Shown here piece by piece: positions 1-64,000 of a stretch of DNA of 64,000 nt (position 1 is its first letter; each line of letters begins with the position of its first letter). The translations under genes and the position numbers were made by a program. Under the pieces are notes generated by a model that was given only the letters and a program-made list of their open reading frames with translations, made no database searches and was not told the origin of the DNA. This DNA comes from Negaprion brevirostris (Eukaryota), in contig JARDVH010000084.1 of the NCBI GenBank assembly GCA_030324005.1, positions 39,846,585-39,910,584 on the forward strand, read 5' to 3'.

Positions 1-154
1 TATTTTCTATTATCTAGTTAGCACATACAAATCTTTTGAACTAGCATTTGACTCTTGACTACTTTCAATACAAACGTTCCAGGACATCATCAAATGGCAA
101 CCTCCCTCCTGTACAATTAGTGACTCATTGTTGATCTGCTAATGTATATAACAC

Positions 155-530
155 AAAGAAAGAACTTGCAATTATAGCTTGTCTATCCTAACCTCAGGAT
201 GTCCTAAGGTGTTTTACAGTCAACACAGTACTTTTTAAGTGTAATTACCACTGTAATATAGGAAACACAGTAGCCAATTTGTGCACAGCATGGTTTCACA
301 AACAGCAATGAAATAAATAACTGGATCATCTGTTTTTAGGTGTTGGCTGAGAGATAAATGTTGGCTTGAACACCAGGGAGATCTCAATGCTCTTCCGTGA
401 ATTCTGCAGTGGGATATTTTAGATCCATTTAGGAGGGCAAATAGGACGGCTGTTTAACATCTCATCTAATGCTTGAACTTGAGTTTCTGACTCAGAGGTA
501 AGAATGCTACCCCTCAGCAAAGGCTGACAC
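155..530 (-). mobile_element. Deu-domain SINE (SacSINE1/AmnSINE-like), degenerate
   Basis: Contains 'tgtaatataggaaacacagtagccaatttgtgcacagca...cacaaacagcaatg' and 'ggctgagagataaatgttggc', the reverse complement of the Deu domain, plus a tRNA-like head near 480-530. Aligns by eye with the copy at 24165-24550. Confidence 0.75.
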
Positions 531-960
531 TCAATCGTACTGAAATAGGAAGGTGGTAAAGTATATAACATTTCAAGATCAACATGAATAATCACTGCTG
601 AGCATTAACCAGCAAAGGAACTGAAGTGCTGAATTATAAAGCAAAAATTCTAGAGAATAAATTGAAAAAAAATCTTGCTGAAACTGAACAGTGCCAGTTT
701 TAAGAGTCAGCAGAGGGATTTGATATGCATTTTCCTATGAATGCAAAATGTTCTGGATGATAGAAATCTGCAAATCAAGACAGAAAATGTTGGAAATACT
801 CGGTGCACTAGGTAGTAACTGTAGAGAGAGAAACAGAGTTAATGTTTCAGTTAGTGGTCTTTCATCAAAAATCACAAAGTTAGAAATATAACAGGTTTTA
901 AGCAAGTATACAGGACAGAATGGAAGGAAGGAAGGACAAAAGGTAAGGTCTAAAGCTGGT

Positions 961-1256
961 AATTTTATTTATTGTGTCATAAGTAGGCTTACATTAACAC
1001 TACAATGAAATTACTGTGAAAATCCCTGCGTCGCCACACTCCGGCACCTGTTCAGGTACACAGAGGGAGAATTTAGCATGGCCAATGCACCTAACCAGCA
1101 CGTCTTTCGAACTGTAGGAGGAAAACAGAGCACCCAGAGGAAACCCATGCAGATGTGGGGAGAATGTACAGACTCCACAATGACAATGACCCAAGCCAGG
1201 AATTGAACCTGGGTCCCTGGCACTGTGAGGCAGATGTGCTAACCACTGTGCCACCT
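961..1256 (-). mobile_element. V-SINE (HE1-type head/V-domain) with 'cctacttgtgac..aataaa'-type tail
   Basis: Minus strand reads GGTGGCACAGTGGTTAGCA (A box), GGTTCAATTCC (B box), V-domain 'tgtacattctccccacatctgcatgggtttcctc', then an A-rich tail. Confidence 0.9.
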
Positions 1257-1857
1257 TCAAAAGGATGGAGAGATTGCAGGAATAATAAGATAATGAAGCA
1301 AGGCAAAAGTTAGTTGGATGAGGGAGGAAAAGGAGAGGAAGAGGTGGATGAGACACAGAAAACAAGATGGATCTACAGGAGGTACAGGTTGGAATAGCAG
1401 AATCATTGCTTCCTGCTGCTGCTATCCAAAAAAAATGTGGTCAGAGATATTGATCTGAAATTGTTGAACTCAAATGTTAAGTCCCGAAGGTTGTAATGTG
1501 CCTAAATGAAAGGTGGAATGCTATTCCACCAGCTTATGCAGAGTTTTAGTGGAGAAGTATAGGAAGCCAAGGACAGCAAGGTAGAGAATTAAAATGATGA
1601 CCAACAGGCAGCTTAGGGTCACATTTGCAGACTGCAAAGTAATCATTCAACCTCTGGTTTCCACAGTGCACAGAAGGGTGCATTGTGAACAGCAAATGTA
1701 GCATACCACATTGAAAAAAGCAAGTGCATCACCATTCCACTTGGAAGGAGTTCTGGATCCTATTTAGTATGCTGTGGCATTGCTGGTGTTGGACTGGGGT
1801 AGGCACAGAAAGACGTCTCACAACACCAAGTTAAAGTCCAACAGGTTTATTTGGTAA

Positions 1858-1892
1858 CACAAGCTTTCAAAGCACTGCTCCTTCATCAGGTG
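1858..1892 (-). ncRNA. Minimal type I hammerhead ribozyme motif (Penelope type)
   Basis: Minus strand: CAC-CTGATGA-A-GGAGC-AGT-GCTTT-GAA-AGCT-T-GTG. This has an intact core, stem II with G-U pairs, palindromic stem III (AGCT) and a 3-bp stem I. Confidence 0.7.
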
Positions 1893-2113
1893 AGCGGGAG
1901 TTAGGTTCACAAACAGGGCATTTTTGATACACATGCAATGCCTTGTCCTGCCTTAGACAATTCATGCCTCTTTAATCTGTGCTTAACCCTCTTTCCACTT
2001 GCATTGTCTTCACCTGTAAAGACCTGATTACCTGTTAAGACTCGCATTCCAACCATTACCTGGTAATTGAGTCTGTGTCCGTATATGCCCTGTTTGTGAA
2101 TCCAACTCCCACT

Positions 2114-2148
2114 CATCTGATGAAGAGGCAGCGCTCCGAAAGCTCGTG
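2114..2148 (+). ncRNA. Minimal type I hammerhead ribozyme motif (Penelope type)
   Basis: CAT-CTGATGA-A-GAGGC-AGC-GCTCC-GAA-AGCT-C-GTG. The core is intact and stem II has one mismatch. Confidence 0.65.
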
Positions 2149-2307
2149 CTACCAAATAAACCTGTTGGACTTTAACCAGGTGTTGTGAGACTTCCTGATG
2201 AGTGAANNNNNNNNNNNNNNNNNNNNNNNNNNNNNNNNNNNNNNNNNNNNNNNNNNNNNNNNNNNNNNNNNNNNNNNNNNNNNNNNNNNNNNNNNNNNNN
2301 NNNNNNG

Positions 2308-2565
2308 CATAGCTTTAAATTAAGGGGTGGTAGTTATAGGACGGATGTCAGAGGTAGGTTCTTTACCCAGAGGGTGGTGAAGGGTTGGAATGCCCTGCAT
2401 GCTACAGTTGTAAATGCGCCTAGCTTGGGGGCGTTTAAGAGATCCGTGGATAGGTTTATGGATGGAAAGCAATTGGTTTAGGTTAGAGGGTCATTACTTT
2501 TTAATTGGTCGGCGCAACATTGTGGGCCAAAGGGCCTGTTCTGCGCTGTAATGTTCTATGTTCTA
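2308..2565 (+). mobile_element. CR1-clade LINE 3' end
   Basis: 'gcatagctttaaattaagggg...gtcagaggtaggttctttacccagagggtggtg..tggaatgccctgc' encodes HSFKL..RFFTQRVV..WNAL and ends in a (ttctatg)n tail. Confidence 0.85.
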
Positions 2566-4247
2566 TAATCAATTGATTGTGGATGCTGGTATCAAGGAAG
2601 GTGAGAATAAGGTTCTGGAATGGAAATGAAGGGGCGACAGCAGAAGTGCAGAAGATAGAACAGACTTGGTCAAGGGTCCTGTCATTCAAAGTGAATCATT
2701 CTTCACTTGAGGAAAAAGGAAGAGGTATCAGAAGCATTGGTATGGATTGGTAGCACCATTAGCAGAGATGTGATAGAGATGGTGAAACTGGGAAAATGGA
2801 TAAAGTCCTTACAAGAAATGGGTAGGAATGGGGGCAGAGATGTTGCCAAAGTAGCTGTCAACTCAGTGAACCTTCAGTGAATATTGGTCAATTAACTGTT
2901 CCCAGAAATGAAAGCAAAGAAGTCAAGTCGAGGAAGGAAGGACTCAGAGATGGACCACATATTGCCCATTATTGTTGGTACCATTATTTGCTTGATTCCA
3001 CTCTTACCACTCTGTCTGTAGATTGAGGATCACTGGCAAAGCTTCCTTTCCCATCCTCCATGCCACTGCATCCAGAATACCCAAGGATCTATCTTAGTAT
3101 CCTTGGCCCTTCCTGATCTACATGCTGCAATTCCCTACATCATCTATAGATCAGGGGTCAGCTGATGGCAACCAACTTGACATGTCTACCATTTCTGTTA
3201 ATCCTATCACTATCTCTGCTTTCTGAATACTTGCCCTCCATCTTGGCTGAACTGCAATTTCATCCAGTTAACTGCTAGGAAGACCAAAGCAATGATCTTT
3301 AGTCTTTGTCACTAACTGTACCATTGTCACCATTCCAATCCATTTCCATAACTTAAGTGGGCTGAACTTTATGTCCTATTCAACCAAGAATTGAGCATCC
3401 TACAGATACTCTTTCCAAACAATAATCAACTACCACCTTTGCACAGAGTTCCACCACCCTCAAGAACCACCTTGCTTCTCCAATTCCCTCTGCTCCTTCA
3501 AAATCTTTGATCTAATATTTCCTTCTTTGGCTCTGTGTTTGAAACGATGAAGCCACTGTGACTGACACTGTTCCAGTTCAGGTTTACAAGGCTGGAGGTC
3601 AATATCTGGATAAGAATATCACTGAAATTCTCAGATAAATGTGGGAGCAAGGAACCATCCCACAATAATACAAATATGCTTCCATAAACTGCCTGTACAA
3701 GCAGAAAGTACCTCACAAATCTTGTGACAATCATAGGGGAATCTCACTCCTCTCCATCGCTAGTAAGATCTTAGCCAGAGTCCTTATAAACCACTTAGTG
3801 CAATATCTCAACCAGGGTCTGCTGCCAGATAATTGGTGCAGTTTCAGAAAAGGTCAAGGAACCACTGACACAATGTCTGCAGTTAGACAGCTATAGAAGA
3901 AAATGCCAAAAACAGAACATGGACTCTTAATCACATTTGTTGGCCTGCTGAAGGCATTTGCCACAGTCAACCATGAGGGCCTTTGTGAAAGGGAACAGAG
4001 AAATTTGGCTGCTGAGAAATTTATCACAATGGTTCGGCAATTACAAGCGCACTCATGTCCTGGATGTTGGTGAGTCTTCTGACCTAGTCTAGCGCTAATC
4101 CTCTTCAGCAAGTTTTTACTCTGACCTGCTCATTGTTGCCTACCATGNNNNNNNNNNNNNNNNNNNNNNNNNNNNNNNNNNNNNNNNNNNNNNNNNNNNN
4201 NNNNNNNNNNNNNNNNNNNNNNNNNNNNNNNNNNNNNNNNNNNNNNN

Positions 4248-4783
4248 TCTCCAGTTTTCTCCCACTCCCTCCTGTTATGGACCCTTTTCTCCTGCGGGGA
4301 CAGAAGGGTGATTGAAAGCCTGATGGCTGGAAGGTTCCAGGATGTCAGGGGTGTGGGCAATCAGATGGTGCATGTCAGCACTGTGCTCAGCAGGCAGGGG
4401 TTGTGATGGGGGATAAGGGGAATGACAGGACGGAAAATGGAGGAAAATGCTTGGCGGTCAGGTGCTGGAAGGCCACGGAGTGTCAGGAAGTGGATCGATG
4501 TGGACATCCCAGGTGTGACATGCGGGGCTGATACCAGGACAGGATAGACACTCACCCTTGATGCCCGAATGTGGTTGTTCATTTTCTTTTGGCACTGGTC
4601 CTCCATGTCAATGCATGGGCACTGACTGCCGCTGCTTTCACTACCCAGGCTGCATTGCCAACCTGACTCCTGGGTCATCGGCCATCTCAGGGGAAACAAG
4701 ATGGTCCACCTCTCCCTGAGGGCATGCAGAGACTGTCCTAACTCTCCCCCCGTAAAGTGTGGAGCAGGTCTGCATAGTGCTAT
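4248..4783 (-). pseudogene. Harbinger Myb/SANT-like (NAIF1/MSANTD-type) DNA-binding gene remnant with a GT-AG intron
   Basis: Exon 1 (~4783-4556) gives 'RPAPHF..ELG..L.AL.ERWTILFP...QCQKKMNNHIRASR' followed by GTGAGT at 4555-4550. Acceptor 'cttctgtccccgcag' ends at 4292. Exon 2 gives 'EKRVHNRREWEKTG' up to the gap. Confidence 0.65.
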
Positions 4784-5030
4784 CTTCTGGTGTGACTGAC
4801 TGCGGCTGCGGTGGGAGCGTTTAAGTGATGCTCCTCCTACTTAACGGCGCGCAGCTGTCACCAACTTAGAGTCATGCACTGGAACCTCCATGGCAGCTTC
4901 ATATGGAGGCTCTTTCACTGCACTGAGTGTTGAAAGACTGCCATGTGGAGCAAGCCTGAGAAAGACCAGGGTAGTTCACCACATGTTATCCACTACAACA
5001 GCTTAGAAATTTGGGGGAAAAATTCTGCCT
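4248..5030 (-). mobile_element. PIF/Harbinger element fragment carrying the Myb/SANT-like ORF
   Basis: TIR GGCAGAATTTTTCCC on the minus strand at ~5014-5029, the same TIR family as 45777, 54686 and 62995. The Myb/SANT remnants are described in the next feature. Confidence 0.7.
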
Positions 5031-7088
5031 GCTATTACTGCTCCAGTGATGGTGCACCAACTTCCAATTCAAAGCTGGACATGCAGTGTAGCATGAACCT
5101 ATTCACCAACACCTGACAAACTTCAGCCTTACAATCAACACAAAGGAAACTGAAATAATGTACCAGCCTAATGTACCAGGGAAAGCCCTGATTCAAGTTC
5201 AAGACTTCAATCCATGATCAGAACCTGTCAGCAGTAGATAAGAATCATAGAATCCCTACTGTGCATTAGCTCACTGATCTTGACAGCACACTCTCTTCAG
5301 CTGTCAATATTGACGAGGAGACACATGCAAGAATTGCCAAAGCAAGCGTAGCCTTCACAAGATTTTCAACAACAGTCTGCGAATGAGTAAGGGTAAATTT
5401 GCCTTCCAAACTGAAAGGCTGTACAGCAATAATCCTAGTCCTGCCCACTCTGCATGTGAGACTTGAACTGTGTACCAGCATTATGCCACAATGCCACATA
5501 GCTCAACTAGTTTCACTAAAACTGCTTTTGAAAGCTTCCAAAGATCCATCAGCAAGACGAAATGCCAGGTGCTCACCCGGGCAGGCATGCCAAGCATGCA
5601 CGCCATATTGAGATAGTCACAACTGAGTTGGGCTAGGCATGTAGTCAGAAACCTAACAGTTGCTTACCAAAGTGAATCTTCTTTGCAGAGTTTGAGTGTG
5701 GGGACTATTCTCATGGCGCTCGGAGGAAGTGCTACCAGGACATTCTGAAACTTCACCTGGAGTTTTGCTATTAACTTTTGAATCCTGGGAGAAGCACGCC
5801 CAGGTATGCTACACCGGACACAACCAAATAAAAAATGATGCAGCCTCCTTCAAAAACAAATGCAAATTAGAGGCTCAGAGAAAACACTGGAAGAGGAAAT
5901 TCCAAGCCAGTAACTCATCCAAAATACAATCGTCTGCAGTCTGTTGAGCTATTTGCAGCAGAACCTTCCAGGTACAAATGGGCCGTAACAGTCACCTACA
6001 TACCCACCAGAACCCTACCATACAAATCAGATGATGAACATGGTGATCTTCACCTTAATTACACTCGTGTAGAGTCTTGGAATGATTGTCTACATTAAAT
6101 GTGCTACATAAATTCAGGTTGTTGTTGTAACGATCAGAAGTTTGCTGGAATATGCTGTCCAAAGAATCTGAAGAGTGGCTCTGTGATCATAAACTGGGGT
6201 AGAACAGAAACGAGAACTATTCTGCTCCTTATACTGAAGATTAAATCAGACATTAATATATTACTGAGCTATTTTATCCTTCTGATTTGTTCAAAAAAAC
6301 GCAACTGGGAACAGATCCAGATTGTTTGGGATTATGCTTGTGGCTGCACTGAGTTACACTAATATTCCAATTAATTAGTTAGTGGAGAAAAAAATTGCTT
6401 AACTGCTAAGTATGATACTATATTGTAATTACAGGTCTAAATTTCAATGACTATGCTGAGTGATTTTGTGGTCAACAGAAGTGCTTATATGGTCAGCTAG
6501 CAAAAACACAGGCATATTCCTTCTGTTAAACAAGAGAAAAGTGGGTTGCTTTTTTTTTATAATAGAAAGGAACGCGGTTTGATTTTTGTTTCAAAGAAAC
6601 TGCGCAGAGACCGCAGTTTGCTGTTGTCTTCCCCTATTGTGGCTGAGGACTCATAATTCAAACCATACCGAGCTGTAAACTGCCACGTTTCCAAGCCCAG
6701 CATTCCACTCTAATCTCCACACTGCCATATACTATTCCATATGCAGTGTTAGGTGTAAGGTCTTCATTTAGGGCAATCATTCCCCCCGTGGGCACTGCTT
6801 AGATACAATGCAGAAGGCAGACTTTGTGGCAGCTGAGATGATTAGACCGACCCTGCATGAAAACGCTCTGTACAGTGCTTCCATCTCAAAGAAATTTGAT
6901 CACTTTACTGCATTATATACCGCTTAAGCCAGAACTACTGGCAGTCACGCAACAGTTCATATACCATTGCTGCCACATACACAAAAAGGAACCCATATTC
7001 ATTTAAAAATCCACTGTGTTTAATGGCAGTTTCTACATAATCCAAACCCTCAACATTGAGCCAGGCTCACCAAAGACAAATGTTACTC

Positions 7089-7175
7089 TGTGTGTGTGTG
7101 TGTGTGTGGGGCAGGGGTGTACACAGATGACTAACCAACCAACTAACACCTCTCCCCACCACCCCCCCACCCCCA

Positions 7176-7210
<35 letters not shown>
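7089..7210. repeat. (TG)n and (CA)n microsatellites in inverted arrangement
   Basis: TG run at 7089-7107 and CA run at 7182-7210, with G-rich and C-rich spacers. Confidence 0.95.
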
Positions 7211-7213
<3 letters not shown>

Positions 7214-7649
7214 GCAAAACTGATCTGGAGCTTACTTGCTGGTCCACCCTGCGGCCATATCACGCTGTGGATGGGTTGAACAAAGGCCAAATAGGACCTC
7301 CNNNNNNNNNNNNNNNNNNNNNNNNNNNNNNNNNNNNNNNNNNNNNNNNNNNNNNNNNNNNNNNNNNNNNNNNNNNNNNNNNNNNNNNNNNNNNNNNNNN
7401 NNNNNNNNNNNNNNNNNNNNNNNNNNNNNNNNNNNNNNNNNNNNNNNNNNNNNNNNNNNNNNNNNNNNNNNNNNNNNNNNNNNNNNNNNNNNNNNNNNNN
7501 NNNNNNNNNNNNNNNNNNNNNNNNNNNNNNNNNNNNNNNNNNNNNNNNNNNNNNNNNNNNNNNNNNCTGTTTCAATATAGGGACACTACCAATTATGGTG
7601 CCTGCCCACCCCAATCTTAAATATTGAGCCAGGCTGACCAAAGACAAAT

Positions 7650-8191
7650 GGGCTGAATGTTTCCAAGGGTGGGGTGGGGTGGTGTGCACAATCCCATTTT
7701 ATCAGCAGCAGGGAAGGTGAAGGACAGCCCTCCAATCCAAAAGGTCAATAGAGACACTTAGGTGGATAAATTAAGGATCTCTTCACACTGCCAGTAGCAT
7801 TTACAACAGCAGGTGGACCCCTCACTACACCATATGAGGAGAATGTCAGGTGAACCATGACAGCCTCTCCTGGGCTCAAGTGGGAGTGGCCTCCTTTCAC
7901 CCACCCTTTGACCCATGATGAGAACACCAGCACCACCCTCCTCACTGGAGCCTTATCAAACTAATCCCAGCAGACCCAGACCTCACTTACCCCGTTTCCG
8001 TAGCATCCGCTTCTTTAAGGCACAGTCCCACTCACTCTAATTGGTCAGCAGCTCGTCAGGGTGGGTGGCTGCCTTAGCCACAACTAATTTGTTAGCTGGC
8101 CCCATCACTAGGAGTTCTGCAAATGGCCAATGTGGGGTTTCCCCCCACTTTCCAGCCCATCATCCACTACCACAAGAATAAAAATCAGCCC
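7650..8191. mobile_element. Harbinger-like MITE
   Basis: Left end GGGCTGAATGTTT and right end AAAAATCAGCCC form an imperfect TIR. Confidence 0.55.
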
Positions 8192-9274
8192 TCCCTCAGT
8201 GCACATGCTCAGGACTAACACCTATGTTTATTTGGTTGAAATGAGTAGCCTTGAGGTGAAGGTCTCTTCATGAACTCATTATGGATGCTGACCATCCCTC
8301 AAAATAAATATTATTTACACTTTGGAGTGAGGTGATGGAAGGATAGCTGCATGTCTGACATTGGCTTCAATCCTGTCATGCAAAAACTCTTTAAGGAGCC
8401 AAAGTAGAATGGAGGTAACTGTCATTGATCTAGGGGTTATTCAACTTCCACTATAAATACACTGGTTGAGCTTGTTTGCAATGTCAGCATCAGTCATCTC
8501 ATTATTCCCCCTTCTTGTGTCACAACCTTTCACTAACTTCCAGGAGTTAAGCTTGGATTATTGCCACATAAAATGCGTGATATTCTTATTCACTAACCTG
8601 AAAATACCTAGCCAATGTGATCAGTTACAGGTATCCTGTGACAACATTGCCTTAGGAGGTAATTATGAAATGCTCCACAGCTTTGCATATGCTCTCCCTC
8701 TGTTGGGTATGTACTGACCTGCACTAATCCATTGCCAATAAACCGCAAGATGCAAAACACTGGAGATCCTCAGGGTGTAAAACCAGATACCGTCCCCTGT
8801 CTGACATTGAGGATTAAAGTTATTCTAGGCATGGAAACAATATGGTTCAGTAGAAGGAAACTGTTACTACCCTCAAGCAGTCTTTGCCCTGTAGCATAAC
8901 AATACTTGCTTCAATGCACTGTATCCGCAAAATTAGCGGCAACAGGGTTTGCACATGAAAAAAAACTACTTAAACAATTCTCCATTCCGAACACAAAGTT
9001 CTTTGCAATTCTAAACCTCTCAGTGATCTGCAGTGAGAGAGAAAATGATCAAACCACCACCAGAGGCAGTGTTGAAACCATGTAATCCATACAGCTGCAC
9101 AAAGCCCAAAGTGAGGCCAACAACAGGACATCTGGATTTGACACACTGTGGATTTGACACACTTTTAAATTGGTAGTATTTAATATAAATGTCGAGTAAA
9201 ATGTAAGTGGCCCAAAACCAAGCCTTTGCACAAACACCTGCGATAACTCCCCTGTTCTTCAAAATCATAGAATG

Positions 9275-9415
9275 AAGTCTCACAACACCAGGTTAAAGTC
9301 CAACAGGTTTATTTGGCAGCACTAGTTTTCGGAGCCTCAAGCTCCTTCATCAGGTCAGTGAGGACTTGTGTTCACAAACAGGGCACATAAAGACAAAATC
9401 AATTTATAAGATAAC
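9275..9415 (-). mobile_element. Penelope terminal-repeat fragment with mutated hammerhead (9320-9356)
   Basis: Near-identical to 1812-1925. Minus strand reads GAC-CTGATGA-A-GGAGC-TTGAG-GCTCC-GAA-AACT-A-GTG. Confidence 0.8.
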
Positions 9416-9499
9416 GGCATCTCTGCATCATGGCTTCAAAATCATGCCATAGGAACTTTTACGTCCATCTGAAAGGGCAAGACTTTGATTTAGTGTCTC

Positions 9500-9742
9500 A
9501 TCAGCTGAATAAACTAGGCTTGTACTCGTTAGAGTTTAGAAGAATGAGGGGAGATCTCATTGAGACGTATATGATGATGANNNNNNNNNNNNNNNNNNNN
9601 NNNNNNNNNNNNNNNNNNNNNNNNNNNNNNNNNNNNNNNNNNNNNNNNNNNNNNNNNNNNNNNNNNNNNNNNNNNNNNNNGGGCAGGCTCGAGGGGCTAG
9701 ATGGCCTACTCCTGCTCCTGTTTCTTATGTTCTTATGTTCTT
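9500..9742 (+). mobile_element. CR1 LINE 3' fragment spanning a gap
   Basis: Peptide 'LNKLGLYSLEFRRMRGDLIETY' and tail 'gatggcctactcctgctcct..(ttcttatg)n'. Confidence 0.9.
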
Positions 9743-9892
9743 ATCTGAAAGACAGCATCTTTAACAATGCAGCGCTCCCTCAGTACTGCACTGGAGTGTC
9801 AGCTTATATTTTTGTGCTGAAGGTCTGGAAAGGGGTTGAAACTCACATCCTTCTGACTGAGAGGCAAGGATGGTACCAACTGGGTCATGGGT
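9743..9892 (-). mobile_element. SacSINE-like 5' fragment
   Basis: 'tctgaaagacagcatctttaacaatgcagcgctccctcagtactgcactggagtgtcagc...cttctgactgagaggc'. Confidence 0.7.
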
Positions 9893-9904
9893 AACATGTC
9901 TATG

Positions 9905-10230
9905 ATCCAGACCCTGTCCACTGTCCCTCCACATGGCTCCAGAACTCCAGGCTCTAAAGCCCGTCACTCTCCAGCGCTCCAGACCCTGCCGCCTGTCACT
10001 CTCGAGTTCCAAACCCTGTCCCATCACTCCACATGGCTCCAGATCCTGCCCCATCACTCTCCAGAACTCTGGACCCTGCCATCTGTCACTCTCCAGAACT
10101 CCAGATATTGCTCTGTCACTCTTCACAACTCCAGACTCTGTTCCCCGACACTCACCAGAGTTATTTTCAAGAGTTCTAGATCCTGCCTTGTCATTCCTCA
10201 CAACTGCAGACCTGTCACCACTCTGTGCCC
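9905..10230. repeat. Degenerate ~30-bp minisatellite (ctgtcactctccagaactccagaccctgcc)n
   Basis: About 10 diverged units are visible. This explains the overlapping stop-free ORFs at 9761-10388. Confidence 0.85.
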
Positions 10231-11379
10231 TATTTCTTGGCTCACCACCTGGTGACAGCTATCATCATCACAGTGAGAGCACACTGTGGCTCTCATGTGG
10301 ATGCTGGCAAATAGCTACTTCCTCCCAGTATGGATATAGATCAAAGTCCCACTATGTAAAATCACATGAAATCTCATCATCTGACTGACTGCTCTATTAC
10401 GAAAACTTTCCTTGTAACATATATATTCTTGTGTCAGGACTGCTACATATGTCAAAAAAAAATGCGCTGACAATTTTTAGTGTGAATACTCATTTTGTAG
10501 TTTCTCCTGGCTGATAGAGGAATGGTGCATTTTGTTGTGATTTCTCAGCCCCAGTATTGCACATTCTCATTTCCACGAGGAGATTAGCTCATTTCTGTGA
10601 ACAATGAATAGATGGTCCAAGCTCGAGTTCTAGTGAGGAAATGAGACAAAGCAAAGAATGAACAGCATGTAGGAAGTAAAGCAGTGGGAGAAGCATATAG
10701 AAAGAAGAAAATACTGAGGGCAAAAAGAGTGGAAAGCCCATTAAAACAAAAGACAAACCAAATCACGAGGGTAATTCCAAGGTATTGCTTAAGAGTGGTA
10801 CTTTCTAGAGATGTCTCCCAGAAAATTGCAGATTGGCAGTGCATAATTTTCTGACAATTAAAATCAAAGGAAGATTCTTTGCTGTGAGCAGTTAATTGAC
10901 CACTGAGCTCCTCGTTAGAATTATCAGATTACCAAATAAGCTGCATGAGGAAGAGAGAGATCCAAGAAGATTAAGTGTGCAAGAAATGCAATTAAAGAAA
11001 TCTGTTGCCAGAAAGAAAAAGGAGGAAGAATTTGTGAAAACAAAACTCAAAGATGAACAGAGATACATAACCATAAATGTAAAAACTTGGAAAAAGATAC
11101 ATACAATGACGGATAAAGTTAAAATTTTTAAAAATGCAATGTGAGAAGAAAGATTTAGAGTGGAATCACGTACTCTCACTGCTGGTGTGCGTGGAAGCGG
11201 GAAGGACAAGTTATTTGGCTGGATAGTGCTGTACCAGAACTCTACAACCCCTCTTGCTTTCTCCAGAATTATGTTCTGGGTGGGAAGGCCCAAAGTCAAA
11301 GTTCTCGCCAACTGAGATCCTTGACCACTGAAAGGTCTCATCCCACCATTGCTGGCACTGGTGGGTGGGCCTGTAACCA

Positions 11380-11597
11380 TGTGGTGTGTGTTAGGAATGA
11401 GCTAACTACAACCTTGCACTTTAAATCTAATTTGTTATGTTAGTTGTGTAATAGACCTCACTGGGATATATAAAGGGGTTACAGGTGGCACTGGGTGTTG
11501 GAGATTTGTTATGTAGAGTTGAATCAGAAAATAAAGGGAGTGTATGAAGAAGCAGGACTTGCTTCCTTTACTGGACTGCAATCAAGAGGCTCAAACA
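11380..11597 (+). mobile_element. Possible LTR (Gypsy-like)
   Basis: Starts TG, ends ACA, with TATATAAA at 11467-11474 and AATAAA at 11530-11535. No clean TSD seen. Confidence 0.35.
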
Positions 11598-12539
11598 CTG
11601 TGCACGGCAGCTAAAGGCACTCAGTGCATGATTGATGGACTAAATGTTAAGAAGGGGGGAGGCGTGAGCTGCACCACCACCCACAGAACATCAATTAATA
11701 TTTAAACATTCTTGAGACACAGCAATGCAACACCAAATGTTCAGAGGAGATATCTGTGTAAAAAAAAATAATGTAAACTGTAGTAGCAAAGAAATCAACT
11801 TTAATTGCCTGAGCCATCTGGAGTTGTAAGAACGCAAGCACTTAAGTATGAATAACTAAACAATGTACTTTCCACAAAGACAACAGGATATTTTCCCTGT
11901 CATAGCTGTGTTAGATTTAATGTCTTAGTTAATAAAACAGAAATAAATGTTGCCATAAAGAATTAAAAAAAATTCCACCAAACAACCTCCAGGCAGAACA
12001 ATCCTAATGTACATATTTAAAGTTGAAATGGAGGATCAACGGACAAGATGTTATTCAAGGTGACACAACGTCTTTGTCTTCATTCTTCCATTTACCCATT
12101 TCACTATGATTATTCAACCACTTATGCTCTGAACTTAGCTTTGGTTGGGAACTTACATTAAAGGTACCTTTAATTTATTGTGAGCTTTTATGTAGCAAAT
12201 GCAGTAGTCACACCTGAGGTTTTTATAGTAAGTTTCATTTGTTGAACGGTTTCTCAACGCCTTTCAACACTCATGAAACATGTACTGTCAGCTAGTATCC
12301 AAATGAATGCAAAACTCGCCAGAAGTTAATGCTTCCACACAAGATTAAACAAAAAGGATTCAAAATAACTCTGGTAGGTTTCTCAATCTCCAAAGTTGAT
12401 ACAGTACTCCAGGACGCATCACCCAAATTTTTTACTCTCCTGATCTTGTCTCACAAGTGTTTCTAAGGGTTAAACTGGTGTCCTCCTTAAAAGTCCTGAT
12501 CAAATCCAAAACCTTGCCTCCAATGGTTCAGAGTTACTC

Positions 12540-12635
12540 CCTGGGCAGCATGGTGGACAAGATGCTCTTCTGGAGAGTCAGTGCAGACTCAATGGGCTGA
12601 ATGGCTTCCTTCTGCACTGTAGGGGTTCTATGCTT
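12540..12635 (+). mobile_element. HE1/CR1-type 3' tail fragment
   Basis: 'gtgcagactcaatgggctgaatggcttccttctgcactgtaggggttctatg'. Confidence 0.7.
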
Positions 12636-13384
12636 TTAAAAATATTGGCCAGGATTTAAAATAATGAAAATCTGAGCAGAGAGCTTAACAGTGTCTCAAT
12701 TGTGCCAAATTGAAAGATTGAGAGCTGCATTGTTTAAGCTCAGTTTTTAGTTCATCCTTTCAAGAGTGTTAAAGTGATTTCTACACAAAGAATGGAACAT
12801 AAATTGTGCCCCAAAAATTTAGTCTGTTCTTAGTTGCAGGTGGTATACTCCTATCCTACAAAACATCAATAGACGATACAAAATGTTCTGAAAACTGGGA
12901 GGTAACCATTAAGGTCAGAGATCTTCTGGCATGGAGAATGTGACAGCTCAGTAAGATGGCTGACAATATACACCTTTCAGAGAAAACAGAAACAGTTGAA
13001 TAAAAGTACTGTAAATCATAACTCAGCTTAAATCTCAGTCTAAACTGTTTAAAGTTTGATGCTTCATTGAAGAGGAGGAGTGTTTGAAACTCTTATCAAC
13101 TTAAAAAAAAATTCACACTGGAATGATTAAAAGACATTTTTCTGAGCTATCATATGTCCCTTGGTTTATTGCCAGCCCTAGTATTTCACAAAATGAACAA
13201 CCAAATCACTATTTCTTCATAAACTAATCCCCAAGTAACTTTTAATCCCCTTTTAATTACAAACCTTAGCAATTTGATTACCTGTCTTGGCTTTAACAAA
13301 GGCAGTCGTCAGATAAGAATTTACTGTCTCTATAGCAATATTACTTTTTGTTTTACAACCAACTGATTCAATAACTACATCTGA

Positions 13385-13625
13385 TAGAATCACAGGCTCC
13401 CTGTGGTGCAGGAGGAAGCCATTTGGCCCATCGAGCCTGCACTGACAACGATCCCAAACAGTGCCTATCCCTGGAGCCTCAAGCATTTACCCTACTATTC
13501 TCCCTGACATAAGGGGCAATTTGGCATAGCCAATCCGCCTAACACACACATCTATGGACTGTGGGAGGAAATCAGAGCACCCGGTGGAAACCACCTATCA
13601 AGACATGGGGAGGACAGGCAAATAC
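13385..13625 (-). mobile_element. HE1 V-SINE, 5'-truncated
   Basis: Tail 'gtgcaggaggaagccatttggcccatcgagcctgcac' and V-domain 'ggactgtgggaggaaatcagagcacccggtggaaacc'. Confidence 0.85.
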
Positions 13626-13649
13626 AAATGGGACTAGAGTAGAAGCTAA

Positions 13650-13816
13650 GGGAGTAAATTTAACCTTAGCCATAAAATAGGAAACCAGGATCTCTGGGTC
13701 AGTTGACCCCACCCATACTACTCCTCTCATTGACTTTGATGGACTGAAGTTGATGTGATGTTAAAAAGGTAATAGACATAACCCTGTCCAATTTGTCCTT
13801 CATTAAAATTACCTCC
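13650..13816. mobile_element. Old Harbinger-like MITE with central CATTGACTTTGATG near-palindrome
   Basis: Ends GGGAGTAAATTTAA / TTAAAATTACCTCC, flanked by TAA and TGA. Confidence 0.5.
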
Positions 13817-13894
13817 TGAATATTTCATTAGCAGATCTGGCTATGTTTGAGCACAAAAACAAACCATTTACTATTCTTATGGAAGTGTACTTAC

Positions 13895-14190
13895 ATTTAT
13901 CAACATGGCTTAGTTGGCAACGCTGCCAGCTTTGAGTACGAAAGTCATGGGTTCTCAACCCACTCCATAATCTGGACTGCAGAACAGTACTGGGAAAGTT
14001 TTGCACTGTCAAAAGGTAGTTTATTTTAGTTGATCTTTGAAACTGAAGTCATGCCTGATCCATAAAAGACCACATCAGAAGGCTCAGGTGTCTTGGGCTA
14101 AACTAATACCTCCAACAACATATTCCCCCTCCACATAAAGTTGGGTGGCTCTATTAAATTTGCATAAATGGCTAAATCTTTTCCCTACAC
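13895..14190 (+). mobile_element. SacSINE-like copy, highly degenerate
   Basis: Head 'catggcttagttggcaacgct..tttgagtacgaaagtcatgggttctcaacccactcca' and body 'cagtactgggaaagttttgcactgtc'. Confidence 0.55.
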
Positions 14191-14284
14191 AAATAATTTT
14201 TTTTGCCCAATTTATTCATCTGCCGAAGGCCTGTGTTTTGCTGTAACACGTATCCTAGCCTCCACCAATCCTCCAGTGTCGTGC

Positions 14285-14530
14285 CAATGTAACCATTCTT
14301 CACACCGTTTTAGCTGACACAAGTGTTGCTGCACTGATTGAAGGTGGAATGCATCACAGCTGAGCTCAAGTCGTCCTTGTCAAGCAACATCCACAAACAT
14401 ATATTTTTCTGGGTGGTTAGCCATCTGGAATGGAAACTGTCATTAAGTATTCCCTCCCTAACCCAGGGCACTAAAGCCAATGCAGCTTCTCAATTGTTAG
14501 CCAGGCTGAAATGAGTTCCTCTGTATGGAC
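14285..14530 (-). mobile_element. Ancient tRNA-headed SINE relic (family unnamed)
   Basis: 'gcatcacagctgagctc..tccttgtc' and 'ccctccctaacccagggcactaaagccaat'. Related relics lie at ~26410-26670(+), 37700-37850(-), 49790-50040(-), 58400-58500(-) and 61790-62130(+). Confidence 0.45.
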
Positions 14531-15499
14531 CGATATGAATGGTTGTTAAAATTTATGATCAAATCTGCTTCAAACTATACCATTGCTGACTTGTGAAACA
14601 CTTAAACTGTAACTAAGTAAAGGAATTTCCTTTGGTGCCTTAATTAACAAAAACAAAAAAAAACTGTTCTAAATTTTTAGATCAAAGTAAGAACATTTTA
14701 GTTAAGCTCACATAAATATAGGCATACATATATTAAATACATGTTATGAGGCCAAATGGAATTTGTTCTGGCTTAGCAACATGCATAGCTTCACTGCAGA
14801 GGCAGAGAGAATCTTAACTCCTTGTGGGGTTTTGTACATACAAATTGCTTAAGTTCAAGAGTCTGAATGAAAGGGTCAAGAAGGTGTTTGGTTAGGTGTA
14901 GTTTCACATTTCAACATATATGTACTACTAGTTCAAGCAGATAGAGGCTCACTTTGATTTCAGGTGACAGTGTAAAACAATCAATTTCAATTCCACTTCA
15001 TTGATTTCAATGGTAAAAAAATACTTGTACACCTAATGGAAATCAATAAGATTTCTTTCTCAAATGAAGAGATTTTTAGAGATATAAATATCGCCTATGG
15101 GTTTTCATAGCATAAAATAACAACTCGACAAACCCCTAAACTTTTCAATGTATGCTCAACTGGTGCAATCATGAAATAGATCCCTTTGCGAGCAGACGCT
15201 TTTCAACTATTATGAATGAAAGTACACTATCATGCATATTCAATTGGCTGGTGATTCTGTTCTGCTGAAATATAAGTTACTGTTAACAGACTGTATGCAC
15301 ATCATACAGGGAGGAGTCACTGCGAAAGCCCACAGTTCCAAAGCTTCAACGTGACAGGATCCTAGTTAAATGGAGAAATATATTTTGGAGATAAGCCAGT
15401 GCTGCAGACAGGAATAGGTGACTCATGCACTACCAAGTGCCGCATCATAAATAACACAGTGGTTTCAGATAATAAGAAGAAATATTCAGAAGAATGATA

Positions 15500-15612
15500 G
15501 ATTGGAAATGTTAACCTGTCTTTCCATTTCAGATGCTAATTGGCCTTCTGTGTATTTCCAGCATTTTCTACATTTCAATTCAAATTTCTACCACACATGC
15601 AGATTTCTTTTC
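15500..15612 (+). mobile_element. Penelope-associated terminal fragment
   Basis: 'gaaatgttaacctgtctttcc..cagatgct..tgtgtatttccagcattttc', the reverse complement of the 765-870 type repeat. Confidence 0.5.
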
Positions 15613-16109
15613 AGCTTTTTACCTTCTTCGCAGACTTGTTCACAGCAGTCCCAATTTAGAAATCACACTAAAATATCATTAAAAAGAAGGATTGACAACT
15701 TTGAAAAGCTCAATAAGGAACCAGATGACTTGAACATCAAATGAGTTACACAATGGATATGAGGAAACAGTTGGACAGGGAAAGTATTTCTGAGATCTTG
15801 TTAAAAGTTTTTGAAACAAAACCATTTTTGGTTACTCATGTTGATCATACACAAAATTACAAGTAGTAAATATGATATTCCCCCATTCTATGAAACATTG
15901 TTTGTAATACAGTTCAAACCATTTGAAACTGCTCGCTCTGAAGTGTAATTTGCTGTCAAAATGTATCTTAACAACCCTCAATTACATTGTCTTTTCCAGA
16001 AGCGCTCGGGAGACATTATGGGCTATTTGAAAACATTTGGAAGATTCCCTGATCGTGAGGTCAATTTGGAAAGATTAAAGTCTTGATGTAGTCGATTTCA
16101 TTCTTTCAG

Positions 16110-16243
16110 AATACATACGAACATAAGAACATAAGAAATAGGAGCAGGAGTGGGACATCTAGCCCCTCGAGCCTGCCCCGCCATTCAGTAAGATCATGGC
16201 TGATCTGTCGTGGCTCAGTTCCACACTCCCGCCCTCTCCCCAT
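16110..16243 (-). mobile_element. CR1 LINE 3' tail
   Basis: (aacataag)n followed by 'aggagcaggagt..catctagcccctcgagcctgccccgccattca'. Confidence 0.9.
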
Positions 16244-16660
16244 NNNNNNNNNNNNNNNNNNNNNNNNNNNNNNNNNNNNNNNNNNNNNNNNNNNNNNNNN
16301 NNNNNNNNNNNNNNNNNNNNNNNNNNNNNNNNNNNNNNNNNNNNNNNNNNNNNNNNNNNNNNNNNNNNNNNNNNNNNNNNNNNNNNNNNNNNNNNNNNNN
16401 NNNNNNNNNNNNNNNNNNNNNNNNNNNNNNNNNNNNNNNNNNNNNNNNNNNNNNNNNNNNNNNNNNNNNNNNNNNNNNNNNNNNNNNNNNNNNNNNNNNN
16501 NNNNNNNNNNNNNNNNNNNNNNNNNNNNNNNNNNNNNNNNNNNNNNNNNNNNNNNNNNNNNNNNNNNNNNNNNNNNNNNNNNNNNNNNNNNNNNNNNNNN
16601 NNNNNNNNNNNNNNNNNNNNNNNNNNNNNNNNNNNNNNNNNNNNNNNNNNNNNNNNNNNN

Positions 16661-16846
16661 TTGTTGAGACAGCGGATAGTGTAGACAGAGTCAATGGATG
16701 GGAGGCTGGTTTACATGAAGGATTGGGCTACATTCACAGCCTTCTGTAGTTTCTTGCAGTCTTGGGCAGAGCAGAGCTATACCAAGTTGTGATACAACCA
16801 GAAAGAATGCTTTCTATGGTGCATCTGTAAAAGTTGGTGAGGGTCA
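16661..16846 (-). mobile_element. Rex1/Babar-clade LINE fragment
   Basis: Minus-strand peptide 'TLTNFYRCTIESILSGCITTWYS..SAQDCKKLQKAVNVAQS..TSLPSIDSVYT', matching the Rex1 post-RT region. Confidence 0.75.
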
Positions 16847-18157
16847 AATGACTTTGGAAATATAGGATGTAAATAATTTAAACCCTCTTTGTGCCGCTGA
16901 CTATTGAACAAAGAGTTTAATCTTATTCTGTAGGAGAGGCAGTCACACCCTATTGGTGAAGTTGTATTAACTCATACAACCAGGTTTTTTTTTTCATTTA
17001 TATCAGTGAAATCATTCATTTGCTAAAACAGTCTATTATATGATCTCAAGTAGCAACATAATATACACTGAGCCCTTCATTTAAAGCAATACCAAGTAAA
17101 AATCAATTAACTTGCAAGGTAAGGGTTTACTTTAGTCGTTGCTCCAAGATGGTCAGTAATCCAATTTTAACATTTTGTAATAGTCCATGAAAAATTTAAA
17201 AGTGTGCACAATTTTTAAGGGGATAACACTACGCAAAAGAGACACCAAAGGAGGAAATAAATTGGTCAGCAACAATACACTCGAAATCACAAAGACTTTC
17301 CAACAGCTAACAAGCTACTTAACCAGAATTAACAACAGAAAGTCTTTGAATGTAGCCAGACCATGTGCAATCATTCTACGAAGCGACCGAATTGGAAATT
17401 TGTAAATCCCTTCTGTGGGCACTGACTGTGAGTGTATTCCAATAAGGGAAAATTAGAGGATATTTTGTGGGGGTGGGCAGCTTCCTAAGAAGCCACAGAA
17501 ACAAATCAAACAAATCGGAGTCCTTCAAAAGAATAAAATGGACATTCTTGCACAAAGATAAAAAAATTACAAACATGATGGAAGGAAGGTGGGGCAAGCG
17601 AAGAGTTTGAGTCCCACTCCAGCTGAGGTAGACTTAAGGCCTTCTTCCTCACACTGCCTGTAGTAGTTTGATGATACCATCTCAAGTCGTAAGAAAGGTA
17701 ATGAAAATAATTAGGTTCTGCACAGTGAATTACATCTGTCACAAAAACAGAACTTACTGTAGGAAAAAATTTCCATCATTAAGTCGCTCTCCCTGAACCC
17801 ACAGAGCCCTTAGGTTTAAAACTAAAACCTGCACAAAATAGGAGATCATTGAATGAAATGTGTTGTTGGTGTTCCAATAAATAACAATATGAAGACAGAA
17901 CTGAAAGTAGAAACTGCCTGAAGCTCACAAAGACCAGTGGCATTTAAAATAGTATAGATGTTTTATCGGAAGGGAAGAGAACTGATTTGTTCAAGAGTCG
18001 GCCTGTCAAAAATACTGCCCTGAAGGAAACCAGAGGGGTGCACAAACTTACACACAAAATATTCCATGATTTTCACAATAATGTTTATGACATTGTCCAT
18101 GCATGAAAAACTGTGCAAGTAATGGCAATACATACCCAAGTTAATTAGCTCAGAGCA

Positions 18158-18840
18158 GAGAACAAAGAACAAAGAAAAGTATAGCACAGGAAGAGGCCNN
18201 NNNNNNNNNNNNNNNNNNNNNNNNNNNNNNNNNNNNNNNNNNNNNNNNNNNNNNNNNNNNNNNNNNNNNNNNNNNNNNNNNNNNNNNNNNNNNNNNNNTT
18301 AGCTCAGAGCAGAGAACAAAGAACAAAGAAAAGTATAGCACAGGAAGAGGCCTTTCTGCCCTCCAAACCTGTGCTGATTATGATACCCTATCTAAGCTAA
18401 AAAAAACCTTCTGCCCTTACTTGGTCTGTATCCCTCCATTCATGTACCCATCCAGATGCCTCTTAAATGTTGCTAATGTGCGTGCTTCCATCATCTCCTC
18501 TGGCAGCATGTTCCTGGCACCCACCACTCTCTGCAGGAAAAACCTCCCCCTGACATCTCCCTCTCACCTTGAACCGGTGCCCTCTCGTAATTGACACTTT
18601 CACTCTTGGAAAGAGCCTCTGACTATCCACCCTGTCTACGCCTCTCATAATTTTGTAGACCTCTGTCAGGTCTCTCCTCTGTCTCCAGGTTTTTAATCAA
18701 AACAATTCTAGTTTATTGAACCTCATAGCCAACACTGTTGAGACCAGGCAACATCCTGGTGAACCTTCTTTGCACTCTCTCCAAAGCTTCCATGTCCTTC
18801 TGATAGTACGGTGAACAGAAGTGTATGTAATACTCCAAAT
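18158..18840 (-). mobile_element. CR1 LINE 3' portion
   Basis: Peptides 'MRGVDRVDSQRLFPRVKVSITRGHRFKVRG' and 'KDMEALERVQRRFTRMLPG', with a (gaacaaa)n tail. Confidence 0.9.
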
Positions 18841-19217
18841 GAGTATTTTACATATACACAGCAAACAATTACTGAGCATCTGTCATTGGTATTATTTGAC
18901 AGAAAGTTGAGGAGGATGTGTATTTGAATTACCAAAATGCACTCCATTTTGAGGGTACGCAGTTACAGAATTAATCCTGCAATATCGCTTCTACTCTTTT
19001 CACTCAGCAAGGGGTCTTGCAGGCACATCCAAAATAACAGCAACGCCACCCAAGTAACTTAAGCACCTGNNNNNNNNNNNNNNNNNNNNNNNNNNNNNNN
19101 NNNNNNNNNNNNNNNNNNNNNNNNNNNNNNNNNNNNNNNNNNNNNNNNNNNNNNNNNNNNNNNNNNNNNNNNNNNNNNNNNNNNNNNNNNNNNNNNNNNN
19201 NNNNNNNNNNNNNNNNA

Positions 19218-19615
19218 GAGCTGATGACAACTGGAAATAGAATAAGCTTGATACTTTTGTGTAGTGGGGGATGAGGAAGAAGGTGGGTTGGCAGTGTTGG
19301 ATGTAGTGTTGGAGCTGGATAAAGCAGCAATGACAGGTGGAGGCAGGGGAGAGATTGGCAAAGATGTCATGGACAAAAGTGCAAAGGGAGTGTAAATGGT
19401 GATGATTACAGCTAAGATAGGTGTGGATAGTGGCACACATTCTTTTTCATACTCTCCCTTGTCTCCACCTATCGCTGGTCTCTATCCAAACCACACCCAC
19501 ACACACGCGCATGCACACATAGTTAGCTCTGTGTTCTCTCTCCACAGATGCTGTCAGGTGTACTGAGATTTTGCAGCATGAACTAAAGTTCCAGCGTCTG
19601 CAGTAATTTGGTTCT
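19218..19615. mobile_element. Penelope-associated non-autonomous fragment
   Basis: Purine-rich arm followed by 'ctctgtgttctctctccacagatgctgtcagg..ctgagattttgcagcat..ttccagcgtctgcagtaatttg'. Confidence 0.55.
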
Positions 19616-20218
19616 ACCTCATGTAACAGACTGTCCTACCTGAGTTATTTGTATTTGTTTTCCAAAGGAAGACACTAAAACACATGAAGAATCGTGATCT
19701 GTTATTTGCTTCAATCCACATGTGCTTAAACTGGCCGAACAATTGTTTGCACTGCAGTTTGTTATTCATGGCTTTTCTCTTCCCCCTCAAACAAAATGTT
19801 GAATATTCTAGTAATTTCAGCTGCTGTATTTTAAGAACTGGAGAATCACTCCAATTTCACCAATTTACCTCTTAACCTATGACTCATCATTTTTACAGAA
19901 ACATTATCACATTTCATGAATTATAACTTTAATGGAATTACGTAAATTGCAATTAGCTCCCTAAATTTAGATTATAATTTATAGCCTGTTAAGTTCTTCA
20001 GCAATACGAACGTAGCATAGTTAATTTTTTGCTATGCTGCATATGTAGAAGGTGGACATAAATATGTAGGTAGACATTTATTGCTATGAGACACCAAATT
20101 TATAATTACATTAGCTTTACACATTAGCACTAGTCATAGTAAGTCATTAAAGAGTTTTTAGTTGGCAAATGTGTAAAAAATTATAAATGATTCCAGCATA
20201 ATTAATATTTGATACTAT

Positions 20219-20768
20219 GGCGTGAAGCTTTAGGATGAAATCTGGAGAGTTATCAGGGAACACATCCCCACCGACTCAGGCAGGCCAGCTGCCATTTTAC
20301 ATTCTAATGAGAGCAGATGGGACTTCCTTCCTGACTTGGACAGGAATCCCGCCCTGAAGAGCTGCTGGCCAATTAGAATGGTCAACAGCTCTCCTGCTCT
20401 TCCAGGAACAGCAATATTGGGACATGGAGGCCAGATAAATGATACAGGTTGGTGAGGGGTGGGGTGGAGTAAGGTCTAGTGGTGTCTGATGCCCCAGTCA
20501 GAAAGGGGCTTCTATATTCTTGCCCGAGATCCAGGATTTAAATTTTTTCTATTTTCCACCCTGATTTATCTGGCGCCCACCAGCCTAAATATTGAGGTGG
20601 GGTGGGTAGAGGCCCTCAAGTGGTCTTAATGGGGCAAGGCTGGGTTTACCATCCAAGGACCTGCTCAGCCCACTGTAAAAACTGCAACCAGGCAAAGGGA
20701 GATGGGATCCTAGAGGGAATCTCATTCATGTAATTTTGCACTCCATCACCTCATCCTAAAATCCCAGA
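20219..20768. mobile_element. Old Harbinger-like MITE
   Basis: Ends 'agctttaggatga' / 'tcatcctaaaatccc' are inverted. The GC-richer interior resembles 7650-8191. Confidence 0.4.
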
Positions 20769-20799
20769 AACTGAAGGCGACTGTCCCTATAAATATTGT

Positions 20800-22385
20800 G
20801 GCTACAAGAGCAGGTCAGAACGTTGGAATTCTGCAACAAGTAACTCATTTCCAGACTCCCCAAAGCTTGTTCAGTATCTACAAAGCATAAATCAGGAGTG
20901 CCCAAGTTTGCAGATAAGCCAAAAACAGATGGGAAGGCAAGTGCTGTGGATGCCACAGGGTCTACAGAAGGATATAGATAAAGTGAGTGAGCAAAAACGT
21001 GCCAGATGGAAAATAATGTAGGAAAATGTGAAGTTATGAACTTTGGTGGAAAGAATAAAGGAGTTGAATTTAAATGGAGAAAGACGGCAGAAAGCTGCGG
21101 CACAAAGGGATTTGGGGGTCCTCGTGCATAGATCTCAGGAAGCTAGCGTGCAAGTTTAGCAGGTAATAGGGAGGACAAATGTAATGTTGACCTTTATTTC
21201 AAAGGAAATGGAGTATAAAAATAGGACAATTTTGCTAAAACTTTAGATCACACCTGAAATACTGTGAACAGTTTTGATCCCCAGATGTAAGAGGACATTT
21301 CATAGCATCTGAGAGAATCCAGAGAAGGTTCACCAGGTTGATCTCGGGTATGGAAGGATTTTCTTATGAGGGAAGGTTGAGTAGGATGGGTTTGTACTTA
21401 CTGGAGTTTAGAAGAATGAGAGACAACTTTGAGATATAAAAGATATTCAGCAGGCTTGATAGGGNNNNNNNNNNNNNNNNNNNNNNNNNNNNNNNNNNNN
21501 NNNNNNNNNNNNNNNNNNNNNNNNNNNNNNNNNNNNNNNNNNNNNNNNNNNNNNNNNNNNNNNNGTAGATGCTGAGAGGTTGTTTTCCCCGTGGGAGGAC
21601 CAGTGGGCATAATCTCAGGGTAAAGAGTCACCCAATTAAGATACAGGTGAGGAGGAATTTCTTCTCTAAGAGGGTAGTGAATCTGTGGAATTCTTTACCA
21701 CAGAGGTCTGCAGGGTCTGGAACATTAAGTATATTCAAAGCTGAGATAGACAGACTTTTAATCAGTAAGGGAATCAAGTGTTGTGGGGATATGGTGGGAA
21801 AGTAGGATTGAGGATTATCGTGTCAGACCAGTCATGATCTCAGTAAATAGTGGAGCAGACTTGATGGACCAAATAGACTACTTCTGCTCCTAATCTTATA
21901 TTCTTTTGTGATGGAGTACTCGCCACTTGCTTGGATGAGTACAGCGCCAATAATACACAAGAGCGACACCATCAAGGACAAAGCAGCCACTTGACTGACA
22001 GCAAATTCACTACCTCCACCACTGACACACAGTGGCAGTAGTGCAGAGCATACACAAGATGCACCCCAACAACTCACCAAGGCTCCTTCAACAGTACCTT
22101 CCTGACCTGTAACCTCAACCACCTAAATGGGCAAGGATAGCAGGTAACACCACAATCTGCAAATTCCCCTCCAAGCCACATGCAATCCTGCCTTAGAACT
22201 ATAATCACCATTCCTTCACTGTCACCGGGTCAAAATCCTAACAGCACTGTGTGTGTACCTACACCCCATGGACTTCAGCAGTCCAAAAGAGGCAGCTCAC
22301 CACAGCTTGTCCAGGGAAATTAGAGATGGCAACAAAGGCTGGTCTAGCCAGAAACACCCCTATCTTGTGAAAGAATGAAAACAAA
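20800..22385 (+). mobile_element. Older L2/CR1-group LINE 3' end, split by a younger CR1
   Basis: 'tctacaaagcataaatcaggagtg' (ends 20900) rejoins 'tgatggagtactcgccacttgcttggatg' (from ~21909), giving a YKA..RSVMEYSPLAW-type motif. Tail 'ccagggaaattagagatggcaacaaaggctggtctagccag'. Confidence 0.75.
20901..21907 (+). mobile_element. CR1 LINE, ~1 kb 5'-truncated copy
   Basis: RT 'KFADK' (FADD), 'QRDLGVLVH', 'GHNLRVKSHPIKIQVRRNFFSKRVVNLWNSLPQ', then the tail. Confidence 0.9.
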
Positions 22386-23060
22386 CACTCCTGTAACTAA
22401 TAGCAATATAATGCAAGAAAAGCCAACTGGACCTGGCAGAAGCTGAAATCTGTAGCCTAACCCTCTCAGAGCCACAATCTGCACCAGGGTCCCTACATGA
22501 GCAACACTGAATTTACACCAGTTCTCTTGAAACCACTGGGAGTGCACCTCATAGTGCTAGTTAGAGTGAAGAAACCTACTGTTAAGGACAGCATTATCCG
22601 TTAAGGCTTGGGCAGCAAAAGAGTATAATTCAATCTTTGCTTTGCAAGTAAATCCAAATTCCACCGAATTTTCACATTTAAGAGCATGGTGTCTGCTCTC
22701 TTTTTGCTACAGCTAGTAAAGTTGACACTGATATAGAGGTTGGCTAAATGGTTTAACTGCTCTTTAATGCAGAATCAAGGGAGTATTAAGGAGGTAATAA
22801 GGACTGTTAATGTAGAGGGGCTTTTTCAGGTAATTGGTTTGAGCAAGCCGATGAAAACTCTTGAGAGATCAACCTCTCATTGCCTCTGGCTGCCAGGAGT
22901 TGTGCTACTGTACTTTCTTCCAATTGTCCCACATTTTAATCCAATTCTTTTTCATTCTATCATACCTCTTGTTTTGTACCTCGCACAATTTGACTTTTCA
23001 TACAGNNNNNNNNNNNNNNNNNNNNNNNNNNNNNNNNNNNNNNNNNNNNNNNNNNNNNNN

Positions 23061-23140
23061 GACGCAAAATGTGAACTGTGTTTCTCTCTCCACAGGTGTT
23101 GCCAGATCAGCTGAGTTTTTCCAGCATTTTCTCCTTTTCT
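23061..23140 (+). mobile_element. Penelope-associated terminal fragment
   Basis: 'tgtttctctctccacaggtgttgccagatcagctgagtttttccagcattttc'. Confidence 0.6.
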
Positions 23141-24164
23141 TTTCTATTTTTCATTCCACTGTCATGCCATGCAGAATGATACAACCAGTTCTGTCTGCAG
23201 CGTTTTGCAATGAGGCCCATCCTCAAGATGCCAATCATGTGCTTAGTGATGTTTCTGGTCTTCAGTGATTATTACTGTACCCATTCTACNNNNNNNNNNG
23301 GAATTGAAGAGGATTGGAGGAGTGCCTCAGGGTAAGAACATTATGACAGCTGTCAGCAAAACTGGAACCAATGTAAATGATCCTGAGGCCAGGTAGGCGT
23401 TGATGGGATGATTTGAGACAAGCTCAAGTTTTACCTAAGGTGACTCAATAGCTTCATGAGAAGCCGCTGATGCCAGCCATCCCACAGTTCTAAAGTTATC
23501 ACACTCTGGGAAGTCATGTACTAATAAGCTTTGGATAAGGGAGCATTGGCAATCTGTGTAACACAACTGTACACCGCAGACTGGGAAATATAGGTGGCAT
23601 CTCCAAACCCAGTCTGGGGAGAGTCAAAAGACAGAAGGTTCAGGGTGCTTCTCACCCCCACAGTCATTGACAAAATATGGCCCCCAATATAGCAGGTACC
23701 AAAATCTTACCATAGGTGGCTGTACAGATCTGTGGCACTTGTCTGATCAAATGCAGCCTCATGTCATAATGCCCCTCTAGGATATCCAAGCAGTGACTGA
23801 CACCAGTCCTACAGACTCGGTGGAACGATTAAGGCAGCTCCCCTCATCCACTCTGCCCAACAAGCCCAGCTCCTATCTTCCTGGATACGGAGGTTGCTGC
23901 TGTCATTCCAACAATCCATTCAGAATAAAGAAGCAAACACATTGTACAACATAAGCTGAAAATGCTTAGTCAGGATGAGGAAGACTAACAAATAAACAAA
24001 AAGAATCAAATTCCAAACTCTGAAGTGACAATCTGACACACCTGAAAAGTGTAGAGCCAAATGCTTAGAGGAGAAAATTTCAGGGCAATGGGGAAAATGC
24101 CAGGAATGGAACTAATTTCAAAGCTCTTCTATAAGATTGCATAAATCTCTGATAAAAAGGAAAA

Positions 24165-24550
24165 ATAAAGACATTTTTGCCCTCAGGATGACCCAAAGTG
24201 CTTTTGGGCCAATGAAATGCATTCAAAGTGTTGTCAGTCATGTAATGTAGGAAATACAGCAGCCAATTTGTACACAGCAAATTCCCACAAATGGCAATGT
24301 GATAATGGCCAGATAATCTTGTTTTATGATGTTGATTGAGGGATAAATATTGTCCATTGATAGGTTCCCAACACTTCTTTGAAATAGTGCCATGGAATCT
24401 TTTACGTCCACCTGAGAGGGCACTTGGGGCCGCGGTTTAAGTTCTCATTGGAAATACAACACCTCTGATAGTGCACCACCCATACCCTCCATGAATAAGA
24501 CATGAGTCCAAAACCTTCTGACTTACTGGCAACAGTGCCAAAGCTGACAC
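24165..24550 (-). mobile_element. Deu-domain SINE (SacSINE1-like)
   Basis: 'tgtaatgtaggaaatacagcagccaatttgtacacagcaaattcccacaaa...tgttgattgagggataaatattg...gtgccatggaatcttttacgtccacctgagaggg'. Confidence 0.8.
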
Positions 24551-25699
24551 ATTTGAGAACATTTTGCTTTAAGACTTGATTTGCTTTCAATCAGTTACCA
24601 TCTGCAATTTTTTTAGATGTTGCATATTAGTTAAGGGACACAACTTGCATTGTCAAATACCTTTTTTTAGTCTTTTCTCTGAGTTTAGTTTTCAAAATCT
24701 TTTATATCATTCATTCAGACAAGCTTCTGCCTCGTAGCTGGTGCTTGCTAAGCTCCTGAGACAGACAGCTTTCAAAGATCATGCTTGACAGTGGCTTCTG
24801 TTTAAATACTGGTACCTTGAGAGGAGGATTAGATCGCAACCCCTTTTGTTTAACCACCTGTGGCTATAACAGATACCATTACATTTGGGAATCTGCTTCT
24901 CTCCCACTTGCTCTTCAGGCAACTGCAAGTAGTCTACGCTGTGTAAACATGCTGTTGCAATTGGCTTTCTGCATAAGCTTTGAAAAGACACAAACTGCAA
25001 AACATCCATCCCATTCTCCCCCCGAACCCCAGTACAAACACATGATTTAGCATACTTTTTGCAAGTGCAGTTGCTCTTATTTTACTTCTTGGGTTCCAAA
25101 TAATTCAACATTATCTGACAAAGGAAAAGCAATGTTAGACTTGGCAGCTCTGTACAGTTAATAATTCCATCTTGAACAAGGGAGATCTATGATTGCTTGA
25201 TGAGAAGTACTGGTAGTTCAGGAACATTTCCTAGAAATTACTGTTTATGATACCAATACTTAAAATGTTCATATGGCATTTCTCAGTTCACTGTTTTATT
25301 TTAAGCATGAAACCATAGGACCTCCATTAAATAACTGCTTAGGAATGTGACACAAAAAAGAATGGCTGTAAACTCTAGACACATTTTGGAATCTTCATAT
25401 TCAAACTGATACTATGGAGCCAAACAGTGTGGTTGTTAAAACAAAAGTCTCTATTATTTCAGAATGTTTCAACATAGCGTGATTGAATGCAAGGTCTAGC
25501 ATACTTCATAACAGAGAAATGGTGTGTTCCACACACATCACTGATTCGTCCAATTAAAACTAAGCGTAGTCTTGAATTGGAATGGGCTTGAGGGTAGGGC
25601 TAATCAGACAAAGGCATGGGGATGTAACACAGTCTTTATTTTGTTGTCACACATTTACTCTCTTTCCACTATAAATTCCTATGTCCACATTTATGATGG

Positions 25700-26340
25700 G
25701 AACTCAAAGTCATTTCATCACTTTGTAACTGCCAATGGTGACAATAGAACACCTCAGCCGGCAGGAAGGTGAAACTGCAGTGTGACAGGTTTACACACAG
25801 GCAGTGTCCATAATAAATGTAGACAGAGGAATTTAGAACGGATAAAGATGGCTTTGAGGTAAGATCTTTCATAAATGAAAGAGAATCTTTAATGGCACGG
25901 CACATGGGAAATCATGCCCAAAAGCAGTTTTCAGGTGAAGGGGAGTTACAAGGTGCGATACAATTGAACCTTCTAACACATGACACTCGATGCCCATTTT
26001 AAAATCATGCATGCTGTTCTTACTTTTAAATATTTTGATTTCAATTCATAATTTATTAAACGAAAATTAAGATGATTTATGAAGCAAAGCAATAGAATTA
26101 GTTGAAGTACAGAGGTTTTCTCGGTCATTGAGAGAGAGCAGTTTGAACATGTTAAAGACAAGGCCTACAGCAGTAATTCTGGTAGAAGGATGAAATTACA
26201 GCATAATTTTATTTAGGCAATGTCAATTATAAATCTGGACGTAAGAATTAAAGATGAAAGGTTGGCATAAAAGTGTGACAAAAATGTCACAACAGGAAGT
26301 ATTTGCAGGCATAAAATTCTTAACATGCATACGCAGCTAA
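25700..26340. promoter_or_regulatory. Candidate conserved non-coding element (enhancer-like)
   Basis: No recognisable repeat. Dense in homeodomain motifs: TGACAG at 25783, TGATTTATGA at 26073, GTGACA-aaaa-TGTCAC at 26275-26290, and several CATAAA/TTTAT. Inference only, no alignment available. Confidence 0.35.
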
Positions 26341-27338
26341 TAATTTTTTTTTAAAGTGCATTCTGCACTGGGAAGAAACTTGACAGCTTGTTCAGTAAGT
26401 AAAGGCACCATCTGGTGTTGCACTCATACAGGACAGAAGGTAGCATGTTCAAATTTCGGCCGATGATGGGGAGCAGTTAATAGCTACAATTAATCTCATT
26501 GCAATTAGCTTGAGGGGGCGAGAATCATGGAGGAATCCCACTCCTAATCATTATCCTGTGATCAGTGCTGAAAAACGTCCTTGTGTAAAGATTAAATGTG
26601 CACAGCGTTCGACCCTGCCCGCTTTCATTTTCTGTGATTGAATAGCCTGCCAAAACCTGAAGACTGGATTTTCTGATTGGCGTTAAAGAAAGAAACAAAA
26701 AAAAGCTTTTAAAAAAAAATCAACCCAGATTTTCATCCCAAAAACAGTGCAAATTTCCAAAAATCACAAGTCCCACCCCTGAACATGGTACTTTCCACTT
26801 CTGCGGGGCAGGACTGGGAGGCAGGGTGCACTTCACAGAAGCAGATCAACATTAAATCATTTGCTACCTCCACTGAAGTGGACTTTTGGTAGGTCAGGAG
26901 TGTGAAACCTGTGTGCGAAATTAGACTAGAGAACAACAGGTTTGAACTTAATAGATTTGTTTGGATAGTCAAGGTGTCCCTTCGGATCTGGCCCCGGGAC
27001 ATCAATGGGTAATGTCAGGTGCCCTTTAGTTGAGTCAGGTAGGACTATAAGTAGGCATAAATGAGTGTAGAAACCAGATAAATGTACTGCTGTGAACGGA
27101 TCTGTAAAATCAACTATCAAAACCATCAGAGGCACTTGTCAAATGGATCTGTCAATGGGAGCTGTCAAGGCATTTAAAAAATCCTGTCCATTGAATCTTG
27201 GAAAAAAATGTCGGACTGTTTTTAAAAAAATGATTGCTTGCTATTTCACTCTGTCAACATAAGCCAGAAGGTTTCCATTACTGGATTGATGCTGCTGATT
27301 TCACAACCATTCATTATCACTTCTTGAAGTGACATTAC

Positions 27339-27474
27339 GGGCAGGATTCTCCAGCCTCACGTGCCCCAATGCCAGAAATTCCTGCTGAGCTCAATGGACG
27401 TTTAAATGGTTTGCCAAATTTTCTGTATCACCCACTACGATTCCCATGGGAGATGAGGTGGGAGAATTATGACC
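27339..27474. mobile_element. 136-bp Harbinger-like MITE
   Basis: TIRs GGGCAGGATTCTCC / GGAGAATTATGACC, with flanks TAC and TAT as a near-matching 3-bp TSD. Confidence 0.6.
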
Positions 27475-28204
27475 TATGAATTCCAATGCTTATTGTTATG
27501 AGACTGTGCACATAAATGAAATGGTTGTTGTTAAAAGGCTTTTAATTGAAGAAATGCAAATATAGTAAACTAGTTTTTAGATTGAAAGATTTCTTTTCAA
27601 TATAGTGAAGTCTGTAATAGACACTTAGAATGTGCATGGGGGCTATAAAGGGCTCTGGGGATGGATACAGAGGTAGAGGGACAATAAAGGGTTATCGAGG
27701 TAGACACAGGTGAACATGGAATATATGAGCGGCCCTGTGGCTGGGAACAGGGCATGTAACATGAGTTGGTATGGATAGGATATGGGATGTATGTATGGGT
27801 GTGAGGGGTGAGGGATGTTTTGTGTTTTAATCTGTACTTATCATTTTTGGACATTGTTTCAGAGCCCCAATGCAGACCTTTCACCCAGCCCACCTCCACA
27901 CCTAATGGCCTCCTCACTTTTTCCCAGGTTCCTTGCCTCGACAATTTTTCAGTTTGTAACTCCAGACATTTGGGCAGCCATTTTTAAAGGTCAGGCTCAA
28001 AGAGCTGGGAAGTCTCTCATTGCAACGCACGCAACCCATGAGTAAAAACTGGATCATAGATTCCATCGTCTCACCTTAAACATTGAAAGAAAAGACACTT
28101 GGACAAGGTTAAGTCAATATATTCAGAGGAAACGGGAGAACATTAAAGGAATGTATTTGACTGCCACCTTGTTTCAAAAATAGCATGGAAGGCATATGCT
28201 TTAT

Positions 28205-28462
28205 AATGAATATTACCTACGTGGCGAAAAACTGCAGCAGGCGACGGTGCAGAGGGACCTCGGGGTCCTTGTGCATGAGTCGCAAAANNNNNNNNNNNNN
28301 NNNNNNNNNNNNNNNNNNNNNNNNNNNNNNNNNNNNNNNNNNNNNNNNNNNNNNNNNNNNNNNNNNNNNNNNNNNNNNNNNNNNNNNATCAGCCATGATC
28401 TTATTGAATGGCGGGGCAGGCTCGAGGGGCTGGATGGCCTACTCCTGCTCCTATTTCTTATG
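28205..28462 (+). mobile_element. CR1 LINE (two ends joined across a gap)
   Basis: 'EYYLRGEKLQQATVQRDLGVLVHESQ', then the gap, then the CR1 tail. Confidence 0.9.
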
Positions 28463-29440
28463 AATAATATATGCTTTTCAAAACCTCTCAGCCTACTTGG
28501 TCTCACAAAGATATTCAACTGTCATGGATATAGCTAAGTTTTCATCATTCATAAACTTATTAAGCACTTTTAGGGAACTTCTCTATTAATGGACTCTTGT
28601 CTGTTCATGGTGCATATCCCAGTATTCTTCCTAAAATCTTCACTTTAAAATAAAGCCTCTTCGTAACTGACAGTGAATACAAGCTCTCAAATACAGGATT
28701 AAGTGCTTGGAGATGCAACTATTCAGGTGGGAAAGGAAATATTTTGGTGCCACTCCTGTAAAACCGCTGTTAAAGATTCATTAAAACATGCCCAGCATAC
28801 TTGGTGTAATTACCATACTGTAAGAACGGTAACCTTTTACTGAACGTTAGTGGATAGATTATTGGAATTGCATAAGCTGATTGGAGGCTGATCAAACGTC
28901 CATTAAAGTAGCTATTAAAATCTGACATTCTAAGTATGCCATTAGAATGGGAAAAGAAGTGCCTCACAGCTCTTACGTGTACTGTGCACTAGCTACTTAT
29001 TAATGGATGCAATATAAAAATAAAAAAATACACCAGTTAAGTTTAATTAAAAGCAATTTCCACAAGCTTTGGAGGCACTCAGTCCTTATTCTAGTTGGGT
29101 ACCTTTGAACTACGTCAAAAGACCGGTTTTGCAACCGTGATTTTTTCAGGACATATGTGCTCATGCTAATGAAATAAAATATGTCAGATTTGTCAGCAGC
29201 ATCAAGAATATGACACCTGACTTCAGGCATGACAATGGAGTAAGGATCATGTGAACCAGAGTTCAACGAGCTTGGACTAATAAAGATACTTCCTTTCTTA
29301 GAATGGTTAGACCTGCTTCCTTGTGGAAAGTTATTTGAACTTCTTATATTTATTACTGGATCACATTTTACAGTTTCTTAATGTAATTTAATCTGGATAT
29401 GCAAGTTCCAAATTCTGAACAGACTTTCTGTATTAAGTAA

Positions 29441-29830
29441 GGGGCGGCACGGTGGCACAGTGGTAAGCACTGCTGCCTCATAGCGCCAGGGACCTGTATT
29501 CGATTCCGGCTTATGCAGAGTCTGCACATTCTCCCCGTGTCTGTATGGGTTTCTTCCTGGTCCTCCGGTTTCCTTCCACAGTCTGAAAGACGTGCTGGTT
29601 AGGTGCATTGGCCATGCTAAATTCTCCCTCAGTGTACCCNNNNNNNNNNNNNNNNNNNNNNNNNNNNNNNNNNNNNNNNNNNNNNNNNNNNNNNNNNNNN
29701 NNNNNNNNNNNNNNNNNNNNNNNNNNNNNNNNNNNNNNNCTGGTTAGGTGCATTGGCCATGCTAAATTCTCCCTCAGTGTACCCAAACAGGCAGAGTGTG
29801 GCGACTATTTGTGACACCAGTAAATAAACG
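29441..29830 (+). mobile_element. V-SINE with 'ttgtgacac..taaataaa' tail
   Basis: Head GGGGCGGCACGGTGGCACAGTGGTAAGCACTGCTGCCTCA, B box TTCGATTCC, and a V-domain. Confidence 0.9.
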
Positions 29831-32800
29831 TAGAACTTTAATTTAAGTAGTCCAAAATACGTGTCAGGGATCATCCTACCTTTTTCTTGGAAAGGGTTTA
29901 CCTTAGAAAAAAATTACTGAACACATTACAGCTTCTTTGCTGAGACTGCTATCAATCTCCAATAGGAGCAGTCATCTTGGAAGAATTACCAGGAAATGAC
30001 ACTAAGTGTTACACTGAAGGCTAGATTTGAAAATAACTCTGGGGCACAGATGCAGTCTGCTTTTCATATACTGATTAAGCCTGACATACATTGAGAATGT
30101 TTTTAAAACCTTCACAGATGTTAAAGTTTCTCTTGTCTTATAAATAGCTATGGTCAACCGATACCAATATGGTTCTGAGCGCTACAATTTCCAGTAAAAT
30201 ACCACTGCTGCTACCTGGCCTCCAAAGATAAAACATATTGATGGGGTGCAGGTACTGATTTTAAAGATTAGTTTGATGGATTTTAAGGATAAACTGATAC
30301 AATTATGCATCCAAAACCTGAGAAATGGTTTGATTCAGTGAAAACACAAAGAATAAAGGAAACATCAATTGCAATGAAAGACAGCCTATGACATATGGAT
30401 CAGGTAATTGCTCCTCGAAGCTATAAAAACTGTAATGCTGCTCCTCACAGAACAATAGTTGATACAGACCAACCAACTATTAACAGTGAAGATTAGTTTG
30501 TGGAAGTATTACTTCACAAGACAGCCTGGCCGGTTCAGCATTCAAAAAGGCTGAACATATTTTGCAGCAGACTTTTCCCATCATAATGAATGCTTTTTAA
30601 ACACTTGTCAAAAGCCTACACCACTTATACTCTTGCAATGCAGCAATAATCAACACTTATGTAAGGAATATGTCTTCAACAGCAGCCAGTACGATAGGGA
30701 GTTGCACAATTAAACCCCACCAAAAAAAAACACAGTGAATGATAATCTGGCCACATTAAATTAAAATCAACCATGGGAATTAAGAAATGAAGTCTGGTTA
30801 TGCTCTTCTATCATGAATCTTGACAGTTTACTTCTTGACATTAGGATTGGTTTGTCATCCCCACACTTGCCCAATTTGTGCAAATAATATGACAAACTAA
30901 GCAAAAATCTTTGCTCATGTCTGATTTAAACCAGTACTATCAGTGTTTCTCACTGCTTTCTAACATTGCAACATGAAGCAAATTCTGTAATGGGTTGGGA
31001 TCTCTGGCTTGCAGCCTTGTTGATAGATTTTAAGGACTGTAGTATTCACACCTCACTCTTCGTTGCCCCACCTAGTAGTATTGCACTGGAGTGTTTTAAC
31101 TTGCAATTAAAAATAATGTAACTGTTTAGTTTTTAAGCTAAATCTCCAGATTTAAATTATTTTCTTTGAAAAACCTGGTGTTTCAGTCCAAAATTCTGAC
31201 TTACTACTTTATATAATTCCTTAAAATGCTGTAACATTTTGTCTTTCACTCATTGCTGTGCATTTTTAACAAATTTGTTCATCTTACCTTTAGGTATAAG
31301 TGATAATGTAATAATCCTGTCAAAATTTCTCTCAACAATATTCGTAGACCAATGCTCACCACTTTTGTTGGATCTTTCTCTGCTCCTAATTTTAACAGAG
31401 GATTTAACCCATTTATTTGATACATTAATTTGTTTTTGAGCAGCTGCCCACTGACATAACCTGTCATCCTCTCTTTGGTTTAAATTTTTATTCACTACCT
31501 TGTTGTAGCTGGCCACCAGGCTCTCTGTTCCTCTACTGGAATTCCAGCTATTCCCACAGCTTCCTATTCTCTCTGCTATTTCTCTGGTCTCTCTTTACAT
31601 CACTCATCTCTTTTCATGCTTTGTTACCTTACACAAAGTCAGAAAGTAACGCTTGGGTGTGGGCTCAAGTCTTCCATGAGCAAGATGATTTAGGAAAATG
31701 TTTATAATGCACTAGATACACCAGATGAAAGGAAATACTTCAAAACTTCACAGAATTCCACTCGACTCCAGCATTAACTGCTGTCAGATTCGGAACATTA
31801 TGGGCTGAAGTCCCACCCCAGGGATCTGAGCACAAAACCTAGACTTACATTTCAGTATCGCAGTATAAGTGTGCTTTTGTTGCAAGTACAACACTTATAC
31901 AAAATGACACAACACGATTAACACCTTAGTATGTAACATAATGGCAATAATGGCCTTGGAAGTGGTTGAAGGTGCACCCATTGTAGAGCACCAAAGAATC
32001 CAATATAGCAGGTGATTCAAAGTCTTCCACACCAGGTGTGTGCTAAAAGCAGAAAAGAAGTCCAGTACTTATTCCTGAAACAGGCTTTAAGCCTTTAACA
32101 TATGCAAATAAGTGCCCATTTGAGTTACCAGTACAAAATTCATCTGCTTTCAGCTATGTTCGGGAAAAATGCAGACTAAATACAACATAATTAGTCGTCC
32201 TTAAAAGAAGCAATGGAGCTGCCACTAAAATAGTAGGTGGTTAAAAAATATTATCAGAGTTAGGAGCCTGAAGGAGTAGGCATGCAGTGCCAAAAACCTA
32301 TTCCTAATCAGCCCTCCTCCTTAAAGCTTCCCTCCTATTTGTGCCACTTTGTTCCATCAGAGAGATAATTTCCTACGCCCAGTTTGTGCCAACCTGCACC
32401 AAATTCTAAGTGATTATCTTAATACATATTACATAAAATTGAAGATAACAAAAACCCATTGCAAAATATACATGCCAATGTTATGCAGTCTGAATTAATG
32501 TCAATTATCTCCTCATACTTTGGATTAAAGGTTAAAAAGAACCACTTGTAAGTTGTTAAATGACTTAATTGACTTATAGACAAACAAAACCCACCTGGCA
32601 CATGCCAGACACCCTCTCATTACTTCTACCTCACTGTAAAGTTGCTTTCTGATCACAGGTGCAGTCTTTTGGCTTAGTTTCAATAATACTAAACTGAGAT
32701 AGTTTCAGACTGTGGTTAGGTTTCATTCAAATCTGCTCTCCTCCCTCCACAAGTTAATGCAGAAAATTGGCTAAAATCTCAGACTTGTTTACAATGTCAG

Positions 32801-35170
32801 AAAAAGTTGGACTGAGGCTAGTCTGGGCAATCTTCATTATCCGGGCAGCCTGACAGAATCTCAACATTGACAGTCAGTCAAGAATGCTAGTTTCAAGCAG
32901 CCACAGAGAAGCTGACAGGGCCAACTGAGTTACTGGCAATCCACAGGTTACGTCACCTGAACATGTCAAAAACTGAAGGTGGAATAATATGGTGAGAAAT
33001 GGCACTAATTNNNNNNNNNNNNNNNNNNNNNNNNAATGTTGGCATGGAAGTTGCCACATTTTCTTGGCTCGTCGCCATCACTTGTTATGTCACATTTTGT
33101 ATCATATTCCATTCTTTGCATTATTAGCATTTCTTTAAGCCAGATGTTTCTGCAATATTATATCTCAACATTAAACTTTCTCAATTCAAACCTTAGCTAT
33201 TTTTCCGCAGCGAGGTAAATGCAATATTTTATAAAAGTCATGTGTTTCATCATACAAAATAAATAGTCATTATATGGAAAGCAAAACAAGCCATTTCTTG
33301 TTTAATAGGCTGAATTGCAACATAAACAATAAATCAATTGTCTCATTTTTCCAACTAGGATCCCAACATCTTAGAAGAATAAATTATTCATTCATATTCT
33401 TTAATTTTTTGAAGAATTGTCTATTTTTCCAAGACAATATTTTATTATTATTTGGTTTTAAAAGGACTAACAGTTCTCAAAAACAAACCAACAAATTCCC
33501 ATTTTAGATAACTTGAGGTCAAGTATTACTATGTTTGAACCCATTAGTGAATGAAAAACATACTTTTCAATTTGATCAGAATCATGCCTTGTGGTGCACA
33601 GATTGAGCCATGGGATGAGAAATGATAGGGAGGCTGTGCCCTTACCAAAATATGCCAAATTTCCCATGTAAAACTGAAATCTAATAAATAGTCTTATCAA
33701 CTTTAAGATTTAAACATTTTAAGTGTATTTTACATCCCAAAGAGTTTATTTGTTAAATACCCAAGGACACTCTACAATAGGAACATCACAGATGGGTTTC
33801 ACTTGCATTGTACCTTTGGATCCTAAAAAACTGAATTGATTAATTTAGTTTGCTATATAGAGAGAAAGCAGTGGTGGACTTCTCAGCTTGGAAGTGGATG
33901 GGAAACCTGAAGAGAGGTTAAATTTCTTAAATATGGAAGAATTGTAAAATCTGCTTACGTAAGCAGTTCATCTTTTGATTAAACATGCATTATAAGTAGA
34001 AAAAAGTACAATTGGTCAGATTATAATAACGTGTCTATGATTGGAGTTCATAGGTTCATTCTAGCTCACAGAATAGTGATTGCTGTGCATTCTAAGCTTA
34101 ACGCTTTGTTCAGCTGACAAGCTTTATGATCTCTCTGAAATCCATCACATTCCAAGTTCCCAGAGAACAAGAAAATCCCACATGATTACATGTGAGGAAT
34201 ACCAGAATCTAACTTTGTGCTGCTCAATATTGATGTGACAAGGCTCATAATTCTCCTACAGACAAATTTAGTACTTGCTCTGATTAAACCTCAGAAGCAT
34301 TCTGAATTTCAAAGTGGCTTATATCTGAGCCTTGGCGAGGTATATTAAAGTTCATATCCTACTTTATCTTCAAACAATTAGGTCCAAAGTCAGTTTTGAA
34401 TTCATGCTTATTTTCCACATACACTGGTTAATGAAGAATTTAATCAACAGTGGCTTTGCTGGCCTCAGCTGGATATGGTAAATGGATTCTAAAGCTGGCC
34501 ATTAAATTTTTCAACCATGTGCTTAAATATAGACAATTCTCAAAAAGAAAATCCACAATTAAATTTCACCAATTCTACAACTGGTACGACAGTGTTTCCT
34601 TTTCGCTAATTGTAGAAGGAAAAGATCTGATGGTGCCAAATTTGTATTTGATCCCACTGACCTTTGTTAAAAAACAACTGTCCAAAAATATATCTTCTAG
34701 TATCCTCAACACTTTGAGTCATGTAGCTTTTCAAAGGACAAAGATTTTATTAAAATCCAACTGTATTTTGAGGAAGAATGTTAGCTAAAAGGAACAATGT
34801 TGAATAAAGCACATCCTTCCTACAATGAAGGAAAAAAATCCTAAAAGTACTGCAGTATTCCCAAGGTAATGCTGGAGAGAAAATAAGGAAAGTATTATCC
34901 TGATGTAGCCATAGTTTGTCAGTTAAATGACTGCTGTCAGAACATAACTACCACTACAGCAATATTCATGTCTTGAGAATTGTAGGAACATTTTGCACTT
35001 ATCTAACTAATGGAGCCTGGAAGGAATGCACTTACAGAAGGAAATATCATGAATATGAACACAATCAATGAAGATAAACTCATATCTATTTAAGGCTGTT
35101 CTCTCCCTAACACTTTGCAGTACAGATTTTTAAAAATATTCTTTCACAGAGTCTGGCTGTCACTGGCTAG

Positions 35171-35310
35171 TCATGATTTGGAGATGCCGGCGTTGGACTG
35201 GAGTAAACACTGTAAGAAGTCTCACAACTCCAACAAGTTTATTTGATAGTAAACCCACAAGCTTTTGGGGTTTGCCCCTTTGTCAGGTGAGTGGAGAGTT
35301 CTGGTCTCTG
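35171..35310 (-). mobile_element. Penelope terminal fragment with 12-bp TSD and dead hammerhead
   Basis: Same family as 1780-1900. Flanked by GTCACTGGCTAG at 35159-35170 and 35311-35322. Hammerhead core decayed to CTGACAA..AAA (35256-35289). Confidence 0.75.
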
Positions 35311-35387
35311 GTCACTGGCTAGGCCAGTGTTTGGTGCACATCCCTAACCGTCCTTGAAAAGATAGTGGTGAACCACCTTCCTGAACT

Positions 35388-36437
35388 ACATAGAAACACA
35401 CGTAGAAAATAGAAAATAGAAGCAGGACTAGGCCATTCAGCCCTTTGTGTTTCCTCCGCCGTTCATTGTGATCATGGCTGATCAACACATTCAGGACCCT
35501 GATCCTGCCTTCCCCGTATGCCTTGAGCCACAACAGCTATGTCTAATTCCTTCTTGAAGTCGCACAATGTTCTTGGTCTCAACTGTGTCAGTGAATTCCA
35601 CAGATTCACTGCTCTCTGGGTGAAGAAATTTCTTCCACCTTAGTCCTAAAAGATTTATCTCTTATCTTCAAACTATGACCTCCAATTCTGGACTCCTCCA
35701 CCATCGGGAACTTTCTGGCTCTGAATCTACCCTACTTAATCCTGTTCAAATTTTATAAGTTTCTATGAGATTCCCTTTCACTGTTCTAAACTCCAATGAA
35801 TATAATCCTAACCAACTTAATCTTGTCCTCATATGACAGTCCTGTCATTCCAGGAATCAGCCCGGTGAACCTTTGCTGCACTCCCTCTATGGCAAGAACA
35901 TCCTTCCACAAATAAGGACACCAAAACTGCACATAATGCTCCAGATGTGGTCTCACTAACATCCTATGCAATTGCAGCAAAACATCTCTATTCCTATACT
36001 CAAATCCTCTCACTACGAAGGCCAACATACCATTTGCCTTCTTTACTGCCTGCTGTACCTGCATTCTTCAGCATGAGGACACTAAGGTCTTGCTGAGTAA
36101 CCTCCTCTCTCAATTTACACCCACTCAAATAATAATCTGCATTCCTTTTTGTGCTACCAAAGTGGATAATTTCACACTTATCCACATTGTACAACATCTG
36201 CCATACATATCCCCACTCACTCAGCCTGTCCAAATCATACTGAAGCATCTTTGCATCCTCCTCACAGCTCACTTTCCCACCCAATTTTGTATCATTCGCA
36301 AATTTGGAGATAATACATTTAGATCCCTCATCCAAGTCATTAATATATAATGTGAACAGTTGGGGTCCTAGCACATATCCCTGCAGTACCCCACAAGCCT
36401 GTCATTCGAAAAAAGGCGCATTTATTCAAACTCTTTG
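35388..36437 (-). mobile_element. CR1 LINE, ~1 kb RT-containing copy
   Basis: 'LGPQLFTLYINDLDEG..ISKFANDTKLGG' and 'QVQQAVKKANGMLAF..LVRPHLEHYVQFWCPY'. Flanked by CTTCCTGAACT at 35377-35387 and 36438-36448. Confidence 0.92.
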
Positions 36438-38084
36438 CTTCCTGAACTGCAGCAGTCCATGTGGTATTGGCGTAGCCACAGTGCTGTTCGGGGAGGATTT
36501 GCAGAATTTTGATGCAGCAACACTGAAGGAACAGTGATATAGTTCCAAGTCAGGATGGTGTGTGGTTGGAAGGGAAGTTGCAGGTGGTAGTGTCCCCATG
36601 CATCTGCTGTCCTCATCCTTCTAGATCACAGAGATCACCAGTTTAGAAAATGCTGTCAAAACAGCCTTGCTGAATTGCGGTTCATATTGCTACAGGAAGC
36701 TATGGAGGTTGGTATCTTTATCGAAGTCAGATAATTCCAACCTTTCCCCTGAACTTTTTTATTTTGCATAGCTGTTACCATATTTATGATACAGGTATTG
36801 GTTTATTTCAAACATTCAAAATATACTTGCATGCTTTGTAGCATTTTGTTTCCTTTATCAAGACTTCCCTCGGAGAATGTAGCTTAAAGACTGATAATAA
36901 AACTCATTATTTACAACAAGCAAAATCAAAAACAGAATGGAAAATCTCTTGCTGTTTTTGCTGTATATACAATGTAACCTATATCTACTATTTTCCATCC
37001 CGTGGTACTGCTCATGGGTAATATGGAACACTACTGCATTGGATAACTAATAATCAGACCTGTCAAACTCACAGCTGCTCCAGGGTANNNNNNNNNNNNN
37101 NNNNNNNNNNNNNNNNNNNNNNNNNNNNNNNNNNNNNNNNNNNNNNNNNNNNNNNNNNNNNNNNNNNNNNNNNNNNNNNNNNNNNNNAGACCTGTCCAAC
37201 TCACAGCTGCTCCTGGGTAAGGAAAAGGTCTAAGTGGGAAGAAAGACCATTAGAGATGAATTAGTATTGCTAGGAGCTTCTGTAAATTGATAACTGTTTG
37301 GTTCTTCTCCTTTAACAATCTAAAAGTCAGAAAAAAAGCACCCCAAAATCACCTGGCTGTTTTCTCTATTTGTATACTTCTTTTTATTGTCTGAATGTAA
37401 TTGTTGGTGTTCTATAAAATATGTAATGTCGGTAGTGTAACATCTGGAGAATGGATGTTACCCTCTCGTCTTTTATATGGATATAGACACATATCTTGGA
37501 GTTCAAAACACTTGCTAATCTTGTTTACTACTACACCTCGGCAATATAGAGTGAAGCCACCCAAAGTTTTAATATTTCCTTTCTTGACAATTCAGCAACA
37601 ACCACCTTCAGAAATTGCTGCCAGACTTATTTCGATCCAAAGTAGTAAACTGAACTGAAGTGCCACAAGCTTCATATTGTATTTCCCAGCGTTCACCTCT
37701 TCCATAACTGAAGGCGTTCAACCTTGCCGGTGTACAGCTCCATACTTATTGTAGCCCCATAGGTCATACAGCTGGAACATTTTTCACACGTGAACCCAGG
37801 CAGCGAATGTCAGCAGCTTGTTCAACCAGGGCACCCTGTTGAATCCAGTGAAGTTATCACCTAATATATACACTTTAGGATATTCAGTGGCTCCTCCATG
37901 GAGGCAAGAGAGTAATTAGTGGGAGTTGTATGAGGGCAGTAGGGGTGAGGGTGGGTGAGGGTGAGTGGGGGGGGGGGGGCGGTTAGTGGGTGATTATTGA
38001 GATATGGGGTCATTGAGGCTGTACAGGTCAGTGGGATAAATATTGGGCATCTGCAAGAAGTTCCTCCTCGTCTTAACAATATTG

Positions 38085-38243
38085 TTATATTTCTATAGTT
38101 CTTGGGGCTAAGGGGATCAAGGAGTATGGGGGGAAGGTGGGATCAGAATATTGAATTTGATGATCAAACAGGATCAAAATGAATGGTGGAGCAGGCTCGA
38201 AGGCACAAATGGCCTACTCCTGCTTCTAGTTTCTATGTTTCTA
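38085..38243 (+). mobile_element. CR1 3' tail
   Basis: 'aaggggatcaaggagtatggggg...gaatggtggagcaggctcgaagg..ggcctactcctgcttctagtttctatgtttcta'. Confidence 0.85.
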
Positions 38244-39233
38244 ACTGACAGGGAATGTTTCCAGGCAGCCTACAGCAGTTTAAGGACCACTGGTTAAGCT
38301 ACCATGTTGAGTTCTACTAAGTTGGACAGACTGAGATCCTAGCTACTTATCAGGATCCAAATTTAAATATATTCCTCTTCCCAGCAGGAGCACCAGTCAC
38401 CTAGATTAATGTCAGTCTGAAAACAGGAAAAATTAGACCTCTAGCAGTCAGCCAGAGTTTTCTCATATATACAAATTGGGTCTCTCTACTGCATGATCGT
38501 GTTCAAACAGGATGGTAGCAAAACAGCAATCAGCTCCAATCTTAAGCATTTATACCTGTGTAAAAAGAATGCAAAAGATTAGATTCAATGGCTCTGACTT
38601 CACAAAGTGCTTGAAGCCAATGATAAGTTTAGGAACAATTGCATTTACTTTTAAGAAACCAGTCATTCACTTCTCCATTCATGTATTAGAAATCTTACTA
38701 AAATATTTAACATTGTATTTTTTTTTAATTTGTAAGAATTGTAAATACAACCAACCCTGACAAAATTGTAGAGAGTAAAAGAGCTATAGAAGTTGCTAAA
38801 ATTACTTGACAAGCTTATGGGATATATTGTGTTGGAAAACCCCATATTTGCATCTAATTAAATCAAAAATTATTTGAGGTATATTTGTCCTTCTCTAAAA
38901 TTACTACTTATTTCGTTTGATTAGGTGTAGCATTCCAGGGTTGTGAGGTTCATTCCTCCAAAAGTATTTCTGACTCCTTCACCTTTAGTTTAAGCATTCC
39001 AGTGCCACATTCTGTCTGCAGCCATGGAAACAAGCACATGTCCTGCTCTCAGTCCACTGCCAATGTCAGTCGTAAACTGTCCATGTTTCCAACAAGGCTT
39101 GTGGATGATTCTCCTGCCAGCTTTATTTCCTCTCCTGTGGCAAAGCACCTAGTCTCCTCAAAATAACATGGCTAAGACCTATTATGTGCAGGAATTCCAA
39201 ATATGAGCTCATGTTGTACATTCGCATTCCAAC

Positions 39234-39330
39234 TCAAGAAGTTGCTATTTCATTTAACGTTTCCTCACAAACATTACATTGGCAAAAGAAGGTTGGAAGT
39301 TCCTCAAAGTTCCTCATCTCCATCAACGAT
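39234..39330 (-). CDS. Weak candidate terminal coding exon of an unidentified gene
   Basis: Acceptor 'ttttaatatgatttccag'. Phase-2 reading SLMEMRNFEELPTFFCQCNVCEETLNEIATS* (phase 0 gives IVDGDEEL*). AATAAA on the minus strand at 39127-39122. No homology recognised. Confidence 0.2.
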
Positions 39331-40654
39331 CTGGAAATCATATTAAAACGATATTTCTTTTGTTACTAGCACTGCCATTTGCAGTGTGATTTTTTTTTCC
39401 ACCCAACTGTCATACCACACAAATTATTGCAAAGCGTTTAATGGCAGAATTGCCATTGGCGTGCAGTCATCAGCAGAGAACAGCAAATCCATAATTCTGT
39501 TGGAGGACTGGCCACAAAGCTACACATATACTTCAACTACAGCCACATAATACAAGGATCATAAACAAATATTCCTTATTATACTTAACTTAGGGTGCTA
39601 GGGTCATTAAATTTTAAGTAGTTATGAAATCTGGCCACAGAGTGTAGAATTTAATAAAAGTCCAACCTTACTTATATTGCTGGTAACCCTGATTTTCTAA
39701 AATACCTATGGATAACCAGTAGCAAAACACCTTACTCCTGTCTAGCAAACTGTAGGAAAAAAACCTTGCCTTGCTCCTGGAACGGCATTGATAATGTTAA
39801 ACTTTCTTGTCTTTCACAAATCAATGATTTTGCAGCACAATGGTTGACAATCTGTGAGTGAGACCTCAGTTTTTGCCCCAACAACTCAAGACCTGATGCA
39901 GTTATGCCTCAAAGTCCAGTATTTATAGTATCTTCTAAATGCAGTTCCTTGTAGTTTTGGAATTTAATCCTGGGCTGTGTTGTGACCTTAAATCCATTAC
40001 TTCCATGTAAAAATTCAAATGCAGAACTAACCATCTTTTACTGAGTATATTTCTTGGAGTGCTTTTGTGAACTACGCAAAATCTCTGACTTGGCATTCAG
40101 CAGCCTAACAACATTTCTCCACAACTTTCTGTACCCAATAAGCACCACGAAGTGAAGTGGTCTTTGTTAGAATTATTTCTATTGTTGCAGAACCTACAAT
40201 GTGATTTTTTTACTAAAATATTGCGGTCTGCTTAAAGTTGCAAAATGTCAAATTTTATGGAGTCCATCAATGCTAGAATGCTTCAATGGTTACAGATGTC
40301 TTCACCAGAGTGAAACCAAAAAAAATTGTAGCTGTAGAACTGGACTTTTTTGACTATCTCCTATGAATGCAGGAAAATTGAACCCCAAATTATACTTTTG
40401 ATAATTGTGGCAGAATTGGGGTCTGGAATGCCATATGAATGTTGATGCAATGCAAGAACCTCAAAGTATTATCAGATCATGCCACAAAACATACATTTGA
40501 TGTAGAAAACACAAAGGAGATCAGGAAAAAAGATTTAAGTCAATAAGGTACACAAAGTATCACTATAATATTCTAGTTATTACTGTCAATAGTCATTGGA
40601 TTTTGATGTCATCAGGATGACGGAAATACTTGAAACCAAACATAGCTCAAAGAT

Positions 40655-40925
40655 TAGAACCCCGACTTTCAGCAGTGACGTTGGGAAACGCTTCTTCACA
40701 CAGCAGGTGATAGACATTTAGAACTCTCTTCTGCAGGCAACAGTTGATCAGGGACAATTTTTAATTTTAAATCTGAGATTGGTATATTTATAGTTAACCA
40801 AATGTGTTAGGAGATACTGGGGAAAAGGCGGATATATGGAGCTAGGTACAGATAGCCATGTTCTCAACGAATGACAGAACAGGCTCAAAGGGCTTTGTGG
40901 CCTATTCCTGTTCCTGTGCTCCTAA
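40655..40925 (+). mobile_element. CR1 3' end, older
   Basis: 'ttcttcacacagcaggtgatagacatttagaactctcttc' and tail 'gaacaggctcaaagggc..ggcctattcctgttcct'. Confidence 0.75.
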
Positions 40926-42716
40926 TTATAAAGTTGCAACTCCATGATTATCCTTCTCCAGTTGATAGGTCGGTGGACAACCAGACATTAGTTCAAGAAA
41001 GTGGTTGACTGGAACTCTCGCCAGATATCTTTATTAGATTTACAGCTGGAATTTTATCATAATTTATCCTGCAGCCTATTTTAAATTATGTACAGCCTTC
41101 CTGCTTTGACTTATTTGCTCATTTTATTGGCTTTACAGTCAAAATATTCCCCTGCGTCTATAAATGGCTACTCTTGGTGGCACAAGCTTTTGAGTTCTAG
41201 AATGATAGCCATGCTCTGGAATTCCAGCTCAGCCAGATTGGTCAGACATGAGTTTAATTCCACCATTTTCCACATTGCGATCTCAATTTCCATTTACTGA
41301 AAAGACACTGAACAGAGATTTAGTTCATACTTAAATTTAGTTTAATTTAAAACAGATTTTCCCACAAAAAAAACCATCAAAATATGAAATTCATCTCAGA
41401 CTGCACTTTTGCAAGTTGTTTCGCTGTCAGTGTAAGTTCAAAGTCTATGGATGGTGCACATCCTGAGGAGACCCTGAAAGGGCTAGAAAGTCAAAAAGAA
41501 ACTAAAAATAACCTAATACATAGCTTATTTCAAAACAGGAAAAAGAAACTCATCTCATATTAAAAATTGCAGGAAAAAAGGGAAGGTGGAAGACGTTGGA
41601 TTTGCACGTCAAATTGGACGAAAAGATGACCAAGTGACTCACAAAATGGTTTGTGCCAGAGATCTGAGTCAAATTCAGTTTTAGGCCTTGTTTAAATGCT
41701 ACCAGTAAGCTACATCCCCAATCAGTCATCTCACTCCAGTTTACCCATTGGGGAGGGTGTGACATCAGCTCGTTCTCATGTAAAAGTCGGCAGCACAGAG
41801 GTGGGGACATATTTGAATGTTCCAACTCCAGGCTAGAGTACAACCTGAAAATCTCTTGAATGTTTTATGAGCAGCTTCCAAACAGGCTGTGTAAAACATG
41901 ATATAACTAGATGAATTATGGTCCATAAAAGCTCCTTCCATTGGTACCTAATTTCCACATTTCAAATCCAATGATGGGCAGGGCATTCTGATTTGCAAGG
42001 TTTTAGTCTTTTCAGGTGGGCAGCTGGATGACTGAAGTTGCCTGAGCCATTACGACAACTGGTACATTTTGGTTCAAATGTATCATAACACAAAATTCAA
42101 CAGCGTAGCATCCAACAACGGATGCAAAACAGGTGGCCGTAAGTTGAATTTCTCCCCCAAGAAATGACATCCACTATGAGTTTACCAGCTGCCCTAACAC
42201 TGCCAGTTAATGATTTATGTTTATTTACTTCACCAGACCTATTTATATATGAATATTTTTACCATCACAAGGGCCACTGAGCAAACTAGTTTGCAGTGAG
42301 CTCTTCAGCTGGTTAAAATAGAGCATAGAGGTAAACACTGTTTCACAACTGCAAGCACAGACTTGCCACTAATGGTGCATTTAAACTACTAATTAAGCTG
42401 TTTAAGCAGTCTGCAGAAATGCGCGTCCCTGACAGGCATTCACCTCACCATGTTCCCTGGCCAGACTGACTGAAATGGGACTCCATCTACATTACAGAAC
42501 AAGTCATTTTACAGTCTGAGTCCTTCGCTGGGACCTATCTGGGGCACACGCTCATCTGAAACTTTATAAAAAGTTGCGATAAAAACAATACCAAATAAAC
42601 TTGCCTTTAGACCGTGTTTAAGAGCCAAGGGAATGAATTAACATTTCGCAATAGATATGGCTAGATGTTACATCTGCTTTTTATATGAGGTGAATAAAGA
42701 CTTTCAAATACTGCTC

Positions 42717-43035
42717 ATCAGCACAGCGGCACAATGATTATCACTGCTGTCTCACAGCGCCAGGGACCCGGGTTCGATTCCAGCTTTGGGTGACTGTCTA
42801 AGCAGAGTCTGCACATTCTCCCCATATCTGCATGGGGTTTCCTCTGAATGCTCCAGTTTCCTCCCCGACTCCAGAGATCTGTAGGATAGGTTGCCATGCT
42901 AAATTATCCCTTAGTGTCAGGGAAATTAGCAGGGTAAATACATGGGGTTACAGGGGGTAGGATCTGGGTGAGATTGTTGTTAGTGCTGGCATGATGAACC
43001 GAATAGCCTCCTTCTGCACTGTCGGGATTCTACAA
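42717..43035 (+). mobile_element. HE1 V-SINE, full length
   Basis: B box GGGTTCGATTCC, V-domain, and CR1-type tail 'gaccgaatagcctccttctgcactgtcgggattcta'-like. Confidence 0.9.
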
Positions 43036-43735
43036 TGAATGTTTCAGGCTCATTTAAAAAAAGTATTAATTGCAAATTACAAATCTTGATATATTTTGAA
43101 GTTGATGATTTGTGGCACATATGCAAGGATACTTAGTAGTGGAGCAAAAAGTTCTCTCATGAGTAATGTTTGAATTAAGGAAGTTGTCAAGCTGTTAAAT
43201 ATGTGGATTGAATTTTCACATCACTGTCAGCTATCTTCATGTTTAATACATTTTTGTCCCAAATTATTATGGTCTCAAAGTCTGATAGGCTGTGCACAAT
43301 AACACCTTTCACCAGGAGGGCAGGATAGAATGCCCCAATAAGTTATTCATGGCTACCATCACTGGAGCTTCATAATTGATTTGACTTATACGAGTTCAGC
43401 TGGACAAGATCAGTTTTGTGTTTGATTATAATGCTGACATGCCATAACAGAAGACAAAGTCGATTTGTACTGAGGTCATAGGATCCAACCTCACCAGCAT
43501 TGCTTCATCTTACGGTGGGGGAGGGATAGGTAGGGGAAATAGTTCCCATATTGGTATGCTGAAATAAAGAGGCTCCAGATACAGTTAAAAAAATGACTTT
43601 AATTACATCTGATTTAAACAGTAGTAATTAATTGGCTAAATTGGGTGCAGCTACAGGGATTTTACTATGTAGGTGAGATCGTGGAAGTTTATACACTTGT
43701 TTATCACATTGTGTAGTTAACAATTAAGCATGTGA

Positions 43736-43940
43736 CAGAGGCAAAATATTGCATATGCTGGAAGCTGAAACAAAACCAGAAAACGCTGGAAAATCTCAGC
43801 AGATCTGCCAGCATCTGTGGAGAGAATAGAACCAACATTGAGAGTCAGATGAATCATCCTGTCTCAAACTGTTGGCTTTCTTCCTATAGTTGCTGTCTGA
43901 CCTGCTGTGATTTTTCAGCATTTTCTGCTTTTGTTTCCAC
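43736..43940. mobile_element. Penelope-derived fold-back mini-element
   Basis: Left arm 'gaaacaaaaccagaaaacgctggaaaatctcagcagatctgccagcatctgtggag' pairs with right arm 'ctatagttgctgtctgacctgctgtgatttttcagcattttctgcttttgtttc'. Confidence 0.7.
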
Positions 43941-44809
43941 CTCCCTTCCTCTCCCTAGTCACAAGGAACTTTTGAATATTAGGATATCCACTGCTCCCTT
44001 TTATCAGACCCATGTGTCCAAGATAATAGAACCTTGAATCTATTTATTAGGGGATGGAACAATTGGTTCCACAATGTAGATGTGTCAGTCAGTGACCCTA
44101 AAATAATATAATAATGGACCCAAGCCACAGTGCACGCAGGAGTCACCCTGATTTGGTAACGTGATTAAAAAAAGGCAAAATTATGCCCAAAACATGCAAG
44201 GCAGCTTGACCGTGATGAATGCTATGATGAAGTCAAGTTGGTTACAGAGAATTTGAAAATTGAAAAGGGACCATGTAATAAGTCTATCTTTGCATAGTTG
44301 AATTTGGTTATTAAATTGAGAATAGGTAAGGGACTGAAATAGAAGTACTTTTGGAAGTGAGCATGAATAGAAAGAATGGAACTGTCAAATTAATTACAGG
44401 TTAGCTGACTGACAAATTCAATTTTTAATCATTTTCAATCTGCCCAGAAGTGTCTTTTCTCACCCCAAACCTTTTGTGCAAAAATACTGTCCTACAGCCA
44501 TTTTTTCATAAATTCACAGGTGATACAATTCAACTTTTTTTAAAAAAATAAGCTTTTATTGGATTTAAAATGTCTGTTGTTTCTACATTTTACACAGCTA
44601 TATTTATTCATTGTATATAAACGCATTCTTGCCACATTTAACTAATTTCAATGTTTTTACACGGGCATTTAATCTGCTGAAGCATGCTTTCACTTTATAC
44701 AATGGTAGACTTCTGGAGTCCAACATTCACAGTTGATAGAAAAGGTAACAAATAGGTTAACAATGAGAGTTTGCTTGTCAGCAGGAAAAATATATTTGCC
44801 TCACAAAAG

Positions 44810-45205
44810 AACTTCTTTATTCATTTGTGGGTGTTGCTAGTTGGCCAGCAGTTATTGCCCATCCCCAGTTGCCCCTGGAGGGGCAATCACATTGCTGTGG
44901 CTCTGGAGTACACATATAGGTTAGATCAGGTAAGGAAGGCAGATTTCCTTCCCTAACGGACATTAGTGAACCAGATGAGCTTTTCTCATGTCTCACAAAT
45001 GAATGAAAAAGTTATTTTGTGAGGCAAAGATATTTTTCCTGCTGACAATGGTTTCATGGTCATCAGTAGATTCTAAATTCCAGATTTGTTTTGCAAATTT
45101 CACCACGTTCTCCTGTCGCAGGATTCGAACCTGGGCCCCCAGAACATTACCTGAAATTCTGGATTAATAGTCTAATGATAATACCACTGGGCCATCACCT
45201 CTCCT
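44810..45205 (-). mobile_element. tRNA-derived SINE sharing its 3' tail with the L2/CR1-group LINE
   Basis: Minus head 'ggagaggtgatggcccagtggtattatc..ggttcgaatcc'. The tail 'ggggcaactggggatgggcaataactgctggcc' resembles 22313-22380. Confidence 0.8.
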
Positions 45206-45776
45206 AACAATCAGCAAACAACCTATTTCTATACTGCAGGCAACTATCAAGTACACAAATGAGACTTCTGGCTAAATATTTACAAATTTCCCAAGTTAAT
45301 TTTATCAAATTGCTATTATCACAGGGAAGGAAAAAAACAAAATATATTTGTTGTAATCATAACTTTGAAATGTATGAAAACTTTTAAATTATAAATATGC
45401 CATAGTGAAATGTCAGAATGCTATTTATTTTGTCCTTTTTTAAGATTTAGCCACAAATCTTTATCACAATTTGTCTCATGCTGGTCAGCCAGCCAGCAAC
45501 CTGCACTGAACTTTAACAAATCTCTTGTTTACATTAAACAATCTAAAATTTACAGTTTAACTGATGCAGTCAATGCTCTCCTGCAGGATGTCCTTGGAAG
45601 CAAAGTGCAGGGCCCATGGTGTGTCCCACAGCTGAAAAAAAGCAACACGTCTTCAGGGAAACACAAAATGAGAAACACCAGATTACAGACCTGCTTCACT
45701 GTGGCTCCATCCAAAGGAAACAGAGAGACCACAGATTGTATTAGTTTCAGTTGATAAGCCAAGTAACGGACACAAA

Positions 45777-46540
45777 GGGCAGAATTCTCCCAAAAAAAAC
45801 CGACTAAATGTCAGAATGGCATGAATAACAGAGAGATCTGAGCTGGTCTCAGGTGCGCTCTGTACCCCAATCCGCACACACTCAGACTTTTTTGGAGAGT
45901 TGGGAGCTTTGCACTGCTACTGGGGTGGGGGCAAGGGTAAGACACATTAAAGTACCAGTCCAGCTTCAGAGCACTTGGGTACCATTTTGTAAGGGCATCC
46001 AGATCTCTCCGTGTACTTGGAGACACCTCCATCCCCCTCACCCCCCCCCCCCCCCCATGGACGTCAGACACACCCCATCCTACCCCCACACAGTAGCATG
46101 TTTCTCCATTCCACCCCCNNNNNNNNNNNNNNNNNNNNNNNNNNNNNNNNNNNNNNNNNNNNNNNNNNNNNNNNNNNNNNNNNNNNNNNNNNNNNNNNNN
46201 NNNNNNNNNNNNNNNNNNCAATTGCCTTGGAGCCCCCTGGCCTGGCCATCGTACCAGATCTCCTCTGGCGAAGGCCAGTAGTGATTCTCACAATTCGCGT
46301 GTCGGGCCTGAACCCCGTGCGCTGGGAGTCGAACGGGCTATGCATATTTAAATGTTATTTTAAATATGCCATTCGGGCTCAAGCCCTTTCTGGGTACCAT
46401 CCTGTTTGCAGCATTAGAAAGGAGGCTGGTAGGATCACGAACTGTTTGCAGTCGGGTGCAACATTGATTTTTAGGCCCACACGTTATTCCCTGGGATCAG
46501 CGTGTTCTGAGCCAGGCATGGCGAGGTCAGATTATCACAT
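45777..46540. mobile_element. Non-autonomous Harbinger-type element
   Basis: Left TIR GGGCAGAATTCTCCC at 45777. Interior 'tatgcatatttaaatgttattttaaatatg' is shared with 63735-63770. Right end approximate. Confidence 0.6.
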
Positions 46541-47030
46541 TCAATATTCACAAATTGTAACATACATTCTTCACTTTGGGTGGCTATTTGACTAATCATG
46601 GTCTTCAGGCAGGTAATCCTTAGCCAATTTGCCAAGCCAGTGACATAATTCATTATCAGGGCAGCTTTAGTCTATCTTCTCTAATTAGTCTTCCTCAGAC
46701 ACTTGATCTCTCAACAGGCAAGTATCAGCACTAATGGTTGATACAGAGTACAAGAACTGGGCCAATGTTGCTTTTCATATCCAAACACATGGTCTGACAC
46801 AAGTCAAGTAAAATTAGTCTGGGGAAAAAAGGTATTGAGATAAAAAGGTTTTCCCCATAATAGAAATGTGCACATTTCTGTCCATATTTTCACAGGCTAA
46901 GGTTTTGCATCCCAAATTCAAAGGTCATACAGTAATGACATCAACATCATTTTATGCTTCCATCTTGTATGAACTGTCAGTGTTGACTTGGTTCTTTACA
47001 CACTCCCTCCTCTCCCTTCTCAACATCCTT

Positions 47031-47350
47031 GGGGCAGCACAGTGGCACAGGGGTTAGCACGGCTATCTCACAGCACCAGGGACCCAGGTTCGATTCCCGG
47101 CTTGAGTCTCCGTTGTGTGGCGTTTACATATTCTCTGCATGGGTTTCCTCCAGGTGCTCCAGTTTCCTCCCACAGTCGAAAGATGTGTGGGTTAGCATGG
47201 CTAATCCACCTAAATTGCCCCTTAGTATCAGGGGGACTAGTTAGGGTAAATAAATAGGGTTGTGGGGATAGGGCCTGGGTGAGACTGTGGTCGGTGCAAA
47301 CTCGACGGGCCAAGTGGCCTCCTTCTACACCGTAGGATTCTATGATTCTA
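47031..47350 (+). mobile_element. HE1 V-SINE, full length
   Basis: GGGGCAGCACAGTGGCACAG head, GGTTCGATTCCC, and tail 'gggccaagtggcctccttctacaccgtaggattctatgattcta'. Confidence 0.92.
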
Positions 47351-47863
47351 AAGTTAAACCGATTAAGTCCCACACAATCTTGTGTAACATCATCCATAAG
47401 GATCAATACCTGGCTTGTTGCCACAGAATTCTTATCATACCAAAGAAATCCATCTTTGGTACAACAATAATAAAGAGAACGGCTCCTGTTTCCTCTCCAG
47501 GAGGGACAGGCAATCTGGTTTTTGGAGCCAGATTGTCATGTCCTAAAGTTCAGATACTATCTCTTTCTTATTCTGAACCATGGGATATAATACATGGGCA
47601 GGAGCAGCTGCCCATACACACTATCTCTTCCATAGATTTCAATGGAAGAGAACATCAAGGTGACTTGTGTAATGGGCAATATTTCTGTTACCAGTTTTTT
47701 TGAACCTCCAACAATGCTGAATTTTATCTATGTTTCCTGAACCACAGAGATAACTTGTAAAACAATTTTAAGTTGCAATATTTTCAGATTTACCAGAATT
47801 GCAAATGCTCCCGACATGCAATTTCCATGCAACCAGGATCTGCACGGCGATTAACAATTCCAA

Positions 47864-48450
47864 GGGCAGAATTTTAGGTTGTTCGAGTGGGTGGCCCATT
47901 AAGTGGAAGCACAGAAAATCAGGTGCGAGACCATCGGATGCAAATCCCAATGCCCTCATACACTCGTGCAATATTTCGGTCCGCGGGCGAGCGCGAGAAT
48001 CAGAAGAGCACCCACCCACAATCAGCAGGCAACTCAGCCCATTAAAGGGCCACTTTAATGCAATTTTGCATGGCCTGTCTTATTTTATGGTTGTCAGACA
48101 AGCCGATTGGCCCGGCCGCCTTAACGTTTTAGCTGCAACCTCGATCCAGACTGAGATAAAGTGTCTGGGGATTGCGGCTTGTACTTGAACATACTGCCTC
48201 GATGCTCTTTGCAGCAATTTCTTTTTGCAGGTCTTTGGTGACCTGAGAAAGGTCCACAGCCGCTGTCCTCTGAGGGAACACGTTAGAAGCGCAAAACTGC
48301 ATCCTCCCTTTTCTCAGCGCTCAACTCTTCTCGTCCTCTCCAGCAGCGTTGAGCCTTTCCCAGTGTGCATTTCACGCTGGTCGCTCATTAATTGGCCAGC
48401 CAATGTAATTTGACAGTTCGCTAGTGGGAGGCAAAATCCAAGTGCACTCA
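47864..48450. mobile_element. Harbinger-like non-autonomous element
   Basis: Left end GGGCAGAATTTT and a CpG-rich interior. Right end not resolved. Confidence 0.5.
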
Positions 48451-51139
48451 AAATTTAAAAGGAGTTGTGACAATTAAAGGCAAATGTTGGGGTTGGGAGC
48501 ACAAACTTTTCCACATGCTACTCTTCAAGCCCACTGGCTACCATTGTAACATGCCTGCAAGAAGATCAAGACGACAGTTGACCATTACGGCACCTGCACT
48601 TTTGCATGTTCTTTGCTGCATAGTTCTCAATAGCAGATGGAAAAGTTCAGTATCTTCCTCTCAGCTGATCCAGATTCCAAGAAGGCAGGTTACAAGCTAG
48701 TTCTTCCAGGGCCCAGAGAAATAGTTAGTGGTATTTCTCAAAGTGTGGTCAAAAAGGTGACACTGCTACCTGGTCATCGTACCTTGCCATATTTCATTCA
48801 ATATCATTTCATTCAATCCTACGTATAACATTGCAAAGTACGATTGGGTTCCTTCAAAAGAACCAACCTAACAGTCAAGTCTATCACATTCACATCTTGT
48901 TGCATTGATTCACATTTGGTGAATCAGCATGATGGGCTAAATGGCCTTCTTCTGTGCTGTATCATTCTACAGCTTGCACAGCAACCACATCAGAAAAACG
49001 AGGCTTGCCACCTCTCTGCAGATATTGGGGTGTGAGTGGGAATAGGCAGGAGGGTGCAGAGCATCTTTCTGACTTGCCTGGCATCTTTCCACTGGTCCCT
49101 CCTTCCTCTGAAGACACCACATCAAACATATGTTTCTGGTGGAAGCCCTCTTGTGCCAATAAAGGCAGCTTGGTTTAAATTATTGCACCTGCTACTCAGG
49201 CTCATGACAGCCCAAGTGCCAGCTGGAAACAACAACAAAATATACAATACTCTTTTTGTGAAAAAAAGAGAGAAATTTGCTTAACTTGAAAGAGTGCTGG
49301 CCTTTTATATGGCCGTCTGCATGTGTCTCTGGCCAAGGTCTTGCCTTCACCAGGTTGGAGAACTGGTATTCGGCATGCCCCGAGGTCAAAAATAGCCTGG
49401 CACTCTCCTCACCCCCACCCCCACCTATCTTTTCCAATAAAAAAATAAAACTTCTGCCGTCCATCTATCAGCAGCACTGTTTACACCATTCTTCGGCTTT
49501 ACAGAACAGCAAAGTCTAAGAAACAAGTTTCCCATTAGTGGACTATGACTCATACATCTCCAACTAACCACATTCACAAATGTGGTGGATGATGAACTAC
49601 ATGGAGGGGGGAGAGAGTGATCTTTAAATGTGCTTTCAAAAAGCTGTGTGGTCCAAATGCGGTCCACAAAGCTCTGTCATGAAGGTCATAGGCAGTGGAT
49701 TATACAAGACTGGATACCACATCAGTCCAATACTATTTAATTCTCAGTAAATATTGTTCCTTTCTCCGCTCCAGCCCTGAATACAATAAACCGCACTTCG
49801 AGACGGTGCCAAACTAGCAGCAACCCTATGTACTCACTTGTGCCATCTTTCATATTCAAGTCGTGACAGGCTATTTAACCAGGAGAGTAATCCAGTTGTT
49901 ACCTGGTGTGCATACATATCCCAGCGTCACAGGACAGCAATTAGAAATGCCCAGCCTTGGGGCACCGACTTCAAATACATTATCTGCACACCAATTCGCT
50001 AGATGAGATCAGTTAAAAAGAGACAATGCCGTGTATTTGTCCATTAATTAATTTTGGGACTGCACTCACATTACCCTTAAACAAAACAGGGCTAGACACA
50101 TTACGGCAATATATCATCACCTTACATTGCCCATCATAGGGCATACCTGTGTTAGCAATCCTGGTAAATCAGCTTGAGTGCGATTATCTTGAAATCACCA
50201 CAAGTCCTTGTGCTTCAATACTTATTAATTATTGGCTCACAGTTTTCTGTGCATGCAATGAATTCAATATAGGCAACAGGTCCTTCATGTAAACTGGAGC
50301 TAAGTCTTTTGCTTTCACATCCCCCTCCCCCTCCATCTGACTGTACTTTTGGTCCTTTTGAACTCCTTTCATCTACTGAGTTTAAGCCATTCCCAGGGTA
50401 GCTACTGGGTTGCATATAATTTGTCTAATTAAATTTAAAGAAGGGCTATTTTGCAGAGCACTATTTCATCTCTCCCCCCTCCCCAAGCCCCCTCCCCCTA
50501 CTCCTTGCACTTCACGCTGTGGCCTTTAATGAGGCTTCAAACATCATTTTAGCTCAGCTTTGGTTCCAGTTAAGATGGGCTGGCCTTGTTAAGACAGTCT
50601 TCATTTGTCAGGAAAAATTGCTTTATTGGGGTCACGGAATGCAAGGGCTTTGATTAAAGCTAATCAAGACAGAGAGAAAAAACTGGACCCAAAGCATGTT
50701 CAATTGACCTTTAGTAAAATCTATCATTAGAACCCTCCGACAGAATCTCCTAGTTAAACAGTCATAAATAATATCAGGTTTCTTTACAGAGTCGCAATTT
50801 ATTGCATCTAGAAGCAGTCAACCTCCAGCTGCTCTCTCTTCTTGGGGAACTAACGGATACTGAAGTGCTTACTCTTAAAATACCAGGGCTGAATTTTCAG
50901 CTCAAATGGGCAACCAATCTGGAAGTTTTCAGTTAGTTAATTGAAAGCTACACTTTCATTCTTACCTTGCGCTATGTCCATACACTCACAGTGAACACTG
51001 TCGGTTTGAACAAATTATAAACTAAAAATGCCAGTAAGGCGTTTCTAAGTAAAATAAAATAATGAAAGATCTGCTCAGCTGTCTAGCTTGAAATGTAAAT
51101 CAATCTCTCTTAGCTCATTTTTTACCAGTTTTTAAAAAC

Positions 51140-51358
51140 TTTTTTTAAATTTAAAGTTTATTTATTAGTGTCGTAAGTAGGCTTACATTAACACTGCAAT
51201 GAAGTTACTCTGAAAATCCCCTCATCACCACACTCCGGTGCCTGTTTGGGTACACTGAGGGAGAATTTAGCATGGCCAACGCACCAAACCAGTATGTCTT
51301 TCAGGCTGTGGGAGGAACCCGAAGCATGCAAAGGAAACCCACACAGTCTCAGGGAGAA
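51140..51358 (-). mobile_element. V-SINE ('cctacttacgacactaataaataaa' tail type), cut by a gap
   Basis: Near-identical to 961-1170. Confidence 0.9.
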
Positions 51359-51471
51359 NNNNNNNNNNNNNNNNNNNNNNNNNNNNNNNNNNNNNNNNNN
51401 NNNNNNNNNNNNNNNNNNNNNNNNNNNNNNNNNNNNNNNNNNNNNNNNNNNNNNNNNNATATGATCAGAGA

Positions 51472-51777
51472 AGAATCATAGAATCCCGACAGTGCAGAAG
51501 GAGGCCATTCGGTCCATCAGGCCAGCACCGATCACAATCCCACCCAGGATTTATTCTTGTAACCCTGTTACTCCCCTGACACTGGGATCAATTTAGCATA
51601 GCCAATCAACCTAATCTGCACATCTTTGGATTGTGGGAGGAAACTGGAGCACCCAGAGGAAGCCCACACAGACATGGAGAGAAGGTGCAGACTCCGCACA
51701 TACAGTGACCCAAGCTGGGAATCAAACCCAGGTCCCTGGCACTGTAAGGCAGCAGTGCTAACTCACCGTGCTGCCCT
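51472..51777 (-). mobile_element. HE1 V-SINE
   Basis: 'agaatcatagaatcccgacagtgcagaaggaggccattcgg' tail through to head 'ggcagcagtgctaactcaccgtgctgccc'. Confidence 0.9.
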
Positions 51778-52537
51778 TCCACAGATCTTGAGCACTGGCG
51801 ACATTAAACCTTTCAAAGTTTCCTTACGTGGAAGCGAGAAGGGCAGCCAAAGGCCGCCCGATGTTCACCTGCTGACATCCTCTCTCCTTCTTCTCTTTCA
51901 CACCTGCTCGGAGCCAAAAGTGGACCTGGGGTATATAAAAGAGGCCAAGTGGCTTTAAATCACCATGGCTTCCTGCAGTGTCTGCAGGGCTGGTGATCAA
52001 CTCGCCAGCATGGTTTCCCAAAGAAAGTCACTATGGAGGTACAATCTAACCCTCCCGTTCTGATGCCTACTGTCCCATTACATATTTACAGCAGAGTCTT
52101 TTATTTCAGATTTTCAGCATTTGTGCTTTTCAATTCATTAGCACTGGTAAAGTGTTTCGTTTGAATAATACCTACACAAGTGTGAGGTAGAGACAAAGCA
52201 TCAATAAAGTTAACAAACTGATTATATTCTCACAGTGGCTGGCATGCTGGTCAATTTATAAATTCCTAATAATACTGAATATTAAAACAGGTAGTTCTGG
52301 GGTTTTGCAGGTTTCACTGACAAAGCAACATCTGCTGGTAGCTACTTCCAAAATTGCAGGTATTTTCAGAGCAGAAATCACTGAGCACCAAAACATTAAA
52401 AGGATGCAATGGTCTGGACAAAGCTCACTGATTGTCACAGCGCAAAAAAAGCTTAGCCTCCAGTGAAAACCTACATGCTGTCACATTCCCAAATAAATTT
52501 AATTAAAACTAAATAACCAAAGCTTCACAGATCTTAC

Positions 52538-52680
52538 TTCAGCGTTAATGCATTAGGACAATCTTCCAGCATGTCTCCAGGAACTTGGAAAATACACAAG
52601 GATATCCTGCTCAGAACCTTTGAGTGAGGAACAATTCCATAACCACCATGCATCTCTGACTGTGCAGGCAAATTAAAAGT
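52538..52680 (-). CDS. Weak candidate internal exon
   Basis: Acceptor 'tttaatttcctgcag' and donor 'aa|gtaaga'. 143 nt open in phase 0 (TFNLPAQSEMHGGYG...DCPNALTL). No homology recognised. Confidence 0.12.
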
Positions 52681-53254
52681 CTGCAGGAAATTAAATAGTA
52701 ATACTGGAGAGGCTCTTGCCAATTGTAAGGCCTAATACAAAAAGGTCTCTATTGTGTAACATAACTTCAGACGAGTAAATCCATAAATACCTATAAATCT
52801 TCAGAAGATGAACTTTGCAAGTCCTACTCACTACTGTAAGCTGGAATCATTCATATAAGCAAGCTAAAATTTTTCCTCTCCCAAATAGTGCTAACCAGAA
52901 GTGCGTAAATGCAAAGGAAAAACGAGCACCATTCCTTTGTTCCCATTCTTCTGAATTGCAATGAACACAAATTTCCTTTTCCGCATTTTCTGGTGTCTGC
53001 ATCCATACAGACTTCAGTAATGTGTTAACTTTGGTACCAACACCAGGGACAGCACATAGCTTTCCTCTAAAAGCACAGAATGCAGAAAGGGTCAAAACTA
53101 CTCCCCTCCAAAAATACAAATTTCAGAAAGATTATTTAGGTGCTGTTCAATGGGATAGACCACCACTGTCATGTTAATTCTCTATTTTGAGCTCTTTAAA
53201 TATAAAAGAAATGGTATTGCTTTAAAGAACATATTTCAGAATATGTTGAGTCTT

Positions 53255-53755
53255 GTATAGTGAAACTAGAACTAGGGGGCATAGCCTCAAAATAAGGGCA
53301 AGCAGATTTAGGATTAAGTTGAGGAGGAACTTCTTCACACAGAGGGTTGTAAATCTGTGGAATTCCCTGCCCGGCGAAGCATTTGAGGCTACCTCATTGA
53401 ATGTTTTTAAGGCAAGGATAGATAAATTTTTGAACAGTAAAGGAATTAAGGGTTATGGTNNNNNNNNNNNNNNNNNNNNNNNNNNNNNNNNNNNNNNNNN
53501 NNNNNNNNNNNNNNNNNNNNNNNNNNNNNNNNNNNNNNNNNNNNNNNNNNNNNNNNNNNTGATCTTATTGAATGGCGGGGCAGGCTTGAAGGGCTAGATG
53601 GCCTACTCCTGCTCCTATTTCTTATGTTCTTATGTGAGCAGATGGATATGTGGAGCTGAGTCCACAAAAAGATCAGCCATGATCTTATTGAATGGTGGGG
53701 CAGGCTCAAGGGGCCAGAAGGCCTACTCCTGCTCCTAGTTCTTACGTTCTTATAG
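53255..53755 (+). mobile_element. CR1 3' end with duplicated tail
   Basis: 'ETRTRGHSLKIRASRFRIKLRRNFFTQRVVNLWNSLP'. The tail occurs twice (53560-53635 and 53680-53753). Confidence 0.9.
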
Positions 53756-54429
53756 TTAGTATTAGAGGCTGTTTTCCTTACCGGCCATACCAACCTGCTT
53801 TTAGAAACTGCTCGCATGGAGGGAGAATCATGGAAGGTGCCCTCGCTGTTGCTCTTGTCTGTATGACTAACAGCTATTCACATCACAGAATACAAATAAT
53901 TCCTCCAGCCATCAACAACCACCTCACACCCCTGGAACACATCTCTTCCTCCTCAGCATCCCTCCATTCCCCACACCTTAACTTCACTATCAAACTTGCA
54001 CCTCCCCCTATTTCTGTACCATCTGCAGATTTACACATGTTTACTTTGTTTATCCGCATAGTGCTCTGTATCTTTTAGGCACCAGCTTATCAGCTCTCAG
54101 TGAGGCAGATGACATAGGCACTCAGATGGTTAAATACAAGGACTACTAACACTCAATTCAATGTTTCTGGATGCATTAATGGCATTGATTTAGGAACTTA
54201 CTGTTCTGCATGGCCAAGTGTTCAGATAAAAGTTCTTCCACTTTACCTTAAAAAAAACCTTGTAACTCTCCCACATAGCATTTTTTTGTACTAGAAGCCA
54301 GGCAAGACCAAGACTTCTTGCCAATAGTATACGCTCAAGTTGCACCTCCTTTATTTAACGAAGGCTCAAAAGTAAGTTTGTGCACTGTGAGGTCTACAAT
54401 AATTATTTTTAGACCGCAGGAAGATCAGC

Positions 54430-54545
54430 CTGATTTTTTTTATTCATTCGTGGGATATGGGCATCACTGCTGGCCAGCATTGATTGCCCATCCCTATTGC
54501 CCTTGACAAGGTGCTGGTGAGCTGCCCTCTTGAATCAGTCCGGTA
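54430..54545 (-). mobile_element. L2/CR1-group LINE or SINE 3' tail
   Basis: 'ttattcattcgtgggatatgggcatcactgctggccagcattgattgcccatccctattgcccttga'. Confidence 0.75.
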
Positions 54546-54685
54546 GGTATCTGTTACTTCTCAGACAATGAATGCCATCTTCCTATAAAGGCTCAGTTAT
54601 GTTTTGCAAAATTTGCTAGGGGGAGTAAAGAGGTGGAAAATAGAAGCTAATTTTCACTGCACCAGGTTTGTCAAACAAAGACAGT

Positions 54686-55535
54686 GTGCAGAATTCTCCC
54701 ATTTTGAAACTAAGTCCCATGGCGGGGGTGGGAACATGAAGTATTTCCTACTGCGACAGCCAGTAGCAAAACGCGGCAAATCTTTTGGTCCCGACCNNNN
54801 NNNNNNNNNNNNNNNNNNNNNNNNNNNNNNNNNNNNNNNNNNNNNNNNNNNNNNNNNNNNNNNNNNNNNNNNNNNNNNNNNNNNNNNNNNNNNNNNAAAC
54901 GCGGCAAATCTTTTGGGCCCGACCTCATTAATCATGCATCCAGGCATGTTACACCATATTTCATGAGGGGTCCGGCCTGACTGACGTGTAGTCCTCTGTC
55001 ATGCCTGAGTGTCATAGTGAACAAATGGCCAACATCACTGACCAAAAAATGGTGGACCTCACGAAAATGAACATAGACCTCCAGGAACACTGGAAGATGG
55101 ACCCACTCCAGGACACCTAATCAGGAAGATCCAGCTACAGATGCTTCACCAACCTACTGCTGTTGTGATCAGGAGTCCAGGCTTGCGGGCAGCCTCCACC
55201 CTGAACTCCAGAGGCAGCTCCAGGCATTGTTTGGATGAATCCCGACATTTGCATGCCATGTTTCTCCTAATGTGTTACATGTCGGCGTGTTTTCCCACCG
55301 GCATCACGGAGAATCTGGTGTGAGGGAGTTGGGCCTTCATCTATATCCCATTAACAGGAAGCATATGAGGTTCATGCCAGCCTCTGGCAGGTTTTCCGAC
55401 CCGGCATTGCAAGCAACAGCGGAAGATCCTGCTGTAAATTCACGCCGACGGGAAAGCTATTTCTGGGCATCCTGCCACATTCTCCCACCATGCCTCCCAT
55501 CAAACCCAGTGGCAGGACTTGGGAGAATTCCACCC
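54686..55535. mobile_element. Complete non-autonomous Harbinger-type element with 15-bp TIR and 3-bp TSD
   Basis: agt|GTGCAGAATTCTCCC ... GGGAGAATTCCACCC|agt. Confidence 0.8.
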
Positions 55536-56286
55536 AGTATCTTGAATGATTTTTATTCACAATGCTGCTTCAAAGTATTTTGCAGCAACTCATGTTCTGT
55601 TTTAGGCCTGTTTATGTCACTTTTCCCAAGTCCAGAATGCTCTTTGTAACCTCTCTGGAAACAGAGTCAAAATAGAAGGTGAGTAAAAAAAGTTCTTCTC
55701 ATTTATGTTACTTTTGTAAAATTGGAGAAATAACATGTTTTATTTGATTTTATTTCTGCCTACAACAATGCTAGAGAAAAGAAGTGGCCTGCAAATGGAT
55801 ATTTTGATTTAGATTATTAAAAAAAACATATAAAAAGAAAGTGACCAAAGAGCACAGCACAGTAGATGAAGGATTTGGAAACACTGCAACAGTGGTAGAA
55901 TATTTTGCCAATATCAACTTGAAAGAAAATTAATTTTAAAGGAGTAGACGATGAATTGATTCAAGACATGAATTACAGCATTGGCTCTTCTACTCCTGAG
56001 GTCTGAGTGTAAATCCAGTTTGGGAATGAGGGATGAATATCCACTGTTCCTGACAGCTTTATAGCTATAACGTTAATGAATTGCTGGCTGACACAGAACT
56101 ACCTCGATTGAGAAATATTTGCATTGAGAGTGACAAGGAAGAGAATAGAAATTACCAGCTTGTGCTCAATAAACCAAACAAACCCTGCCTTTCTTTTTGA
56201 CTTCCAAGTTTTGAGGTCATCTGTCGTAATTAATCTACAATTGAGGAATTTTGCAGTATTTGGGAATACCCACCAGGCAAACTTAC

Positions 56287-56354
56287 CCAGATTGTCAGAC
56301 TTGTAACAAAAACCATGACATAATTGTAAATGTTGAGGTGTAAACACAATATTT
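56287..56354 (-). other. Candidate 68-nt internal exon
   Basis: Long pyrimidine tract 'cctctcctcccttctcctgttctgcttttgattttgaaacccag' and consensus donor 'tgg|gtaagt'. Open in two frames (NIVFTPQHLQLCHGFCYKSDNL; ILCLHLNIYNYVMVFVTSLTIW). Confidence 0.25.
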
Positions 56355-59300
56355 CTGGGTTTCAAAATCAAAAGCAGAACAGGAGAAGGGAGGAGAGGAA
56401 ATTGTCAAGGCGACAACCCACAGACAAAGATCACAAGTAAAAGCAACTGAAATAAGTTACAAATTTATGGGTTAAATTGACTTCTTACAGGGCAAATTAC
56501 ATATGTTTGCTATTGTGATCCATATCCTGTTATATGTTACATGGATTATACTACAATGATCAGAGGACATATTTATTAGTGGTGCTCACTTGTATACTAC
56601 CATAACAATCCCTCTTTGTGCCAATATTTATGGAAAGCATAAACAAGCTGTGCCTTATTCAGAATGGTGCAAATACATTATCATGCAATGCACTGAACAC
56701 ACTAACTAACCAGGAATCTGTAATACTTTTAAGATGGTTTGATGTGTTCAAGCGTTCAATTAATCATTTCAATAACTGATAGAGTATTCAATTACTAAAA
56801 TAAGCATTTGGCACAGCCCAAGAACAAAGGCACTTTGCATTGGGAACGCTAAAAATTGTTGATTGCTACAAATAGCTAATTACTTCCAATGTGGGTCTGG
56901 GGTTAAGTAATTTTGAAATGAATAGCTGTCCATTTAGTCAATAACAGTTGCGCCTGCAGTCCCCGGTTTGGAAAATAAAGTGTCCAACTGTTAATAGTCA
57001 CAGGGTATTTTCCTTCCGGAGATCTCATCAAATTCTTCAGCCAGCAAAAGAATTAAGTATCATGAAAAAGTACAGCATAAAAGGAAAACCTTCTTGTCAA
57101 ACTGGAAAAAAAAACATTAAACAGAAACTAATAAGTGGGATGCTATTGGAAAAAATTATGGTCAAATGTCGTACAGCAAAACCATACTTGAATCATAGGT
57201 AATGATCCACTTCAGAACAATCACACCACTGACTCACGTGGTATATTCTCCAATGGTAATCACTAAACCCCTGATTCTTTGCAAATTAGGTTAACTGTCT
57301 GTTAGNNNNNNNNNNGAAATACTGTGACTTTAGCCTTCCAGGAAAGGGTTAATTTCTAGCAGCTTCCCAACTTTTCAGGCTTGCTATCAAGAATGATTGG
57401 AAACAAAATCATAGCTCCCTGGCCACAGCAAAAAAAAAATGTACTTCAGGCATTTGAATAGGACTCAGCGAACAGAGGGGATGAAGGCCAGCTAGCAGAA
57501 ATATTGGCTGTGTCAAGTTAGCTGGGGAGGTTCCAGGACCCTACATCTGCTTGGCAACGACTCAAGAAGAGATAGAGTTACTCCTTCGTTGGTGCAAAGC
57601 TTTCCCAGGCTACAATATATGAAAAACAGCTTTCTGTACATGATGGAAGAGCCCAGCAGCACTGCATCATACATATTAATCTCCCCATTCTTAAGCAGGG
57701 CTCACTGTCACATGATGCACTAAGTTTGCAAGCATCTACCACTGTCATGTCACATACTGTCCCAACATATGATCTGCCTCAGTTTTATAAACTGAGCATT
57801 TAACTTCTTAGATATACCTAAAAACATTGATTAAAAAACATTGACACTAACATATTCAAAAAGGGACCCTGCTTATCTTGCAAGTTAAAATTTAGCCCTC
57901 TCCCCAAACTTTTGTATTTTAAGAAAGAAAAAGGAATGTTGTTTATTGCAGAGCAGGGTTTGGAGGAATGGGACTTGATTGAAATATAACTGATCCAAAT
58001 GTTAAAATCCAAAAAGCTCGTTAATATTGCAATCGTGCCTAGTTAGTTGGAGCACTGTGTATAACTTATAACCCCAATCCAAACACATTTCTTAGAAGTC
58101 GAGTTGGGTTTCTCAATATTCAATCCTGTTTTAGGCTGATAAGCACTTAGTGAAGTGACCCAGGCACAAGACATAAGTTCATGCTTACAATTCTCTCAGA
58201 CTCAGAAGGATGGAAAAAGAAAAGGATAATTCACCCAGAACTGCTCTATAACCAATCCTGGTTCGACAACTACATTGCAAGAGGCTTGGAAGGAGGGTTT
58301 CCATCTGCCCTTTCAGTAAGATTGGTAGTACAGCATAAAGTTGGTTGGAATTTTCCTTGCCTCTTTCCTTACACACTGCCTCTGTGAAGGCAGCAATTCA
58401 CGATGGTGCGCAAGAACACAGGCGTTGGCAGCATTTATTTGTATGCGATTCAAAAAGAGTGTTGCAGCACAGTCTGATCCTGTCCTCACCAGATAACAAT
58501 GAGAACCTGACCCAATACTTTGCTTGAGCTAGTTTATGTACACTGAGGCAAGTTGTGTTTCCAGTGCCACCACAGTCTAGTTGGACGAACCATAAATCAA
58601 ATATTGAAGCTGTGATCTTCCAGGCCACTGTGGCTTCATATCACCAAATGCAGTGCATTGAACAAAGGAGTTAGCAGAACAGCCTTAGCTAGAATTATTA
58701 ATATGGGTGAGATAGTTTGTAAAAGAATCATGCTTAGGTTAGACTATCATAAGTAGATTCCAGTAGTATATTCAAAGTGTTTCACAGAGCTCCCGGTGTT
58801 TATATAATGTTTGAATGACAAACCCACTCTAAAGTTGCACTGCTCAAATTGCATGCAGCAATTACATAATTATGCCAACCTAACACTTTAATATTCCCCA
58901 TGCACATTTTGGTATAGAAATGCTAAGACCTGCTGCTTAAAAAAGCAACAATTCAAATGAACAAACATTTAAGAAAAAACATGGAAAGAAGCGTATGATT
59001 GTATTCACATAGCAGAAGATTAACCAGGGGCAGGTTCAGACCCTAGTGGTACTATGTAAACAGTTCCCAGTGTTTTAAAGTGCTTCAGACTATGCTAAGA
59101 AGAATACAACCTGATTCTACAAATATATCAAGGAACCGAACTGTGTTCAATATCTGAGCTGCTCCTTTTACTAGTCTATGATATAGCTGGACCTGGAAAC
59201 CAGATCCAGCTGGACTGAACTTAATGCCTAACCCTATACAGGAGTGTAGGACGAGAAGATTGGATGGGGAGCAAAGGAATTTCTAATAGGAGGGGTTAAG

Positions 59301-59689
59301 ATTTTTTTTAAACTATTCACTTCTGTGATAAGTTCATGAAATGGCAATATCCGTTTCATCTTACCCCCTACTCCCATAATCTTCCAACATAAAAGAACTG
59401 CTCTGAAATCACTAGAGGCTCACAGTGGACAAGTGCAGTCCCTCATTATGACTTTGGATGGGTCTTTTTGAACAGCAGAAATACATTTTCAATAAGGGAT
59501 GGAAATGAGACATTGGAAAGTTTTAGTAACAACAGTTTGAAAATTGGAACAAAATTGCCTTCATGCCAGCAGTAGTGTAAGTGCCACATAACTGCTCAAT
59601 TTATTAAACAGAGGCTGAACAGCATTCACACAAGGCTTTTATGACATATTTTGATTGCTTTGAAGCTGAACTACAGAAACTAACAAAGA

Positions 59690-60320
59690 CAGATAATGCA
59701 ACTTTAATTTCTTTAAAACGAGCTCTGTAAAGCTTCAATCAGCAGTTATTAGAGCAGGGCACAAACTGACTTCTTCAACTGTCTTCCCGCTGTCCTTTAG
59801 ATATTTTAATTTTTTAAGAGGTCAATCAAAATGACGACGCCATCATTTATGTCAGCCAACCAATGTAAAACGATAATCCCGACAATATAGCTCACTGCAA
59901 GATTTCAAGTATTTTAATCATAAGAGATTAAATGAGTAAGCAACTATCTCCATGGATGTTGGTACAGATAACCATTTTCAGGTCTGCGCACTATCAAATT
60001 AAGCTGTGTATAACCTCCGCAGAGTTTGTTTTGATGGTAGCCTTCAATCCACTTTGCTAGGTGTAATGGGGAGGCTAGTAGCTGCCAGGGTGATATTAAA
60101 TTCAGATAGGGTATATTCATGTGATAGTATGCATTAAGAAAACATTAGCTTAAGTCTTTGCTCAGTAAGGAGTATCAATTTTCAAGATTAATCTTTATAC
60201 AGAAATATATCAAAGCCGCACAATGGCTTTGTTTCTCCATATGAGTATTCTTAGTTAAAACAGTTTGCATTAACTCAGTAATACTGTCAAAAACAAACAT
60301 TCACGCGCTGTGGGTTTTTT
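59690..60320. promoter_or_regulatory. Candidate conserved non-coding element
   Basis: TE-free stretch with retained CpGs and TAAT/TTTAT/TGTCA motifs, inside a ~6-kb interval lacking young repeats. Inference only. Confidence 0.3.
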
Positions 60321-60711
60321 TTTACTGTCCTACTCTGGGAATTAAAGTAGTTTTAATTGATAGTATTCACAATAGTTTCAGGATAGAGCACTCCTATCTG
60401 TATTAAAAGATAACACACAGCATCACCACAACAGGAGAGACCATTTCTGGCAAGAAAAGATCATTTATATTGGCAGATTAGGTTTCTGCTGAATAAGGGC
60501 ATCATTCTGTAGTTTAAAAACAGATTTGATTTAAAATACTATTAAACAAAAATCAAAAAACTGTGCCGTCCATTCTCATTTGTTTATCTGTCAAATTCAC
60601 AAAAAACGCAGTGTTACTCAAGAACAAAACCAGCAGCTGCACTAAAGCAATTAGCTCTCCCTTTTTAAAAAAAAATTATTTTATGAGCAGGTTGAAAACG
60701 CGAGGACTCAC

Positions 60712-60860
60712 CATTAAAAAGGCTGGGCAAATCATTTTAAAAGTATCACAAGATAACCAACAATCTCAGTTAAATGGAACCTTATACAGGTATTTCCCCC
60801 AGATGTCTGCCTAAGAAAGCAATGCTTTGTTGCGGTCCTTCGTAGCCCATGGTGGTTGAG
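60712..60860 (-). other. Candidate non-coding, poison or uORF-bearing exon
   Basis: Acceptor 'cccctcccatcgtcttcctag' and donor 'ATG|gtgagt'. Stops in all three frames. Contains ACCACCATGG starting MGYEGPQQSIAFLGRHLGEIPV* (60850-60782). Confidence 0.25.
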
Positions 60861-61789
60861 CTAGGAAGACGATGGGAGGGGTGACCCAAATCGTAATATA
60901 AGCGCTTTCATATAAATGCAAAAGGGGGAGGATTTCTTCTCTCACCCTGTGTTTTGGATATGAACATAGTAGGAAGATTTCCTCTCATCGCTATTCCATG
61001 TAAAATTGTAAACACACTCTTTGAGAATGTATTTACAATTTTTCTCCAAAGTAACATAGAAAAAACCTTCCCATTATCATTCACTCAAATGGTGACTAGA
61101 ATTCCTCCCTCTCCCTGCATGGTAATTGCCATCTTTTTTGTCTAAAAACTGACTGATATAAAAAAAAGCACTGTCCTATGATGGGAAAATAATTTGCTAT
61201 ATAAACCGGCTAGCTACTCAACAGGCAAAAGATTAGCCAGTCCAGATTCGCATCCTGCAAACCTCGTCTTGAGTTGTCTATGTGATTGATACCTGTAATC
61301 TTACAGCAAAATAATTTTCCTGTGATGATACATAACATCTGAAATATTAAAAATTATAACTATATACACTGCGATGTAGACTGGTGGGGCAGTAGAATGA
61401 AAGCTCTCAAGATCTGGTACTGTATGAACAATGGCTGCAGTGCTGAATAAGTCATAATTATGTACTATTAATCTATTAATAATTGATGAGATTTCAAGTA
61501 ATTAAATATTTATTAATCACTTCTCAACCAAGGTAGTACCATTTCGGGCGAAGATGGTGAAATCTGTTCTTACCCTTTGGGCAGTCCAGCAGCATTATCA
61601 GATCTGGCTCCTAAACCAGGTGGCCACATGCTGGCGTCCCTAGGCTATCAATTTAGATTTATCAAAGACCAGCAGTGAGTTGGGGTTATGGAATAGGAAA
61701 TTCCAAAGAGACTCCANNNNNNNNNNACTCCACTCTATACCAACTGCTACAAGCCAACTGGACTCCCATTAAATGTTTAAGTTCTTCTG

Positions 61790-62130
61790 ATGGCTCAGCT
61801 GGTTAATGCTGTTGTCTAACCGGGACTGCCCCAGGTGGATTAACTATAGTGTTCTGAATTAATCTATCTCAGCCGGGATGGTGGCAGTCATTATTTCCTT
61901 TCCTACTGCCTAACCTGGAACCCTTACTGGAAGTGGACGTGTGGGTTGGGAGGAAGGACATGGTCAGATTTGGCCAGGAAACTTCCAGTGGCAAAATAAT
62001 ATGCTGACATATATTAAGGCACTGACACCCATTATTAAGAAGCAGACTTAAAGGGCAGTCATTTGGTTGTGGCATTAGGGTAGTCAGCTGGGTAAGACGT
62101 CCGACGGCAAAGGATATCATGCAGCTGTCC
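61790..62130 (+). mobile_element. Ancient tRNA-headed SINE relic
   Basis: Head 'tggctcagctggttaatgc' and body 'atctcagccggg..ggaagtggacgtgtggg..aggacatggtcagatttggc', related to 14285-14530. Confidence 0.45.
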
Positions 62131-62234
62131 CCAAGAGAAAAATCAATGCCTTCAGGTAAGGAAAGGAGGAAAACTTCCATGGCTCTGAAATACTGTGGGG
62201 TTTTGATGTGTCTATTCTTTAACTTCAGAGAATG

Positions 62235-62990
62235 GCCATAAGATGAAGAAATAGAAGTAAGCAATTCAGCCCAATGAGTTTGCTCAGCCAATGAGATCAT
62301 GACTGATCTGATATAATCCTCAACTCCACTTTCCCACCATATCCCCATAACATTTGATTCCCTCACTGATCAAAACGTGTTTATCTCAGCCTTGATTATA
62401 CTTAATGACCCAGGCTCTGCATCCCTCTGCAGTAAAGAGGTCCACAGATTCGCTACCCTCAGAGAAGAAATTCCTCCTCATTTCTGTCTCAAATGGGTGA
62501 CCCTTTACCCTGAGATTATGCCCTCTGGCCCTAGACTCTTCCACAAGGGGAGAAAACCTTGCAGCATCTACTCTGTCTAACCTCCCAAAAATCCCAGAAG
62601 TCTCAATAAACTCCAATGAGGACAAACTACTTAACAACTTCTCAGAAGAAAATCCCTCCATAGCGGGGTCAACCTAATGAACCTTCTGTGGACAGCCTCC
62701 AATGCCAGTACCACTTTCCTTGGATAAGGGGGCCAAAACTGTCCACAGTATTACAGGTGTGGTCTTGTTTAGCTTTAACAAGACTTCCCTAGTTTTATAC
62801 TCCATTCCCTTTGAAATAAAGGCCAATGTTCCATTTGTTTTCCCAATTACTAGCTGGACTTGCATGCTAGCTTTTGTGATTTATCCACAAGGACCTCCAA
62901 ATCCTTCAGTGCTGCAGCTTTCTCCCTTTAAATAATAATCAACTATATTCTGCCAACCAAAGCGCACCCGTCTAAATCCCTCTGTAGATT
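62235..62990 (-). mobile_element. CR1 LINE 3' portion
   Basis: 'MQVQLVIGKTNGTLAFISKGMEYK' and 'LDRVDAARFSPLVEESRARGHNLRVKGHPFETEMRRNFFS'. Confidence 0.9.
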
Positions 62991-62994
62991 CTTT

Positions 62995-63937
62995 GGGTGG
63001 AATTCTCCTAATAATTTCTAACTGCCGTAGTGGCAAGAATAATAGTGATCTGTGCCGGTTTCTCAGGCATGTACCACAAACTCCCCCCTCACACAGACAT
63101 CTTTTTTTAGTGAGTTAAGAAGTTTGCGCAGGTACTGGGGTCTAAAATTGGTGGCGAGTCAGGCTTCAGAACATTTGGGTGCCAGTTCACAAGACCTAAT
63201 CTCAGAGTGTATCGAGAGACCCCTCACAGACATCAGGATCCTCCTTCCTCTTCGGCAGTATGTTTCCCCATCCCGTCCCTGACACGAGTGACTGGCATCG
63301 GGACTCTCCTGACCCCCAATATGCNNNNNNNNNNNNNNNNNNNNNNNNNNNNNNNNNNNNNNNNNNNNNNNNNNNNNNNNNNNNNNNNNNNNNNNNNNNN
63401 NNNNNNNNNNNNNNNNNCATCATGGCCTCCACCCCCTTGGCACTGCCCCTGGCACATTGACAGTGCCAAACTGGCACCACCCAGGCTGTCTGGTGGCCAA
63501 TGCATGATTGTCTGGTAACCACTGTTCAGTATTGCTAGTGTGCCAGTTAAGCACTACCAGAATGAGGTGTGTATCGCCCTGCCATGCCACTGACCACCTG
63601 GGGTGTCAGTGGCCTCCAAATCCTGTGGCATGACCACTGTACCAGGTCTCCACTAGTGGAGACGGTAGTGATTCTCACCATTATCGCATCATGCTGGAAG
63701 GCCAGTGAATCCTGTACGCTGGGATTTGAATGGGTACGCAAATTTAAATACTATTTTAAATATGTTAATCGGCATCATGCCTTTTCTGAGCATGATCCAG
63801 TTCACGCAATTAGGAAAGGGCCAGAAGACTTGCAAACTGCTTAGTGTCCAGTGCGAAACAGATTTTCAGGCCCACTTACTAGTCACTGAGATTGGTGCAA
63901 TCTGCTAACAGCATGCCAAGGCCAGTGAATTGTCCCC
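62995..63937. mobile_element. Non-autonomous Harbinger-type element
   Basis: Left GGGTGGAATTCTCC and right GTGAATTGTCCCC. Interior has TGGCAC/GTGCCA repeats and similarity to 45777-46540. Confidence 0.6.
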
Positions 63938-64000
63938 TAAGTCCTAGAGTCCAGGAACTGATAATTGTGGGGATCTTGGGGCAAGATGAGGTGGTGAGGA

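Follow-up and report, generated by a model that had tools for sequence, protein, structure and literature searches.

Two damaged hammerhead ribozymes on opposite strands mark a probable head-to-head insertion scar of a Penelope-like element in Negaprion brevirostris

Two minimal hammerhead ribozyme motifs lie on opposite strands, inside the arms of an inverted repeat, near the start of the window analysed here, a 64,000-nucleotide stretch of the Negaprion brevirostris genome (contig JARDVH010000084.1, positions 39,846,585 to 39,910,584 of the forward strand). The question raised by this arrangement is whether it represents a mobile unit, a functional RNA element of the host or the remnant of an insertion. 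The original prediction described a fold-back Penelope mini-element and suggested that it was either a retrozyme-like non-autonomous unit or a cis-acting cleavage element within a host pre-mRNA.

Both hammerhead cores exist, as do the inverted arms, and all lie where they were predicted. Descriptor and family comparison identify each motif as a minimal type I hammerhead remnant with an intact core, one on the plus strand at 2114-2148 with C17 at 2145, the other on the minus strand at 1858-1892 with U17 at 1861. The plus motif consists of stem I CAU/GUG, CUGAUGA, an extra A, stem II GAGGC-AGC-GCUCC, GAA and AGCU, and the minus motif (1892-1858) of stem I CAC/GUG, CUGAUGA, A, GGAGC-AGU-GCUUU, GAA and AGCU. 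The CUGANGA and GAAA core, U16.1, H17, the extra base before stem II and the stem III palindrome are found in both window copies and in the family majority (75 copies), all of which fit the proposed minimal type I hammerhead with its AGCU palindrome. A 28-nt core motif written for this analysis matched the 64 kb with three or fewer mismatches at these two sites and nowhere else (expected 0.00, 100 shuffles). The assignment is based on the descriptor, the family comparison and the literature; an Rfam scan at E <= 10 gave no hammerhead family and returned chance or spurious matches only, such as RFPL3-AS1_2 below the cut-off. Folded singly, the motifs did not adopt a hammerhead fold (z-scores -0.3 to +1.6), and this is not counted as evidence because dimer-dependent motifs are expected to fail alone.

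The cores had been called complete, which is correct for their letters but not for their stems. In the plus copy, 10.2-11.2 of stem II is an A-C mismatch and U-G closes stem I (pairing code WWw for stem I, WxwWW for stem II), and in the minus copy C-to-T decay has left G-U at the conserved 10.1-11.1 and at 10.2-11.2 of stem II (stem I WWW, stem II wwWWW). An intact stem II with G10.1-C11.1 is thus absent from both. Stem II energies are +1.1 kcal/mol (plus) and -1.4 kcal/mol (minus), and the dimer hammerhead fold is computed at +1.5 and -4.7 kcal/mol respectively, compared with -15.3 to -15.9 kcal/mol for three all-Watson-Crick family copies. Every core letter is kept in both window copies, a feature on which the locus was selected in the first place; 39 of 75 fixed-register copies do the same, and 10 of the 75 are fully intact. 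Core position G12 lies within a CpG and is altered in 86 of 259 copies, and it follows that inserted copies decay freely. Variation in the non-CpG core columns (4.3%) is slightly lower than in the 3' flank (6.9%), which may reflect ascertainment or selection on master copies. From the pattern of base changes, the stem damage in both window copies reads as neutral and partly of the CpG type.

The family majority is a textbook minimal hammerhead that retains both the core and the pairing of stem II. Stem II is without mismatch in 117 of 208 family motifs, and its pairs covary: 10.3-11.3 is A-U in 103, G-U in 79 and G-C in 10 motifs, and 10.4-11.4 is G-C in 178 and A-U in 3, these being counts of copies rather than events, taken without a shuffle control. 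In both subfamilies, position 10.3 (window 2127 on the plus strand, 1879 on the minus strand) can be A or G, keeping A-U or G-U, and shows no linkage to other markers (r2 about 0-0.1); RNA editing, hairpin-templated change and many masters are candidate causes of this variation. A sister subfamily (L075, L076, L088, L139, L163, L032 and others, about 30 of 208 motifs) has a stem III of 3 bp with a 5-nt loop and could for this reason fold as a monomer hammerhead.

The inverted arms, 1812-1921 and 2085-2194, are 110 nt each, 87% complementary and separated by 163 nt, and the 441-nt region folds with an energy of -208 kcal/mol (z = -14 against 100 shuffles). The predicted extent of 1815-2191 describes the arms well but not the size of the element. 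By family alignment, the left arm (1769-1921, minus strand) is an inverted 5'-truncated 3' pseudo-LTR (pLTR) of a Penelope-like element (PLE). It is 82-87% identical to family copies from about 1763-1770 to 1921 and equivalent to positions 1503-1644 of L020, a real copy that serves as the reference. It reaches to about 1769 by way of the optional PLE tail, about 40 nt found in the left arm only (1769-1811, minus strand, from the downstream alignment of family copies), a feature described in PMC8557442, PMC3846280 and PMC11167929. A 22-nt filler at 1922-1943, which junction comparison indicates to be specific to this insertion, connects it to the right arm (1944-2194, plus strand), aligned to the family as a tail-less 5'-truncated PLE 3' end (pLTR) with 87-89% identity over 250 nt. 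The apparent spacer at 1944-2084 is the upstream pLTR of the plus copy, because family copies align across 1944-2194. A fixed 5' boundary at 1944 was ruled out, as relatives run on upstream into an ORF.

The region just 5' of the plus ribozyme (2078-2114, plus strand) shows, by family comparison, a damaged TATA-like box and an initiator-like CCACTCA; the window has CG at 2080-2081, where the family majority has TA. Together these would form a putative promoter, and the same layout of TATA and TCACT has been described in rotifer pLTRs (PMC3846280). Beyond the right arm, 12 nt (2195-2206) precede a gap of 100 N (2207-2306). These 12 nt resemble a reversed pLTR piece, so that a third fragment may extend from here into the gap. 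Because the gap begins 12 nt past the right arm, it hides the outer right boundary and any target-site duplication, and the best duplication candidate is an 8-mer at chance level. The sequence after the gap (2307-2570) is a high-copy repeat with 22 matches in a 1.2 Mb sample of the genome, presumably the 3' end of a CR1-type LINE. Further solo pLTR fragments occur in the window at 9263-9417 and 35181-35300, both on the minus strand; they belong to related subfamilies and each carries a hammerhead remnant.

The relatives of the right arm identify the parent. First-look searches of the same genome returned 12,752 candidates for the region (40 scored) and 9,296 reverse transcriptase (RT) candidates. 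Upstream of the position equivalent to 1944, the fetched flanks show relatives extending by as much as 1.36 kb into a decayed ORF. In a set of 12 loci that were widened to 10 kb, the longest shared stretch is 2.6 kb (L186 and L187). This ORF, broken by stops and frameshifts, encodes an RT (RVT_1, E 6.9e-8, above the cut-off) followed by a C-terminal GIY-YIG domain (E 0.003, below the cut-off) and is contiguous with this pLTR. It contains the DKG motif (DKGG in the L193 frame), two cysteines within GIY-YIG (YLIRCRKGCPEAWYIG-type motif in L030, L023 and L194) and, between RT and endonuclease, a CX2-5CxxC linker (CHSNLCKTC or CHSNLCRMC in L020, L021 and L027, CX5CxxC) common to Neptune and Nematis (PMC8557442). 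Penelope-like origin had been predicted, and these relatives bear it out; by the criteria of PMC8557442, the sequence motifs make the parent an EN+ PLE of apparent Neptune or Nematis type. In the 12 widened loci, no full-length, intact copy flanked by two direct pLTRs was found, and no upstream direct pLTR.

To place the locus within its family, 120 stretches of 10 kb were taken at round coordinates on large scaffolds, with small contigs left out (L054-L093, L124-L183 and L287-L306; 1.2 Mb, 1.0 Mb without N). A profile search of this sample detected 88 family pieces, 50 of them in 25 head-to-head pairs, along with four same-strand neighbours and no tail-to-tail pair. The picture was similar when the first 100 stretches were searched by BLAST, with 80 pieces whose neighbours were 23 head-to-head, 1 convergent and 2 same-strand. 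Extrapolation from the 25 events in 1.2 Mb puts the number of such inverted-arm copies in the genome at ~56,000 head-to-head pairs. Both ribozymes are whole in 4 of the 25 pairs, equivalent to ~9,000 two-ribozyme pairs with several-fold uncertainty. An assembly gap lies within 150 nt of the 5' side of 12 of 34 unpaired pieces, so the fold-back frequency is probably underestimated.

If the locus were a non-autonomous fold-back unit, retrozyme-like or MITE-like and copied whole by the enzymes of its parent, its junction should recur. Two loci, L002 and L003, match the window unit over ~380 nt at 81% and are similar to it in overall length, and mobilisation in trans is possible for pLTR sequences (PMC3846280). 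Their junctions, however, are not those of the window: in reference positions they lie at 1492/1375 with a gap of 13 (L002) and 1342/1505 with an overlap of 1 (L003), against 1503/1361 with a gap of 22 in the window. A search with 80 nt around the junction gave three candidates, a lower bound since the search skips very common words, which were the locus itself and two loci matching the left arm only; no second copy of the junction was among them. Across the family the junctions differ in 86 of 86 pairs (all loci minus self, duplicates and junctions with N, the search-derived loci being biased by the queries). Retrozymes, moreover, are defined as head-to-tail tandems (PMC7229834; bioRxiv 10.64898/2026.07.22.740005) and this unit is head-to-head. 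The mobile-unit reading put forward in the original prediction is therefore largely refuted already and retains a negligible probability. Since the junctions are all different, the fold-back is formed when the element inserts rather than moving as a unit, and the sequences indicate that these fold-backs are made anew each time from one template lineage.

The pairs also share features of detail. Of the 50 pairs in which both 3' ends are present, 40 have exactly one tail (9 have none and 1 has two), and in the unbiased sample this holds for 13 of 17 (none in 1, two in 3). Filler of 11-40 nt occurs in 30 of 86 pairs. Both arms are of the same subfamily in 24 of 26 classifiable pairs, the two subfamilies being about equally common. 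The idea that the arms come from different templates arose when one stem II site was concordant in 6 of 13 pairs, and was dropped when this became 23 of 30 with more pairs and the subfamilies agreed in 24 of 26. An origin of tail-bearing arms solely from the 5' pLTR was likewise ruled out, many such arms being long. The arms do not overlap or simply abut in 19 of 86 pairs (for example L225, L023, L121, L024 and L116, with L225 at reference 1017/1018). Non-overlapping or abutting inverted arms are a known signature of LINE-1 twin-priming inversions.

These regularities bear on whether the two arms could have arrived separately, as two independent adjacent insertions, or the left arm have formed later as a local inverted duplication of the right. 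Taken by itself, the locus gives some room for this. The arms are no closer to each other (87% identity) than either arm is to further members of the family (up to 93-95%), they have no non-majority letter and hence no derived letter in common, and the subfamilies are discordant in 2 of 26 pairs. The right arm, which departs from the column majority at 16 positions (31 copies), can be typed as subfamily 'B' (7 of 8 diagnostic sites), and the left arm, whose sites are split one against one, has too little sequence for typing. Independent landing, however, cannot yield 25 head-to-head and no tail-to-tail pairs, the single tail found in 40 of 50 pairs matches the tail asymmetry of this locus, and the left arm is not a copy of the right because it has a tail and the right arm has none. 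We therefore regard separate arrival or local duplication as improbable. The one-event origin preferred here is drawn from the family pattern rather than from this locus itself, because the short left arm cannot be typed and the arms have no derived letter in common.

What the ribozymes could do in a transcript was examined by folding. The original prediction that a transcript of either strand carries one ribozyme together with its own antisense copy, which would silence it, agrees with the computation. In either direction the antisense arm is transcribed before the ribozyme and there is a single sense ribozyme per transcript. In a read-through transcript the core is computed to be paired with a probability > 0.99, and within the whole transcript the middle pair of stem II has a probability of 6e-11 on the plus strand and 3e-15 on the minus strand. 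Both hammerheads are accordingly predicted by the folding model to be silent, the read-through RNA forming a duplex of ~110 bp that buries the core. Intact minimal hammerheads cleave poorly and only as dimers (PMC4209133), in line with the dimer result of Lünse et al. 2016 as given in PMC6765202, and the anole PLE motif needs the protein of its element for cleavage (PMC11167929). No intramolecular dimer can form, because there is one sense copy per transcript. This, with the antisense arm made first both ways, speaks against the predicted switching-on by dimerisation.

The same observations weigh on the proposal that the host has co-opted the element as a cis-acting switch for cleavage of a pre-mRNA, which fold-back would turn off and dimerisation or a protein would turn on. 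The core letters are intact in both arms, and the insertion is old: in two other organisms, contigs lead from the unique left flank on into the tail and show 10-11 differences across 390-510 nt, which places at least the left arm before those splits. Known cases lend the idea plausibility, as the anole PLE ribozyme is protein-assisted (PMC11167929) and PLE-like hammerheads have been retained in amniote genes (PMC7229834). Both stems are damaged here, however, the antisense arm comes first both ways and each transcript has one sense copy, and with ~9,000 similar two-ribozyme pairs expected the locus is not special. Nor was a host protein detected with Pfam in the 23 frames scanned of the 96 stop-free frames of >= 90 aa in the 64-kb window, a scan that would miss short exons. 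Its sole match was an RT fragment at 36000-36398 on the minus strand (RVT_1, E 1.5e-5), probably a LINE remnant. Among the sequencing runs listed as containing the stretch, none is recorded as RNA. A host switch is thus very improbable.

We conclude that the locus is very probably an old 5'-truncated insertion of an abundant PLE, apparently of Neptune or Nematis type, with two 3' ends joined head-to-head, likely in one event. Both of its hammerheads carry damage and are expected from the folding to be silent. In such an event, the RT-endonuclease would nick both strands of the target and prime reverse transcription at each, once at the end of the tail and once at its base, that is at two RT start sites bracketing the tail. 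Both cDNAs would end early and their ends be joined, here with 22 nt of filler. The 3' ends of family copies in this genome form two peaks, at about 1615-1625 and 1645-1650 of the reference, which fit the two RT start sites observed in vitro for anole Poseidon, an element that cuts and extends both strands (PMC11167929). Self-priming on an antisense template is preferred in PMC3846280, and the present data would be compatible with either two-nick priming or self-priming, without separating them. The ribozyme would have served the tandem transcripts of the parent, in which two sense copies could pair through AGCU, and would be a passenger in the present scar.

The 5' ends of short copies give a further view of the templates. 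In the 120 stretches, 20 of 56 such ends fall within reference 1516-1535 and 5 lie further upstream, although some of the 56 may be alignment limits in a divergent subfamily. This step corresponds to about 2100-2116 of the window, just upstream of the hammerhead, ~25-30 nt past the TATA-like box and at CCACTCA, and both arms of the window unit reach upstream of it. The step may mark the transcript start, in which case it would fit run-off from templates that stay uncut, and so agree with the anole data. Drosophila Penelope also has a start site in its pLTR (PMC2377424), which backs this idea in part only because its promoter is TATA-less. No peak of 5' ends is seen at the hammerhead cut site, the profile bins around it holding 5, 5 and 6 ends. 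A footprint of hammerhead cutting was considered and rejected; the cluster of BLAST starts that had pointed to it came partly from the sister subfamily, with its longer stem III, and from gaps, and the profile shows no peak. A more speculative account, to which we assign only a small chance, is that the scars record a dimeric RT-endonuclease carrying two AGCU-paired element RNAs, which would prime each nicked strand at the starts bracketing the tail and join the cDNA ends. Most short arms would then be run-off at the transcript start, and the hammerhead would act by pairing uncut template RNAs, not by generating their ends.

As an ordinary decayed head-to-head Penelope scar, the locus has little weight by itself. 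It does carry a caution for ribozyme scans, as paired opposite-strand hammerheads in such genomes should by default be taken as scars of PLE insertion. The population of scars is of wider use, since its orientation bias, one-sided tails and 5'-end positions offer cheap genomic tests of PLE integration and of template cutting by the ribozyme.

The pattern of opposite-strand hammerhead pairs is already known, having been published since 2013-2014. Inverted truncated PLE copies and a one-sided tail are described in PMC8557442, PMC3846280 and PMC2377424, and cleavage of both strands with two RT start sites in PMC11167929. A literature search that lacked most subscription papers and supplements gave no paper by title on the present Penelope family or on two-RNA priming in PLEs, and the tables of PMC4209133 may list the family. 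That paper (Cervera and De la Peña 2014) reports dual minimal hammerheads ~100-700 bp apart on opposite strands, probably tied to truncated PLEs. The window motifs, about 220 nt apart, are alike in their strands and in the link to truncated PLEs, but the example in the accessible text is from Schistosoma, with no shark-type family or junction census, and the window copies depart from the intact consensus. Non-LTR retrozymes (PMC7229834; bioRxiv 10.64898/2026.07.22.740005) resemble the window unit in being short, non-coding and pLTR-related with a type I hammerhead, but as described there they are head-to-tail with two sense ribozymes per transcript, whereas the window unit is head-to-head, has one and is unrepeated. 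The Poseidon element of Anolis, PAc, studied in vitro (Frangieh et al. 2024, PMC11167929), has two RT start sites bracketing the tail that match the 3'-end peaks found here; it belongs to another clade, and the available part of that paper contains no test of inverted-arm formation. The parent ORF is like those of Neptune- and Nematis-type EN+ PLEs, with DKG, the CX2-5CxxC linker and GIY-YIG with two cysteines between its motifs. A further likeness is to the complex insertions of EN+ PLEs (Craig et al. 2021, PMC8557442; Arkhipova et al. 2013, PMC3846280), which are head-to-head, with an inverted truncated pLTR at the 5' end, a tail of 30-40 nt at one end and variable arms. The window unit has the same make-up, an inverted 5'-truncated copy placed head-to-head with a tail at one end, and differs from the published insertions in having no ORF and in a 22-nt filler that replaces the overlap palindrome.
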